64,000 bases of DNA, from assembly GCA_965209055.1 (NCBI GenBank), contig OZ242374.1:3008001-3072000 (forward strand). The letters are read 5' to 3'. Position 1 is the stretch's first letter. Each line of letters opens with the position of its first letter. Positions 1-64,000 of the stretch are shown in pieces. Below the pieces are notes generated by a model. It did no database searches, was not told the origin of the DNA, and worked only from the letters and a program-made list of their open reading frames with translations. A program made the position numbers and the translations under genes. Source of the stretch: Acidobacteriota bacterium. GTDB lineage: Bacteria > Acidobacteriota > UBA6911 > RPQK01 > JAJDTT01.

Positions 1-2
1 AC

Positions 3-767
3 CTCCATGAGACCGGGAAGTCTCCTGCATATGTTCGAGTCTGCATTTCCGGTCTCCGGTTTCGGGAAAAGGCACTGGGAAGACGAGACCCTAAAGGCAT
101 GGAGACCGGTATGGCCCTGGATATCTCCCGCAGGAAGGGCAGAGGCAGAGGGAAGGGACAGGCACCCCACCTCACTAAAGACCAGATTCAGAAAATTGGC
201 GAGGTAGCGGTGTTGTCCGGGAGTCTCTGGGGCCTGAGAGACCGGGCCGTCATCTCCACCATGTTCGCGGCCGGTCTGAGAGTCTCTGAGGCTTGCGAGT
301 TGGAGGTGAGAGACCTGGAATGCCTCGAAGACGGGAGCGGCCTGCTCACAGTTCGATTCTCGAAGACGGATTCAGAGGGTAAGGGATTCACCATGGGTCT
401 GTCTCCCGGACCGGTCCGGCATCTTTGCGAATGGATAGAACGAGCTAGTCTCAGGGACCGGGATCCCCTATTCCCGGCGATTCATTCCAAGGGTGTGGAC
501 AATTTCCAAACCCGGATTGTCAGATACAAGGCATCAACCAAGACCATGGCCCGGATCGTCTCAACTCGTGCTGAGGCTGCCGGGTTTCCCGGTGTGACAA
601 GTCATTCCATGCGGCGGTCGTTTGCCGCTCATTTGAGTTTACAGGGTCTCCGAACTCATCAAATCCAAGAGGCGGGTAGGTGGACTTCACCTAATATGGT
701 GCTCCAGTACACACAAGGGGCCCGGGCCACTCGGTCCAAAGTCGTGGCGGCCATGGCATGGGAGTAG
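3..767 (+). CDS. Cre-like tyrosine recombinase/integrase, 5'-truncated by window edge
   Basis: The frame of ORF 99..767 is open back to base 3 (LHETGKSPAYVRVCISGLRF...). Catalytic set present: GLRVSE (R), FSKTD (K), SHSMRR (HxxR), GRW (Trp as in Cre), VLQY (Y). Confidence 0.9.
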   Translation, partial: LHETGKSPAYVRVCISGLRFREKALGRRDPKGMETGMALDISRRKGRGRGKGQAPHLTKDQIQKIGEVAVLSGSLWGLRDRAVISTMFAAGLRVSEACELEVRDLECLEDGSGLLTVRFSKTDSEGKGFTMGLSPGPVRHLCEWIERASLRDRDPLFPAIHSKGVDNFQTRIVRYKASTKTMARIVSTRAEAAGFPGVTSHSMRRSFAAHLSLQGLRTHQIQEAGRWTSPNMVLQYTQGARATRSKVVAAMAWE

Positions 768-878
768 GCGGCCCCACCTTCGCGGTTCACTGAGAGTGAT
801 GAGCTGTCCCGGCCTGCTTTGAAGCGGTGAGACGGACGTACAATAAAGGTGCCACTTTAATCACGAAGGGAGGAGACA

Positions 879-1130
879 ATGGAACTGATACCGCAGGAAT
901 CAACGCGTGAGGATGTGCAGGATGCCTACAAAAGAGGTTTCCGGTCCGGTAACGAGTTAGGTCACCGAAAAGGGAAAACAGAAGGCTATCAGAGGGGCTT
1001 GAAGACAAAGGAACTACGGGAAGCCTTTGATAAGGGCCATGAGCTCGGAGAGGCGGAAGGCCACGCCATGGGTTTTACCAAGGGCTGGAACGCAAGAGGG
1101 AGAGAAAGAAATGAAGTTGATGCCGAATGA
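879..1130 (+). CDS. Hypothetical protein with GxxxG repeats
   Basis: Strong RBS GGAGG upstream of ATG 879; GFRSG-NELG-HRKG-KTEG periodicity. Confidence 0.6.
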   Translation: MELIPQESTREDVQDAYKRGFRSGNELGHRKGKTEGYQRGLKTKELREAFDKGHELGEAEGHAMGFTKGWNARGRERNEVDAE

Positions 1131-1434
1131 CACGGAGCCGAAAATTCTTTTCTTTTATCTGAGCCTTGCCGCGAATGTGGAGCGTGCGGAGAAGAATCCC
1201 GGTATGCTCCCGGAAGTCAGTGAGCAGTGGAGAAGGGGAGTGGACGCTCTGCCACGGATGCACGAAGACGCCCCCGATTTGTGGCGATTACTCCAACAGG
1301 GTAAGGATACTCCCGAAGTTCGGGAGAGAATGAGGGCTGTTAGTCGGCGCCAACCGTCCGAACGGACAGATGCGGAGCAGGCATTTTTCCTATGGGTGAC
1401 AATCGCCCTTATGGTGCCTGTCACGGTCCATTAG
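1111..1434 (+). CDS. Hypothetical protein
   Basis: ATG 1111 (or 1120) in ORF 1027..1434, overlapping the end of the previous gene and stopping just before the convergent portal stop. Confidence 0.5.
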   Translation: MKLMPNDTEPKILFFYLSLAANVERAEKNPGMLPEVSEQWRRGVDALPRMHEDAPDLWRLLQQGKDTPEVRERMRAVSRRQPSERTDAEQAFFLWVTIALMVPVTVH

Positions 1435-1594
1435 TGGCCTACACCCCGGCCAGACGTTCTGCATCCGCCGCAGACCATCCCTTGTCCCGCAAACGGGCGG
1501 CCATGGCCAGCCGTTGATTGAGCGGGACCAACCTTGCCAACACTGGCGAGGTGTCCAACATCACCGGACGTTCCAGCACCCTAGCGGTCTCGTC

Positions 1595-1722
1595 TTGGAG
1601 GGTGCGGACCCAACCGCCGCATGTCGTCGCTACCCAACTCCGCAAGGCGTCCGGCCTTGTCGTCGTGGAGTTTGGACCAAGACCCACTAAGGCACGGGGA
1701 ATCCCTAGAGACTCGCTCAGGT
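1595..1722 (+). repeat. 128-bp target-site duplication, left copy
   Basis: TTGGAGGGTGCGG...CTCGCTCAGGT, identical to 3628-3755 and abutting the IS end. Confidence 0.95.
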
Positions 1723-3627
1723 CCTGACTTCGACGGTTTTGAACCGTAAGTTATTGATTTAATTATGCAAGTGTTCTCAGAGTACACTACAGAGCTAGGA
1801 AATGGAGAGCGGGGCGGGGTTCAACTCTGGGGACGATTTGGCGACAACAGCAGGGTCGTGGTCCGGCGGAGGGTGAGGCCGACCGTCTTGTAGAGCAAGC
1901 GCTGCTCCCGGGTGGAGCCGAAGGGGACCAGGTAGCGGTTGCCGTTGCCCTGATCGCGGATCAGCGAGACGGTCACGTTGCCGAGTTCCGCCAGGATTCG
2001 GTCCTCGCTCAGCGACGGCTGGCCGGCATGCTGCCGGGCGTACTTCCAGCGCAGGATGCGCAACAGCGCGAAAGCGACGTAACAGAGGGCGACGTGGGCG
2101 CGAACCCGGCGCTCAGTCCAGTGAAAGACCGGGCGTACCCGGAGCGTGTGTTTGAGCACCCGGAAGCCCTGCTCGATCCTCCACAACTCGGCATAATGCG
2201 CCCGGATCTGTGAGGCGGGGGGTTCGCCCAGGCTGGTCCAGACCCCGTGCAGTCCATCAAAGAGAGCATCGCGTTCGATCGCCTGGCGGTTGAGCGTGAC
2301 CGCATGGCGTTTCAGCTTCAGGAACCGTCCCGGGCGCCGCCCGAGCGGTTCTCCCTTCGCGATCTTCTCTTCGGCCTTCTTCACCGCCTGCTCTCGGGCT
2401 CGGGCGTCCCGGCGCGCCTTGCTCGGACAGTACCGCACCACCAGCCGGCGACCGTTGACTTGCCGTTCGGTCAGACGCCTCAGACGTCCCTTCCGGTCCA
2501 GCGGCTGTGGAGTCCACTCCTGCGGAGAGCCCAGGGCAGCGAAGTCGGCCCGCTTGAGCTGCCGGAGCCGTGCCGCGACCACCCAGTCCAACCCCGCCTT
2601 TGTCAGCGCCCGCAGGTTCTTGTCGCTCAGCAACCCGGCGTCGGCCACCACCACCGCCCGTCCAACTTCGAACTGCTCTCGCAACTCCTGAAGCATCGGC
2701 AACAGCGTCTTGACCTCCGTCGTGTTCCCCGGGAACAAGCGATACCCGACCGGCAACCCTTCCGTCGTCTGCATCAACGCCAGCACCACTTGCGAGCGAT
2801 ACGGTTTCCCGTCCTTGCTGTATCCCTTGCGTCGCAAATCGTCTTCCACTTCGGTCGCGAAGGAGAGCGTCGTCGTGTCCAGGAACACGACTTGCACCGG
2901 CCCTCCCAACAAGCCCCGGACGGTTCCGTCCAAATGCTTCAGCAATCGGCTCTGCCGCTGACGATTCAGGCGATCCATCATCCGGTAGACCCGCTCCAGG
3001 GGGAGGTTCACCCCCTGCTCGGACAACTCCGCCGCCAGGTGGCGCTTGCTTTTGCCGGGCGCAGCCAGGCGCGCCAGCATCAACTGCCGGAACACCCGCT
3101 CGGACCCCCGTTGATTCCGGGGCCAGAGGCGAGCCAGACCGAGATCGTCGTAGAGTTGGCCGAAGACCTCGTGAAAGCCCAGCTTCAGATCCTTTTCTCC
3201 CTGGAGCTTCCGGGCGTCGGCAATCGGGATCGGCCCCAAAGCCTTCCGCTCCCGCCGCGCGGCCACCGCCTGCTCGGCCAGATACGCCGGCGGGAACAGC
3301 GCGGGCTGCCGTTGCTCCAGCAGGCGCACCTTCTCGTACTCGGCGACCCGGAGGAGTTCCTCAAGTGCGGGCCCCTCGGGAGCGGAACCCATGGAGCGGA
3401 TCAGGCGCTGGCGGGGTTGACGGTGTTCGTTGCGGTAAGACTCGACAATTTGGACGACGACATTGGGCGTGTGTCGGCGGCGAATCTGTCGCACAAACAT
3501 GGGGAAAGTCTAACAGAACAATAAGATAATATCAATATTCCAGGTACACTACAGACGGGCCCAAAACTCAACCTCAATGGGCTCAAACGTTTCCGAGCCT
3601 CAGCGCCGATAATTTGTCGAAGTCAGG
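1723..3627 (-). mobile_element. IS1634-family insertion sequence, 1905 bp
   Basis: 12-bp terminal inverted repeats CCTGACTTCGAC (1723) / GTCGAAGTCAGG (ends 3627), single transposase, flanked by the 128-bp direct repeat. Confidence 0.92.
1821..3500 (-). CDS. IS1634-family DDE transposase
   Basis: Motifs QIVESYR, FLDTTTLSF, GYSKDGK, VVADAG, LWRIEQGFRVLK, RPVFHWTERRVRAHVALC. Confidence 0.95.
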   Translation of the reverse strand: MFVRQIRRRHTPNVVVQIVESYRNEHRQPRQRLIRSMGSAPEGPALEELLRVAEYEKVRLLEQRQPALFPPAYLAEQAVAARRERKALGPIPIADARKLQGEKDLKLGFHEVFGQLYDDLGLARLWPRNQRGSERVFRQLMLARLAAPGKSKRHLAAELSEQGVNLPLERVYRMMDRLNRQRQSRLLKHLDGTVRGLLGGPVQVVFLDTTTLSFATEVEDDLRRKGYSKDGKPYRSQVVLALMQTTEGLPVGYRLFPGNTTEVKTLLPMLQELREQFEVGRAVVVADAGLLSDKNLRALTKAGLDWVVAARLRQLKRADFAALGSPQEWTPQPLDRKGRLRRLTERQVNGRRLVVRYCPSKARRDARAREQAVKKAEEKIAKGEPLGRRPGRFLKLKRHAVTLNRQAIERDALFDGLHGVWTSLGEPPASQIRAHYAELWRIEQGFRVLKHTLRVRPVFHWTERRVRAHVALCYVAFALLRILRWKYARQHAGQPSLSEDRILAELGNVTVSLIRDQGNGNRYLVPFGSTREQRLLYKTVGLTLRRTTTLLLSPNRPQS

Positions 3628-3755
3628 TTGGAGGGTGCGGACCCAACCGCCGCATGTCGTCGCTACCCAACTCCGCAAGGCGTCCGGCCTTGTCGTCGTG
3701 GAGTTTGGACCAAGACCCACTAAGGCACGGGGAATCCCTAGAGACTCGCTCAGGT
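3628..3755 (+). repeat. 128-bp target-site duplication, right copy
   Basis: Identical to 1595-1722. Confidence 0.95.
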
Positions 3756-4490
3756 CTCCCGACAGGGCCGCGTGAGACTTCATGAGTTGGTCCAGGTCAT
3801 TGGGTGCGAGTCTCACGGGCAGAGGGTAAGGCCCTGAACCGTCCATTGCCGAACGTCCGGCCAGAGGGAGGAATGAGATACCTCCGGCCAGTTCCCGGAG
3901 TTTCTGAGCCTTTTCTCTCAGGCCCTCTGGATTGTCATTCCAGGTTGCATGAATCGCAGTTCCACGGGGGGAGCCCGCGTCTAGTTCAATGGCCAAATCG
4001 ACCACGGCCAGTTGACGGGAGGCAATGCCGCAGTCTCTCCAATTCTCCCCCCGCCACGGTAGGGTCCGGGAGGGACGAATCACGGCATGGACGACTTGCT
4101 CAGGCCGGACGTTACGGTGAACCTCCGAGCGGTCAGGCCCTTCCACCGTGAGGGTCTTGTAGCGGAGCATTGAGGCGGTCCCGGTCAGTTCGTAGTCCAC
4201 CACGGGCCGCAGGGTCAGGCTATCGTCCAGGAATAGGACGGCCTCCCCTTCCTCAATGATGCAATTCGCTATCCAGGGCCAGAGCCCGGAAAAGACGGGG
4301 TCATAGTCAGAGGCCGCTAGAACGCCCTCCAAGCGTCTGGCACAAGCCATAAGGACGGCGGGCCTATACCCCCATGAAAAGACCGCGGAATGGACGGGGA
4401 GACCTGCCAGGGCCGCTATGAGAGGGTCTCCATAACCTGCCAGGCTGCGGTGTTCCTCTGCCCGTGGAGGCGGTTCCAGGTTCAGACTGA

Positions 4491-4991
4491 TTAGAGCCAC
4501 GAGGGAACCTCCCGGACTCTCTCAGTCGGTCTATGCCGTTTCGCAACCTGGACCGAGGAATCCGAATAGGCCGGACGGTCCACAATGCCGAGACCGGAGA
4601 GTCTCGCCCGTTGGATGGTCCGCAGAGTGCCGGACCACGTTTCCCGCGTAGCCTGGAACTCAAGCGAGAGACCCCGCAAGACGCCGGACTCTACAAGGGC
4701 CAGCGTATCGTCTGCGTCCCTTGTCTGCGGGAGTTCGGCGCGAATCTCCAACTGAGTGGCACTGTCCCTCAGTTCGAGGCCGCCCCCGCCGGATCTGGCG
4801 AGAGGCCGGGACCGTTGGTGCTGGACGTTCAGGATAACGTCCAGGGAGGAAACATCACCAAACGCCCCAGGCTGGAACCGCTCCCGGAAGTCAGGGAAGA
4901 TTCGGGCCTCCGAACCGTAGACAATGGCGACGCCGGAAAGGGTCCGCCCTTCCCGGCGCAGCTCCACAAATCGCCGTTCCAGGGTCTTCAC
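4491..4991 (-). CDS. HK97-family phage prohead protease
   Basis: LSGVAIVYG, ERFQPGAF, NVQH, GLSLEF, IVDRPAYSDS motifs typical of the HK97 prohead protease. Confidence 0.92.
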   Translation of the reverse strand: MKTLERRFVELRREGRTLSGVAIVYGSEARIFPDFRERFQPGAFGDVSSLDVILNVQHQRSRPLARSGGGGLELRDSATQLEIRAELPQTRDADDTLALVESGVLRGLSLEFQATRETWSGTLRTIQRARLSGLGIVDRPAYSDSSVQVAKRHRPTERVREVPSWL

Positions 4992-5000
4992 GGTGGACCC

Positions 5001-6206
5001 TTAGCTGGCCAGCTTGAACCGGAGGCGGCCAAATCCGTCGGCCCGTAGAACCTTGAGGTTCCAAAGGGCGACGGCGGTCAGCACGACTTGGCCGGTCTTG
5101 GCCTTTGTGATGCGGTCTGGAATGAGGGTGACTCCCCGCCATACCGGAAAGACCGCGTGAGTGGCATTGATCCGACGGGCCGCTACTGCGCCCTGGATAT
5201 GGGCCGCCGTCTTCTCCGGGACGTGAGAAGACACCCTCACGCCTCCACTCTTGCGGGTGAGGGTCTCATAGGCACTTTCGTTTGTGCCTCCGGCGGATTC
5301 CGTGGTCCGGTACACGGACTCAGTGTGAGAGTAGGTCTGACTTCCGAGCACCATCCGGACCTGATCGGTCATGGAGGCAAAGTGGCCGTCCACTTGATCG
5401 GTCAGGGACTTCTTATAGGCCGTCCAGTCCGCTACGGCGGTGGGAGCGGTGGGAGCGGTCAGACCTCCCCCTAGCAGACCCTCTGCGGTGTCGGTCAATA
5501 GCAGTTCATCAAACTTGCTACTGAGGGCCATTCTGAGGTTATCCCTCAATGCGTTTTCCAGTCCGGCAAGGCCATACTCGTCTTCCAGGTTCCAGTAGAA
5601 AGACGCTTGCGCCCGTTTCCGGTCCAACACACTGGCCGTAAATGCGCCCGTGGTCTCCGTGGCCGCCGCACCCTTGGCCGGAGTTCGAACCGTGGCACCG
5701 GTGGTCAGGACCGTATAGGTCTGGTCTCCCACTCCCACCGTCGGCATGGAGACTCCCAAAAAGTCTATGAGGCCGTCGGGGAAGATTTGCGGAATAATCG
5801 GGTGCTGCATCTGACCGACGTCGGAAGGTGCGGGAGTCACTGCCCGTTCCTCACCTCTCAACTGCTCAATGGCGATTTGATTTGAGGCGAGACCGAAATG
5901 GGTCTGCAACTCGGCCTCCGCTCCCTCCGTCGCCCGTTGATTGAGGGCCGCCCCTAGCACGTTACCCACAGAGGCGCGACTGACAAGGCGGTCTAGCTCC
6001 CTCTGCTCGGCATCAATCACGGTGACTTGAGGTGCTGGATTCTCTCGAACCGCGTCCCGGTATTCGGTCTCAATCTGAGGCAGTCTTTCCCGGAGTTCGG
6101 TGAGTTCGGTATTCTCGGCCTCCGTCCGGTCTCCCTTGCGTTCCAACTCGTTCATACGAGTACGCTTTTCAGAGAGTCTCACTTGCAGACGTTGAAGTTT
6201 AGTCAC
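5001..6206 (-). CDS. HK97-fold major capsid protein with N-terminal coiled-coil delta domain
   Basis: GTG 6206 with AGGGGGA RBS; ~100-aa coiled-coil N-terminus; LENALRDNLRMALSSKFDELLL backbone helix; C-terminal GQVVLTAVALWNLKVLRADGF. Confidence 0.85.
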   Translation of the reverse strand: MTKLQRLQVRLSEKRTRMNELERKGDRTEAENTELTELRERLPQIETEYRDAVRENPAPQVTVIDAEQRELDRLVSRASVGNVLGAALNQRATEGAEAELQTHFGLASNQIAIEQLRGEERAVTPAPSDVGQMQHPIIPQIFPDGLIDFLGVSMPTVGVGDQTYTVLTTGATVRTPAKGAAATETTGAFTASVLDRKRAQASFYWNLEDEYGLAGLENALRDNLRMALSSKFDELLLTDTAEGLLGGGLTAPTAPTAVADWTAYKKSLTDQVDGHFASMTDQVRMVLGSQTYSHTESVYRTTESAGGTNESAYETLTRKSGGVRVSSHVPEKTAAHIQGAVAARRINATHAVFPVWRGVTLIPDRITKAKTGQVVLTAVALWNLKVLRADGFGRLRFKLAS

Positions 6207-6207
6207 T

Positions 6208-6528
6208 TTAGTTTCCCCCTGTATACAGGTTTTCAAGATATGCGGCCCACTGCCGCCGAACCGGCGGGACTTTATTCATGCGTTCCCGCCGGTGGACTTC
6301 CAAATGACAATCGACACAGAGCAAAAGCACGTTATCCAGGCTATGCCGTCCACCCTCACTCAACGGCCTTACATGGTGGAGTTCACAACGGCGGGAACCT
6401 AGACGTGAGGTGCGGCCGGCGGTGATTCTGTGGCCGCACTTCTCGCACTTGAACCGTGCGCGATTGACCAAGACCCACCGGCGCAAGCGGTGCTGATCTG
6501 GCCCTACTTGTCTGTGCCATTCGCTCAT
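6208..6528 (-). CDS. HNH endonuclease (packaging-associated type)
   Basis: CEKCG...ELHHVRPLSEGG...NVLLLCVDCH. Confidence 0.92.
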   Translation of the reverse strand: MSEWHRQVGPDQHRLRRWVLVNRARFKCEKCGHRITAGRTSRLGSRRCELHHVRPLSEGGRHSLDNVLLLCVDCHLEVHRRERMNKVPPVRRQWAAYLENLYTGGN

Positions 6529-6537
6529 TCTGAGTCC

Positions 6538-6569
6538 ATAATATTGGATAAGGTGTTGCAATTGCAACA
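6538..6569 (-). promoter_or_regulatory. Putative head-operon promoter overlapped by a perfect 16-bp palindrome
   Basis: TGTTGCAATTGCAACA at 6554-6569; minus-strand TTGCAA-N18-TATTAT ending ~10 nt before the HNH ATG. Confidence 0.5.
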
Positions 6570-6582
6570 ATCACAACCGAAA

Positions 6583-6924
6583 ATGTTGGATATGCAGCAG
6601 TCGATAGGCCATCAAGTCCATTACGACGCGCCCGTAATGAGGCGCGCCAGTTCCTCCCAATGCTCATACCGAACGCTATGGCGCAAGGTGCTATGGTCCG
6701 CAGTCAGGGACTATCACGGGCTGGAAATGACTAGCCTTGTCAAAAACCTCCACGCCTCCCCGGTCCAGATCCAGGCAGACGCTAGGGCATGGGTCCACTC
6801 TGAGGAGACCGGACCCGCCACGTTCGAATGGGTAGCGGAGTTGCTCGGATTCTCCCCGGACGCTCTGCGCCAAGCTATTGACCGAATGGATAAAAGATCC
6901 ATAAACAGAAGGTTTAGGCCGTGA
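6583..6924 (+). CDS. Prophage-type hypothetical protein, possible regulator
   Basis: LWRKVLWSAVRD...DARAW...TFEWVAELLGFSPDALR pattern resembles small prophage proteins with a C-terminal HTH-like segment. Confidence 0.65.
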   Translation: MLDMQQSIGHQVHYDAPVMRRASSSQCSYRTLWRKVLWSAVRDYHGLEMTSLVKNLHASPVQIQADARAWVHSEETGPATFEWVAELLGFSPDALRQAIDRMDKRSINRRFRP

Positions 6925-7053
6925 ACAGGTCACTAAGTATGCACCTATCAGGGATTAACCATGCATTAGTGGGCTGCCCGAGGCCCCTATATGCAAGTTT
7001 CCAAACCGGCTTGCTCCCCAAGTCTTAGTTATAGCAACGTAAACGGCTGATTT

Positions 7054-8544
7054 ATGAACTGGAAGTACGAAACATTAATAACTCTGAGGCCGTTCCAACA
7101 TGAGTTCATAAAATATGCACTTATGCCGGGAATCCATACGGCGGCCTTGTCACTGCCGAAAGGGAACGGCAAGAGCACTCTGGCCGCGTTTCTGGCCTTG
7201 CAGACCCTTCTCCCGGAGTCTCCGCTATTCGTCCGGGGAGCGGAAAATCATATCGTGAGTAGTTCGGTGGGCCAGTCCCGCCGTAGCACGTTCGGAATAC
7301 TCCGGCGGATGTTGGCGCAGGTTCCGAACTGGGGAAGGGACTACCGGGTGACGGATAACGCAACCTCCGCAAGAATCGTCCACCCTCAGAGTCTCACTGA
7401 GGTCTCGGTACTCCCGGCCAACTCAAAAGCGGCGCAGGGCATCGTCCATGCGCGTCTGGTCATTGCAGACGAGCCCGGAGCCTGGAAGGTGGGCGACGGG
7501 GAAGAGATGCACGACACCCTACAGGCCACGGTAGGGAAACCGGGAGTGAACCTCCGTTTGCTCTACATTGGCACCCTTGCTCCGGCGGGCCGGGGTCATT
7601 GGTGGCCGGAGTTGATAGAGGATGGAGGCGACGGCCTCACCCACGTCACCTTTTACGGGGGAACGCCGGAGGAAGTAGCGGAGCGGTGGGATACGTGGCC
7701 TTTGATCCGCCGGAGCAATCCGTTGATGAGTCACTTCCCGGAGTCCCGGCGGGTGCTACTCGCAGAGCGGGACAAGGCCCGGAGGGATTCGAGGTTGCAG
7801 GCCCGATTTTGCAGCTATCGCTTGAACTGCCCTTCTCGGGACCGCTCGGAGATGGTGTTGACCGTGGCGGACTTCGAGAGGGCCTCAAATCGCACTCTGC
7901 CAGTCCGGGACGGTGCTCCCGTCGTCGGTCTCGATTTGGGCCAGGGGAGGGCCTGGTCTTCTGCCGTCGCCCTCTGGCCCTCTGGCCGTTGTGAGGCCGT
8001 GGCCGTCGCTCCCGGCCTCCCGTCAATCGAGGCGCAAGAGCGGAGGGACCGCGTACCGAAAGGCACCTACCGGAGACTGATAGAGGTGGGGTCTCTGACC
8101 GTCGCAGAGGGCCTGAGAGTGCCTCCCGTGGCCTCCATCATGCGGCAGATCCGGGAATGGCAGCCACGGGTGATCCTCTGCGACAGGTTCCGGTATGGGG
8201 AGGTTTTGGACTCAAACCCGCCCTGTCTGGTAGTTCCACGGGTGTCCCGGTGGTCTTCCAGCACGGAAGACATTACCCACCTCCGCAGAATGGCCGCAGA
8301 CGGGCCCTTGTCGATAGCGGTGGGGAGCCGTCACCTACTGGCCGCCTCTCTGAGTGCGGCCAAAGTCATCACCGACGACGCCGGGAACGTGAGACTGAGC
8401 AAGTCAAAGGAAAACACGGCAAGGGACGACGTGGCGGCAAGCCTGATTCTATCGGCGGGGGAATGGGGGAGGCGGTATGCAGGCGAGACTCAAGAACCGG
8501 TTTTTGTATTCGCCCCTTCTAACGGTCCCGTCGCGGTGATGTAA
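7054..8544 (+). CDS. Terminase large subunit
   Basis: LRPFQ adenine-binding motif, Walker A PKGNGKST, Walker B VIADE, nuclease motifs VGLDLG and RDDVAAS. Confidence 0.9.
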   Translation: MNWKYETLITLRPFQHEFIKYALMPGIHTAALSLPKGNGKSTLAAFLALQTLLPESPLFVRGAENHIVSSSVGQSRRSTFGILRRMLAQVPNWGRDYRVTDNATSARIVHPQSLTEVSVLPANSKAAQGIVHARLVIADEPGAWKVGDGEEMHDTLQATVGKPGVNLRLLYIGTLAPAGRGHWWPELIEDGGDGLTHVTFYGGTPEEVAERWDTWPLIRRSNPLMSHFPESRRVLLAERDKARRDSRLQARFCSYRLNCPSRDRSEMVLTVADFERASNRTLPVRDGAPVVGLDLGQGRAWSSAVALWPSGRCEAVAVAPGLPSIEAQERRDRVPKGTYRRLIEVGSLTVAEGLRVPPVASIMRQIREWQPRVILCDRFRYGEVLDSNPPCLVVPRVSRWSSSTEDITHLRRMAADGPLSIAVGSRHLLAASLSAAKVITDDAGNVRLSKSKENTARDDVAASLILSAGEWGRRYAGETQEPVFVFAPSNGPVAVM

Positions 8545-8790
8545 AACCTACCTCCCGGCGGGTCTTTTCGTTTCGCTTGGCCTGTAAAATGGCATGACCC
8601 AAAACGCAGGTTACAGCGAACACTCCGAGGCGGTACAAAAAGTAAGTCAGACCTACCAACGCGGCCAACAAAATCAGTAATTCCACCTCACGGCCTTCCT
8701 TTTGAAGTGAGCGGGAAAATCCACTTTCTCTCAGGTCTCAAAACTCCCCCTCTCAGACTCTCCCATTTTCTACCAAGACGGCCAGAATAG

Positions 8791-8824
8791 GGTGACTATC
8801 TGTGTTGGCTCAGGTAACACCAAA
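8791..8824 (-). other. Candidate ColE2-type replication origin
   Basis: Immediately downstream of the rep stop, minus strand reads ...GAGCCAACACAGATAGTCACC. ColE2-type origins lie right after rep and contain CAGATA. Confidence 0.3.
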
Positions 8825-9847
8825 TCACGCGTACTGATTCAGGCGTGATTTGTAGTGCCACGGGAAAGGCCCCGGACGGTGAAAGATACGGTGAACCGCA
8901 CGGCCAGACAGGCCCCAACCATTCGCCACTTCCCGCATTGAAAAACCTAACGCCACTGCTACAGAAATTGCGTGGTCCCTGTCTTCGGTTCGCTGCCTCC
9001 GCTTGTCCGCTCCGATTCTCGCCCTTGTCCGTTGCCGCCGAATCCAGGCCGGGCAATGCCAGTTTCTGGCCGCCCACGCTTGGCGGTATTCCGTCACTTT
9101 TTTCACCGTGGCCCGGACTTCACTTGCAGGGAGTCTCCCCCGGCCCTCTTTCTCGAAGACTTGATTGCGAGTCTCTGCGGCCACGGCCACGTCGATACCC
9201 CGGTTTTCCTTACGTCCGGCCCAACGCATCAACTCTTGGAACATATCCACGTTCCGGCCAATTCCGGTTCGGACTTTGCACGGCATCTTCCAGCCAAAGG
9301 GAATCACCTCTGCGAGCTCCTCCAGGGAGTAACCGCCCTTGTGTTTCCAATGGGTAACGGTGGACCTATCGGCCCAATGCATAGGGTTTCGGGTGAGGAA
9401 TCCGCTGTATCCAGGGTCCGCCGAGGTCTGGCCGTGGTAGTACGAATCGACCCGTTTCAAGAGTTGTAGCGGTTTCGGTCTGGCCTCCGGGTAACGGTGG
9501 ACTGGTTTTCTCAGGGTCCATACGGCATGACAGTGGCCGTTGGCCTTGTTTTGGACAATCCAGGACGGTTCCCGGACTCTCGGCCAGACGATGGCCTCCC
9601 ACATGGCTTGTTCGTCGTCGCAGTCGAGAATCAGGCCGACGTAGGTATTAGCGGCATGGAGTTGTAGAAACGGGTGCCTCCATGCATTGGCCGGGGGGAC
9701 GTGGATCCGAGATTTGAAGTCTCTGCGCCGGGATGCGCCGCGCCCGACGTATCCGCAAACCTTGGGGCGGATATGAGCATCACTCAGGCCGTGGAGCCTC
9801 ACCTTCGGCGGGGCGTCTTCAATGGGGAGTCTTGCCGGTACAGGCAT
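8825..9847 (-). CDS. repA: ColE2/pAL5000-type replicase (primase-like Rep + PriCT + C-terminal HTH)
   Basis: LDCD, NKANGHCHAVWTL, DPGYSGFLTRNP, YSLEEL, GIGRN motifs; C-terminal SMREVANGWGLSGRAVHRI HTH. Confidence 0.88.
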   Translation of the reverse strand: MPVPARLPIEDAPPKVRLHGLSDAHIRPKVCGYVGRGASRRRDFKSRIHVPPANAWRHPFLQLHAANTYVGLILDCDDEQAMWEAIVWPRVREPSWIVQNKANGHCHAVWTLRKPVHRYPEARPKPLQLLKRVDSYYHGQTSADPGYSGFLTRNPMHWADRSTVTHWKHKGGYSLEELAEVIPFGWKMPCKVRTGIGRNVDMFQELMRWAGRKENRGIDVAVAAETRNQVFEKEGRGRLPASEVRATVKKVTEYRQAWAARNWHCPAWIRRQRTRARIGADKRRQRTEDRDHAISVAVALGFSMREVANGWGLSGRAVHRIFHRPGPFPWHYKSRLNQYA

Positions 9848-9940
9848 GGTTCCCTTCGATACGGAAATACTCGGTCACGTCAATTCTTCCTTTTCACCCC
9901 TCGCTCTCAGTCGCCAAACATCCGAGCCGGGGTGGGTCTA

Positions 9941-10309
9941 CTACTTCCCGGCAGGAATCAACGTGGAGGAGTCCATTCTCGCCAGCTTCAAGAGTTCCAC
10001 CCGATCCGCCGCCGGATGGGGATAGTTGTCGTCTCCACTGGTCCGGTGACTCAGGACGTACTCGGTCACCAAGGCCCGAATCACCCGGTTCAACGACACT
10101 CCGTTAAACTGGCTGGCCCAGCGGAGCATCTCTTTTTCGTCCGCAGTGAAGCGGACGCAAAATGTCTTCGGCTTGCCCCGAGCCGGGACCAAGAATGTCC
10201 CCTCGGGCCCAATCACTATAGTGGCCTGGACTTTGCCGTTGCGGTCCATGGGGATTTCTCCCATCACCCGCGCCCCTGCAAACTCATCACCTCTTTGCAG
10301 TTTCTTCAT
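9941..10309 (-). CDS. Ribbon-helix-helix DNA-binding protein
   Basis: ATG 10309 with GGAGGA RBS; KTFCVRFTADEKEMLRWASQFNGVSLNRVIRALV is an RHH signature. Confidence 0.7.
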   Translation of the reverse strand: MKKLQRGDEFAGARVMGEIPMDRNGKVQATIVIGPEGTFLVPARGKPKTFCVRFTADEKEMLRWASQFNGVSLNRVIRALVTEYVLSHRTSGDDNYPHPAADRVELLKLARMDSSTLIPAGK

Positions 10310-10332
10310 TTTCGGGTCCTCCAAATGAAAAT

Positions 10333-10356
10333 TGATATCACTGGAAATGATATCAC
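10333..10356. promoter_or_regulatory. Putative operator: two TGATATCAC boxes
   Basis: Palindromic TGATATCA at 10333 and 10348, just upstream of the RHH gene. Confidence 0.55.
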
Positions 10357-10472
10357 GAATGGAAGGGGAGAGTCCAAACCCTAGACGCACGAGTGGGCGG
10401 GGTGTCGGGAATCCATGACGGACGGCAAATTTGTCAGATCCTCGTTCTATAATCCCCGGTTTTCTGGAGAGA

Positions 10473-10715
10473 ATGATGGAAATGGAATTGGAGCAGAGGC
10501 TAGACGAGATCGAACGGAAGATTGAAGCAGATACGGTCCTCCTAATTGGACTATTTGATCTTGCTTGTACCCCTATAGAGGAACGGAACAGGGAGGGGCA
10601 ACTCGCCTTCATCGCCGATAAGCTCGGTCTTCGATACGAGGGACTGGCTCCGACCAAACGCTACTTGGAGGAGATTGGGAACACATTGCGCGAACTTCAA
10701 AACTACGGAAATTGA
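10473..10715 (+). CDS. Hypothetical protein
   Basis: TATAAT at 10448, GGAGA RBS, ATG 10473/10476; stops 1-3 nt before the tRNA 3' end. Confidence 0.55.
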   Translation: MMEMELEQRLDEIERKIEADTVLLIGLFDLACTPIEERNREGQLAFIADKLGLRYEGLAPTKRYLEEIGNTLRELQNYGN

Positions 10716-10718
10716 GGG

Positions 10719-10802
10719 TCCCCGGCGTGGGACTCGAACCCACACGACCTCTCGGCCACCAGATTTTAAGTCTAGCGCGTCCGCCAATTCTGCCAACCGG
10801 GG
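10719..10802 (-). tRNA. tRNA-Leu(TAA)
   Basis: Minus strand CCCCGGT-TGGCAGAATTGGCGGACGC-GCTAGA CT TAA AA TCTGG, long variable arm, GTGGG TTCGAGT CCCAC-GCCGGGG-A. Confidence 0.95.
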
Positions 10803-10896
10803 ACATTCCCAATACTGATCCAAACTGCGAGTTCCGTACAGGCCAGCAGTCCGGCACAGAGACGGGAACGGTTATCGGTAGCCGCCGAAAGGGGGG

Positions 10897-11262
10897 GTGA
10901 TGAACCTCGTAATCTGTGGATTGATTTATGACGCAATGGGGGTGTCTCTCTTGGGTCTGTCGTTCATCAAAAAGCCAAAAACGATCCGCGATGAAGTTGG
11001 AACGTATTGGAATCTGAACGAGAAGTTGCTCCTGGGGAATGTGAAAAAAGACTTGGATGGAGCAGTCGGAACCTCGATTCTTCTCCTCGGATTTATTTTC
11101 CAAACAATCGGCCAATTTTGTTTCCGGGCCGGGCCGTGGCCCTGGGTGCTTCTTCTTCTTCTTTTTCTCTTCGTCTGTACGTATGCCTCAATGGTACGTG
11201 GCGTCTGGATCCGATACAGAATCAAAAGCGTCAAGCGGACACTGGAAGAATCTGAAGTTTGA
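10897..11262 (+). CDS. Small AT-rich membrane protein (about 3 TM segments)
   Basis: Three hydrophobic stretches; composition much more AT-rich than the backbone. Confidence 0.65.
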   Translation: MMNLVICGLIYDAMGVSLLGLSFIKKPKTIRDEVGTYWNLNEKLLLGNVKKDLDGAVGTSILLLGFIFQTIGQFCFRAGPWPWVLLLLLFLFVCTYASMVRGVWIRYRIKSVKRTLEESEV

Positions 11263-11325
11263 CCACGAGTCGTTCGAGCCGATTCCGCTAGGCGGGGACA
11301 AAGTTGACGCGGGAATCAGGGCGCA

Positions 11326-12366
11326 CTATAAGGAAGGCACTGTTTTCAGACGGGGTCTATCCCAAAAATCCCGTTTCTTCCAGTTGCGGTGCTCTCCAAG
11401 TTGGAAACCCTGATCGGAGTTGACGACGATGATGGTTTCAGTCAGGCGTCCGGCCTGTTCCAGGACCGAAAGCAACCTTCCGACCTCCCGGTCCACGGCC
11501 CGGATCATGCCGTAGTAAGTTCCCCGGGCGAGCCCGATCTCTTCCCGGCTCAGGTGGGGAGCGCCGCTGTAGACATGGATATTCTCCCGCTCGTAACGGG
11601 GCTTTCCCCGGGTCTCCCCGGGTGTCGGAAAAGGCAGATCGATTCGGCTGGGATCGACGAACCAGGAGGGCGTGGTGGAGCAGGCGACGTGCGGCGCGTG
11701 GAAGGAGACGCGCAGGAAGAAGGGCTCCGGCGATCGAACCAGTTCCCGCAGGCGGCCGAGCGCCAGGTTTCCCAGCCGGGCCGTGCGGATCTGGCCGGGA
11801 GGAATGTCGAGCAGGCCCCCGATCATCCATTGATGGGTCTGGGTTCGAACCACCGACAGGAGGCGGCGGCGCCACTCGGAGGGCAGGTGCGGGGTGGGCC
11901 GTCCCCGGTTGTCGAGATACCGGGGAGGGTCGCCCAAGAGACGCCAATCCTCCCGGAAGGCGTGGGCCTTGCCCACGTTCTCGGGGGTGATGCCGGCTTC
12001 GGTCCAGGCCTTGAGGAGGTTCGGGGTTTCGTTCCGTGACCGGGTCCGGTAGCGTCCCGGCTTCGAAGCCGGCTTTCCCATGGCCATGACGCCGGTCTGG
12101 TGCGCGTAGAGACCGGTCTTCATCGAGGTCCGCGATGGGACGCAGACCGGATTCTGGACGATGGCCGTCTCGAAGCGGACCCCCTCGCGGGCGATACGGT
12201 CCATGTGCGGCGTATCGGCCCAGGGCCGGCCGTAGCAGCTCAGCGTATCCGCCCGCCCGTCGTCCAGCATGATCCAGAGGACGCTGGGCGGGGAGGTTGA
12301 GGCCGCGGCGGCGGTTCCACTTCCGGCGAGCAGAAGGAGATAAACGGAGAGGCCGTATCGGGTCAC
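11326..12366 (-). pseudogene. Secreted sulfatase, C-terminally truncated
   Basis: GTG 12366 overlaps the upstream TGA; signal peptide, LDD, CVPSR, FHAPH, SDQG..LGEH..WKK. Similarity stops at ~11357 and the C-terminal part seen in the neighbouring sulfatase is missing. Confidence 0.75.
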
Positions 12367-13907
12367 GGAAACTTCGGCTGTCCGCCTCTCCGCTGGGACC
12401 AGGGCTGGTTCAGATCCATCGCCACGGGATCCTCCACTTCCTTCTGGCGAACCCGAAGCCGGGCCCACATTTCCCGAACCTGGTCCTGGTAGTCCGGAAG
12501 AAAATAGAGGTTCCGCATCTCCTTGGGGTCGCGGCCCAGGTGGTAGAGCTCCCCGTCGCCGGCGGAGCTCACCGTGAGCTTCCAACCCTCGGGCGTGACC
12601 AGGGTCCGGTGCTGGTAGACGTGCCGCCGGTTCCAGGGATGGCTGAAACCCTGTTCGTCGCTGACGACCAGGATGTCCCGGTCGGGGAACTCCCGTCCCG
12701 AGCGCAGGTCAGCGGCCCAGCTCTCTCCCTGCAGGTGCTCGGGCAGCGGCTGCCCCATCAGGTCCAGCAGGGTCGGTGTCACATCCACCTGGCTCACGGG
12801 CTTCCCGACGCGCCGGGAGCGGTCCCACAATCCCGGAACCGAAAGCAGGAACGGTACCTTCGCCGCCTCCTCGTAGCTGTTCATCTTGGACATGAGGCGG
12901 TGGTCGCCCAGCATCTCGCCGTGCTCGCTGGTGAAGACGACGATGGTGTTCTCCTCCAGCCCCAATTCCCGAAGCCGGTCCAGCACGCGGCCCACCATTT
13001 CGTCCACCAGGGTGACCAGGCCCCAGTAGCGGGCCATGGCGTCCCTCAGCTCCTCGACGGTCTGGGGATAGGCGATGGGAAGCTCGCCCCGGATCAACGC
13101 CAGCCGCATCTGCCGCTTGGCGAAGGATACGGTGGGGTCCATCGGTTGGAAAAAGGAATCGGGGATCGGCATGTCGGCCGGGTCGTAAAGGTCCCCGTAG
13201 ACGTTGGTGAAGGGCGGCCCCTGCTTGTGATCGGCGAAGGCGTGGGGCGCCAGGAAGCTCAGATAGAGGACGAAGGGCCGGTCCTTGTGCTGCTCCAGGA
13301 ACCGGATCCCCCGCCGGGCCAGGTAGACCGGCTTGGAGAGTTCCTTGGGCAGGCGGTTGGCCAGGTCGCGGGAATGGCCGTAGGGCTCGTCCGCCTCGAT
13401 CCCCTTCCCCTTCAGGAAGTGGTAGTAGCCGGAGCGCTGGGAATGATCCTGATCCTCGGACCACCATCTTTGATAGATCTCGGTGCTGTCGAAGTCGGTG
13501 AAGCCCCGCTGCTTGAAGATCTCGTTTCCCAGGTGCCACTTGCCGTAGTAGGCGGAGGCGTACTCGGGGTGCTGCAGCATTTCCACCAGGATCGGCACCT
13601 TGGGATCGAGGGGGAGGTTGTTTTTCCATGAGCCGTGCTTATGAGGGTAGAGCCCGGTGAGCAGGCTGGCCCGGGAGGGAGTGCAGACCGGGGCGGACAC
13701 GTAGAAGGAGTCGAAGACGAAGCTTCGCCGGGCCAGTCGGTCCAGGTGGGGCGTCCGGATCTGCTTGTTGCCGTAGACGCCCAGCGTGTCGACCCGCTGT
13801 TGGTCGGTCAGGAATACGATCAGGTTCGGCGGCTTCTCTTCAGCTTCCGCAAAGGGAGAGCCATGGAGAAGGGCCGCGGCCAGGAGAGTTAGGATCCAGC
13901 GTTGCAT
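12363..13907 (-). CDS. Secreted sulfatase (arylsulfatase/choline-sulfatase-like)
   Basis: Signal peptide, PNLIVFLTDQQR, CTPSRASLLTG, GKWHLG, SEHGEMLGDH. Confidence 0.95.
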   Translation of the reverse strand: MQRWILTLLAAALLHGSPFAEAEEKPPNLIVFLTDQQRVDTLGVYGNKQIRTPHLDRLARRSFVFDSFYVSAPVCTPSRASLLTGLYPHKHGSWKNNLPLDPKVPILVEMLQHPEYASAYYGKWHLGNEIFKQRGFTDFDSTEIYQRWWSEDQDHSQRSGYYHFLKGKGIEADEPYGHSRDLANRLPKELSKPVYLARRGIRFLEQHKDRPFVLYLSFLAPHAFADHKQGPPFTNVYGDLYDPADMPIPDSFFQPMDPTVSFAKRQMRLALIRGELPIAYPQTVEELRDAMARYWGLVTLVDEMVGRVLDRLRELGLEENTIVVFTSEHGEMLGDHRLMSKMNSYEEAAKVPFLLSVPGLWDRSRRVGKPVSQVDVTPTLLDLMGQPLPEHLQGESWAADLRSGREFPDRDILVVSDEQGFSHPWNRRHVYQHRTLVTPEGWKLTVSSAGDGELYHLGRDPKEMRNLYFLPDYQDQVREMWARLRVRQKEVEDPVAMDLNQPWSQRRGGQPKFP

Positions 13908-13949
13908 GTTCGTCTCCGGGGAGATTCGCGATTCATCAAATTACCCTGC

Positions 13950-14143
13950 TGCGGGGGAGTCCGGCGGTTAGGAAACCGCCGCTCCAGGAAGGGCGATTTC
14001 CAATCGCCCGTTCTTCCGTCGCCGCTTTGTTGCGGGGGAGTCCGGCGGTTAGGAAACCGCCGCTCCAGGAGGGGCGATTTCCAATCGCCCGTTCTTCCGT
14101 CGCCGCTTTGTTGCGGGAGAGTCCGGCGGTTAGGAAACCGCCG
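13950..14143. repeat. BIME-like tandem array, 81-bp unit x ~2.4, of two REP-like hairpins
   Basis: Units start at 13950, 14031 and 14112. Each has GGCGGTT-AGGA-AACCGCC, and the two complete units also have GGGCGATT-TCC-AATCGCCC. Confidence 0.9.
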
Positions 14144-14176
14144 TTCCTTTTGGGAAAAGATATAGTCCATTCCACG

Positions 14177-15310
14177 TCATTCTCCGGCAACGGCCTGTTC
14201 CAGTTGGCGGGCCGCCTGGCTCAACGCCTTCACCCTTCCGGTCGCCGTGTCCACTCCCCAGACGAAATGCACCGGTTGTCCGCCGAACTGTTCGGCAATC
14301 AGATCCACCAGGAGTTCCGAGCCCCGGCGGCCGGCGATGCTCCATTCCGCGAAACGCGTGCTGGGAACCTGGCCGTCCACCAGCCGTTGCGCCGCCTTCG
14401 ATCCCGACAACAGGTCCCGGTAAGCCTTTTCGGCCTCCTCCAACTGGCGCTTTTCCGCCTCCTCGTCGGCGGACTTCCGCTCAGGCGCGGGGGGTGTGCC
14501 GGCGGTCGGGGCTGTCCCGCCGTCAGGCTCCCGGACCAGGACCGGCCGGTCCCCCGGGCGCGGCGGCCGCGGGGGCTTGGGCTTTTCCGGTTTGGGGGGT
14601 GGCAAGGGGGCCGGTTCGGGCGCAGCGGCGGCCCGTGCCTTCGGTGGCGGCTTGATCTCCTGCTGGGGAGGGGAGGCGGTCGGGGTAGTGCCGGCGCCGG
14701 ATTCATCGGTCTCGACGGGATCCGAGTCGACGGCCGTGGTGGCGCTGGAAGCCGCAGTTTGGCCGGAACCGGCGTCGACGGGCGTCCCGACAGGCGCGGG
14801 GGGGACCGGCGGCTCGGGTGCGGGATCCGTGACGGCGGCCGGAGCCGTTTCCGTTGGAGCTTCTCCACCGCCGATCAGAAGCAGGACCAGGACCGCCGAC
14901 AGAACCACCACCGCTCCGGCCAGAATGGGTGCCATGGGCAGGCGGCGCCGCTTCTCGGTCTTGCGGTCTCGAAAGACCTCGTCGAAGAGGGACGCCGTAC
15001 CGCTGGCGGGGGGAAGGGGCGCGTCCGCCGACGGACCGGGGCCGGCCTCCGAAACCGGAGAAGGAACCCTTGCGACGGAGGCCTCCGCGCCGGCGCGGGC
15101 CTCTTTCTGTCCGGGATGCTGCATCAGGACCTGGTAGGCGTCGTGAATCTCCCGGATCTTGACGGCGGCCTTGGACCGGAGCCGCGGGTGCGATTTCAGG
15201 CGGCTCGGGTCCCACAGCGCCAGGAGATCGTCACGAGCCTCCACGATTTCCTTGACGGTGGCACCCGGCTTCAGGTCCAGGATGCGAAAGGCTTGCTCGA
15301 TATCGGTCAT
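14177..15310 (-). CDS. Membrane-anchored J-domain-like protein with Pro-rich linker
   Basis: N-terminal AFRILDLKPGATVKEI...KIREIHDAYQVL J-fold, single TM, Pro/Ala-rich spacer. Confidence 0.8.
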   Translation of the reverse strand: MTDIEQAFRILDLKPGATVKEIVEARDDLLALWDPSRLKSHPRLRSKAAVKIREIHDAYQVLMQHPGQKEARAGAEASVARVPSPVSEAGPGPSADAPLPPASGTASLFDEVFRDRKTEKRRRLPMAPILAGAVVVLSAVLVLLLIGGGEAPTETAPAAVTDPAPEPPVPPAPVGTPVDAGSGQTAASSATTAVDSDPVETDESGAGTTPTASPPQQEIKPPPKARAAAAPEPAPLPPPKPEKPKPPRPPRPGDRPVLVREPDGGTAPTAGTPPAPERKSADEEAEKRQLEEAEKAYRDLLSGSKAAQRLVDGQVPSTRFAEWSIAGRRGSELLVDLIAEQFGGQPVHFVWGVDTATGRVKALSQAARQLEQAVAGE

Positions 15311-15338
15311 GGGATGATTGTCGACGGGTTGCCGTTGC

Positions 15339-16709
15339 TCAGAAACTCCATGCCGGCCGGCTCTCTCCTCCGGTCAGCACTTCTTCCACGTATGCGCCCG
15401 TATGGGGAGTCGGGGCTTCTCCTCGAAGGACCTCCCCCAGATCGCAGATCCGCATGCCGATGACGTCGTGCCATTTCCCGTCCGCCAGGCGCACCGTATG
15501 GGCGGAGGGGTGGTCCACCCCCCAGGTGAACCCCGACGGGGCCGGACCGAAGTCGCCGGCGCAATGGCGCACCAGGAGAGGCGTCTCCAGGCCCCGCCGT
15601 TCCTGGTCCAGCGGCCAGAACGCCAAGCGCTCCCGGAGCCATCCGCCCAGCCGTTTGTTCCCCTGCTCGTCACGCGGATACCGGTGCCCCGGCACCATCG
15701 GTTCCTCCAGGACGCTGTAAAGGTTGGAGGCCACATAGGGGTCTCCGCTGCGGCTCCTGTTGATGGCGATGGGCGCCGTGGAGACGACGCCGCGGACGTG
15801 GATGACCTTCTTCCAGGGGGCGTCCCCGCCGGTCGATCGCCAGACCCGGATGTCGTTGTAGTCGGGCCCGCGGCCCCCCCGGGCGCAGAAGAGGAGGGTG
15901 CCGTCCCGGTCCCGGACCACGCTGGGCTCGAAGGCGTTGTCGGGCCCGGTGATGGGACTCCAGGAGACGGGTCGCCAACCCTCCCGGCCGCGGCGCCAGC
16001 GGGTCAGTCCCGAACCCCGGTCCTGCTCGATCCGGCCGCCCATGGCGAAGAGCAGGTCCTCGCCGTCGGGGATCGCCGTGGTGATTCCCGGGTTGGACAG
16101 CACCGCGCCGTGCAGAAGCCGGCCGAACGTCAGCCGCGCAGTCGCCGTGACCTGGAACTGCCGGCCGTCGAAGGCCAGCTGGTAAACCTCCATGTAGTCT
16201 TCGCGACGGTCTTGGGGGTAGACCCCCTTCCGGTCCGGAGTCCAGGCGATGACCTGGCTGCATCCGAATCCGGTTCCCGCGTGGGGATGGGGCGATCCGT
16301 CGGCAAGCAATGCGCCCATGGGGACGAAGCCGCCCCGGACCGGGTACTTGACCATGATGGCCGGTTGGCCCGGAGGATCGGAGTGGGGATTCGTCTCCTC
16401 GTGGTTGCGGGAGATGGGAATGGCTTCGCGCTCCCGGAGGCCGGAGAGTTCGCGAAAGAGAAAGACATCGGTCCCGATTTCGTAGTCATGGCCCGACTGG
16501 CCGCGGATGTTGCAGAAAATGGCCGCCGTGTCGGAGGAGACTTGAAAGGGAAACGTCAGGCCGTATCGCCAGGTCTCGTTTGTGGGCTGATCGGGAGGGA
16601 CGGCGACGTCAGGGGAGCCCTTGGTCATGGTGAGCGTCCCCCCGCCGGAACCGGCCAAAACGAATCCCATGGCGTTCGCAAAGCTGCGTCTCGTCAGTGA
16701 ACTGGTCAT
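15339..16709 (-). CDS. Tat-exported sialidase/BNR-like beta-propeller protein, paralog 1
   Basis: TRRSF twin-arginine motif; EPSVVRDRDGTLLFCAR and WRSTGGD Asp-box-like motif. Confidence 0.7.
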   Translation of the reverse strand: MTSSLTRRSFANAMGFVLAGSGGGTLTMTKGSPDVAVPPDQPTNETWRYGLTFPFQVSSDTAAIFCNIRGQSGHDYEIGTDVFLFRELSGLREREAIPISRNHEETNPHSDPPGQPAIMVKYPVRGGFVPMGALLADGSPHPHAGTGFGCSQVIAWTPDRKGVYPQDRREDYMEVYQLAFDGRQFQVTATARLTFGRLLHGAVLSNPGITTAIPDGEDLLFAMGGRIEQDRGSGLTRWRRGREGWRPVSWSPITGPDNAFEPSVVRDRDGTLLFCARGGRGPDYNDIRVWRSTGGDAPWKKVIHVRGVVSTAPIAINRSRSGDPYVASNLYSVLEEPMVPGHRYPRDEQGNKRLGGWLRERLAFWPLDQERRGLETPLLVRHCAGDFGPAPSGFTWGVDHPSAHTVRLADGKWHDVIGMRICDLGEVLRGEAPTPHTGAYVEEVLTGGESRPAWSF

Positions 16710-16724
16710 GATGCGCTCCAAGGC

Positions 16725-16788
16725 GGGCGATGTCCAATCGCCCTTTTTCTCATTTCGGATCCGGCGGTTGGGAAACCGCTGCTCCTAC
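16725..16788. repeat. REP-like hairpin pair
   Basis: GGGCGATGTCCAATCGCCC and, on the minus strand, GTAGGAGCAGCGGTTTCCCAACCGCC. Confidence 0.75.
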
Positions 16789-16844
16789 CCTTTTCCCACC
16801 GGGCCTCCGGCGGATCGCGCCGGTGGGGGTGATTGCCTCATTCC

Positions 16845-18335
16845 TCAGAATCTCCAGTTGGGAATCGGTTCTCCCGCAGAGATGACCTCTTCCAGGTACG
16901 CCCCCGTCTGGGGTGGAGACGGCAACTCGTGGCTCTCGACGTCGTCGTGGATCCGGTATCCCATGACGTTGTGCCAGTTGCCGTCGGCCAGTTGAACCGT
17001 GGTGGACGAGGGATGGTCCACCCGCCACATGGAACCGCTCGGAGCCGGACCGAATTCGGCCTTGCAGTGGCGGCCCAGGATCGGCGCCTCCAGGCTGGTC
17101 CGGTCGTCGCTCAAGGGCCAGAGGTACAGTTTCTGCCGGGTCCATCCGCCTCCCCGGACGCGGCCTTCCGTGTCGGCCGGTATCCGGAAACGCTTGGGTA
17201 TGGGGTCCAATGGCACCAGGTACATGTTGGAGGCGATGTAAGGAGTCCCGTCCGCCGCCTGGTTCAGAGTGATGGGACAACTGGAGATGACGCCCACCAC
17301 GTGAATGATCTTTTCCCAGGTCTCACCACCGTCCCGGGAGCGCCAGACGCGTATGGCGTGGGGTCGCGTGCCCCCCTTGCCCCGGGCCGAGAAGAGCAGG
17401 TCGCCGTTGGTGTCGCGGATCAGGCTGGGCTCGGTCGACCCGTCCGTGCCGGTCACCGAAACGAAAGAGACGGGGCGCCACACGCCGTTGGTCCGCCGCC
17501 AGCGCAGGACGCCGGATCCACCGGGGACCGGTTCGCCGGACTCCGCCACCCTGGAGGCGTGCATGCCCAGCAGCAAGTCGTCCCCGTCGGCGATGGCGTT
17601 GGTGAGGCTGCCGTTGCTGATGTTCCAGCCGGAAACCAGATCGGTGGGGAGAACCCTCTCCTCGCCGGTCACCCGGAACTGGCCTCCGTCGTAGCTGAAC
17701 TGGAAGACCTCCATGATCTGGTAACGTTCGGCGTCCTCGTACATCCCTCCCCCGTGGGCGCTCTTGGGGTCGCCCGGGTGCCGCGCCAATCCGGTGTCGA
17801 TCCCGAAACCGGTCCCGGCGTGGGGGTGGGGAGAACCGTCCGGGTTCTTGGCTCCCAGGGGAACGAATCCGCCCCTCATGGGGTACTTGACCATGATGGC
17901 GGGCTGGTTGGGCGGGTCGGAGTTGGGATTGGCCTGCTCGTGGTTTCGGGTCACCGGTACGGCGGGTGCGGAAGGGGGACGGCTGAGGTCGTCGAAGAGG
18001 ACCACGTCGTTGCCCACCTCGTAGTCGTCGCCGCTGCGGGCCGGCGCCATGACGCCGTTGCGGATCCGGATGTTGACGAAGGCGGCGGCCATGCGGGGAG
18101 CCACCTGGAACGGAAAGATGAGTCCGTAGCGCCAGCTCTTGCCCTCGGGAACGTCGGGGGGAACGGTCAGGTCCGGACCTCCCCGAGTCACGCTCAGGAT
18201 CCCGAGGCCGGGGCCGCTGGATGCCGGTTGCCCCTCCTCTCCCGAAGAGCACCCGCCGATGGTACCCAGCGAAGCGCCTCCCAAGAGCAGGGCCAATCGC
18301 TTCTGAAACTCCCGGCGGTGAAATCGAGCGTTCAT
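16845..18335 (-). CDS. Tat-exported (possibly lipoprotein) sialidase/BNR-like protein, paralog 2
   Basis: HRREF motif, IGGC lipobox-like, Asp-box SRDGGETW; long shared blocks with paralog 1. Confidence 0.75.
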   Translation of the reverse strand: MNARFHRREFQKRLALLLGGASLGTIGGCSSGEEGQPASSGPGLGILSVTRGGPDLTVPPDVPEGKSWRYGLIFPFQVAPRMAAAFVNIRIRNGVMAPARSGDDYEVGNDVVLFDDLSRPPSAPAVPVTRNHEQANPNSDPPNQPAIMVKYPMRGGFVPLGAKNPDGSPHPHAGTGFGIDTGLARHPGDPKSAHGGGMYEDAERYQIMEVFQFSYDGGQFRVTGEERVLPTDLVSGWNISNGSLTNAIADGDDLLLGMHASRVAESGEPVPGGSGVLRWRRTNGVWRPVSFVSVTGTDGSTEPSLIRDTNGDLLFSARGKGGTRPHAIRVWRSRDGGETWEKIIHVVGVISSCPITLNQAADGTPYIASNMYLVPLDPIPKRFRIPADTEGRVRGGGWTRQKLYLWPLSDDRTSLEAPILGRHCKAEFGPAPSGSMWRVDHPSSTTVQLADGNWHNVMGYRIHDDVESHELPSPPQTGAYLEEVISAGEPIPNWRF

Positions 18336-18391
18336 GGGGTGTCTCCCTCACAGGAATTGAATTTTGGCGCCCAGTCTACTACGCTGCCAAC

Positions 18392-21300
18392 GTGCTCTGC
18401 CATGACCTCCGGCGATTGCAAGCGCTCCCGAAGGCCCTGATTCCGGTGGCGATCGTCAGCTTGGTTGCCATGCACGTTCCTGTCGTTGCGCAGCAGCAGG
18501 TGGGCGGTCTCCGAGTCCTCGTCACCGACCGGACCGGCAGCGTCATTCCCGGCGCCGAAGTCGAGTTCGGCAGCCGGGTGTTGATCCGGCCGGACTTCGG
18601 AGTCTCCGATGATCAGGGATTGGTGATCAAGAACAACCTGCCGCCCGGAACCTACGCGGTGACCGTCCGATTCCCGGGGTTCCGGACCGCCGTGAACGAA
18701 GACGTCGCTGTCCAGGCCGGCCGGATATTTTCCGTTGAGATACCCCTCGAAGTCGGCGGGATCGACAGTACGATCATCGTGGAGGCGGGCCAAGCGGCCA
18801 TCGATACGTTCAAGAGCGAGTCGGCGTCGATCTACACCGGGCAACGGATTACCGACGCCCCCGGGGGCCGGGACTTCAGCGACTACGCGCGCTTCACGCC
18901 GAGCGTCAACGTCGAAGCCCAGGCGGGCAACGTGACCTACCGGGGGCAGACCGTCCGTGGTATCTCCGTCGACGGTTCCTCGGGCGCGGAGAACGTCTTC
19001 TATATCGACGGTGTCGATACGACGAGCATGTACAACGGGTTGAACAATCAGAACCTGCGTGTCGAAACGGTGCAGGAGTTCCAATTGAAGACCGCCGGTT
19101 ACGAGGCGGAGTTCGGCGGCGCCATGGGAGGCGTGCTCAGCATCCGGACCAAGAGCGGATCGAACGATTTTCACGGAAGCGTGCTTTGGTACGGCAGCGG
19201 CAGCACACTGACCGGCGCCCCGAGCCAGCGGCTGCGCCTGGACCCGTCCCAGGCCGTCGACGTGGCCGAATACGTGTTCGACGCCGAAGACGATGAGGCG
19301 ATCAATGAATTTGGCTTCACCCTGGGAGGTCCGATCTGGCGCGACCGCATCTGGTTCTTCGGCGCGCTCCTCCCGCAAGTCCGAAACCGGACGCGCTCCA
19401 TAACCTTCACATCCGGAGAAACGGGCGTCTTCAAGCGCAAGGATCAGCTCCGGAGCACGACCGTCAAGATCGATTTCCAACCCGCGGAGAGAGTCCGATT
19501 GATGTCCTCGTACGTATCGGACCGGTCGAAATGGAAGGGTGGACTGCCCCATCGCGACGGCACCTCCAACCCGGACTTCGAGTGGGAGAAGGAAGGGTTC
19601 GAACATCCCGGCTACACGGTGACGGGAGCCATGACCTTCACGCCGTCCCCGGTGGCGATCCTGGATGCCCGTTGGGGACTGAATGCCATTCAAACAGAAC
19701 AACTGCTGGGGCCGAATCAGGTCCGTCACAGGTTTCCCCAAACCCCGGGACTGGTCGGGTATTCGCCGGAGGACCCCCTCTATCGACCACGCGGCTTCTC
19801 TTCGATCGGCCATTCGGCAAGCTTCAATACCTCCCAGGATTTCCAGAAAAAGAGCACCGTATCTCTCAGTGGGAATTATCTGGCCACCCTGGCCGGCCAG
19901 CAGCATGACCTTCGCTTCGGATGGCAGTTCAACGGGCTCGCACACGACGTCAACAACGCCTACCAGTTCGACTACGTCCTTCACTACTACGCCCGGCCCT
20001 ACAACACCGTGGACGGGACCGTCCGGACCAGCGTCTGCACGGGTCCGGACGGCGTGCGCTACGATCCTTGCGGCTACTATTCGGTGAGGACGCCGTTCGG
20101 CGTCGTGGCGAACGTCGCCACTTTCCGCCATGCCCTGTTCTTCCAGGACGCCTGGACCATCAACGGTTCCCTCACCCTGAACCTGGGCCTTCGCTTCGAA
20201 CGCGAAGAGATCCCCTCCTTCAGCGATCTTCCGGAATTTTCCGGAGCCGTCTTCAAGTGGGGCTTTCTGGACAAGACCGCGCCCCGCCTGGGCTTCGCCT
20301 ATGACCTCCTGGGGAACGCGAAGGTCAAGGTCTTCGGCAGTTGGGCGCGGTTCTACGACGCCATGAAGCTCGAGATGGCCAACGGCTCGTTCGGCGGGTT
20401 CAAGTGGTTGAGCAATTACTACCTGATGGACGATACCACGCTGGATTGGACCCGGATCGGCGGGCTGTCGGGCCAGGGGAACTATCCCGGGACCTTCGTC
20501 GAGACCAGGAACTGGAGACTTCCGTCGTTCGAGGATCTGGATCCAAGCCTGAAGCCCATGCGCATGACGGGAGTCGTGGCCGGGGCTGAGTATGAGGCCG
20601 CAACGGACTATGTGGTTTCTTTCCGTTACACGCGCAAGAATCTGGACGAGGCGATCGAGGACGTGGGCCGCCAGACACCGGCCGGCGAAGCCTACTACAT
20701 CACCAACCCGGGGCGAGGCCTGTCGGTCGACCGTTTCCTGGAAGCGGGGCTGCCGGCCACCCCCAAACCAAAGCGAACCTACAATGCCGCCGAATTCCGC
20801 TTGCGCAAGTCCATCCGAGACAGTTGGTTTGCGGACGTCGCCTATGTGTACTCGAGGCTGTACGGCCTCTATTCGGGCCTGGGAAGCTCCGACGAGAACG
20901 GGCGCCTCAGTCCCAACGTCGACCGGGATTTCGATCTCTGGTTCCTGAACTACGACTCCGCCGGCAACCTGATCGACGGACCGCTGGGCACCGACCGAAC
21001 GCACCAACTCAAGATCAATGGGATGTGGATCACGCCGTGGAATATGGCCGTGAGCGGTTTTTTCCGCGCCATGAGCGGAACGCCCATCACCCGGACCGTC
21101 GACCTGGAACACGTGGATGTCATCGTGGACAACCGCGGCAGCGACGGGCGAAACCCGTTCTGGACCCAGACGGACCTCTCCCTCGTCCAGCGCTTCTACC
21201 CTTTCCGGGACGAGACCCGATCGTTCGAGATCAACTTCAACGTCATCAATCTCTTCAACCAGAAGACCGGCTTGCGGACATTTCGAAGCCTGTACCGCCA

Positions 21301-21469
21301 GTCCCTTCCCTTGTGGCAACCGGGCGATCCCGCCTCGCAGGTCCTGAACGGCTACGACTATCGCGCCATAGCCGCCTCCCAGGGCGCGACCCAGGATCCG
21401 CGTTTCCTGCAGCAGGACCGGTTCCTGGACCCGATCGCGGCCCGCTTCGGGGTCCGATTCGTCTTCTGA
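18392..21469 (+). CDS. TonB-dependent receptor (Oar-like, N-terminal carboxypeptidase-regulatory-like domain)
   Basis: VTDRTGSVIPGA, IDGVD, GYEAEFGGAMGGV, TKSGSN, FFQDAW, C-terminal GVRFVF. Start codon approximate. Confidence 0.93.
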   Translation: MLCHDLRRLQALPKALIPVAIVSLVAMHVPVVAQQQVGGLRVLVTDRTGSVIPGAEVEFGSRVLIRPDFGVSDDQGLVIKNNLPPGTYAVTVRFPGFRTAVNEDVAVQAGRIFSVEIPLEVGGIDSTIIVEAGQAAIDTFKSESASIYTGQRITDAPGGRDFSDYARFTPSVNVEAQAGNVTYRGQTVRGISVDGSSGAENVFYIDGVDTTSMYNGLNNQNLRVETVQEFQLKTAGYEAEFGGAMGGVLSIRTKSGSNDFHGSVLWYGSGSTLTGAPSQRLRLDPSQAVDVAEYVFDAEDDEAINEFGFTLGGPIWRDRIWFFGALLPQVRNRTRSITFTSGETGVFKRKDQLRSTTVKIDFQPAERVRLMSSYVSDRSKWKGGLPHRDGTSNPDFEWEKEGFEHPGYTVTGAMTFTPSPVAILDARWGLNAIQTEQLLGPNQVRHRFPQTPGLVGYSPEDPLYRPRGFSSIGHSASFNTSQDFQKKSTVSLSGNYLATLAGQQHDLRFGWQFNGLAHDVNNAYQFDYVLHYYARPYNTVDGTVRTSVCTGPDGVRYDPCGYYSVRTPFGVVANVATFRHALFFQDAWTINGSLTLNLGLRFEREEIPSFSDLPEFSGAVFKWGFLDKTAPRLGFAYDLLGNAKVKVFGSWARFYDAMKLEMANGSFGGFKWLSNYYLMDDTTLDWTRIGGLSGQGNYPGTFVETRNWRLPSFEDLDPSLKPMRMTGVVAGAEYEAATDYVVSFRYTRKNLDEAIEDVGRQTPAGEAYYITNPGRGLSVDRFLEAGLPATPKPKRTYNAAEFRLRKSIRDSWFADVAYVYSRLYGLYSGLGSSDENGRLSPNVDRDFDLWFLNYDSAGNLIDGPLGTDRTHQLKINGMWITPWNMAVSGFFRAMSGTPITRTVDLEHVDVIVDNRGSDGRNPFWTQTDLSLVQRFYPFRDETRSFEINFNVINLFNQKTGLRTFRSLYRQSLPLWQPGDPASQVLNGYDYRAIAASQGATQDPRFLQQDRFLDPIAARFGVRFVF

Positions 21470-21471
21470 TT

Positions 21472-21495
21472 GGAGGGGGGACATTCTTGTCCCCC
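21472..21495 (+). repeat. REP-like hairpin or terminator
   Basis: GGAG then GGGGGACA-TTCT-TGTCCCCC directly after the receptor stop. Confidence 0.55.
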
Positions 21496-21634
21496 ACTCT
21501 TTGTCTGGGATTCGGCGGCTGAATGCTCCGGTCCCGCCGATTCCCGGCCCCGTTTCACCCGCGATTCTGCTGGGGACGGGCCGTGAGACAATCGGGGACG
21601 AATTGGGCAATTTGCAAGGGAATTTGACCGGCTC

Positions 21635-21781
21635 ATGACTTGCCCACGCTGCCGGACCAAGATGAAGGTCGCCGCTCATCGGGCCCACAAGCAGGAGAAA
21701 TGGCGCTGCCCCAAGTGCGGCAAGGTGCGGATGAAACCGGCCAGCTACCGCCGTTCCAAGTACCGGACCCGAGGGGCCTGA
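21635..21781 (+). CDS. 48-aa basic zinc-ribbon microprotein (absent from ORF track)
   Basis: Translates as MTCPRCRTKMKVAAHRAHKQEKWRCPKCGKVRMKPASYRRSKYRTRGA*; two CPxC knuckles; host-like codon usage. Confidence 0.7.
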   Translation: MTCPRCRTKMKVAAHRAHKQEKWRCPKCGKVRMKPASYRRSKYRTRGA

Positions 21782-21864
21782 GCGCTGGACGGCAGACCGG
21801 AGAGCAGCTTCCGGCCCGGGTCCACCGCGGCCGTCCGCCGCGGGGGCTCGATCCCTTCCGCCCT

Positions 21865-23367
21865 CTATTTCACGCCGGCGGCCAGCCACCGGATCGGCCG
21901 CGCGCAGATCAGGAACACGGCCCCGGCGATGACCGAGGTGACGGCGACGTTGAAGAACAGCTCCTCGGCGGTCATGGTCTCGAGTCGTCCGGCCATGAGC
22001 CCGGCGATGAGGTTCCCCAGGGCCGCTCCCATGAACCAGGTGCCCATCATCTGCCCCACGAGACGCGCCGGGGAGAGCTTGGTGATGCTGCTCAATCCCA
22101 CGGGACTCAGGCAGAGCTCGCCGACGGTGTGGAAAAAGTAGGTCGTCACCAGCCACACCGGGCTCACCTTGCCGGCGGCGACGTATTGGGAACCCCAGGC
22201 CATGACGAAAAAACCGGCTCCCAGGAAGGTGAGCGCGAAGGCGAACTTGACCCCCAGGGAGGGATTCCTCGATCCGAGGCCGACCCAGAGCATCCCCATC
22301 AAGGGCGCCAGCATGACGATCAGCAGCGGATTGACCTGCTGCAGCCAGCCGGCGGGAAACTCCCAGGAGAAGATCATCAGGTCGGTGTGTTCCTTGGCGA
22401 AGAGGTTCATGCTGGAGCCGGCCTGCTCGAAGCCGGACCAGAAGATCGCGGCTGCGATGAAGAGGACGAAGATGAGACCCACCCTGCGTCTCTCCAGGCC
22501 GTCTCTGCAGGCGAACAGGATCACGTAGCTGAAGTAGAGGATGGCCAGAACCGAAATCGAGAGGGAGACGGTTCGGGCCACACCCTCGACGGTAAGTGTC
22601 AGCAGACCGGCCGACGTCAGAGCGGCCAGCGCCAGCGCCGCGGCGGCCACCACTCCCAGCCCCTTCAGGAACTGGCTGCGGGACCGGGCCTGCGCCTGGA
22701 GGCCGGCGGCGTCCCCCTTGAGTTCACCGGCCCCGGCCAGATGGCGGCGTCCCAGCACGTATTGCAGCACGGCGAAGGTCATGCCGACGCCGGCGGCGCC
22801 GAAGCCCAGATGCCAGTCCACCTTCTCGCCCAGAAAGGAGCAGATCCCCGGCCCCAGGAAAGCGCCGACGTTGATTCCCATGTAGAAGATGGAGAATCCG
22901 GCGTCCCGCCGAGCGTCGTTTCCCGTGTAGAGGTCGCCGACGATGGCGCTGACGTTGGGTTTCAGCAGGCCGGTGCCCAGCGCCACCAGACCCAGCCCCA
23001 CGTAGAAAGTGAGCTCGGCCGGGACCGCCAGCGCGTAGTGGCCGGCGGCGATGATGATCCCGCCCACCAGGACGGCGCGCCGCTGGCCGATGAGCCGGTC
23101 GGCCACCCACCCTCCGGGGAGCGCCAGCGCGTAGACCGCAAAGGTGTACAAGCCGTAGACGGCGCCCGCTTCGGCCTTGCCCATGCCCATGCCCCCGCTG
23201 GCGGTGTCGATCATGAACAGGACCAGGAGGGCCCTCATGCCGTAGTAGCTGAAGCGCTCCCACATTTCGGTGAAGAAGAGGGTCGAGAGTCCCCGGGGAT
23301 GGCCGAAGAAGGTCTGTTGCCGGCGGCCGCCGCCGGATGTCTGCGATGGGTCCATGGAGGCCTCCAT
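21865..23367 (-). CDS. POT-family proton-dependent di/tripeptide transporter
   Basis: FFGHPRGL, EMWERFSYYGMR, FYMGINVG, GELCLSPVGLS. Confidence 0.95.
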   Translation of the reverse strand: MEASMDPSQTSGGGRRQQTFFGHPRGLSTLFFTEMWERFSYYGMRALLVLFMIDTASGGMGMGKAEAGAVYGLYTFAVYALALPGGWVADRLIGQRRAVLVGGIIIAAGHYALAVPAELTFYVGLGLVALGTGLLKPNVSAIVGDLYTGNDARRDAGFSIFYMGINVGAFLGPGICSFLGEKVDWHLGFGAAGVGMTFAVLQYVLGRRHLAGAGELKGDAAGLQAQARSRSQFLKGLGVVAAAALALAALTSAGLLTLTVEGVARTVSLSISVLAILYFSYVILFACRDGLERRRVGLIFVLFIAAAIFWSGFEQAGSSMNLFAKEHTDLMIFSWEFPAGWLQQVNPLLIVMLAPLMGMLWVGLGSRNPSLGVKFAFALTFLGAGFFVMAWGSQYVAAGKVSPVWLVTTYFFHTVGELCLSPVGLSSITKLSPARLVGQMMGTWFMGAALGNLIAGLMAGRLETMTAEELFFNVAVTSVIAGAVFLICARPIRWLAAGVK

Positions 23368-23383
23368 ATCTACGTCTTCGAGA

Positions 23384-24343
23384 TCAGCGAACCGCGATGG
23401 GATTCCCCGGAGATCCGGTGGCTCCCTTCAGGCGCAGAGGGGAGAAGATGAATGCGAACTCGTAGGCCTTGTCCCGCGCCAGCTCCTCCAGCGTCAGATT
23501 CTCCAGGTTGTAGATCCCGTGGCGAACCAGCATCCACTGGTGCACTTCGAAGGGACGGTCCGGATTCTCGTGCGGGACCACTTCGATGGCCCAGTTGTCG
23601 GCCCCGGTCAGCACTGTTTTCCTGCTGCTGAGCCAGCGGGCCGCCTCCATGCCGATCCCCGGCTCACCCGAGTTGTAACGGTCGTTGTCCCGCATCCAAA
23701 GTTTTTCGTGTCCGGTGCGGATCAGGACCGCGTCCCCCTCTCGAATCTCCACGCCCTGTCGTTTCAGGGCGCCCTCCAGGTCGTCCGAGGTGATGACGTA
23801 GCCTGGCTGCAGGCGGTCCACGCCCTTGTACGAAGCCACGTCGATGAGGACTCCGCGAGTGAAGAAGACGCCCACATTCTCGACGCCCAGCTTCAGGAGT
23901 CCGTAGGGGGTCGCGAATCGGGACCGCCGGAAGCCGTTGTAGAAATAGTCGTCGTCGGGCAGCCGTACGCCCACGTGGCCGAGTCCGTCGAACTGGGTTC
24001 CCACCTGACCGATCTCCCCGCTGAACATCTCGTCAAATCCCACGAGTCCATTGGTTCCCGTAGGGTCGCCCGAAGTCGGGGATCCCGGAATGGTCAGCTT
24101 GAAATGCCGCTTGCCCGCCAGCGGCATCCCTTCCTGGTAGACCTGACCCAGGGAGTAGATCTTGCCGGTGCGGATGAGCCGGCCGGCTTCCAGGACCTTG
24201 GCCGGAGTGATCCGGTTGGCGGCGCCGCGTTGATCCCCGGCGCCCCACTCGGAAGGCCACCAGCGGGAACCGACGGGTGTTTCCTGGGGCCCGGCAACCG
24301 ACTGCATGGACCAGCAGAGCAGTATGAACCCGATGAGCCTCAT
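23384..24343 (-). CDS. Secreted cyclase-family metal-dependent hydrolase
   Basis: Signal peptide, WGAGDQRGAAN, GTQFDGLGH, LIRTG, GATGSPGNPIA. Confidence 0.9.
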   Translation of the reverse strand: MRLIGFILLCWSMQSVAGPQETPVGSRWWPSEWGAGDQRGAANRITPAKVLEAGRLIRTGKIYSLGQVYQEGMPLAGKRHFKLTIPGSPTSGDPTGTNGLVGFDEMFSGEIGQVGTQFDGLGHVGVRLPDDDYFYNGFRRSRFATPYGLLKLGVENVGVFFTRGVLIDVASYKGVDRLQPGYVITSDDLEGALKRQGVEIREGDAVLIRTGHEKLWMRDNDRYNSGEPGIGMEAARWLSSRKTVLTGADNWAIEVVPHENPDRPFEVHQWMLVRHGIYNLENLTLEELARDKAYEFAFIFSPLRLKGATGSPGNPIAVR

Positions 24344-24380
24344 GAATTGTTTCTCCCTCGCGTCATGTTCGGCTTCCGAA

Positions 24381-25496
24381 TCAATTCGTCTCGGCCGGCT
24401 CGGGAGGACCGGCATTCAGAGCAGGAATCACCTCCTGAGCCATGAGCTCCAGACTCCGGATCCAACTCTGCTTGTCGTCCCAGTCATGAGCGGTCAGGAC
24501 GAGAGTCCCGAAGCCGCCGACCTGGTCCCTCAATTCCCGGAGCATCTGCGTGACCCGGGGCGGGTCCCCCGCAATCACGACCTCGTCCATGAAATAGTCC
24601 AGATTGCAATCGGCGTCGCTCATGGAAGGATCCCGTTTCCAGATCTCCAGGCCCGGTCCCCTCCGGGTCAGCTCCAGGATGTATTCGATGCATTTCCCCA
24701 TGGAGTTTCCGGCGGCGAGCCGGCGGGCCTCCCCGGTGGTTTCGGCCACGAGGACGTTGCGGGCGACCCTCCAGTCGTCGATTCGCGCGCGGCGGCCGTG
24801 TCGGCGGGCTCCCGAATCGTAGGTCGACCAATGGTTCTGCAAGGTCTCTGTCGACACCATGTGGTGGCTGATGGGAAGGAAGCCGCGGCCGGCCGCCTTC
24901 TCGACGCCCACCGAGTCGCGGGTGATGCAGGGAACCATGATGGGCGGGTGGGGTTGCTGCAGCGGCCTGTGGAGGACGCCCACGCCCATTTCCGGGTCGA
25001 TGGTCTCGGAGAGACGGAAGTCCCAGAACTTCCCGTGGAACTCGATGGGGGGTTCCTGGCTCCAGATTCCCAGGATGGCTTCGATGGCCTCGCCGACCAG
25101 ACCGCCGGATTGCTTCGGATCGACGCCGTAGATCTCCATGTCGCTGGGGATCGCCCCGGGACCGAAGCAGAGATTGAGGCGCCCGTGGGACAGGTGGTCA
25201 AGAAAGGCCAGGCGCGACGCGACGTGGGCCGGATGGTGGTACTGAAGGCAGACCGGAGCCGGTCCGATCCGGATTCGCGAGGTCATTCCCAACGCCTTGC
25301 CGATGAAGATCTCCGGCATGACGATGTTTTCCACGCTGGAGGAGTGATGTTCTCCCACCCAGAACTCCGAAAATCCCAGTTCCTCGCATCGCACGACCAG
25401 TTCCAGGTCCTCGTCGAAGCATTGGGCCAGTGGCTTGTCCGGATCGTGCACGGGCATGAGGAACATCCCGAGCTGCAGGGCCGGCTGATGGGTCAT
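24381..25496 (-). CDS. LLM-class flavin-dependent monooxygenase
   Basis: LGMFLMPVH, WVGEHH, LDHLSHGR, QQPHPP. Confidence 0.92.
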   Translation of the reverse strand: MTHQPALQLGMFLMPVHDPDKPLAQCFDEDLELVVRCEELGFSEFWVGEHHSSSVENIVMPEIFIGKALGMTSRIRIGPAPVCLQYHHPAHVASRLAFLDHLSHGRLNLCFGPGAIPSDMEIYGVDPKQSGGLVGEAIEAILGIWSQEPPIEFHGKFWDFRLSETIDPEMGVGVLHRPLQQPHPPIMVPCITRDSVGVEKAAGRGFLPISHHMVSTETLQNHWSTYDSGARRHGRRARIDDWRVARNVLVAETTGEARRLAAGNSMGKCIEYILELTRRGPGLEIWKRDPSMSDADCNLDYFMDEVVIAGDPPRVTQMLRELRDQVGGFGTLVLTAHDWDDKQSWIRSLELMAQEVIPALNAGPPEPAETN

Positions 25497-25718
25497 GGCG
25501 GGATCCTTTCTTGAATTGCGGCGCGTCATGGTCCCTGGTGTCGCCAATCAGGATGGGCGCGAACGCGTGCAGAGTCAACGTCTTCCCTCAGGTCCCAAGT
25601 TGCACCCCGGACTTGCGAGCGAATAAAATTATGCAGGTATTCCCATGAGGCAAGATAACCTTGTCCCGGTTGGAAACGGGTTCAGACTTGGGGCCGCCAG
25701 AGGTCCAGGCATGATGCG

Positions 25719-26813
25719 ATGATGTGGCACCTGATTCTCTCCAACCTCCGCCAGCGGCCGACCCGCACCTGCGTCAACGTCATGGCCGTTTCCCTGGGCG
25801 TGGTGCTGGTTCTGGTCAGCGTGGGGCTTTCCTACGGGCAGTTGCTCGATCAGGCCGAGCGGACCCGCCGCATCGGTGGGGACTTCATGCTTCAGCCACC
25901 GGACGCCTCCTTTTTCCTGGCGCTCAACAGCGGCGCCATGGACGTGAGGATCGGGCGGGTCATCGAGAAGGTGGACGGCGTCGAGGCTTCGACTCCGATC
26001 ATGGTCAAGGTCGTCAGCAGGAACTTCTTCGCGGTCTTCGGCGTGGAGGCGGCCAGCTTCCGGAGAGTCAATGATGGACTGAAGTTCGTCCAGGGCCGGT
26101 TTTTCGAGTCAGAGGATGAGGCGGTCGTCGACGAACTCTACGCCTCCACCAACGATGTCGAAGTCGGACAGGAAATCGATCTCCTCGGGCACGATTTCAA
26201 GATAACCGGGATCTACCAGAGGGGAACCGCCGGCCGGGCCATGATCCCACTCGAGACCCTGCAGAAGATCAACGGGACTCCGGGCAAGTGCTCGGTCTTC
26301 TTCATCCGTGCCGAGGACGGAAGGTCTCACGACGAAGTGCGAACGGCGCTGGAAACCCGGTTCGAAAACTACAATGTGACAGCCACCAGGAACCTGGATC
26401 AACTCTTCACTTCCACCACACCCGTTTTCCGCGAGTTCCTCCTGGTGATCGTCGCATTGGCCGTGGCCATGAGCTTCCTGGTGACACTCACGGCCACCTA
26501 CAGCACCATTGTCGAGCGGACCCGGGAAATCGGAATCCTCAAGTCCCTGGGGGCTTCAAAGTCCTATATCGTCCGCCTCTTTCTCGAGGAGTCGCTGCTG
26601 GTCTCGGTGCTGGGCCTGATCTCCGGCTTCCTCCTGACCTGGGGAGTCCTCAGCCTGATCGCGGTCAATTTCCCCTCCTTGCCCGTGATTATCCAGCCCC
26701 TCTGGCGGGTGGCGGTGGTGGGGATATCCATGGGCGGAACCGTGATGGGCGCTCTCTATCCCGCGTGGAAGGCGGCCAAGATGGACCCGGTCACGGCCCT
26801 GGGCTACGAGTAG
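25719..26813 (+). CDS. ABC transporter permease (MacB/FtsX-like)
   Basis: ERTREIGILKSLGA, YPAWKAAKMDPVTAL. Confidence 0.92.
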   Translation: MMWHLILSNLRQRPTRTCVNVMAVSLGVVLVLVSVGLSYGQLLDQAERTRRIGGDFMLQPPDASFFLALNSGAMDVRIGRVIEKVDGVEASTPIMVKVVSRNFFAVFGVEAASFRRVNDGLKFVQGRFFESEDEAVVDELYASTNDVEVGQEIDLLGHDFKITGIYQRGTAGRAMIPLETLQKINGTPGKCSVFFIRAEDGRSHDEVRTALETRFENYNVTATRNLDQLFTSTTPVFREFLLVIVALAVAMSFLVTLTATYSTIVERTREIGILKSLGASKSYIVRLFLEESLLVSVLGLISGFLLTWGVLSLIAVNFPSLPVIIQPLWRVAVVGISMGGTVMGALYPAWKAAKMDPVTALGYE

Positions 26814-26856
26814 TGCCTGCCGTCCGGGATTCGTCTCCGGCCGCAGGACAATTTCC

Positions 26857-28017
26857 TCAATTCGGGCGGCTACCCCTATTCCGAACCGCATTGGAAGGGG
26901 CGCGGGCGGCGATCTCTCCCACCAGCCGGACCATCTCTTCCTGGTGCTCTTGGATGGATTCCACCAGTTTGAACTGGGCGCGGCAGCGATCCAGATTCTG
27001 ACCCTCCCTTCGGATCTTGAAATAGACGTCCCCTTCCAAATGGTCCGTGAGGAACCGGAGGCCCAGTTCGTAGGCGATGAGCTGTCCCGAGAAGGGGAGG
27101 TATTGCCGTTCGGTCGGGGTGAGAAAGTGGGCGGTCTCCGCAAGGTAACCTCGAGCCAGAGCTTCGAAAAGAGGCAGCTCGACACCCACTCTGGAGAGGT
27201 CGCGCTCGTCCTCCCGATGGGTTCCGGAGCCGGTCCTCATGAGGTCTCCGAAATCATGAACGGACAGGCCCGGCATGACCGTGTCCAGGTCGATGACGCA
27301 CAGCATCTTGCCGGTCGCCGCGTCCAGCAGGACGTTGTTGATCTTGGTGTCGTTGTGGGCGACCCGCTCGGGCATCCGGCCCTGCTTCCGGAGGCGGGGC
27401 AGTACCCGGATCAGCGACTCCGAGGAGTGGGCGAATCGGATCTGTTCCCGGGCGTCCTGAGCACGATTCCAGGGGTCCCGCTCCAATGCCGAGAGGAACT
27501 GCCGGTAACGGAGTTCCGTATCGTGGAAGCCGGGGATGGTCTCGTCAAGACGCGGGGGCGGCAGGTCCAGAAGCAGTTTCTGAAAGCGTCCGAAAGCGCG
27601 GGCCGCCTCGTAGGCCATCCGGGGAGAAGCGACGGTGTCATAGATCGAAGCGCCTTCGACGAAGTCGTAGGTGCGCCAGTAGTTCCCGCCAGGATCTTGA
27701 AAAAAGCTGGAGCCGTCGTTTGCCGGCACCAGGGTCAGGGAACGGCGCGTCAGATCTTCGACTCCAGCCTGCCGCAGCTTCAGCCTGATGTGCCGGGTGA
27801 CTCTCTGAATGTTACCCATGAGGGCGGCAGGATCCCGGAAGACCTGCTGGTTGATACGCTGATGAACGTAACGCTTCCGGTGCCCCCGATGCCGGTAGCT
27901 GGCGAGGTAGGTGTCATGGATGTGGCCGTTCCCGTAGGAGCGAATCTCCTCCAGATCGCCCTGCACGGCGAAACGGGAGCTGACGGTTGCGAGATCGTCT
28001 TTTTGCTGCCGGGTCAT
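26857..28017 (-). CDS. Aminoglycoside-phosphotransferase-family kinase (N-acetylhexosamine 1-kinase-like)
   Basis: GNGHIHDTY, HNDTKINN, IDLDTVMPG, GLRFLTDHLEGDVYF. Confidence 0.88.
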   Translation of the reverse strand: MTRQQKDDLATVSSRFAVQGDLEEIRSYGNGHIHDTYLASYRHRGHRKRYVHQRINQQVFRDPAALMGNIQRVTRHIRLKLRQAGVEDLTRRSLTLVPANDGSSFFQDPGGNYWRTYDFVEGASIYDTVASPRMAYEAARAFGRFQKLLLDLPPPRLDETIPGFHDTELRYRQFLSALERDPWNRAQDAREQIRFAHSSESLIRVLPRLRKQGRMPERVAHNDTKINNVLLDAATGKMLCVIDLDTVMPGLSVHDFGDLMRTGSGTHREDERDLSRVGVELPLFEALARGYLAETAHFLTPTERQYLPFSGQLIAYELGLRFLTDHLEGDVYFKIRREGQNLDRCRAQFKLVESIQEHQEEMVRLVGEIAARAPSNAVRNRGSRPN

Positions 28018-28197
28018 TCCTGCGCCCTTCCCGAGGGGCCGCGGCAATCGCCACGAATTCCGGGATTCTAGCTCCGGCGATCCCGAACGCAAAGCCGGAC
28101 CGGAGAAGACGGGAGCGAGAAGTGACGAGTGTGACGCTTTCGGCGCACCTCTTCCTCGCTCGCCCGCGATTCCGCTCTCGTCAGTCCGCATTCTCCC

Positions 28198-29658
28198 TCA
28201 CTTCTCTCCGAGTGGATACACTCGTCGGCCCAGCCGCTGGTACGTGATGGCGTCCGGACTGTGGACCCCCGGCTCCGATACGACCTGGATCTGACCGGCC
28301 CACTCCTCGTAGCCGGCCCGGAAATGCGCCGCCGATTTCAGGCCGATGTATCGCATTTTCTTGGGATCGAGCCCCAGAGTGAGAGAAAAGGCGGTGTCGA
28401 AGGGCTGCTCCCGAACGCTGACCAGCAGGATGTGGACGCCGTCGACTCGAATCCGGGCCGAGACCCCCATGCTTCCCCGCAGGCCGGCGTACATGGGACC
28501 GTTGTAGGCGAAATCTCCGTCGGAGACGGTTTCCACCACGGCCTCCACGGGAACCGGCGGTCCCTGGTTGGGGGTCGATTTGCCCCCGACCTGGAGCGAT
28601 ACGGTGGCGCCGGCGCCGGCGCGATGACAGGCCAGCGCGGATTCGTGGTCCACGATGTAGAGGACGCAGGCGTCCTTGAGCCTCTGGTCCAGAAAGGTTC
28701 TGAGCATTCCTGTGCTGTCCCCCGGAGAACCGCCGCCCGTATTGTCATTTTTGTCCGCGAAGACCGCCGGATACCGGCCCAGCATTTCCGCCTTGGCCAG
28801 GGCTTCCCGCGTGGAGGGAAGATGGTGATGCCAATCGGCCCGGCGCCGGTAGATCCACTCCGCCAGGTCGTCGGCGTGGCGTTGCGCCGAAGCCGGGTCG
28901 TTGTCCGTAACCACGTGAACGGAAGCTCCCACGTGCGGCGCGTCGGCCAAGGGAAAACAGGTGGCAATGGATGCCGCCACGACACCCGGTTCGGCCTCCA
29001 ACCGGTGCAGTCGCTCGATGGCATCGCGCATGGGCGGATGCGCGGTCACCTGGTTCAGACCCCAGAACATGGGGATCTGGGAGAGGGCCATGGTGGGACG
29101 CAAGCCCTCCCTGACGATCCGGACCATCACGTCGGCGCACTCCCGGCCCCGCGCCGCCATGTCCACCTCGGGGTAGGTTTCCCGTCCGATGAGAACGTCG
29201 GCCAGTTCGACCATGCGCTGGGAGACGTTGGAGTGGATGTCCAACTGGGCGACGATGGGCACCTTCGGCCCCACCAGGTCCCGAACCGCCGCCAGAATGT
29301 AGGCCTCTCCGTCGTCGATGCCTTGGGCCGCCATGGAGCCGTGGAGCTCCAGCAGGACTCCGTCCGCCGGAGACGCGGCCTTCATGAGGCCCAGCATCCG
29401 GTCCAGAAGGCGGTCCAGATCACGCTTGGGGACCGGGCCGCTGGGTTGGGCCTCGGCGAAAATTGTCGGCACCAGCTCGAAGCCGTGAGCTTCCGCCGCC
29501 TCGATGAACCCGCCGGTGGGGACGTTGGCGCCCCGAAACGCCGGGATGATCTGGTCGGGTTGAAGCTCCCCGAACCTCTCGCTGAAGCTCCGCAGGGTGG
29601 TGGGAACGGGAGTGAAGGTGCTGGTCTCGTGGCTGATGGTGCCCATGAGGATCTTCAT
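28198..29658 (-). CDS. M81-family metallopeptidase (MlrC-like)
   Basis: HETSTF, LHGSM, DDGE, LDIHSN, TYPEVD, DNTGGGSPGD, KSAAHFRA. Confidence 0.92.
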   Translation of the reverse strand: MKILMGTISHETSTFTPVPTTLRSFSERFGELQPDQIIPAFRGANVPTGGFIEAAEAHGFELVPTIFAEAQPSGPVPKRDLDRLLDRMLGLMKAASPADGVLLELHGSMAAQGIDDGEAYILAAVRDLVGPKVPIVAQLDIHSNVSQRMVELADVLIGRETYPEVDMAARGRECADVMVRIVREGLRPTMALSQIPMFWGLNQVTAHPPMRDAIERLHRLEAEPGVVAASIATCFPLADAPHVGASVHVVTDNDPASAQRHADDLAEWIYRRRADWHHHLPSTREALAKAEMLGRYPAVFADKNDNTGGGSPGDSTGMLRTFLDQRLKDACVLYIVDHESALACHRAGAGATVSLQVGGKSTPNQGPPVPVEAVVETVSDGDFAYNGPMYAGLRGSMGVSARIRVDGVHILLVSVREQPFDTAFSLTLGLDPKKMRYIGLKSAAHFRAGYEEWAGQIQVVSEPGVHSPDAITYQRLGRRVYPLGEK

Positions 29659-29864
29659 CGGATGTGTCTCCGCTCTACAGTCCGCAGCCGACGGCATATT
29701 TCCGGCCCCGGGTCCGATTTTTAAATTCAAGAGCATGATTTCATAAGCGTCTGATAGGCACTCCCGGCCTGGCCGGGAGGCGTCGGAGTGTGACGAAGTC
29801 TCTCTCGGGCTGGTAAGATCCGGGTGTGTTGAGAACCTGCGGAATTGCCGGTGTCCGAAACCGG

Positions 29865-30599
29865 GTGAGAGTTCGCGCCCGATTCGCATGGGTCCTGTTG
29901 TGGTGCCTCCTGACTCCCGTTCAACCGCGTGCAAGCGATTGGATTGCTCTGTACAACGGGAAGAACCTGGAGGGATGGGAGTCCGTCGGGTCGGGGTTCT
30001 GGATGCCGACTCCCGAAGGCTACCTGCTGGGGCAGTGGGATCCCTTCGATCCGCCCGACCCCGAACCCGGGCTCAACGGCATCAAGGCTCGTCTGAACCG
30101 TTCCCGGTTCAAGACCGACTTCAAGGTCGTCATCAACCAGGCTTGGCTCTACACCCGCCGGGAATTCTACGAATACGACCTCCACTTGGAGTGGAAGGTC
30201 CCTCCGGGCGGCAACAGCGGCATTGCGCTGCACGATCCGAGCCGGGGGCGCTATACGTCCGGTCCCGGGGCCGACCTCGCCCGGACTCCGTCCCAGATCG
30301 CCTACGAAGTCCAGATCGTCAATCTGGACGTGGAGCAGGATTTCACGGGGAGCATCTACATGGTCCAGACCGCCCGGGAGGATGTACGCAAGGCGGATGA
30401 CTGGAACGTGTTCGACATCGAGGTGCGCCGGGAAGTGATCAGGGTCCGGCTCAACGGACACCTGGTCACTGAAGGAACTCCCATTCCCGGCCGTCCCGAA
30501 TCGGGGCCCATCGGCATTCAGCTCCACGACCCCGGCAGCTTCATCCTGCTGCGGGACCTTCGGATTCGGGAGCTGACCCCGGCCTCGGCTCGCGAGTGA
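29865..30599 (+). CDS. DUF1080 (3-keto-disaccharide hydrolase) family protein
   Basis: LYNGKNLEGW, GGNSGI, YEVQI, GPIGIQLH. Start approximate. Confidence 0.9.
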   Translation: MRVRARFAWVLLWCLLTPVQPRASDWIALYNGKNLEGWESVGSGFWMPTPEGYLLGQWDPFDPPDPEPGLNGIKARLNRSRFKTDFKVVINQAWLYTRREFYEYDLHLEWKVPPGGNSGIALHDPSRGRYTSGPGADLARTPSQIAYEVQIVNLDVEQDFTGSIYMVQTAREDVRKADDWNVFDIEVRREVIRVRLNGHLVTEGTPIPGRPESGPIGIQLHDPGSFILLRDLRIRELTPASARE

Positions 30600-30633
30600 G
30601 GCCTCGTCCCGCCGCGAATCAGGTGCCCGCCCG

Positions 30634-31389
30634 CTAATGGGCCAGATACCCGCCGTCTATGGGTAGCGCCAGTCCGTTGACGTAAGAAGCAGCGTCGCTG
30701 CAGAGCCACACAGCCGTTTTCGCAATCTCGTCCGGAGTCCCGAATCGAGCCATGGGAATGAACTGAGTCATCCGTTCCGCACGATCGTCATCGGCCCCCA
30801 GGAGCCGGTCGGTCATGGGGGTCCGGACAGCTCCCGGACAGAGCGCATTGACGCGAATCCCCTTGGCTCCGTACTCGACGGCGGCGGTCCTGGTCAGGCC
30901 GAGCACTCCGTGTTTGCTGGCAATGTAGGCGGACATCCGGCCCCGGGAGCCGACATGGCCGGCAGTCGACGAGGTGTTGACGATGGCGCCCTTCCCCTGT
31001 TTCAGCATCTGCCGCAGTTCGTACTTCATGCAGAGCCAGGTCCCCTTGAGATTGACTTGGATGATCCGGTCCCACACCGTATCCGGGTACTCGTGGAAAC
31101 GGGCGATGGCGCCCTCGATGCCCGCATTGTTGAACGCGCAATCCAGCCTTCCGTGAAGGTCGACCGCTTGCCGGATCAGGCGCTTGACCTGAGACGTGAC
31201 CGAGACGTCGGCCTGGACAAAGGTCGACGCCGCCGGCATCATCCGCACGGTTTCGGCGCCTTTTTCCGGATCGACATCGGAGACGACGACGCTGGCTCCA
31301 GCCCGGGCGAAGGCCAGAGCGGCGGCTCTCCCGATCCCCGATCCTGCTCCGGTCACCAGGGCGACTCGGTCCCGTAGCGAATTCTTCAT
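30634..31389 (-). CDS. SDR-family oxidoreductase
   Basis: TGAGSGIG, NNAG, YIASK. Confidence 0.95.
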   Translation of the reverse strand: MKNSLRDRVALVTGAGSGIGRAAALAFARAGASVVVSDVDPEKGAETVRMMPAASTFVQADVSVTSQVKRLIRQAVDLHGRLDCAFNNAGIEGAIARFHEYPDTVWDRIIQVNLKGTWLCMKYELRQMLKQGKGAIVNTSSTAGHVGSRGRMSAYIASKHGVLGLTRTAAVEYGAKGIRVNALCPGAVRTPMTDRLLGADDDRAERMTQFIPMARFGTPDEIAKTAVWLCSDAASYVNGLALPIDGGYLAH

Positions 31390-31484
31390 CCCGACCCGCT
31401 CTCCTTTCTGGCTGGGCGTCCAGTCTCTCATACTTGTCCCGGGCCCTCATGCGGGTTCGGGACCGGGCTGATAGACTCCGGATC

Positions 31485-33149
31485 ATGAATCGATTCTCAC
31501 TTGGACTCCGTCTCCTGCCGCCGGTTCTGATTCTCGGCGTCCTCACGGCCGGAACCGCGCGGGGACAGGACGGGCCCACCGGGGCGGACTGGCCCCACTA
31601 TGGAGGGAGCTACCAATTCTGGCGCTACAGCTCCCTGGACCAGGTGAATCGGAAGACGGTGAAGAAGCTGGTTCCGGTCTGGGCCTTTCAGACCGGAATC
31701 GTGGACGGCGGACTTCAGGCCACCCCCATCGTTCTGGACGGCGTCATGTATCTGACTTCGTCCTGGAACCGGGTCTTTGCCATCGACGCCGCGACCGGAG
31801 ACGAGATCTGGCACTACTATTATGAGAATCCCCGGCAGATCGGGATCATCTACAGCCCCTGGAACCGGGGCGTCGCGGTCTCCGGCCCGCGCGTCTTCAT
31901 GGGCACTCTCGACAACTATGTCGTGGCCCTGGATCGGAAGACGGGGCGCGAACTGTGGAAGGTCAACGTCGAGGATTTGAAACAGTGCGGCTGCAACATC
32001 ACCGGGGCGCCGCTGGTGGTCAAGGACAAGGTGATCGTCGGCGTCACCGGGGGGGACTCGGCGCACCGGGGTTACCTGACCGCCTTCGATGCGGCCACCG
32101 GACGTCTGGCTTGGCGTTTCTACACCATCCCCGGTCCGGGCGAGAAGGGTCACGAGACGTGGGAGGGGGACAGCTGGAAGTTTGGCGGCGGTGCGACCTG
32201 GATGACCGGTTCATACGACCCCCACCTGGACCTCCTCTATTGGGGGGTGGGAAATCCGGCGGCCGACTTCTACGGGGGGGACCGGCGAGGGAGCAACCTG
32301 TACACCGACTCGGTCATCGCCCTGGATCCGGACACGGGAGAGCTCAAGTGGTACCACCAGCAGATTCCGCATGACGTGTGGGACTGGGATTCGGCCTACG
32401 AGTGCGTCCTTCTGGATCTCAGGGTGAATGGAAGGGACCGGAAGCTCCTCCTGAACACCAACAAAGGGGGCTACACCTACATCGTGGATCGGACCACCGG
32501 CGAGTTCATCTCAGCCTGGCCGGTGGTGGATCATCTGAATTGGATCGAGGGTGTCGGCCCGAACGGGGAACTGATCGGCCGCAACGAGCCGGTTCTGGAC
32601 AAGGCCAAGCTGATCTGCCCGTCCATCGGCGGCGGCAGGCAATGGAACCAGGGCGCCTATTCTCCGAGAACCGGGTGGTACTACACCACCGGAATCGAAT
32701 GGTGCCAGGAGGTGACGGCCCGGGAAGAGGAACCTCAGGAGGGGATGAACTTTTTCGGAGGTGTCTTCAAATTGAAGGAGGTGCCGGGAGTCGACCATCA
32801 CGGACACCTGGACGCCTACGATCCGCTGACGGGAAAGAAGCATTGGAGTTACCGGTCACCGTATCCCTTTCTGGCCTCGCAATTGGCTACGGCCGGGGAC
32901 CTGGTGTTCAGTGGTGACGCGGAGGGTCTGTTTTTCGCGCTGGACGCCATGACCGGGCGGAAGCTGTGGAGCTTTCAGACCGGGTCCGGGCACCGGGGCT
33001 CGGCCATCACCTACTCGGTGGCGGGACGCCAGTATATCGCCACGCCGTCCGGCTGGGGATCGGCGGTGGCCGGTCTCATGCCCCAGCTCTGGCCCGAAAC
33101 TGAGGATTTTCGGGCCGGGTCCACGCTCTTTGTTTTTGCTCTGCCTTGA
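31485..33149 (+). CDS. PQQ-dependent dehydrogenase (methanol/ethanol family)
   Basis: Signal peptide, repeated ATG..W tryptophan-docking motifs, WGVGNP, PHDVWDWD, GRQYIA. Confidence 0.93.
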   Translation: MNRFSLGLRLLPPVLILGVLTAGTARGQDGPTGADWPHYGGSYQFWRYSSLDQVNRKTVKKLVPVWAFQTGIVDGGLQATPIVLDGVMYLTSSWNRVFAIDAATGDEIWHYYYENPRQIGIIYSPWNRGVAVSGPRVFMGTLDNYVVALDRKTGRELWKVNVEDLKQCGCNITGAPLVVKDKVIVGVTGGDSAHRGYLTAFDAATGRLAWRFYTIPGPGEKGHETWEGDSWKFGGGATWMTGSYDPHLDLLYWGVGNPAADFYGGDRRGSNLYTDSVIALDPDTGELKWYHQQIPHDVWDWDSAYECVLLDLRVNGRDRKLLLNTNKGGYTYIVDRTTGEFISAWPVVDHLNWIEGVGPNGELIGRNEPVLDKAKLICPSIGGGRQWNQGAYSPRTGWYYTTGIEWCQEVTAREEEPQEGMNFFGGVFKLKEVPGVDHHGHLDAYDPLTGKKHWSYRSPYPFLASQLATAGDLVFSGDAEGLFFALDAMTGRKLWSFQTGSGHRGSAITYSVAGRQYIATPSGWGSAVAGLMPQLWPETEDFRAGSTLFVFALP

Positions 33150-33176
33150 CCCGGCGTAGTAGCCCGGAAGCGTAAA

Positions 33177-33261
33177 GGGGGGACTGCCGTCCCCCCTAAA
33201 CCCCCCAAGAGGGCGACTAAAAGTCGCCCCTCCCATTCGGCGGCAGGAAAGCCGCCGCTCC
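33177..33261. repeat. Cluster of three REP-like hairpins between convergent genes
   Basis: GGGGGGAC/GTCCCCCC; GGGCGACT/AGTCGCCC+CTCC; CGGCGGC/GCCGCCG+CTCC. Confidence 0.75.
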
Positions 33262-33262
33262 A

Positions 33263-35482
33263 TCAAAGGAGGTCGAAGCGGTCCAGGGTCATCACTTTGG
33301 TCCACGCCGCGACGAAGTCATGGACGAACTCTTCCTTGGCGTCGTCGACCGCGTAGTGCTCGGAGACCGCGCGGAGTTCGGAGTTGGAACCGAAGATCAG
33401 ATCAACCGGGGTCGCCGTCCACTTCAGATCACCTGTGGCGCGATCACGACCTTCGTAAATGCCCGCGGTGGATGACTTCTTCCACTGCGTTGACATGTCG
33501 ACCAGGTTGACGAAGAAGTCGTTGCTCAGGGTGCCGGGACGGTCGGTGAACACGCCGTGGGCAGAGTCCCCCGCATTGGCATCCATGACTCGCATGCCGC
33601 CCACAAGTACCGTCATTTCAGAGACCGTCAGGTTCAGAAAAGCCGCCTTCTCCACCAGCCTCTCCGCTGGAGATCTGGGATTTCCGCTGGCGAAGTAGTT
33701 GCGGAATCCATCCGCGGTGGGCTCGAGCAGGGCAAAGGAGTCGGAGTCGGTCTGTCCCTGCGAGGCGTCCGTACGCCCGGGTGCAAAGGGAACATTCACG
33801 TCGACCCCGGCTTTGGAAGCGGCCTGCTCAATGGCGGCAGCGCCGCCGAGAACCACCAGGTCGGCCAACGAAACCCGTTTGCCGGATTGCGAGCTGTTGA
33901 AATCCTTGCGAATTCCCTCCAGGGTCTTCAACACGCGGCCGAGTTCGGCCGGATCGTTTGCCGCCCAGTCCTTCTGCGGCGCCAGACGGATACGTCCACC
34001 ATTGGCGCCGCCGCGCATGTCGGTCCCGCGGTAAGTGGATGCCGAGGCCCAGGCGGCCCGGACCAATTCAGCGGTAGAAAGCCCGGAGGCCAGCACCTTG
34101 GCTTTCAGCGCGGTTGCGTCCTTTGCATCGATCAAGGCGTGATCGGCTTCAGGAACCGGGTCCTGCCAGACGAATTCCCGGTCCGGCGCCAGATCGCCGA
34201 GGTAACGCGACCTGGGACCCAGGTCGCGGTGAATCAGCTTGAACCACGCCCGGGCGAAGGCGTCTTCGAACTCTTTCGGGTTCTTGAGCCAACGCGAAGT
34301 GATCTCGCGATAGGACGGGTCGACCTTTAGAGCCAGGTCGGTGGTGAGCATCATCGGCGCGTGCCGTTTCGACGGATCGTGGGCGTCCGGGACCAAGTCC
34401 GCCGCGGCGCCGCCGGCGGGCTTCCACTGGGTGGCGCCGCCGGGGCTCCGAGTCTGCTCCCACTCAAAACCATACAGGTTCGTGAGGAATTCGTGAGTCC
34501 ATTCCGCGGGACGACTCGTCCATGCACCTTCCAGGCCGCTGGTGATCGTGTCGCCGCGATTGCCGGTTCCGTATTTGTTTTTCCAGCCGAAACCTTGGGC
34601 TTCGATATCCCCGGCCTCCGGCTCGACACCGACGTACTTGGACGGATCAGCGGCGCCATGGGCCTTGCCGAAGGTATGGCCGCCGGCAATCAGCGCGACG
34701 GTCTCTTCATCATTCATTCCCATGCGGCCGAAAGCCTCACGTATGGCGTGAGCGGCCGCCTGCGGATCGGCATTGCCGCCCGGGCCCTGAGGATTCACGT
34801 AGATCAGGCCCATCTGCGTCGCGCCGAAAGGATGATTCAGATCTCCTTTCTCATTGCGCCGGTCGAAGGCGAGCCACTCGCCCTCGGGCCCCCAGTTCAC
34901 TTCTTCGGCTTGCCAGGCATCGACACGGCCACCCGCGAAACCCAGGGTCTTGAAGCCCATGGACTCCATGGCGACGTCACCCGCCAGGATCAGCAGGTCG
35001 GCCCAGGAGATCTTGCGGCCGTACTGCTGCTTGATGGGCCAGAGCAATCGCGTCGCTTTTTCCAGGTTTGCGTTGTCGGGCCAACTGTTGAGGGGCGCGA
35101 AGCGTTGCAGGCCGCCGTCAGCGCCACCCCGCCCGTCGAGGGTTCGATAGGTGCCCGCGCTGTGCCAGGCCATGCGAATGAAAAACGGTCCGTAGTGGCC
35201 GTAGTCCGCCGGCCACCAGTCCTGGGATGTCGTCATCAGTTTTTTGAGATTCGCCTTCAACACGTGCAGGTCGAGACTGTTGAACTCTTTCCGATAGTCG
35301 AAGTCTCTGCTGGGGGGACCGGATTCCGCGGACCGTTGCCGCAGTGGTTCGAGGCTCAGCCGGTTGGGCCACCAATAGTCATTGTCCGGTGCCTCGTCCT
35401 TGGCTCCCGCCATGCTGATCGGGACGACCGGAGAGATCCCGATCGTCAGCATCACAATCACGGATATGGTTCGTCTAAGCAT
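33263..35482 (-). CDS. katG: Catalase-peroxidase with N-terminal signal peptide
   Basis: [38 protein letters not shown], duplicated C-terminal domain. Confidence 0.97.
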
Positions 35483-35831
35483 TTAAGTCGTCTCCTGTGG
35501 GTGGTTCGCTTTGGTTTGGCCTCGTTGTCGGGTTGAGGCCAACTGATTCGAGCTTTCTGGTGTCGGTCTTCCCTTGGCGGGCCAAGGGATTCAAGGCCGG
35601 AGGGTTGGTTCCGGCCCCGGATTTCGTCACTTCGCACCACTTCATTCCTGTCCTGTATCCTGTCGAAATTTTACCACGAAGCCGCTTCGCGTACCGTCCG
35701 CGGGCGCGATTGCGCCGGGCGAAGCCCTTGACCTCACATTGGTTGCAGCGTACGGTTGGTCCGCTGAAATCCTGAAGAAAATGCCCTCCGCGAATCGCTG
35801 GCTCTCAGCAGCGGCGGGCCGCGAACGCTCC

Positions 35832-36617
35832 ATGATCTGGTTGCTCCTGTTACTGGCACAGAGTTCCCCTGATCCGGATTTGGTCTCTCGGGGCGAGGTC
35901 GTGTTCGCTCAGAGTTGCGCCACCGGGTACTGCCATGGTTCGGCCGGCACGGCGGGCCGGGGGCCTCGGCTTCGAGGCACGGAACTCAGCCGCGATCGGA
36001 TTCTGGAAGCCACTCGCGAGGGGATCCCCCGGTCGGCCATGCCGGGCTGGGAGGGGAAGTTGAGCGAGACGGACCTGTCGGCGGTGGTGGAGTATGTGTG
36101 GAGTCTGGCCATGGACGCTCGTGAACCGCCGGCGGACGAGTCCATGCCTCCCGGAACCGGTCCGGCGGTTTTCGTTGGATTCGGCGGGCCGGAGCACGTG
36201 TCCCGCGGGCGGGACCTGTTCTTCGATGCGACGCGGGATGCCCGTTGCGGGACCTGTCACGAGGCCGGCGGTCGAGGCATTCCCGTCGGTCCCGACCTGC
36301 TGGCGCTGGGGGAAGGGCTCGGCGCCACCTTGGTGGGAAGGACCAGGAGCCGCCGTGCCACTCACGTCCTGCGGGCGCAGCTCACGGACGGCCAGAGCTT
36401 TGCCGCTCTGAGAGTCGCTCAGGAGGAAGACCGGGTCCGGCTTTTTGACCTCACAACGATTCCTCCCGTCTTGCGCACGCTCCGGCCGGACGAGATCGAG
36501 TCCCTGGCCCAGGATGGAAAATGGGAACATCGGACCGTCTCCACCGAGTACAGCGACGACGAATTGAGAGCCATCGTCGACTATCTGGACTGGCTCAATG
36601 CAAGCAAGTCCGAATAG
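35832..36617 (+). CDS. Two-domain c-type cytochrome
   Basis: CATGYCH ... SAMPGW and CGTCH ... VGPDL. Confidence 0.85.
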   Translation: MIWLLLLLAQSSPDPDLVSRGEVVFAQSCATGYCHGSAGTAGRGPRLRGTELSRDRILEATREGIPRSAMPGWEGKLSETDLSAVVEYVWSLAMDAREPPADESMPPGTGPAVFVGFGGPEHVSRGRDLFFDATRDARCGTCHEAGGRGIPVGPDLLALGEGLGATLVGRTRSRRATHVLRAQLTDGQSFAALRVAQEEDRVRLFDLTTIPPVLRTLRPDEIESLAQDGKWEHRTVSTEYSDDELRAIVDYLDWLNASKSE

Positions 36618-36716
36618 CGGTCTGCCGCCTTTTCCCCCGTGAGGTGAAGTGTGCGGAGAAGCCGATCCCGCCCTCGGCCGATTGATCCGTAAGGGGAGGA
36701 TTTCCGGGGCGGCGCG

Positions 36717-36917
36717 TCACTTGACGCGGCGAAGAACCGTCCGGCCCTGAACTTGCGTCAGCTCGGTCCGGTAGTGCCGAATCTGTTGCAGGAGTTCGTC
36801 CCGGCGGATCTCAAGGCGGTCCAGGTCACTTTGGATATTCTCCAACTCCGCCTCGAGGATGCAGAGTTGGAGTTGAAGAGGTAAAGCCGCTTCCGGGCCC
36901 GAGGTCTTGTGACTCAT
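36717..36917 (-). CDS. Small coiled-coil hypothetical protein
   Basis: ATGA overlap with upstream gene; heptad pattern. Confidence 0.6.
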   Translation of the reverse strand: MSHKTSGPEAALPLQLQLCILEAELENIQSDLDRLEIRRDELLQQIRHYRTELTQVQGRTVLRRVK

Positions 36918-37846
36918 GGATTCGATTCCGCCGCATAATACCCCTCACGGTGCCTGACTTTCAACCCGGAGCGAGCCAGCGAAACCCGTATCTTGCGGAA
37001 TGATCCGTCGGCCTTGGCGTTGGAGGAGACGTAGCCGAGGCTGTACTGATTGCCCAAATCCCTCCGGATGCCGTTGAAGGCTTGGCGGAGACGTTTCAGG
37101 TTGGCCTTGGAGTTGACGAAACGGCCTCCGGTGGCCCGGGCGAAGCGCTTCAGCTTCTCGAAATCCGCGTCGAAACCGGAACTCTTCACGCCGATTCCGT
37201 AGATCACCACATCGTGGGATTGGGCCGTCCGAATCGCCCGTTCCCATGAAACGGCGCTCCGGGTGTCGGCGCCGTCGGAGAGCACCAACAGGATTCGCCG
37301 TCCGTCCCGGTGCCGCAACAGATCCCTGACCGTCACCCAGATGGCGTCATAAAGCCGGGTGGCGCCTTCGGCCCGAACCTCCATGATGGCCTCCGCGAGT
37401 TGCGATGGCTCGGCGCTGAAATCGTGGAGGAGCCGGACATCACTGTCGAACTGGACCACCGCTCCCGACTCCCCTCCCCGTGTCAGGACCTCGCCGAAGA
37501 ACTCGATGGCGGCCTTCTGCTCGAACGCCAACTTGTCCTTGACGCTGGCACTGGAATCCATGACCAGCGCGACGGACAAGGACCGTTCCGTCCCCGCTTT
37601 CTCTCGATGGAAAAACAGAAGTTCCTGCCGGACTCCGTCTTCATAGACCTGGAAGTCGCGCCGCGTCAGGCCCTCCACGTAGCGGCCCCGCCGGTCCCGG
37701 ACGATGCAGGAGACGTCCACCACGTCGACCTTGGCCCGGAAGGACGGGCGCTGCTGTCCGCCGGCGGTCCAGGAGGCGCCGAGGAACAGGGCCGTTCCAA
37801 AGAGGGCGGAGATCCAAACGGAGCAAGGCCTGATCCGGTCCTTCAC
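36914..37846 (-). CDS. VWA-domain protein (acidobacterial type)
   Basis: FRAKVDVV, DFQVYEDGVRQ, MDSSASV, TRLYDA, LSDGAD, QYSLGY, RHREGY. Confidence 0.92.
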   Translation of the reverse strand: MKDRIRPCSVWISALFGTALFLGASWTAGGQQRPSFRAKVDVVDVSCIVRDRRGRYVEGLTRRDFQVYEDGVRQELLFFHREKAGTERSLSVALVMDSSASVKDKLAFEQKAAIEFFGEVLTRGGESGAVVQFDSDVRLLHDFSAEPSQLAEAIMEVRAEGATRLYDAIWVTVRDLLRHRDGRRILLVLSDGADTRSAVSWERAIRTAQSHDVVIYGIGVKSSGFDADFEKLKRFARATGGRFVNSKANLKRLRQAFNGIRRDLGNQYSLGYVSSNAKADGSFRKIRVSLARSGLKVRHREGYYAAESNP

Positions 37847-38619
37847 CGGGCCGACTTCTCCGCCATGATTCTACTGGTCGCCATATAGGTGTAGATGCCC
37901 GTGGTCGCCAGAGAGATCACTTCCAGATGGCGGATGGAAAGGCCGGTCAGGGTCACCGCCGTTTCAATCGTTACGGCGGGCGTCAGGCTGTAGATGGCGA
38001 TCGCCAGATAGGCGGGATAAGGGAACTTCACCTGGTAACGGGTCGTCACCGAGAGGGCAAGCAGAGTGAAGAGCAAGGCCAGAACCAGTTTGACCGCGAA
38101 GGTGAATACCAGAACCAGGGAATACGCGGTTGGGAAATAAACCCATTTCATGACCTCGAGCCAGTTCCGGAGCAGTTCCGGAGTGACTTCGAATGAGCCG
38201 AAATCCGTCCAGGGAAAGGTTTCCACCGACTGGTTCCGGCGTAGCACGAGGGCGTCTTCGGTGAACAGGAGCAGCGGCTCCGGGAAACCGGCCAAGTCCT
38301 GGCGGCTTCCCGTGGTGTCGAAGATCAGGGTGACGGGTTCCCGGCCGGAGTACGTCTGGATCAGCGGCTGGTCCGCCTCCACGCGGAGCCGGCCCTCGCT
38401 CACCTGCATGGGAGGGACATTCTCCTGGAGCCAGATTCCGAATTCCCGAAACTCCGGGCCCAAGTGAAATGCGTAGGCCAGAGTCACGATCAAGGAGGCG
38501 TGGGCGCAGAGATAAAGCAGATAGAGCAGGGTCTGCCGGGGAGGTTGCGCCAGTATCGTCTTGTAGAACGGGAATTCAGTGATGGCCCAGTAGAACTGGC
38601 GGTAGAAGGTGGTCCTCAT
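37843..38619 (-). CDS. DUF1189-like membrane protein
   Basis: N-terminal TM, soluble loop, C-terminal TMs with AIYSLTP. Confidence 0.7.
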   Translation of the reverse strand: MRTTFYRQFYWAITEFPFYKTILAQPPRQTLLYLLYLCAHASLIVTLAYAFHLGPEFREFGIWLQENVPPMQVSEGRLRVEADQPLIQTYSGREPVTLIFDTTGSRQDLAGFPEPLLLFTEDALVLRRNQSVETFPWTDFGSFEVTPELLRNWLEVMKWVYFPTAYSLVLVFTFAVKLVLALLFTLLALSVTTRYQVKFPYPAYLAIAIYSLTPAVTIETAVTLTGLSIRHLEVISLATTGIYTYMATSRIMAEKSAR

Positions 38620-38817
38620 GGCTCAGGAACGAGTGAAAAAGAGGCGTTCGATCAGCGGGGCGGAGCATGGAACACGATCACGACGACGACGTCCGGCTCG
38701 AATTGAATGGATGTCCCGATACTCCCGCGAGAATGGCCGGTTCCCGGCCGGCGGTCGAATGCCGTGGCGACCCTGCCACAGACTGTTCACTCACCGTCCA
38801 TCCCGCACTCCCTGGCG

Positions 38818-39528
38818 TCAGCCGCCTTGGTAGTAGAGGATTCGATTGCAGGTCTCGCAGGTCAATATCTTCAGACCGGACTTGACCTCGGTGAAAAGCT
38901 GGGGGCGAAGCCGCACGTTGCAGGCTTGGCACGACTCTGCGGTGACCTCCGCCAGGGCCTGCCCGTTGTTGACCGAGGCGATCCTGCGGTACTTTTCGAG
39001 CAATGGTTCGGGCAGGTTCCGTTCCAGCCGGTTTCGCTCCTGCTCAAAGCCGGCCATGTTGGTCTCGGAACTGGCCGCGAAGGTCTCCAACTCCTTTTGC
39101 CGGGATGACACCTCCAAGGCCCGTTCCTCGGCCCGCCGGCGGGCTTCGCGGGTCTGGTCATCCAATTCGTCCATGGCCAGCATGATTTCCAGGATCTCAT
39201 CTTCCTTGCTGGAGATCTGTTCCCGGACGCCGGAGATTTCGAGCTGCATGGCCTTGTATTCCCGGTTGGTCTTGACGTCCATGAGCTGCTCCTGGTAGCG
39301 GGACAGCTTCTGCTGCAGCAAATCGACTTCACCCTCCAACCGGCGTTGGGTCCGGGCTTGCCGGTCGGTTTGCTCCCGGAGCTCTTCTACGGCGTCGTGA
39401 CTCTCCTGGAGCGACTCGGCCTGATTCTCGATCTCGTCAGGAATGGACAAGACCCGCTGCCGCAACTCGACGATACTGACGTCGAGTTGCTGCAGTTGGA
39501 TCAACCTCTGCAACTCTTCGCTCAACAC
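38818..39528 (-). CDS. Coiled-coil C4 zinc-ribbon protein (CT398/DUF164-like)
   Basis: LIQLQQLD, CQAC...CETCNRILY. Confidence 0.92.
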   Translation of the reverse strand: MLSEELQRLIQLQQLDVSIVELRQRVLSIPDEIENQAESLQESHDAVEELREQTDRQARTQRRLEGEVDLLQQKLSRYQEQLMDVKTNREYKAMQLEISGVREQISSKEDEILEIMLAMDELDDQTREARRRAEERALEVSSRQKELETFAASSETNMAGFEQERNRLERNLPEPLLEKYRRIASVNNGQALAEVTAESCQACNVRLRPQLFTEVKSGLKILTCETCNRILYYQGG

Positions 39529-39573
39529 ATGCCTCCATGGGACGGTCCGACCGGCAGCCGGCGTCGGTGGCTA

Positions 39574-39647
39574 TGGGCCCAGTAGGACTCGAACCTACGA
39601 CCACCTGATTATGAGTCAGACGCTCTAACCGACTGAGCTATGGGCCC
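39574..39647 (-). tRNA. tRNA with CAT anticodon, most likely tRNA-Ile2 (lysidine)
   Basis: GGGCCCATAGCTCAGTCGGTTAGAGCGTCTGACT-CAT-AATCAGGTGGTCGTAGGTTCGAGTCCTACTGGGCCCA; ileX-like sequence, downstream of rpoD. Confidence 0.92.
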
Positions 39648-39841
39648 ACCGAAAAAAAAGGGCGCTTCCCAGCGCCCGTGTGAAACAGTTGCCGCGCCAT
39701 TCGGACGGCGCCGCATCCCGGCCGGAGATCCTGTCCCCAGGTCGAGACCCGGTGGCGGCAACGATGTTGCCCCCCCTGGTCGCGCCGAGCCCGCCCCGTG
39801 TCCCCCGTCGCGGTAATGCGCCGGAAGTTCACGACGGGCTC

Positions 39842-41563
39842 CTAGGAAAGTGTACGGCCGGAATTCCCATTGTCTTCGTGGAATGTCTTCAGCTTCCGGC
39901 TGCGGGACGGGTGTCGAAGCTTTCGCAAGGCCTTGGCTTCGATCTGGCGGATCCGTTCGCGGGTCACGCAGAACCGCTGGCCCACTTCTTCCAGGGTATG
40001 CTCGCTTCCGTCCCCGATGCCGAATCTCATGCGGATCACCTGCTCCTCTCGATCGGTGAGAGTCTTGAGAACGGCCGCCGTCTGTTCCTTGAGATTGAGA
40101 TTGATGACCGCTTCGGCGGGTGAGGTCACCCCTCGATCCTCGATGAAATCACCGAGATGACTGTCCTCCTCCTCGCCGATGGGGGTCTCCAGGGATATGG
40201 GTTCCTGGGCGATCTTGAGGATCTTCCGGACCTTGCTGACCGGAAGGCCCATTTTCACCGAGATCTCTTCGTTGGTCGGTTCCCGGCCGTATTCCTGGAC
40301 CAGCGCCCGGGAGGTTCGAATCAGCTTATTGATGGTTTCGATCATGTGGACCGGGATCCGGATGGTTCGGGCCTGGTCCGCAATGGCCCGGGTGATGGCC
40401 TGCCGAATCCACCAAGTGGCGTAGGTCGAAAATTTGTATCCCCTTCGATATTCGAACTTCTCCACCGCCTTCATGAGTCCGATGTTCCCTTCCTGGATCA
40501 GGTCCAGGAACTGCAGGCCCCGGTTCGTATATTTCTTGGCGATGGAAACCACCAATCTCAGATTCGCTTCCACCAACTCCTTCTTGGCGATATCGGCTTC
40601 GAGCTCGCCCTGCTTTATGGTGGCCAAAGTACGCTTGAGTTCCACGGGAGTGGCCAGAACCTCGTCTTCGATCTCCTTCAGGTGCTTGTCGATCTCTCGT
40701 AACCGAAGCTTGATCTTCTTGGAGTCCTCCAGCTTCAGAGGGGCTTCGTGCAGCTTCTTGAGCTTCTTGGTCTCCTGGTCCAGGGCGACGATCCGGTCGA
40801 CGGCTCGCTTGATGACGTTGACGAGCCGCTCGTAAGTCGCGGGGGTGAGATCCAGGGCCCGGATGTGCCGGGCAATGGGAATTCGATAGCGGGCCAACTG
40901 CGACAGGAGGCTCTTGTATTCGGGCGTATCCTTGGGTTTCCTGACCCGCCAGATCTTGCGCCGGATCCTGCTGGCCCCATCTTCCAGCTCTTCCACCTCC
41001 CGCACCACGCGGATGATGGTCTGCCGCCTGGCCTCCAACACCTCGGGAGTGATCTCGTCGTCACGGAACACCACCAGTGTCTTGACGTTGAGGCCGCCCT
41101 CGCCCAGGGCTTCCCCGTAGCGCATGACCTCGTTGACCACTACGGGAGATCGGGACAGCACGTTCAGCACCGTCTTTCGACCCTTCTCGATCCGTTTGGC
41201 GATGGTCACCTCCCCCTCCCGGGTCAGCAGGGGTACCGTGCCCATCTCCCGCAAATACATGCGGACGGGGTCATTGGTCTTCTCGAGCGTGGGATCCGGG
41301 GGCTCTGCCTCACCCGCCTCGGTCTTGGTCCGAATCCTTCGCTGGGTAGACTCGAAGTCCTCCTCCGAGTCGATGACCTCGATCCCGGCCTCGCCGAACA
41401 GGTAGAAGATGCTGTCCAGGTCTTCCGAGGATTGGATATCGTCTGGGAGGTGGTCGTTGACTTCGTCGTAAAGGAGATAGCCCTTTTCCTTCCCCAGGGC
41501 GATCAATTCCTTGACGCCGTCGTACCTTTCCTCAACGGGAATCTTCTCTTCGTTCTCTCTCAT
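39842..41563 (-). CDS. rpoD: RNA polymerase primary sigma factor
   Basis: [57 protein letters not shown]. Confidence 0.98.
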
Positions 41564-41580
41564 GCCGCCAGCCGCCCCCA

Positions 41581-43329
41581 TTATACAAAATCGGACTCTA
41601 TTTTCTTGCGGATCTGCGCCTTCATTGCCAGAAGCTCCTGCAAATTTTCGGTTGACGAAGCGTTCTTCTCCTCTTCCAGAATCTGTTGCTGCACCTGCCG
41701 GCTCAGGTTCTCGAAATGCTTGCGTCTCAGCGCCCGAATGCACTCGAGAACGACCTCGTCCGAAAGCGTTTCGTCGGCCAGAGCCAGGTTTTCCAGGAGA
41801 TCCATGTCCTCCGCGTCGAGCCGCTCCGAGGCCGCGGTTACCGTCAGGCCCCGCTGCTGACCGTTCAATTCGAACAAGGCCTTGAAGATCTTGCCCGATT
41901 CCAGGTTCTCGAACCAGTCGGGTTCCACTTCGCTGAAGACCCGATGCCCATGGTCCGGATCAAGGGCGGCCAGCACCAAGGTCTTCTCGGCCCGAGTGAC
42001 GGCCGCCGGCCGTGGAGACTGCGCTGCGAGAAGTTGCCTGGACCGGGGTTTGCGGACGTAGCGCATCTCCGCCAGGATCAGGTTCTCATCCAGTCTCAGA
42101 AGCGAGGCTGTCCGGGACACGGCTTCGGCGCGCTCGATTCGATTGGCGATCGCGGCAAGGTGAGGCACGACCTGTTCCACGATTTCCCGTTTACCCGCGG
42201 GACTGTACGGATCCTTGTGCCGGCCAACCAGCCAGGAGAGCAGAAAAGACAGAAGAGGGACGGATGATCGCAGCACCTCACCGTAGGCCTGCGCCCCGTG
42301 TTCTCTCAAAAAGGAGTCGGGATCCCGGCCGCCTGGAACCTGGGCAATGCTCACACTGAAACCTTCGCGCACGAAGATGTCCGCCGAGCGCACGGTCGCG
42401 TTGGCTCCGGCCGTGTCCGGATCGTAGTTGATCATGACTCGACGCGTGTAGTGCCGCAGCAGCTTGGCCTGGTCGGTCGTGAGACTGGTGCCCAGCGAGG
42501 CGATCACGTTCCGGAAGCCGAACTGATGAGGCATGACACAGTCGAAATAACCCTCCACCAGAATGGCGAAACCCCTCCTGCGAATCTCCGGACGGCTCAG
42601 GTCCAGGGCGAACAGATTGGCGCCTTTCTTGTAGAGGTCGCTGTCGGGAGAGTTGAGGTACTTGGGGACGCCGTCTCCCATGACCCGTCCGCCGAAGGCC
42701 ACGATCCTCCCTTGCAGATCCCGGATCGGAAATATCACACGCCGGCGAAGGTACTCGTAGGGGCGGCCCCCTCTTCCCTCCTTGACCAGGCCACAGGCCA
42801 TCAGTTCCTGATTCGTAAAACCCTCCCGGCGAAGCTCGGTAACCAATTGACCGCCGCCCGGGGCATAGCCGACCTGGAATCGCTCGACGGTTTCAGCGTT
42901 GATCTGCCGGTTCTGCAGATAGTCCCTGGCCGCGCCCGACCGCTCCAGGAACCGGCGGTAGAGTTTCCCGGCCAGTTCCATGGCTTGACGCAGGCGCTGC
43001 GTCCGCTGGGTCCGCGGGTTTTGACTGGCCTCCGACTGACGGACCGCGATGCCCGAGCGCTCCGCCAGAAACTTCACCGATTCGGGAAAGGTCCGGTTTT
43101 CCATCAGCATGATGAACTTGAAGATGTCCCCGCCGGAGCCGCACCCGAAACACTTGAAGATCTGCTTGCTTTCGCTGACCAGAAACGAAGGGGTCTTTTC
43201 GGCGTGAAAGGGACAGAGGGCGGAGTGGTTCTGCCCCTGCTTCTTCAGGGGGAGGTAGCCGCGGATCAGATCCACGATATTGATGCTGTTGCGGATCTGT
43301 TCCACGATCCGGTCGTCGAACTTCATCAC
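41581..43329 (-). CDS. dnaG: DNA primase
   Basis: [11 protein letters not shown]...CFGC, FGGR, KYLNSP, VEGYFD, YDPDTAG, DPD. Confidence 0.98.
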
Positions 43330-43475
43330 TGAGTCGTGATCGGGGCCGCAACCGGCGGAGCCCGGATGACTTCACATGCCGAGCCGGTGCGCGCCCGAAA
43401 AAAGGTCCTTTCCTTGTCGTGCCCTCAGTGAGCCGGTGAGAGATTCCGGTTAGAAGTTACCAGAATCAGTCCGGG

Positions 43476-44234
43476 TCAGTCGGAGTCCCGCCGACGGTTG
43501 ATCATGCTGGCCACGTAGCCGGCGCCGAACCCGTTGTCGATGTTGACCACCGACACGTTCGCCGCGCAACTGTTGAGCATGCCCAGGAGCGCGGCCAGGC
43601 CGCCGAAGGAAGCCCCGTATCCCACGCTGGTGGGAACCGCGATCACCGGCAGATCGACCAGGCCGCCCACCACGCTGGGAAGGGCTCCCTCCATGCCGGC
43701 GACGGCGATCACCACCGTGCATGACGCCAACAGCTCCCGTTGCCCCAGGATCCGATGCAGCCCCGCCACGCCCACGTCGTAGCAGGGGACGGCTTTGTTG
43801 CCCATGACCCTTGCCGTGACCAGGGCCTCTTCGGCGACCGGAATGTCCGCGGTGCCGGCGGCGAAGACCCCGATGGTGCCCCGGCCCCGATCGGCCGGAT
43901 CCCGGACCACCTCCAGGATCCGGCTCCGGCTGTGGAACACGGCTTCCGGACAGGACGCCTTCAGCCGGATGTGGACTTCCTCGCTGGTGGAAGTGATGAG
44001 CAGGTTCGAGTGGTTCTCCAGCAACGCCTCCGCAATCCGGAGGATCTGGTCCGGACTCTTGCCCCTCCCGAAAACGACCTCGGGAAAGCCTTGCCGAAGA
44101 CTCCGGTGGTGGTCGACCTTGGCAAAATCCAGATCTTCGTAAGGCAGGTCGTGGAGCAGCCGGAGCAACTCCCTCTCCGGCAGGCGGCCCTCCTTGAAGT
44201 TGCGAAGGGCCTGCTTCAGCGATTCCGGGATCAT
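43476..44234 (-). CDS. larB: Nickel-pincer cofactor biosynthesis protein LarB (PurE-like)
   Basis: [63 protein letters not shown]. Confidence 0.93.
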
Positions 44235-46477
44235 CGGCGCTGCCGGCGGCGCCTCCGGCGATTCCCCTGTTGCTCTCGACGCCCCGGACGTCGTCGATGG
44301 TCCGTACGGCGTGGATGCCGCGGCTGCCCCCGATCCCTTTGCTGTTCCCGATCCCCTTGCTGTTCTCGATCCCCTGGCTGCTCCCGATCCCCTTGCTGGT
44401 CTCTGAGCACGGCGCGGCGGCTGAGCCGGATCTTGTTGTTGTCGTCGACGTTGAGGACCTTCACCATCATCTTGTCCCCATTGCTGATCTCCTGGTGGAT
44501 GTCCCGGATCCGGTGTTCCGCGACTTCGGAGATGTGCAGCAGCCCTTCCGTGCCCGGGAAGATCTCGACGAAGGCTCCGAAGTCCACCACCTTCATCACC
44601 GTCCCCAGATAGGTTTTCCCGATTTCGGCGGTGGCCGTCAGATCTTCAATGATCCGGATCGCCTTTTCGGTCGCCTCGCTGCTGGTGGAAGCGATGTTGA
44701 CCGTGCCGTCGTCTTCGATGTCGATCTTCACTCCCGTCTGATCGATGATGCTGCGGATCATCTTCCCGCCGGGACCGATGACCCCGCCGATCTTCTTGAC
44801 CGGGATCTTGATGGTGACGATACGAGGCGCCAATTTGGAAATGTCGGGGCGCGGCTCGGCTATGGTCGCGGCCATCCGATCGAGGATGTGCAGCCGGCCC
44901 TCCCGGGCCTGGAGCAGCGCTTCCTCCATGATCTCTCGCGTGACCCCCGCGATCTTGATGTCCATCTGCAGGGCGGTGATCCCGTCCCGGCTGCCGGCGA
45001 CCTTGAAGTCCATATCTCCGTAGTGGTCCTCGAATCCGGCGATATCCGACAGGACGGCATAGTCGTCTCCCTCCTTGACCAGTCCCATGGCGATGCCGGC
45101 GATGGCTCCCTTGAGCGGCACGCCTGCGTCCTGCAGCGCCATGACGGCGCCGCAGACGGTAGCCATGGACGAAGAGCCGTTGGACTCCAGGATGTCCGAT
45201 ACCACCCGGACCGTGTAGGGGAACTCCTCCTCCGATGGAAGCATCGGCGTGACGGCTCTCTCCGCCAGGACTCCGTGCCCGATTTCCCGCCGGCCCGGGC
45301 CCCTCAGGAATCTCACCTCCCCCACGCTGAAGGGCGGGAAGTTGTAGTGGAGCATGAAGCGTTTCGAGCTCTCCCCGGTGAGCAGATCCAGGCGCTGGGC
45401 GTCATCTCCGGTCCCCAGCGTGGACGTCACCAGGGCCTGGGTCTCGCCTCGCGTGAAAAGGGCCGATCCGTGCGCCCGCGGCAGTAGGCCCACTTCGCTG
45501 GAGACGGCCCTCACCTGGTCGAAACTGCGCCCGTCGGGACGGCGTCCATCCTGCAGCAGCCGTTCCCGGAACAGCCTCTCCTTGAGCCGGTTGAAGCAGA
45601 CTGCCGCCTCGGCTCTCTTTTCGCCGGTTTCATCGGGGATGGAATCGAGAACGTCACGCTTGGCGTCACTCATGTTTCGTTCGCTGGCCAATTTTCCGGG
45701 GGTATGGAGAGCCTCCAGAATCTTCTCCTTGGCCAGGGCCTCGACCTGGTCCACGAGTTCCGGGTCGAGCGATCCGGGCTCCACGGTCCGTTTGGCAACC
45801 GGGCGGCGTTCCGCCAGCTCGCGAATCCCCTGGATAACGGGCCGGATGCCATGCTCGTGACCGTATTCGATGGCATCGACGACGACCTTTTCCGAGACCT
45901 CCCGCATCGTGGCTTCCACCATGGTGATGCCGTCCCACGAGCCGGACAGGATCAGGTTCAGATCGCTCTCTTCCAACTGGGAATAGCTGGGGTTGAGAAT
46001 GAAGCGGCCGTCGACGCGGCCCACCCGCACCGCCCCGAGGGGAAACGGGAAGGGGATGTCGGACAGGGCCAGTGCCGCCGACGCGCCATTCAGAGCCAGA
46101 ATATCCGGGTTCGTCTCCGGGTCGGCCGACATCACCATGGCCACGATCTGGGTCTCGCAAGCAAAGCCGTCCGGGAAGAGCGGGCGGATGGGACGGTCGA
46201 TGAGGCGACTCGTCAGGACCTCTTTTTCGGTGGGTCTGCCCTCCCGTTTGAAAAAGCCGCCCGGAATCTTGCCCGCGGCATAGGTGTATTCCCGGTAGTC
46301 GCAAGTCAGCGGGAAGAAGCTCAAATTCTCCCGAGGCTCGCGTTGGGAACAGGCCGAAACCAGGACCATTGTCTCTTCGAGGCGAACGACGGCGGCGCCG
46401 TCGGCTTGCTTGGCCATTTTTCCGGTTTCGATGGAAAGGACTTTACCGTCCAGGTGAACTTCTATTTTCTCCGACAT
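44231..46477 (-). CDS. pnp: Polyribonucleotide nucleotidyltransferase
   Basis: [37 protein letters not shown] and S1 domains. Confidence 0.98.
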
Positions 46478-46652
46478 TCCTTCTCCTTTAAGGGTTTTAC
46501 GGTGCGTGAAACCGTTCTCAGCCGTCGCGGCAACCGTATGAGCAGATTCTCACCGGGGGTGTGAGTGCCGTTTTCCGTCCGGCTCGAAAGCCGGTGGCCG
46601 GAGGGTCGCCGGGGTCAAGATTCGGAAACACTATGGTTGGGCGTACCGCTGT

Positions 46653-46919
46653 TCACTTGCGAATTCCCAGGCGACCGATCAACTCCTTGTAGCGGCCGAA
46701 GTCGATCCGCTTCAGATAGTCCAGAAGCCGACGCCGCTGACCGACGAGTTTCAACAGCCCCCGCCGGGAGTGGTGGTCTTTCTTGTGGGATTTGAAGTGT
46801 TCAGTGAGGTAACCGATTCGGTGGCTCAGAATGGCAACCTGGACTTCGGGCGAGCCGGTATCGGTTCGGTGCAGTTGGTAGCCTATGATGAGCTCTTCTT
46901 TCTGTTCCTTAGTCAACAT
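46653..46919 (-). CDS. rpsO: 30S ribosomal protein S15
   Basis: [24 protein letters not shown]. Confidence 0.98.
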
Positions 46920-47040
46920 TTTCTTCTTCGTTCGCGCGTCAATCTAGCAGAGACGGGAGTCTTCTGGCAACCGAACCGGTGGGTCCTGGGGAGAAACCGA
47001 GGGGCCCGCAGACCGATTCCAAATCCCGAACGACTCCCGA

Positions 47041-47216
47041 GGAGCGGCGGTTTCCCAACCGCCGATTCCCGAAGGGGCGGCGGTTTCCAACCGCCGATTC
47101 CCGCAGGAGCGGCGGTTTCCAAACCGCCGATTCCCGCAGGAGCGGCGGTTTCCAACCGCCGATTCTTTGGACATGTCCTAACGAGAGGGAACCGGCCGAT
47201 TGGAAATCGTTCCTCC
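47041..47216 (+). repeat. Four head-to-tail REP-like hairpins (32-33 bp period) plus a degenerate partner REP
   Basis: GG(A/G)GCGGCGGTTTCC(C/A/-)AACCGCCGATTC at 47041, 47074, 47106 and 47139; degenerate GGCCGATTGGAAATCGTTCCTCC at 47194. Confidence 0.88.
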
Positions 47217-47217
47217 G

Positions 47218-48123
47218 TCAGGCCTTGGGGTGGGCGGCCCGGTAGACCTTCTGCAGGTGCTCGATGGAGACGTGGGTGTAGCGCTGGGTAGTGGAGAGGC
47301 TCTCATGTCCCAGGAGTTCCTGAATCGAGCGCAGGTCGGCGCCGTTGTTGAGCAGGTGCGTGGCGAAGGAGTGGCGAAAAAGGTGCGGGTGGACGTCCAG
47401 CAGCAAGGCCGCTTGCCGGATGTAGGCCCCCAGGTTTCTCTGGACCGAGCGGGCGGTGAGGCGGCCTCCGCGCAGATTCAGGAACAGGGCTGGGGTTTGC
47501 GGACGGTCCTTGCGCTTGGCCAGGATGCGCCTCCTGGCCTCCAGGTAGGCGGCCAGACTCGCACGGGAAGGTTCTCCGAAGGGGACCACCCGCTCCTTGT
47601 TCCCCTTCCCCCGGACCCGCACCAGCCGGCGGTTCATGGAGAGATCGATGAGGTTCAGGCCGACCAGCTCTCCCACCCGCAGGCCGCTGGCATAGAGGAG
47701 TTCCAGAATGGCCCGGTCCCGGATTCCCTTCTCGGTCTTCGCCGGAGGCAGACTGAGGATGGATTCGACCTCCGGGAGGGAGAGGAAACGGGGTGTTCTG
47801 AGTGGCTGGCGGGGCGTCCGCACCAACTTGGCCGGATTCCGGTCCAGGTGGCCCTCCCGGTAGAGGTAGCGGAAGAAGGACCGCAATACCGACAGTTTCC
47901 GGGCGATGGTCACCTTCCGGTTCCCCGCCTGGCTCAACCGGCTCAGGAATTCCCGGATGGTGATGTGGTCCAGATCGGAAGGCTTGATCTCTCTGTCGGT
48001 GCGGCCGTCAGTCAGGTGGCGGAGGAATTGGTCCAGGTCGCGGGAGTAGCTCTCCACGGTGTGGGGGGAGTAGTTCTTCTCGAACCTCAAATGAGCGACG
48101 AAGGATGCCATCAGTGCCTGCAT
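47218..48123 (-). CDS. xerC: Tyrosine recombinase XerC
   Basis: YSPHTVESY, RDRAILELLYASGLRVGEL, GKGNKER, HPHLFRHSFATHLL, LLGHESLSTTQRYTH. Confidence 0.9.
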   Translation of the reverse strand: MQALMASFVAHLRFEKNYSPHTVESYSRDLDQFLRHLTDGRTDREIKPSDLDHITIREFLSRLSQAGNRKVTIARKLSVLRSFFRYLYREGHLDRNPAKLVRTPRQPLRTPRFLSLPEVESILSLPPAKTEKGIRDRAILELLYASGLRVGELVGLNLIDLSMNRRLVRVRGKGNKERVVPFGEPSRASLAAYLEARRRILAKRKDRPQTPALFLNLRGGRLTARSVQRNLGAYIRQAALLLDVHPHLFRHSFATHLLNNGADLRSIQELLGHESLSTTQRYTHVSIEHLQKVYRAAHPKA

Positions 48124-48143
48124 GAACTTCGATCTCGAATCGG

Positions 48144-49616
48144 TCAGCGGTTCACCTTCCGTCCCCGGGCCGCATCCGAACGCTCCTGCCGGCCCCCGCG
48201 CTTTCCGCGTGAAGCGCCGACGCTGATCCCGTGGGCCTTGAGTTTCCGGTGCAGGTGAGAACGCTCCATCCCGATCTCGGCGGCCGTTCTGGAAATGTTG
48301 CCGCCATATTGCTGCAGTTTCCGGGTCAGGAATTCGGACTCGAACGCCGCGCGCGCTTCCTGCCAGCTCCGGACTTCCGGCCGGGAGGCGCCGGACCCGT
48401 CCAGGATCGACCGGGGCAGGTCCGAAAGCTTCACCCGGCCGCCGGGGACCATGATAATCCACCGCTCGACGATGTTGCGGAGTTCGCGGACGTTCCCCGG
48501 CCAGTGATAGCGGAGGAGCCGATCCCGGACTTCCGGAGGAATGATCTTGGCCGGTTTCCCATGATGAGGACTGAGCACCTCCATGAAGTAGTCCAGAAGC
48601 TGTGGAATGTCCTCCTTGCGCTCCCGCAACGGCGGGACTTCGAAGGGGATGACGTTGAGCCGGAAATAGAGGTCCTCCCGGAACAGTCCGGTTTCGATCT
48701 GCTTCTCCAGGTCCTTGTTGGTCGCCGCCAGGACCCGCGTATCCACCTCGGTGGGCCGCTGGCTGCCTACCGGATAAAATCGTTGATTCTCCAGCACCCG
48801 CAGGACCCGGGCCTGGGTCTTGAGGCTCATGTCCGCCACTTCGTCCAGAAAGAGAGTGCCGCCGTCGGCCAGCTTGAAGCGCCCCTTCCGGTTCTCGGTC
48901 GACCCGGTGAACCCTCCCTTGGCGCTGCCGAACAGTTCGCTCTCGATCAGGTCGTCCGGAATGGCCGCGCAATTGACTTCGACGAAGGGCCCCTCCCGGC
49001 GGGCGCTGTTGAGGTGGAGCAATCGCGCCACCAGTTCCTTGCCGGTGCCGTTCTCGCCGTAAATGACCACCCTTCCTTCCGTGGGGGCCGCGAAGTCGAT
49101 CTGTTGCCGAAGCGCCTGCATCGGCACCGAGGTGCCGATCATGACCGTCTCCTGCCGGACAAGGTCCTTCAGGCTCCGGTTTTCCGTTTCCAGGCGCTTC
49201 TGCTTGAGCGCATGGCTCAGCACCAGCAGGACCTTGTCCCGGGCCAACGGTTTCTCGATGAAGTCGTAGGCTCCCAACTTGGTGGCCTGGACCGCCGTCT
49301 CGATGGTGCCGTGGCCGGAGATCATGATGACGTACTGGCGGGGGCGCCGGGCTCGAATCCGCTTGAGGGCATCGATCCCGTCCATGCCGGGCAACCAGAT
49401 ATCGAGGAAGATGGCGTCGTAGGTGGTCCGGTCCACGAGGCGCAGCCCTTCCTCGGCGCTGGACGCCGTTTCCACCAGGTAGCCCTCGTCTCCCAGGACT
49501 CCAGCCAACGAACGGAGCACGCTCCGGTGGTCGTCGACGATCAACAGCCGGATTCTGGGATGGCGTCCGGTCCTGAGCGGATCGTGCCCCGGAGTCTTGC
49601 CGGCTTCGTCGATCAT
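48144..49616 (-). CDS. Sigma54-dependent response regulator (NtrX-like)
   Basis: REC (LDIWLP, MISGHG), GENGTGKE, GGFTG variant of GAFTGA, Fis HTH. Confidence 0.93.
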   Translation of the reverse strand: MIDEAGKTPGHDPLRTGRHPRIRLLIVDDHRSVLRSLAGVLGDEGYLVETASSAEEGLRLVDRTTYDAIFLDIWLPGMDGIDALKRIRARRPRQYVIMISGHGTIETAVQATKLGAYDFIEKPLARDKVLLVLSHALKQKRLETENRSLKDLVRQETVMIGTSVPMQALRQQIDFAAPTEGRVVIYGENGTGKELVARLLHLNSARREGPFVEVNCAAIPDDLIESELFGSAKGGFTGSTENRKGRFKLADGGTLFLDEVADMSLKTQARVLRVLENQRFYPVGSQRPTEVDTRVLAATNKDLEKQIETGLFREDLYFRLNVIPFEVPPLRERKEDIPQLLDYFMEVLSPHHGKPAKIIPPEVRDRLLRYHWPGNVRELRNIVERWIIMVPGGRVKLSDLPRSILDGSGASRPEVRSWQEARAAFESEFLTRKLQQYGGNISRTAAEIGMERSHLHRKLKAHGISVGASRGKRGGRQERSDAARGRKVNR

Positions 49617-51820
49617 GCGGATGGAAACTCCATGATGAATCGGGTGCCGCGGGGCTCGTTCCGTTCCGCCCGGATGAAGCCGTCATGCTCGGAGACGATC
49701 TGCCTTACGATGGCCAGTCCCAGGCCCGTGCCCCGCTTCTTGGTGGAGAAGTAGGGAAGGAAGAGATTCTCGTAATCTTCCGGGGAGATCCCGGTTCCGT
49801 TGTCTTCGAATTCCACCACCATCGAGCCCCGGTCCGGATGGTAACGGCTGCGAATCCCGATCCGGCGGCGGCCCTTGACCTCCACCAGGGCGTCGAGGGA
49901 GTTGTCGATCAGGTTGACGAACACCCGCTGGATCTGGACCGGGTCCCAGCGCACCGTCTTGATACGGGGATCGAAGTGGGTTCTCACCCCCACGCTCTTC
50001 AATGCTCCGTCGTAACGGGCCAGGGTCTGTTCCACCAGCCTGGCCGGATCGACCTCCACGGGATGGCAGATGGGAAGCCGGGCGAAACGGGAAAACTCCT
50101 CGACCAGGGTTTTGAGCGTAGCCGCCTCCGTGGTGATCAGAGCCGTCGCTTCCGTCAAGGTCTCGCCAAACCGGCGGGTCTCGCGAGCTCCGGGAAGGGT
50201 CTGCTCGATCCTGTGGAAGCGGTTCCGGATGCGGTCGGCCGAGAGCTGAATCGGTGTCAGGGGGTTCTTGATCTCGTGAGCCAGTCGCCTGGCGACCTCC
50301 TGCCAGGCGGCGAATTTCTCCGCCCGGATCAGCTCCGTCAAGTCGTCCAGGACCACCAGGTGCTCGACGCCGTTCTTGAACGGCAGGTTGGTGGTGGTGG
50401 CGGTGACGGTCAGTGGCGGCTGGCCCTGGCCGCGCTTGAAATTGACCCGGCGCCGATCGGTGCTGAACAGGCTCACCCGTTTTTTCATGTCCTCAAAATC
50501 GGCGTAGACATCCGGCTCCAGAACGCTGCTCAAGGGCCGGTTCAGGATCTGCTCCGGCCCCGCGCCGAACATTTCCATGGCCGCCTGGTTGACGGTGCGG
50601 ATCACATCGTTTCCATCGACGCTCACCACGCCGGTGGCGATATTCTCCAGGATGGCCTCGATATACTTCCGCCGTTCATCCAGGCGCTCGTTGGTCTCCC
50701 GCAACTCGGCGTTGGCCTGCTCCAGCCGCCGCCTGCTTTGGCGAATCTCGTCGGCCATCCGGTTGAAGGAGTCCACCAGGATGCCCAACTCGTCCACCGC
50801 CTTCTGCTCCACCCGGTGGTCCAGGTTCCCTTCGGCAAGCTCCCGCGCGCCCTGGGCCAGGGCCTCCAGCGGAACCGTGATTCGTCTGGCCATATAGGTG
50901 CCCAGCCAGACGAAAACGACCACCACGATCAAGGTGGTGACGGTCATGATCAGGAAGTAGCTGTTTTCGAACTGTTGCCGGCTGCTCATCAACTGGCGGT
51001 GCCTCGCCGCCGCGTCCTGCATTTCCCCAATGCGGAATTTGACGCTGTCGGGCAGTGCGAAGCTGGCCACCAGGCCCCCCACCACCGATCCGTCGGAACC
51101 TCGGGCCGGAACCGCGGCCAATCCCCGGTCGACGAACCTCCGCAGGTTCAGGTCGGCTTGAGAGGAGACGCCATAGTACTCCCTGCCGTCCAGGACATGG
51201 TCCAGCGCAAGGTCCCACGGAGCATCCTCCCAATCGCCCTGCCGGAATCGGACCTTCCGGTCCCGATCCACCAGCATCAGGCCGTCGAACCCGAGCTCGG
51301 CAATGCGGCCGCGCAATGCGGAATCGAAAGAGAAGCCGGCCCAATCGATCCGGCCGCTGAGGGTGCGGGCCGCAACCATGCTCACGGTCTTCTTCTCTTC
51401 GTAATAGTTCGAGGCAATGATTTCAGACGCTTCCAGTAGGTCCTCGGAGGGGGAACTGAACCAGAGCTTGAGGTTTTCGTTGATGAGTCCGGTTGCTACG
51501 AAAAAGTAGATCAGAGCCGGAAAGAGGGAAATGATGGTCAGGGTCAGCACCAGCTTCCGCTTCAGGCGGGTGCCTTCCCGCCTGGATTGATGCTCGAAAA
51601 ACAGCTTGATGAGATTCCGGGCGAAAATGAAGAGAAGCGTCAGAGCCACTATGAAATAGATGGCCCAGACCGCGGACCAGAGAGTCAGATTCGAGACGAA
51701 CTGCGGGTTGCCGACGGAAGTCGGGTTCAGAAAGAGAACGGCTGCCAGCACCAGGAGCGCGGAGAAGGCGAGAAGCGCTCCCGTCCAGTAGATCCTCCGG
51801 AGTCGTTCGGGCCGCTTCAT
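49613..51820 (-). CDS. NtrY-like HAMP/PAS sensor histidine kinase
   Basis: AWQEVARRLAHEIKNPLTPIQLSA, DNGTG, GTGLGL. Confidence 0.93.
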   Translation of the reverse strand: MKRPERLRRIYWTGALLAFSALLVLAAVLFLNPTSVGNPQFVSNLTLWSAVWAIYFIVALTLLFIFARNLIKLFFEHQSRREGTRLKRKLVLTLTIISLFPALIYFFVATGLINENLKLWFSSPSEDLLEASEIIASNYYEEKKTVSMVAARTLSGRIDWAGFSFDSALRGRIAELGFDGLMLVDRDRKVRFRQGDWEDAPWDLALDHVLDGREYYGVSSQADLNLRRFVDRGLAAVPARGSDGSVVGGLVASFALPDSVKFRIGEMQDAAARHRQLMSSRQQFENSYFLIMTVTTLIVVVVFVWLGTYMARRITVPLEALAQGARELAEGNLDHRVEQKAVDELGILVDSFNRMADEIRQSRRRLEQANAELRETNERLDERRKYIEAILENIATGVVSVDGNDVIRTVNQAAMEMFGAGPEQILNRPLSSVLEPDVYADFEDMKKRVSLFSTDRRRVNFKRGQGQPPLTVTATTTNLPFKNGVEHLVVLDDLTELIRAEKFAAWQEVARRLAHEIKNPLTPIQLSADRIRNRFHRIEQTLPGARETRRFGETLTEATALITTEAATLKTLVEEFSRFARLPICHPVEVDPARLVEQTLARYDGALKSVGVRTHFDPRIKTVRWDPVQIQRVFVNLIDNSLDALVEVKGRRRIGIRSRYHPDRGSMVVEFEDNGTGISPEDYENLFLPYFSTKKRGTGLGLAIVRQIVSEHDGFIRAERNEPRGTRFIMEFPSA

Positions 51821-52000
51821 GATGCCGGCTAAGTTAAGGGTCGGAAAGCGCCCCGGGGAACGCTTGTCAGGTTTCCCGAATCTTCGGTATTGTAGCATCT
51901 TCTCAGGCCTGAACCGGTCGGCGGGGACGGCGTGGGCGCCGGGCCGCGGGGCCGGATTCGGATTGATCGGATTGCAGGAAGAAACACGGGACAGCGTGTG

Positions 52001-54016
52001 ATGAAGGGTCTCCCTGATCCCGAGTCTCTGCTGCGGGTCGGGATCGACACCGGCGGCACCTTCACCGATTTCGTGGTCTGCCGCGAAGGCCGGATCGAAT
52101 CCCTCAAGCTGCCCTCGACGCCGGCGACGCCGGAAAAGGCAGTCCTGGAGGGGTTGGCCCGCATTCTCGGCGACGCCCCCGCTCTGGTTCAACACGGCTT
52201 CACCGTCGGCACCAACGCCTTGCTGGAGCGCAAGGGGGCCAAGATCCTTCTGGTGACGACCGAGGGTTTCCAGGACATTCTGGAGATCGGCCGCCAGAAC
52301 CGGGCGCATCTGTACAATCTGACCGCCGGCCGGGTCGCCCCGCTGGTCCCCCGCAGCCGGCGCATCGGAATCCAGGAGCGGACGCTTCACGACGGCGCGC
52401 GGCTGGAGCCGCTGAAACGGGAGACTCTGGACCGGCTCCTGGAAAGGGTGCGGCGCCAGTCGCCCCAGGCCGTCGCGGTAGTCCTGCTGCACAGCTACAT
52501 CAATCCACGCCACGAGGACCTGGTCGGCAAGGCGTTGCGGGACACCGGAATACCGGTCAGCCTCTCCAGCCGCATCCTGCCCGAGTTTCGCGAATACGAG
52601 CGCACGTCGGCGACGGTCATCAACGCCTACCTGACGCCGGTGGTCGACCGCTATCTGGACGCTTTGAGCTCGAGCCCGTTGCTGGAGGGGGGCCGTCTCT
52701 CGGTCATGCAGTCCAACGGGGGGACGGTGCCGCTGGCGTCGACTTCCGTCGATCCGGTGAGAACTCTCTTTTCGGGACCGGCCGGAGGCGTCGTGGGAGC
52801 CTTCAAGCTGGCCCGGCAGGCCGGCTACGGCCGGATCATCACCTTGGACATGGGGGGCACGTCCACGGATGTCTGCCTCTGCGACCAGCGGGTCCCCAGC
52901 ACGGGAGAGGCCGAGGTGGACCGCCTTCCCCTGCCCGTCCAGACGATTCCCATTCGTTCCGTCGGCGCGGGCGGAGGCTCCATTGCATGGGTCGATTCCG
53001 GAGGGCTGCTGCGGGTGGGTCCCCGAAGCGCAGGGTCCCGTCCGGGTCCCGTCTGCTACGGGAGGGGGCGGAGCATCACCGTGACCGACGCCAACCTCTT
53101 TTTGGGCAGAATCGACGCCGAGCGCTTTCTGGGCGGAGAGATGAGACTCGATTCAGACCGGTTGCCCAAGTACCTGAAACAGCTTTCCAACCGGCTCCAG
53201 GAGCATTCCTGGTCGCCCGAGGAGCTTTCCGAGGGAATCATCAAGATCGCCAACACCCAGATGGAAACGGCCTTGCGCGTGATCTCCCTGGAAAAGGGCT
53301 ACGACACCCGGGACTTCACACTGGTGAGCTACGGGGGCGCGGGCGGGCTCCACGCCTGCGAGCTGGCCCGGTCTCTGATGATTCCGCGGGTCATGGTTCC
53401 TCCCAGCCCGGGTCTGGTCTCCGCTTGGGGGATGATGGACTCGCAGGTCGTCCGGGACCTCTCCCGTACCGTCCGTCTCACCTTCAGCAACGCCAGCGTG
53501 GCCCGCCGCCTCCGGAAGAGGGTGGCGCCCCTGGTGGATCGGGCGCGCCGCCAGTTGGTTCGGGATGGGTTTGAGGAGAAGCGGATCGAGGTGCAGCGGA
53601 GCGTGGACCTTCGCTACCTGGGACAGGGTTACGAAATCAACGTCCCCTACTCACGCAACTTGTTGCGGGCTTTTCACAAGAAGCATGAGAGGCTCTACGG
53701 GTACTCCAATCCCGGTCTCTCCGTGGAGGTGGTGACACTGCGCGTTCGGGCCTTCGGCAACCATTCCGAGTTGCCGCTTCCGGAGGCCGCCGCCATCCCG
53801 AAGAAGCGGCCCCGGGCCATTGCCCAAGGAAAAAGAAAGGTTTTCTTCGGGCGAAAGCGCCGTGTGACCCGCTTCTACGATCGCGACCGGCTACGGCCCG
53901 GAACGCGGCTCAAGTCGCCCGCCGTGATCAGCGAATACAGCGCCACCACTTTGATTCCTCCCGGATTCAAGGGTCGTGTGGACCGCTGGCGGAACCTGAT
54001 TCTGGAGCCTGCTTAG
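52001..54016 (+). CDS. Hydantoinase/5-oxoprolinase family protein (A subunit)
   Basis: GIDTGGTFTD, REYER, SGPAGG, DMGGTSTD, GAGGGS. Confidence 0.95.
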   Translation: MKGLPDPESLLRVGIDTGGTFTDFVVCREGRIESLKLPSTPATPEKAVLEGLARILGDAPALVQHGFTVGTNALLERKGAKILLVTTEGFQDILEIGRQNRAHLYNLTAGRVAPLVPRSRRIGIQERTLHDGARLEPLKRETLDRLLERVRRQSPQAVAVVLLHSYINPRHEDLVGKALRDTGIPVSLSSRILPEFREYERTSATVINAYLTPVVDRYLDALSSSPLLEGGRLSVMQSNGGTVPLASTSVDPVRTLFSGPAGGVVGAFKLARQAGYGRIITLDMGGTSTDVCLCDQRVPSTGEAEVDRLPLPVQTIPIRSVGAGGGSIAWVDSGGLLRVGPRSAGSRPGPVCYGRGRSITVTDANLFLGRIDAERFLGGEMRLDSDRLPKYLKQLSNRLQEHSWSPEELSEGIIKIANTQMETALRVISLEKGYDTRDFTLVSYGGAGGLHACELARSLMIPRVMVPPSPGLVSAWGMMDSQVVRDLSRTVRLTFSNASVARRLRKRVAPLVDRARRQLVRDGFEEKRIEVQRSVDLRYLGQGYEINVPYSRNLLRAFHKKHERLYGYSNPGLSVEVVTLRVRAFGNHSELPLPEAAAIPKKRPRAIAQGKRKVFFGRKRRVTRFYDRDRLRPGTRLKSPAVISEYSATTLIPPGFKGRVDRWRNLILEPA

Positions 54017-54725
54017 CCCTGCCGAAGGAGATGTGGTACAGCAGGACTCCCGCCGCCACCGACAGGTTCAGGGATGCGACCCGTCCCTGCATGGGCAGGG
54101 CCGCGAGGTAGTCGCACTGCCGGCGCACGAGTCGGCGCAGACCCTGGTGTTCACCCCCCACGACCACCACCAGCCGCAGCGTGGTGTCGATCTGGTTCAG
54201 GCCGGTCGAGCCCTTCGGATCCAGACCCACGATCCAGAATCCCGCCTGCTTGAGTTGGTCCAGGGTGCGAGACAAGTTGGAGACACGGCAGATCTTCAGA
54301 TGAAGGGCGGCTCCGGCGCTGGCGGTGACGACGCCGGAAGTAATGGAGCAGGAACGGCGTCGCGGGATCAGAACTCCGTCGACGCCGACGGCCTCCGCGG
54401 TTCTCAGGAGAGCCCCCAGATTGTTGGGGTCCTGGACGCCGTCGACGGCGAGCAGCAAGCTCGGCCTCTGCTCCAGGATCGACTCGAGAGGGACCGGCGC
54501 AGCCCCGGAAACCCGGGCCGAGACCTCCTCGTGACGCTGCCGCCGGCCGGCGGCTGAAGACCGGGACACGGCCTCGACTTCGACCGGAATGCCGCGGCGG
54601 CGAGCCGCTTGGACGATTCCCTGCAGTCTTGGATTCAGACTCCGCCTCCGGATCAGAATCTTCTCGACCTTGGGAATCTCCGCCGCCAGCGCCTCCCGGA
54701 CGGCATGGACCCCGTGAACGATCAT
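53967..54725 (-). CDS. rlmB: 23S rRNA Gm2251 methyltransferase (SpoU)
   Basis: GVHAVREAL, DPNNLGALLR, GGEHQG, SLNLSVA. Confidence 0.9.
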   Translation of the reverse strand: MIVHGVHAVREALAAEIPKVEKILIRRRSLNPRLQGIVQAARRRGIPVEVEAVSRSSAAGRRQRHEEVSARVSGAAPVPLESILEQRPSLLLAVDGVQDPNNLGALLRTAEAVGVDGVLIPRRRSCSITSGVVTASAGAALHLKICRVSNLSRTLDQLKQAGFWIVGLDPKGSTGLNQIDTTLRLVVVVGGEHQGLRRLVRRQCDYLAALPMQGRVASLNLSVAAGVLLYHISFGRAKQAPESGSASGPHDP

Positions 54726-54890
54726 GAGACGGGATCAGGATTGAAAACCGGCGTCATGGCCGGAGTATACACTCGGAGCCAGAGTGGGAAGGAGCCAGCA
54801 CGAGACTGAACGGCCGGTCCGGCCCGGTGAAATACCGGGAGAAAAAGGGGTGGTCCGGGAGCAGTCGCAGTTTCGGGGATTTGCCGCGGA

Positions 54891-54919
54891 TTGACTATCG
54901 TGATGACGATGCCTACAAT
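54891..54919 (+). promoter_or_regulatory. Sigma70-type promoter
   Basis: TTGACT-N17-TACAAT, 20 nt before ATG 54940. Confidence 0.65.
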
Positions 54920-54939
54920 GTGCAATTGAAAGAAAACTT

Positions 54940-56724
54940 ATGGCCTGTCCTTCAATAGGTCGCTTTTCAGTTCGCCTGATTCTCGTCTGCGCCCTCATAG
55001 CTCTGTCCGGAGTATCGGCGCGGGCGTCCGCCCGGGGACAACTCCTGGGGCTGGTGCAAGACGAATCCGGGCTTCCGGTTTCCGACGTTCTGGTCACTCT
55101 GACGGAAGACTCCTCCGACGAGGGCCTGCCCGTTCTCACCCGCAGCGACGCTTCGGGGCGCCTGTTCTTCAAGAATATGAGGGCGGGTTCCTACAGAGTC
55201 CTGGTCAAGAGCAGTCAGTACGCGGTGCGGAAGGCGGCTCCGGTGGAGATTCGTCCCGGGCAGACGGCGGTGATGACCCTGGTGTTGCAGGATCTGCTGG
55301 ACGTCGAAGGGCTGGGAGGCCGAAACGTCAGCTTCAAGGCGCTGTTTCGCAACGCCGACCCCCGGCTTATTTTCCGCCATCTTCCCGAGCTGCTGGAAGG
55401 AAAGACCAATCCCTGGTTCGAAAGCGCGGTTTTCCAGGTTTATTCCAATGCCGGCCATGGCGGCGACTATCTCCGCCTTCCCGACGACTCCGCGGGCGCG
55501 ACCACGGCAAACTTCGCCATGGTGCAGAGCCTGCCCGGCGGCCGCGACTACATCTTCGCGGGCCAGTTGAATTCGGGCGAGGATGCGCTCTGGCGGATCA
55601 AGGCGTTCATGGACCAGTCGCTGAGCGAGCGGCACTCGATCAGGTTGTACCTGGGCCACGGCCGGATCGGCGTCCACCAACCCAGAATGGCCCTGTTGGG
55701 GAATCCTGGCTCCCTGGGGCGCGACCTGGATTTCACCAATGCCGCCGGCACCACCAACATCCTCAGCGTGGGTTTTGAAGACCGGTTCTCGTGGGGCGAC
55801 ACGCTGGACCTGAACTGGGGGCTGGAGCTGAACAGGGTCCGGTCGACCTACAACTATTCGACACTGAGTCCGAGTGCCGAGTTGACCCTGCGACCGGTCC
55901 CCCGAGCCCGTCTGCGCCTCACCATGGCGTCGAAACGGCCCGCTCTCTACCAGAATTCCGTGACTCTGGAGGACGGCCGTTCCCTGGGCCTCTCGGATGC
56001 CGTCAAGATCTCCTGGATCGACAACCGATTGGAATTCGGCACCTCGCGCCACTTCCAGGGCAGCATGTCCTACACGCTCTGGGACGACACCGAGTTGGAG
56101 CTGGTCCGCTTCCAGGACCAGTTCTTCGGCGGAACCGTCCCCTTCATGGCCTTTTTCGCGAATTCTCCGGACCCGGACCTGGTTCGGCTGACCGATGATC
56201 AGGCCCGGACCTGGGGCAATCGGTTGACGCTGCGGCAGGGAATCAGCCGCAATGTTCGAGCCGGTGTTTCCTATATCCGCGGCTCGGCCGTCAGTGTGAT
56301 TCCTGCCGGGTACACGCTGGTGCTGGAAACGCCGGATGTCGGCGCACTGTTGAAACGAAGAGGTTACGGTGCTGTCGCTTCCGAACTGGGCGTGCTCATC
56401 CCGACGACTCGGACCGAGTTGACGGCCGTGGTCAAGTTCGTGACGGATGGAGATCCCGTGACCCCGTTGAACGCTCTCTCGGATGTCTACGAGACTGGCA
56501 ACAAGGGTCTGAATCTCTTTATTCGCCAGCTCATTCCCATTCCCGACAGCGTCTTGAGTTTTCTCGGCCTGGACTTCCTCAACGGACGTCAGATCGAGGC
56601 ACTGCTGGATATCCGCAATCTCACCAATGAGGACCTTGGCGTGATCTCCAACGGTCCGGGTGGAAGCGTCGTCCTGGCCCAGGACCCAAGGTCCCTTCGG
56701 GGAGGAGTCACGGTCAGGTTCTGA
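54940..56724 (+). CDS. Outer-membrane beta-barrel protein with N-terminal carboxypeptidase-regulatory-like domain
   Basis: Signal peptide, GLVQDESGLPV, amphipathic strands, C-terminal GGVTVRF. Confidence 0.8.
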   Translation: MACPSIGRFSVRLILVCALIALSGVSARASARGQLLGLVQDESGLPVSDVLVTLTEDSSDEGLPVLTRSDASGRLFFKNMRAGSYRVLVKSSQYAVRKAAPVEIRPGQTAVMTLVLQDLLDVEGLGGRNVSFKALFRNADPRLIFRHLPELLEGKTNPWFESAVFQVYSNAGHGGDYLRLPDDSAGATTANFAMVQSLPGGRDYIFAGQLNSGEDALWRIKAFMDQSLSERHSIRLYLGHGRIGVHQPRMALLGNPGSLGRDLDFTNAAGTTNILSVGFEDRFSWGDTLDLNWGLELNRVRSTYNYSTLSPSAELTLRPVPRARLRLTMASKRPALYQNSVTLEDGRSLGLSDAVKISWIDNRLEFGTSRHFQGSMSYTLWDDTELELVRFQDQFFGGTVPFMAFFANSPDPDLVRLTDDQARTWGNRLTLRQGISRNVRAGVSYIRGSAVSVIPAGYTLVLETPDVGALLKRRGYGAVASELGVLIPTTRTELTAVVKFVTDGDPVTPLNALSDVYETGNKGLNLFIRQLIPIPDSVLSFLGLDFLNGRQIEALLDIRNLTNEDLGVISNGPGGSVVLAQDPRSLRGGVTVRF

Positions 56725-56920
56725 TTTCCCACCGCTGTCCCTGCCATTGTCGGAAGCGGGACTCCCGGCAAGCTCCGATCCAAGGGCCCATGTCGACAAT
56801 CCAATTTATTGGATCTCATACGAGAGATTGGATCTGAACCCGTGTCAATGGCGCGCCGGCTTCCTCGCACGGCCGAGTATCCCTCTTCTTCCCCAGACAT
56901 TTCGGGTGTGGACCGACAGG

Positions 56921-56935
56921 TGGCACCGATCTTGC
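56921..56935 (+). promoter_or_regulatory. Sigma54 -24/-12 promoter
   Basis: TGGCAC-CGATC-TTGC, exact consensus, intergenic, ~90 nt before the kinase. Confidence 0.75.
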
Positions 56936-57026
56936 GAGTAACAGATGGGGAGTTGGAGGGACTGTGAAAAGCGCCGCAGACGTGTGCATCGTTTCCGTTG
57001 ACGGCCGTTTCTGAGGGGAGCCGTTC

Positions 57027-59894
57027 ATGCTTCGTGGCTTCCAACTGAAGGCTATCCTGGTCGTCCTGGCCTCTGCCGTCGCCGTCTATGTCGGCGTCCT
57101 GAATCTTCTGGACCGGTCGACCTGGGGCGAGGTCTCCGACGGAATCGTCTGGACCGAAGGAAGTAGCGGGGACGTCCTCGCCCACCGGATCCACGATCCG
57201 GGGGCCGGTGGCCCGCGTGCCGGAATCGAGCCGGGAGACCGGCTGGTGGAACTGGGGGGTATCGAGATCCGGTCTCTCGACGACTACGTCGAAGTGATGG
57301 AAGTCTTGGCCGGGTCCGGTTCCATTGGCATGCCGGCGACCTATCTGGTCCAGAAAACACCGGGAGGCGACCCGCGCCAACACCAGGTGCAACTGGAGGT
57401 TGAGCCGGGACTCGGCCGGACCGACGGTCTTCTGGTGCTTGTCGCGCTGCTCCATCTGGCCATCGGATTGTTCGTTTTCCTGCGCAAGCACGAGTCGGCG
57501 GGCGCGCTCCACTTTTTTGTGCTGTGCCTGGTCTCGTTCTGCCTCTATCTGTACCGGTACTCGGGTCGCAGCGATTCCTTCGATCTCCTGGTTTATTGGA
57601 TCGGATCGGTGGCGCTGCTGGTCCTTCCTCCCTTGTTTCTCCACTTCTGCGCGACGTTTCCCGAGGCCCAACGATGGCTGGACCGCCGGGGAAGGCTGGG
57701 TGTTGCCTTCTATCTGCCGGCGTTCGTGCTTTTGGCCATCCATGTGGCCTGGTTCCTGGGATCCCTGCAGCCGTTGGGGTTGCCGCGAAGTCCGGGGGTC
57801 GCTCACTTTTTTGACAAGATTCACCTGTCCCATTTGGGAATCTTCTTTTGTCTCGGAGCCGGTTTGCTCATCCAGTCCGGCCGGCAGGCGCGGACTCCCC
57901 TTCACCGCAGGCAGATGATGTGGGTTTCCCATGGGACCCTCATCGCCCTGGCTCCGTTTTTGATTCTGTATGCCGGACCCTATTTCATGGGTTTCCCCAT
58001 ACATCCCGTCATGGAGATGTCGATCCTGAGTCTGGCGCTCCTTCCCTTGTGTTTCGGTTACGCCATCATCCGCTACCGGTTGATGGACGTTGAGTTGATC
58101 TTTCGCGAAAGCGCGGCCTACGTCCTGGCCAGTTGGGTCCTCCTGGTCTTTTACGTGGGGGTGGTCCTGCTGGTCGGTGGGACGCTGTTCGGACTCTCTC
58201 CCCATTCCGATTTCTCGGTGTTCGCCGTTTCGGCCTTGGTGGCGGCTTTCCTGTTCGCACCGGTGAAGGACAAGATTCAGCAGCGGTTGGACCGCTACTA
58301 CTATCCGGAGACCTATGATTACCGTCAGTCTTTTGCGGATTTCGGCAAGAGCCTGAACTCGGAGTTCAGCCTGCCGCGTTTGGCGGAGCGAGTTTGCGCC
58401 CGGATCGAGCAGACCTTCACGGTCCGTCCCGTGGCCGTCTTTCTCCGCTCCCCGGAACGGCCCGGCAGGTTCTTCCTATACCACTCCCTCGGCGTCAACG
58501 GCGGCCTTGACCAGGAAAGTCCGATACTGCTGCCGGCTCCAGCTTGGGGCGGCGGCCACGGCCGGGCGGAGCGGGTGGCGCCGGATTTCGGCGGCAGGGA
58601 TGAGGAGGCGGGATACCGGACCCGGCTGGCGGCCTTGGGAATCCGGACTCTCCAGCCCCTTGAGACCCATGGCCGCGTCATCGGCCAGTTGGGACTGGGG
58701 GATCGCGCCAACGGCGACGCCTTGAACAGCGAAGATTTGGAGTTGCTGGCGGCGCTGGCCGGTTATGCGGCGACTGCCATGGACAACGCCGTGCTCTACC
58801 GTTCGTTGGAAACCAAGGCGGGCGAACTGCAAAGACTCAAGAGCTACAACGAAAGCGTCATCCAGAGCATCACCGCGGGAGTGGTGGTGGTCGATTCGGA
58901 AGGCGCGGTCCGAGTCTGGAACTCGTTCATGGAGACGTTCTACGGTCTGGAGGCGAGCCAGGCGGTGGGCCGGAGCATCGACCATGTCTTTCCCTCGGAC
59001 CTGCTCCGATCCGTGACGGAAGCGCTGGGCAGGTCTCGCTGGCGGATTCCGAAGGTGGCACGCCTGGACAAGACGCGTCTCAAGTCCTCCTCAGGCGAGG
59101 AGCGCCTCGTGAATGTCCATCTCTCGCCCTTCGTGGCCCAGGATGACGTCCTTACCGGAACTCTTCTGCTCTTCGACGACGTCACGGAGAAGCAGCAGTT
59201 GGAGGATCAACTGGTCCAGGCGGAGAAGCTCACCTCCATCGGCCTCTTGGCGGCGGGCGTGGCGCATGAGGTCAATACCCCTCTGGCCGGGATCTCGAGC
59301 TACACGCAGTTGCTGCTGGATTCGACCCCTTCTTCCGATTCCCGGCGCGACCTGTTGGAGAAGATCGAAAAACAGAGCTTTCGAGCCTCGCGGATCGTCA
59401 ACAACCTGGTCAATTTCGCCCGTGTCCGGGACGGCGAATTCCGTGAAGTCAACGTCAATTCCCTGATGCTGGAGACGGTGTCCCTCCTGGAGCATCAACT
59501 CTGGAGCCAGGGGGTGGAGGTCAGTCTCCACCTCGATCCCGCTCTGCCCCGCACCCGGGGCCATGAGGGCAAGCTGCAGCAGGTTTTCGTCAATTTGCTG
59601 ATGAATGCCAAGGACGCCATGCCGGACGGAGGGAGCATCACGGTCCGCACCTCCCACCGGAACTCAGGGCTCCTGGTGGAGGTGGTAGACAGTGGAAAGG
59701 GCATTCCCGGAGACGTTCTGCACCGAATCTACGACCCTTTCTTCACCACCAAGGACGTCGGCAAGGGAACCGGTCTGGGACTCTCGGTCTGTTATGGAAT
59801 CGTGCAGGAGCATGAGGGCCGGATTCAGGCGAGAAGCCAAGCGGGCGAGGGAAGCACGTTCACAGTCCATCTGCCCGTGAAAAGGGTTCAATGA
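57027..59894 (+). CDS. Multi-TM PDZ/GAF/PAS sensor histidine kinase
   Basis: AGIEPGDRL (PDZ), many TM helices, GAF, PAS, AHEVNTPL, DPFFTTK, GTGLGL. Confidence 0.92.
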   Translation: MLRGFQLKAILVVLASAVAVYVGVLNLLDRSTWGEVSDGIVWTEGSSGDVLAHRIHDPGAGGPRAGIEPGDRLVELGGIEIRSLDDYVEVMEVLAGSGSIGMPATYLVQKTPGGDPRQHQVQLEVEPGLGRTDGLLVLVALLHLAIGLFVFLRKHESAGALHFFVLCLVSFCLYLYRYSGRSDSFDLLVYWIGSVALLVLPPLFLHFCATFPEAQRWLDRRGRLGVAFYLPAFVLLAIHVAWFLGSLQPLGLPRSPGVAHFFDKIHLSHLGIFFCLGAGLLIQSGRQARTPLHRRQMMWVSHGTLIALAPFLILYAGPYFMGFPIHPVMEMSILSLALLPLCFGYAIIRYRLMDVELIFRESAAYVLASWVLLVFYVGVVLLVGGTLFGLSPHSDFSVFAVSALVAAFLFAPVKDKIQQRLDRYYYPETYDYRQSFADFGKSLNSEFSLPRLAERVCARIEQTFTVRPVAVFLRSPERPGRFFLYHSLGVNGGLDQESPILLPAPAWGGGHGRAERVAPDFGGRDEEAGYRTRLAALGIRTLQPLETHGRVIGQLGLGDRANGDALNSEDLELLAALAGYAATAMDNAVLYRSLETKAGELQRLKSYNESVIQSITAGVVVVDSEGAVRVWNSFMETFYGLEASQAVGRSIDHVFPSDLLRSVTEALGRSRWRIPKVARLDKTRLKSSSGEERLVNVHLSPFVAQDDVLTGTLLLFDDVTEKQQLEDQLVQAEKLTSIGLLAAGVAHEVNTPLAGISSYTQLLLDSTPSSDSRRDLLEKIEKQSFRASRIVNNLVNFARVRDGEFREVNVNSLMLETVSLLEHQLWSQGVEVSLHLDPALPRTRGHEGKLQQVFVNLLMNAKDAMPDGGSITVRTSHRNSGLLVEVVDSGKGIPGDVLHRIYDPFFTTKDVGKGTGLGLSVCYGIVQEHEGRIQARSQAGEGSTFTVHLPVKRVQ

Positions 59895-61279
59895 CATCCC
59901 GGTCCACGGTTCTGATCATCGACGACGAAGAGATCATGCGGGAGGTCTTCTCGCGAGTCGTCGCCGGCGGCGGTCACCAGGTTCTCCTTGCTTCCTCGGG
60001 GGAGGAGGGCGTCGAGTTGATTCGACGCGAGCCGGTGGATCTGGTGCTCCTGGATCTCATGCTTCCCGGCATCGGCGGACTTGAGACGCTGGAGACGATC
60101 CTGGAGCTGGATCCTGACCTGGCCGTCATCATGGTCACGGCCTATGCGTCCATTGAAAACGCGGTGCAGGCGACCCGGCTGGGAGCGTTCGACTTCGTGA
60201 CCAAACCGTTTCGCAACGAAGAGTTGCTGCTGGTCATCAAGAACGGCATCCGGCAACGGCGACTCGAGTTGGAGAATCGCCAGCTCAAGTCCAGTCTCCA
60301 TCGCCGTCAGGGTCACTTCCAGAACATCGTCGGCAAGAGCGAGCCGATCCGGCGGGTCACGGAACTCATTACCCAGGTGGGCCCGGGCCGCAGCACGGTT
60401 TTGATCACGGGGGAGAGCGGCACCGGGAAGGAATTGGTCGCCAAGGCCGTTCACAATCTGAGTCCCCGGCGCGACCGGGCCTTCGTCCCGGTCAACAGCG
60501 GCTCGATTCCCTCCGAGCTCTTGGAGAGTGAACTCTTCGGGCACGTGAAGGGAGCTTTTACCGGCGCCACGGCCACCAAGAAGGGGCTGTTCGAGATCGC
60601 CCATGGGGGCACGATTTTCCTGGACGAGATCGATACCGTTCCGGTGCAGACCCAGGCCAAGCTGTTGCGGGTTCTGCAGGAAAGGGAATTCCGTCCCGTG
60701 GGTGGCGTGCGGAACACCAAGGTCGACGTGAGAATCGTGGCCGCCACCAACGTGGACTTGAAGCGGGCGGTCAGGGAAGGCCGATTCCGAGAGGACCTCT
60801 ACTACCGCCTCAAGGTCATCACCCTGGACGTGGCGCCGTTGCGCGACCGGAAGGATGACATCCCTCTGCTGGCCCACCACTTCCTGACCCGCTTCAGCCG
60901 CGAGAACGGGAAGACGATGAAATCCATCGACCAGGACGCGCTCAGGGTCTTGATGAACTACGACTGGCCCGGAAACGTCAGGGAACTGGAGAACGCCATC
61001 GAACGTGCAGTGGTACTCTCCGGGACCAGCGCAAGCGTCCGATCGGATCTGCTTCCCCGGGAAATTCTGAATTCGATCTCGGGCCGGCTGGATGGAATCC
61101 CGCCGCAATCCCAGAACGGTTCCCTCAGGGAACTGGTGCTTGAATTTGAGCGCAATCTGATTCTGCTGGCGCTGGAACGGGCTGATTGGAACCAGAGGAA
61201 GGCGGCCAGCCTTCTCAAGGTCAAACCGACCACCCTGAATGCCAAACTGAAACGCCTGCAGGTCAGGATCCCCTCCTGA
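59891..61279 (+). CDS. Sigma54-dependent response regulator (NtrC/AtoC-like)
   Basis: REC, GESGTGKE, GAFTGA, WPGNVREL, HTH. Confidence 0.96.
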   Translation: MTSRSTVLIIDDEEIMREVFSRVVAGGGHQVLLASSGEEGVELIRREPVDLVLLDLMLPGIGGLETLETILELDPDLAVIMVTAYASIENAVQATRLGAFDFVTKPFRNEELLLVIKNGIRQRRLELENRQLKSSLHRRQGHFQNIVGKSEPIRRVTELITQVGPGRSTVLITGESGTGKELVAKAVHNLSPRRDRAFVPVNSGSIPSELLESELFGHVKGAFTGATATKKGLFEIAHGGTIFLDEIDTVPVQTQAKLLRVLQEREFRPVGGVRNTKVDVRIVAATNVDLKRAVREGRFREDLYYRLKVITLDVAPLRDRKDDIPLLAHHFLTRFSRENGKTMKSIDQDALRVLMNYDWPGNVRELENAIERAVVLSGTSASVRSDLLPREILNSISGRLDGIPPQSQNGSLRELVLEFERNLILLALERADWNQRKAASLLKVKPTTLNAKLKRLQVRIPS

Positions 61280-61407
61280 CGTTCTGAGGAAAAGGAAAAC
61301 AGGACAGAGAAAAGAGTAAGGCCTGGGCGAAGTTTGCGCGCTTCGGAGCACGACATTGCCACCGCGAAAAACCACTTGGGAGAGGCTGCTTCCGGCTCCG
61401 GGCCGGT

Positions 61408-61437
61408 TTGACTTGCCCGGCGAAGCGGGGCTATCAT
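61408..61437 (+). promoter_or_regulatory. Putative sigma70 promoter of the exbBD operon
   Basis: TTGACT-N18-TATCAT. Confidence 0.45.
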
Positions 61438-61568
61438 GATTTTTTCTTACGAGTGCCACGGGGTCGGATACCGGACTCTTTGGACTGAATTGATACTTCC
61501 ACCGACTTTTGCAGTCTAATTTACTCAAGCAGATCGGTTTGTTGTTCGGACAATAGGAGGACAGGACA

Positions 61569-62249
61569 GTGGTAGTAGCAATCGGGGGAACCCTGTGGAG
61601 TTATTTCCAGCAGGGCGGTCCCATGATGTACGCCCTCCTTCTCTGTTCCATAGTCGCGTTGATATTCATCTTCGAACGGATGATCACGTACTACCGGGTT
61701 CAAGGAACCACGGCGGACATCTTCTCGTCGGTCCGCCAGGCGTTGCTGGACGGGGATCTTCGCCACTCCCTGGAGGTTTGCGAGTCCTATACCCACCCCG
61801 TCGCCAGCACTCTGAAGTCGGGTCTGCTCAGGTACGGAAAGCCGCACTACGAGATCGAGAAGGCGATGGAGAGCCTGGCTCTTCACGAGGTTTCCAATCT
61901 GGAAAAGGGACTCTGGATCCTGGGAACGGTGGCCAATATTGCCCCGTTGTTCGGATTCCTGGGAACCGTCACCGGCATGATCGCGTCGTTTGAGGCGTTG
62001 GCGGAGGTGGGGCTTGGAAACCCGCAGGCGGTGGCGGGGGGCATCGCCGAGGCCCTGGTGACCACGGCGACGGGACTCATCGTCGCTCTCCCGGTCCAGG
62101 CCGCGTACAACTACTTCAGCAACCGGGTCTCGATCCTGGGCCTGGACATGGAGACGAGTTCCTCCATGCTGCTGGAGACGTTCAACGAGTTGGAGGAGAG
62201 GCAGGGTGGAAGAGGCCGGCTGACGGAAGCGGCCCCGAGTGATTCCTGA
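61569..62249 (+). CDS. MotA/TolQ/ExbB proton channel
   Basis: APLFGFLGTVTGMI, GIAEALVTTATGL. Confidence 0.95.
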   Translation: MVVAIGGTLWSYFQQGGPMMYALLLCSIVALIFIFERMITYYRVQGTTADIFSSVRQALLDGDLRHSLEVCESYTHPVASTLKSGLLRYGKPHYEIEKAMESLALHEVSNLEKGLWILGTVANIAPLFGFLGTVTGMIASFEALAEVGLGNPQAVAGGIAEALVTTATGLIVALPVQAAYNYFSNRVSILGLDMETSSSMLLETFNELEERQGGRGRLTEAAPSDS

Positions 62250-62683
62250 TGAAGCTGAGACGGAAACAGTCCGCAGCGCTGGTGCCCAGGATCCCCACCG
62301 CATCCATGGCGGATATTGCCTTTCTGCTCATCATTTTCTTCATGCTGACGACTTCCTTTTCTCCGGAACGGACCTCGGTGAGCCTGCCCGAGTCGGAGAT
62401 TCGGACCGAAGTGTCCAAGGATGCGGCCATCGTGGCGATCTCGCCCCAGGGCGAGATCAGCTTCACCGATGGGGAAACGACGGCGTTCCCACTGGCCACG
62501 GTCGCCGAGTTGGGGGAAGTGGTGAGGTCCCTGGTGGCCGTCATGCCCAGGAAGGAGTTTCTGATCAAGGCGGACCGGAGCGTCCGGTATCAGTTGGTGG
62601 ACGGTGTCCTGGAACAGTTGCGGACCAACGGCGCCCGCCGGATCGGACTCCTGACGGAGCGCGAGGTCAAGGAATCGGGCTGA
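62249..62683 (+). CDS. ExbD/TolR family protein
   Basis: SMADIAFLLIIFFM, IKAD. Confidence 0.95.
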   Translation: MKLRRKQSAALVPRIPTASMADIAFLLIIFFMLTTSFSPERTSVSLPESEIRTEVSKDAAIVAISPQGEISFTDGETTAFPLATVAELGEVVRSLVAVMPRKEFLIKADRSVRYQLVDGVLEQLRTNGARRIGLLTEREVKESG

Positions 62684-63121
62684 ATGAAATTTCGAAGCCG
62701 CCTCCAGCGAAGCCCTGAGGTCCCGACCTCCTCCATGGCCGACATCGCCTTTCTGTTGATCATCTTCTTCATGCTGACGGCCGTCTTTACGTCCAACCGG
62801 GGGCTTCAGTTCGCTTTCCCCAAGGAGGATCCGACGCGGTTGGACGTCCAGCCCGAGGAGGCCGTTCACATCAAGATCACCGGTGAAGCCCAGTACCTGG
62901 TGGACAAGGTCCCCATGTCTCTGGAGGCCATGTCCAGCTACGTGCAGGGGAAAATGGGGCAGAACCCCAGCAAACCCGTGATCATTCAGACCCAGGGACA
63001 CGTCCCTTACCGGGTCATGATCGATGTCTTCGACCTCTTGAGACAGCTTGAGGTCAAGAACATCTCGGTGCCTACGGAGTCGGAAGTCGAGCGTTGGAAG
63101 GCATTCGGTGTTTTCGAGTGA
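62684..63121 (+). CDS. ExbD/TolR family protein, second copy
   Basis: SMADIAFLLIIFFM. Confidence 0.95.
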   Translation: MKFRSRLQRSPEVPTSSMADIAFLLIIFFMLTAVFTSNRGLQFAFPKEDPTRLDVQPEEAVHIKITGEAQYLVDKVPMSLEAMSSYVQGKMGQNPSKPVIIQTQGHVPYRVMIDVFDLLRQLEVKNISVPTESEVERWKAFGVFE

Positions 63122-63140
63122 TGCCGTTGAAGGGGTGACC

Positions 63141-64000
63141 ATGCCGCCCGGACGCCGCCGCTGCCGAATCGGACTGCTATTGCTGGCACTGCTGCCCGGT
63201 ACTCCTCCGGTCTGGGGCCAAGGGGACTTCGGGAAGGGGATCTCCTTCTACAAGCAGGGGCAGTACGACAAGGCCATAGCGGAGTTCGAGGCGATCGTCG
63301 AGGAGCATTCCGACTATGAGAGCGGCCACCGGATTCTCGGGATCTCCTATCTGAAGACCAATCGGGCGGAAAAGGCCATCGAGTCCTTCAAGAAAGCGCT
63401 GGATCTCAAGGACGACGTCTACGCCTCGCATCAGGGACTGGGGATCGCCTACTACAACACGGGCAATTTTCAGGAAGCCGCGGCGGCGCTTGAAAGAGCG
63501 GAGGCATACGCCAAGTCGCCCGCGGACCGCTACCAACTGCACCACACCCGAGGAAGCGCCTACTACAATCTGGCCATGTACGACCGGGCCATCTCCGACC
63601 TGGAGCGGGCCGTTTCCATCCGCAGGGGCCAGTTCGACGACGTTCTCCAGCTCGGATTGGCCCACTACAGAATGAAGAGCTACGCACTGGCCGAAGGATT
63701 CCTGAAACAGGCCGTTGGGCTGGATCCGAATTCCGCCGAAGCCCGCAACCACCTCTCGCGCATCGTCTACCACAGGGGCGTTGCGTCCCTCGAGCAGGGC
63801 AACTATTCGGAAGCGGTCGCCACCTTGGGCGACTACCTGAAGGAGCAACCGGAAGACGGGGATGCCTGGTTCAACCTGGGGATCGCTCATCTCTTCTCCG
63901 AACACCTCCTGGCGGCGCAGGAAGCCTTTGTGAAGAGCAAGGAAATCGATCCGGACCGCTGGGAGACGCACAACCGGCTCGGCTATATCTACGAAATGAA
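63141..64000 (+). CDS. Secreted tetratricopeptide-repeat protein, truncated by window edge (absent from ORF track)
   Basis: MPPGRRRCRIGLLLLALL... then TPRs: KGISFYKQGQYDKAIAEF, LGIAYYNTGNFQEA, AWFNLGIAH. Confidence 0.9.
   Translation, partial: MPPGRRRCRIGLLLLALLPGTPPVWGQGDFGKGISFYKQGQYDKAIAEFEAIVEEHSDYESGHRILGISYLKTNRAEKAIESFKKALDLKDDVYASHQGLGIAYYNTGNFQEAAAALERAEAYAKSPADRYQLHHTRGSAYYNLAMYDRAISDLERAVSIRRGQFDDVLQLGLAHYRMKSYALAEGFLKQAVGLDPNSAEARNHLSRIVYHRGVASLEQGNYSEAVATLGDYLKEQPEDGDAWFNLGIAHLFSEHLLAAQEAFVKSKEIDPDRWETHNRLGYIYEM

Follow-up and report, generated by a model that had tools for sequence, protein, structure and literature searches.

The left end of the analysed DNA holds a discrete tail-less element with its own head and packaging genes. 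The window, that is, the whole stretch under analysis, comprises 64,000 nt of an Acidobacteriota bacterium (JAJDTT01; assembly GCA_965209055.1, OZ242374.1 positions 3,008,001-3,072,000). Border mapping and gene scans bear out this observation, which a first-pass annotation had made. We believe, with a probability of about 0.6, that it is an integrated capsid-forming, tail-stealing satellite, which works like the capsid-forming PICIs (cf-PICIs) but forms a distinct lineage of smaller elements.

Borders and integration site

Comparison with the empty sites of five same-genus genomes fixed the extent of the island at -279 to 11365 (all coordinates are window positions, and negative values lie to the left of the window start). 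In all five genomes the site is empty and the sulfatase gene uninterrupted, and homology to them starts again at 11366. The same 8-bp core, AAATCCCG, is present at both island junctions; searching for att repeats directly with BLAST gave none longer than 11 nt. The island is 11,653 bp long, and its native length, after removal of an insertion sequence (IS) and of a 129-bp duplication, is 9,620 bp. Thus, the discrete element that had been placed at 1 to 10716 exists, but its limits lie further out, and the earlier size of about 8.7 kb without IS and duplication was too small. The features are as follows.

-287 to -280: attL core AAATCCCG; island DNA from -279, by empty-site comparison
-219 to 767, plus: tyrosine recombinase of the Cre/Xer type, 328 aa, start at genome position 3007781 (PF00589, 1.4e-18)
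768 to 1441, no strand: spacer of about 670 bp from the recombinase stop to the portal stop, with ORFs at 879-1130 (plus), 1027-1434 (plus), 1155-1424 (minus) and 787-1008 (minus)
1594 to 1442, minus: 3' part of the portal gene, last 51 codons and stop, in frame with the 5' part
about 1724 to 3627, minus: insertion sequence with a DDE_Tnp_1 transposase at 1821-3500 (559 aa; PF01609, 2.5e-18)
4500 to 3628, minus: portal gene, 5' part of 291 native codons, whose open frame runs 14 codons into the IS, to 3583
4991 to 4491, minus: prohead serine protease, S78, HK97 type (PF04586, 1.1e-22; TIGR01543, 3.3e-14)
6236 to 5001, minus: major capsid protein, HK97 fold (homologues with PF05065; AF2 and Foldseek)
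6570 to 6208, minus: HNH endonuclease, which opens the head operon (PF01844, 2e-10; phrog_1271, 6e-12)
6637 to 6924, plus: small predicted four-helix protein, directly upstream of TerL
7054 to 8544, plus: large terminase TerL, divergent from the head operon (phrog_9, 3.5e-42)
9847 to 8825, minus: replication initiator/primase Rep (PF03090, Replicase family, 1.2e-20)
9941 to 10657, minus: open frame of 238 codons, probably not a conserved gene
10716 to 10803, minus: tRNA-Leu(UAA), within the inserted DNA (ARAGORN; Rfam RF00005, 42.8 bits)
10804 to 11373, no strand: right arm, free of supported genes, followed by the attR core AAATCCCG at 11366-11373
11326 to 12585, minus: N-terminal part of the host sulfatase, whose gene is interrupted by the island (PF00884, 6.4e-30)

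The C-terminal part of the sulfatase was found by tblastn with a paralogue at 19292-19711 of L001, and in locus L020 a sulfatase ORF of 519 aa runs intact across the empty site. Insertion of the island explains the split sulfatase gene, as well as one of the six tRNA-Leu(UAA) genes in the genome. In fact, the tRNA-Leu(UAA) of the island differs in sequence from the host-type copies and, as the borders show, lies within the inserted DNA, so that it is cargo and not an attachment site. It had been taken for the border of the element; no repeat of the tRNA occurs near the recombinase.

The uninterrupted form is also seen in assembled reads. Contigs of four runs contain an empty-site joint that leaves out 11,653 nt and has 8 ambiguous letters, and in contigs from three runs of the island-bearing sample the joint has depths of 5, 7 and 16 versus 13, 15 and 37 for the island. 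To the left of the window, a scan of 12 ORFs over 12 kb revealed no tail, lysis or connector gene and nothing phage-like, as should hold if the island is not the end of an ordinary prophage lying there.

Gene content of the island

The minus-strand head genes are transcribed in the order HNH, capsid, protease and portal, and their coordinates make capsid-protease-portal the true order of transcription. The HK97 head set expected in that order, together with HNH and TerL, could be located in full. The capsid ORF itself stays under the Pfam threshold, but it has 510 homologues, many with PF05065, and homologues at 33-48% identity carry this family. Its AF2 model (pLDDT 82.5), which has a helical delta-like domain of about 120 aa at the N-terminus, gave 339 PDB matches at E<=1e-3 in Foldseek; all the matches listed are HK97-fold shells, the RcGTA capsid 6TB9 among them. 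A profile of the capsid family had 0 matches to PDB sequences. Both fold and family-level sequence similarity place the protein among the HK97-fold major capsid proteins. A 91%-identical capsid protein (P0001) is encoded on a 12.8-kb contig.

The portal gene is in two pieces. Homologues of the portal match PF04860, a profile that includes it matches the RcGTA portal (6TE8/6TBA) at 1.2e-5, and the 3' part shares 60% identity with the C-terminus of the portal homologue of L010. The opposite assignment, of portal to the 411-aa ORF and of capsid to the 305-aa ORF, was reversed by the Pfam matches of homologues. Between the two pieces lies the IS, which bears terminal inverted repeats, is one of four 100% identical copies in the genome and is flanked by exact 129-bp direct repeats (1595-1723 is the second copy). 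The island copy is probably defective because the IS splits its portal gene: without recombination between the 129-bp repeats it can probably form no capsids, though it may still excise. Among the contigs listed, which cannot show absence, none carries an IS-free portal.

The portal had been described as followed directly by a convergent gene, but about 670 bp separate its stop from the convergent stop of the recombinase. The ORFs in this spacer have no significant Pfam, PHROG or NCBIfam family, are not conserved with L010 or L015, and showed no phmmer match to the connector proteins of related loci.

On the packaging side, TerL has full-length homologues in same-genus elements at 40-56% identity. 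The four-helix protein upstream of it (AF2 pLDDT 87), which occupies the same place in L010 and L015, belongs to a family with 1440 representatives at E<=1e-3. No terminase family was matched by any of 72 family members, and Foldseek gave no match at E<=1e-3; the best VIA Z of 5.4 is uninformative for a helical protein. By position, it is a candidate for a small terminase or a regulator. Scans of the island with Pfam, PHROGs and NCBIfam gave no match to a tail, lysis, connector or TerS family, and they recognised no AlpA, MerR or Stl-type regulator family either.

The recombinase matches an XerC-like structure in the PDB (4A8E) at 9.6e-10 and Cre at 1.9e-7 over query residues 62-314, which bears out its description as Cre-like. 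Rep has 33 homologues, the best 51% identical, and some of these also carry PF08708 (PriCT_1). In 401 Acidobacteriota genomes a Rep homologue was found in four others, none with a complete head module adjoining; in three of the four it lies away from head genes, and in G005 only a TerL fragment is near, at a distance of about 2 kb. A search of viral contigs for Rep yielded none, and metagenome contigs scanned with the Rep and with the capsid alignment yielded none that could be confirmed. The 238-codon frame next to Rep has no family match and no homologue (best Atlas score 0.83), is not kept beside Rep homologues and is dissimilar to the 240-aa ORF of L014.

Related loci and known systems

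The head and packaging module recurs in independent genomes, as had been expected of a true family, and it does so in compact, precisely bounded elements. In 38 of 50 related loci TerL, capsid and portal fall within a span of 8 kb, and 33 show a colinear one-strand module of TerL, HNH, capsid, protease and portal. By their titles the records come from Acidobacteriota, Chloroflexota/Dehalococcoidia, Thermodesulfobacteriota, Binatia and Proteobacteria, the nearest being titled Acidobacteriota. The same-genus relatives L014 (9,893 bp) and L013 (9,301 bp) are inserted with precise borders, and a short direct repeat accompanies each of them. In three related contigs, of 9,849, 9,509 and 10,220 bp, the two ends overlap exactly, by 55, 99 and 127 bp; two other same-genus loci, L015 and L010, are degraded or without protease. 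The full gene combination, with the ColE2-type Rep named in the first-pass annotation, did not recur: tblastn found Rep in none of the 50 loci.

Outside the genus, scans of all ORFs revealed a P4-type integrase adjoining the module in seven of eight chromosomal loci and AlpA in four of the eight, some with an AAA_25 helicase or an HTH_36 protein. This layout matches described satellite left arms. Across 230 Pfam and 76 PHROG scans, the ORFs of related loci had no match to families of the tail tube, tape measure, sheath, baseplate or fibres; only neck and connector families turned up, namely PF05521, phrog_25, phrog_5 and PF23961. Five free relatives (L055, L028, L074, L075 and L079) have, between protease and portal, an ORF of 600-890 aa with no known family. 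One weak endolysin match (phrog_291, 7.4e-4) was seen in L028, and a glucosaminidase lies downstream in L044.

The closest known systems are the cf-PICIs (e.g. EcCIEDL933). Like them, the island is integrative, has a site-specific recombinase, a replication module, its own capsid, protease and portal, HNH and TerL, and carries no lysis or tail module; distant family members add an integrase, AlpA, replication arms and neck/connector proteins that are also cf-PICI-like. The island nevertheless differs from cf-PICIs in gene content and size. It has a Cre/Xer-like recombinase, a tRNA gene and a PF03090 Rep of another family than the primase-replicase profiles of known satellites, and neither AlpA, TerS, an adaptor nor a connector was recognised in it; the module order of its family is TerL-HNH-capsid-protease-portal. 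The family, at 9.3-10 kb, falls just short of the 10-18 kb given for cf-PICIs. It also differs in hosts, being found in Acidobacteriota and other phyla, whereas capsid-forming satellites are catalogued solely in Proteobacteria and Firmicutes, where SatelliteFinder found the cf-PICIs.

Other systems resemble the island in part. P4-like elements are likewise small and integrative (about 10-12 kb), and distant family members share their P4-type integrase and AlpA, both of which the window element lacks. P4 redirects the capsid protein of its helper to T=4 and is not known to encode a capsid, a portal or a terminase. PICMIs and classical PICIs are also small, integrative and helper-dependent but, unlike the island, have no capsid, portal or TerL. 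RcGTA, which offers the nearest solved match of the portal profile and a capsid among the fold matches, also has a small HK97-type head. It has tail genes, is not known to excise and packages random host DNA. The island, in contrast, has a recombinase, precise borders, an empty-site form and no tail genes, so it does not qualify as a gene transfer agent.

Satellite and rival readings

To explain these observations, we propose that the Cre/Xer-like recombinase would excise the element upon induction and that Rep would prime its replication. TerL and HNH, perhaps with the small protein upstream, would then cut and package unit-length DNA, as in HK97-type cos packaging. The element itself would supply the portal by which the DNA enters, the capsid protein that forms the small shells and the protease that matures them. 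Genomes of 9.3-10 kb would fit T=4 shells, for which a recent survey projects roughly 10 kb (PMC13669383). Tails, and probably neck proteins too, would be taken from a helper phage in the manner of cf-PICIs, and the tRNA-Leu(UAA) may support element genes, which are richer in TTA/TTG. Several points weigh against such a satellite. The portal is broken by the IS, and 9.6 kb lies under the 10-18 kb that define cf-PICIs. In the island, scans recognised neither a head-tail adaptor or connector nor TerS, nor AlpA or any other regulator, and the contigs, which cannot show absence, gave neither a circular junction nor raised depth. The empty-site form could also mean strain variation rather than excision. 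Finally, the host genome has no match to PF04860, PF10145, PF05065, PF03237, PF03354 or PF04984, and no helper was identified.

That no resident prophage was detected with these six families would suit a family of autonomous minimal viruses or self-transmitting transfer agents, of which the window copy would be a provirus inactivated by the IS. Besides head and portal, their particles would contain a protein for adsorption or ejection that has escaped recognition, and they would do without a helper phage. In fact, the three terminally overlapping contigs of 9.5-10.2 kb hold the whole module, one of them with a coverage of 1463 in its name, and the survey lists hundreds of putatively complete HK97 genomes below 11.6 kb (PMC13669383). 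Moreover, the 600-890-aa ORF of the five free relatives could be a tail or adsorption protein, in which case those relatives would be autonomous. However, the window element and its same-genus relatives are without this large ORF, and only about 2.5 kb of the island is unassigned beyond the head, packaging, recombinase and Rep genes. Besides, the neck/connector proteins of relatives imply the attachment of a tail, and a P4-type integrase with AlpA makes a satellite-like arm. We therefore regard autonomy as unlikely. A mini phage-plasmid or integrative plasmid, maintained by Rep and occasionally transferred by the head module, seems to us improbable. Rep does belong to a plasmid replicase family, with PriCT_1 in homologues, and the recombinase matches Cre; plasmids, and phage-plasmids such as P1, likewise make use of Cre/Xer-type recombinases. 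Yet this Rep was found in none of the 50 related loci and is mostly apart from head genes elsewhere, no partition gene was matched in the island, and PICI-type satellites also have replication genes that act only after induction. An alternation between integrated and plasmid states had been suggested, but contig depth over the island equals that of the flanks and no circular junction is listed among the contigs, which cannot show absence. With Rep only, no partition or tail match and integration at flank-level contig depth, the island does not classify as a phage-plasmid.

A decayed prophage remnant or chance chimera, without a life of its own, would account for the split portal, for the failure to recognise a connector or TerS, for the degraded or protease-less L015 and L010 and for a Rep module unique to this copy. 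Against it stand the precise borders with their core repeat, the empty-site form in the same sample and the full length, relative to homologues, of every gene but the portal. What is more, the compact module and its size recur across phyla and on terminally overlapping contigs, and independent decay would not yield such recurrence. We consider this explanation very improbable here, and for the family it is already largely refuted.

Returning to the proposed capsid-forming satellite, the family to which it belongs is widespread and barely described; a full-text literature search turned up no publication on phage satellites of Acidobacteriota that encode capsids. Tentatively, we envision these relatives as head-only replicons of 9-10 kb in several phyla, existing as precise chromosomal inserts and as free contigs whose ends overlap, that make and fill their own HK97 capsids at a size below the minimum for isolated tailed phages and satellites. 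Tails might come from foreign phages over wide host ranges, or some members might be autonomous through the 600-890-aa protein, while the acidobacterial lineage would have captured a tRNA-Leu(UAA) and this copy a plasmid Rep. If so, tail piracy would extend to little-studied environmental phyla, and structural and assembly work would gain a minimal set of capsid, portal and terminase. The lower size limit of HK97 packaging would also fall under 11.6 kb, which the survey gives for the smallest isolated tailed phage or satellite (PMC13669383). The same survey describes 'twilight-zone' mini HK97 genomes, putatively complete metagenomic genomes of 5-11.6 kb, some of them thought to be satellites (Aguilar et al. 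2026, PMC13669383). As characterised there, that group is without portal, terminase and tail, whereas the family described here has portal, TerL, HNH and protease.

Borders and gene content of the island

The host genome is a single contig of 6.08 Mb, of which the window covers 3,008,001-3,072,000. The island flanks match all five same-genus genomes up to about window position -277 (negative coordinates lie left of the window) and again from 11366. In those genomes both flank stretches are contiguous, forming an empty site, and a sulfatase ORF that is split here runs intact across the insertion point. AAATCCCG is present at both island junctions, and contigs of four public runs carry the empty-site joint, with 11,653 nt skipped and 8 ambiguous letters. 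Thus, the empty sites, the junction repeat and the contig joint define an island of 11,653 bp; it measured 9,620 bp until an insertion sequence (IS) entered it. The first-pass annotation had drawn the border at a tRNA-Leu gene; in fact, this gene and another 560 bp lie inside. In three runs from the sample holding the island, the empty site had depths of 5, 7 and 16 against 13, 15 and 37 for the island; in some of the runs, though not in all, flank depth equals island and empty-site depths added together. Within the population, then, either the island is polymorphic or it excises. Contigs, which cannot show absence, revealed no attP junction and no raised depth over the island.

The proposal of a tail-less element holds to the left of the window as well, where the 12 ORFs scanned in 12 kb include no tail, lysis or connector gene: apart from a toxin-antitoxin-like pair and a separate insertion with a recombinase of its own, these are genes of the host. 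This insertion of about 2.8 kb (16448-19244 of L001, the locus including the left flank; window -3553..-756) is missing from the five relatives, directly adjoins the split sulfatase fragment on its left, and encodes a tyrosine recombinase (433 aa; PF00589, 1e-25) together with two ORFs, 255 and 87 aa long, that have no assignment. The likely toxin-antitoxin pair (L001 9805-10442; NikA-like/RHH and PIN-domain) lies among DUF1501 and PSCyt2/PSD1 genes.

Features of the island (window coordinates), from the ORF listing and Pfam/PHROG scans
across the left window edge to 767, +, tyrosine recombinase
1821-3500, -, IS transposase
3583-4500, -, 305-aa ORF, portal, split by the IS (PF04860 in homologues)
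4491-4991, -, S78 prohead protease
5001-6236, -, 411-aa ORF, capsid (PF05065 in homologues)
6208-6570, -, HNH
7054-8544, +, large terminase (TerL)
8825-9847, -, PF03090 replicase (Rep)
10716-10803, -, tRNA-Leu(UAA)

The AF2 model of the 411-aa ORF (pLDDT 82.5) matches 339 PDB chains at E<=1e-3, every listed match being a shell of the HK97 fold, among them those of HK97 and RcGTA, and a profile including the 305-aa ORF matched the RcGTA portal at 1.2e-5. Together with the PF05065 and PF04860 homologues, these matches establish the operon order HNH, capsid, protease, portal, bearing out the capsid-protease-portal order read from the sequence initially. Upstream of TerL, a small protein (6637-6924) belongs to a large unnamed family with a predicted four-helix fold; it is conserved only within the TerL-inverted subtype and matched no terminase family or fold. 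No homologue was found for a 238-codon ORF of the island, and neither the small pre-portal protein of the family nor the head-completion protein of L010, a same-genus relative, has a homologue in the island.

A recurring compact head module

Two same-genus genomes, one of them with several copies, encode TerL homologues at 40-56% identity, and every one of these is accompanied by recombinase, HNH, capsid and portal genes, most also by the protease. Empty sites size two of these inserts at 9,893 bp (L014) and 9,301 bp (L013), each with short direct repeats of differing sequence. Of 8,000 scored candidates, 510 are homologues of the capsid protein, many of them encoded by contigs 7-13 kb long. 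We collected 50 related loci, 40 from a scan of species-representative genomes and 10 from viral contigs, four of them from the same two same-genus genomes. The titles of the genome records name Acidobacteriota, Vicinamibacterales, Bryobacterales, Syntrophobacterales, Thermodesulfobacteriota, Chloroflexota/Dehalococcoidia, Binatia, and Alpha- and Gammaproteobacteria. TerL, capsid and portal lie within 8 kb in 38/50 and are colinear on one strand in 33/50; TerL is inverted, as in the island, in two. Three contigs end in exact terminal overlaps: 55 bp in one of 9,849 bp, 99 bp in one of 9,509 bp and 127 bp in one of 10,220 bp. The first (L055; coverage 1463 by its contig name) carries the complete module, and Pfam detected no integrase on it.

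The island recombinase is of the Cre/Xer type, as in same-genus relatives, and distant relatives have the P4 type: 7/8 fully scanned chromosomal loci outside the genus encode a P4-type integrase and 4/8 AlpA. AAA_25 helicase or HTH_36 proteins also occur among related-locus ORFs, as do neck/connector families (PF05521, phrog_25, phrog_5, PF23961). None of the ORFs scanned (230 with Pfam, 76 with PHROGs) matched a family of tail tubes, tape measures, sheaths, baseplates or fibres; two exceptions are, in L044, a glucosaminidase lying downstream and, in the contig-borne relative L028, a weak endolysin match (7.4e-4).

An alphaproteobacterial MAG (L034) holds two complete TerL-HNH-capsid-portal modules in tandem within 13 kb, and a same-genus locus (L023) has the permuted order integrase-capsid-protease-portal-TerL-HNH.

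A probable capsid-forming satellite and its alternatives

The compact module recurs within a narrow size range, its borders are precise, distant members have satellite-like arms, and tail genes are lacking; on these grounds we read the element as a capsid-forming satellite (probability about 0.6), whose own capsids would receive tails from a helper phage, as in the capsid-forming satellites known as cf-PICIs. No helper was identified, the host genome gave no match to six phage families (PF04860, PF10145, PF05065, PF03237, PF03354, PF04984), and the portal of the island copy is broken. Judged by its genes, the element would work like these; it differs in falling short of their size, in having no recognised regulator, connector or TerS, and in its phylum, cf-PICIs being catalogued in Proteobacteria and Firmicutes. 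Our literature search found no paper on capsid-encoding phage satellites in Acidobacteriota. In HK97-like phages, an HNH gene beside TerL is linked to cos-type packaging, and by analogy the HNH gene adjoining TerL suggests such packaging here; a packaging role of HNH is mentioned in the satellite literature. Genomes of 9.3-10 kb fit T=4 HK97-type shells, for which a 2026 survey projects a capacity of roughly 10 kb (PMC13669383). The same survey describes many HK97 genomes below 11.6 kb and a characterised group without portal and terminase (PMC13669383), both of which our element carries.

An autonomous mini-virus needing no helper is a clearly less probable reading. Free or contig-borne relatives carry, between protease and portal, a 600-890-aa ORF without Pfam or PHROG family (L055:7688-9772, L028:3470-5272, L074:3685-5934, L075:3263-5563, L079:5092-7764) which would favour it, and the acidobacterial elements have no such ORF. 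We consider a mini phage-plasmid or integrative plasmid improbable. The first-pass annotation had envisaged integrated and plasmid states, an idea to which the Rep family name alone lends support. Rep (homologues at <=51% identity, some with PriCT_1) occurs in 5/401 Acidobacteriota genomes searched, this one counted; in none of the other four does it adjoin a complete head module, and searches of the 50 related loci and of viral and metagenome contig collections found no Rep relative. Thus, of the gene set sought in independent genomes, the head and packaging module recurs (38/50 loci) and Rep does not (0/50).

A decayed chimera is, for the family, the least likely reading of all, even though the island copy itself is damaged and mosaic. 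An IS of about 1,904 bp interrupts its portal gene; the genome has this IS four times in identical form, and here it is bounded by two exact 129-bp direct repeats of portal sequence (1595-1723 and 3628-3756). After 291 native codons the portal frame runs on into the IS, and its final 51 codons resume in frame at 1594->1442, with 60% identity to relatives' portal C-termini. In independent short-read contigs, unitig breaks coincide with the repeat edges, as expected from a 129-bp duplication. Of the other IS copies, two lack a target duplication and the third has one of about 7 bp. Recombination between the 129-bp repeats would permit precise loss of the IS.

Rep neighbourhoods and tRNA-Leu(UAA) genes

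The Rep gene contains an exact 14-nt direct repeat (9352-9365 and 9489-9502, 137 nt apart). In one same-genus genome, a decayed TerL-inverted copy (L015 and L068, ~17-36 kb) has its TerL pieces about 12.5 kb apart with a PF03090 Rep homologue between them, and may have arisen when an element carrying Rep inserted into a satellite.

The island tRNA-Leu (Rfam 42.8 bits) is unlike host-type copies in sequence. The L014 insert also holds a tRNA-Leu(UAA) within its borders, and the tRNAs of the island, L014 and the same-genus locus L012 have a common acceptor stem, unlike the host type. TTA and TTG make up 23.7% of element leucine codons (56/236) versus 12.9% in 652 long host ORFs, which gives a modest rationale for an element-borne tRNA-Leu(UAA). 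The contig has six such genes (477237, 1381642, 1991443, 2104898, 2524782, 3018716), four being near-identical host-type copies. Integration seems to favour tRNA-Leu genes: a tyrosine recombinase lies within 9 kb of 4/5 tRNA-Leu(UAA) copies outside the island, in a genome with 64 tyrosine-recombinase loci by tblastn.
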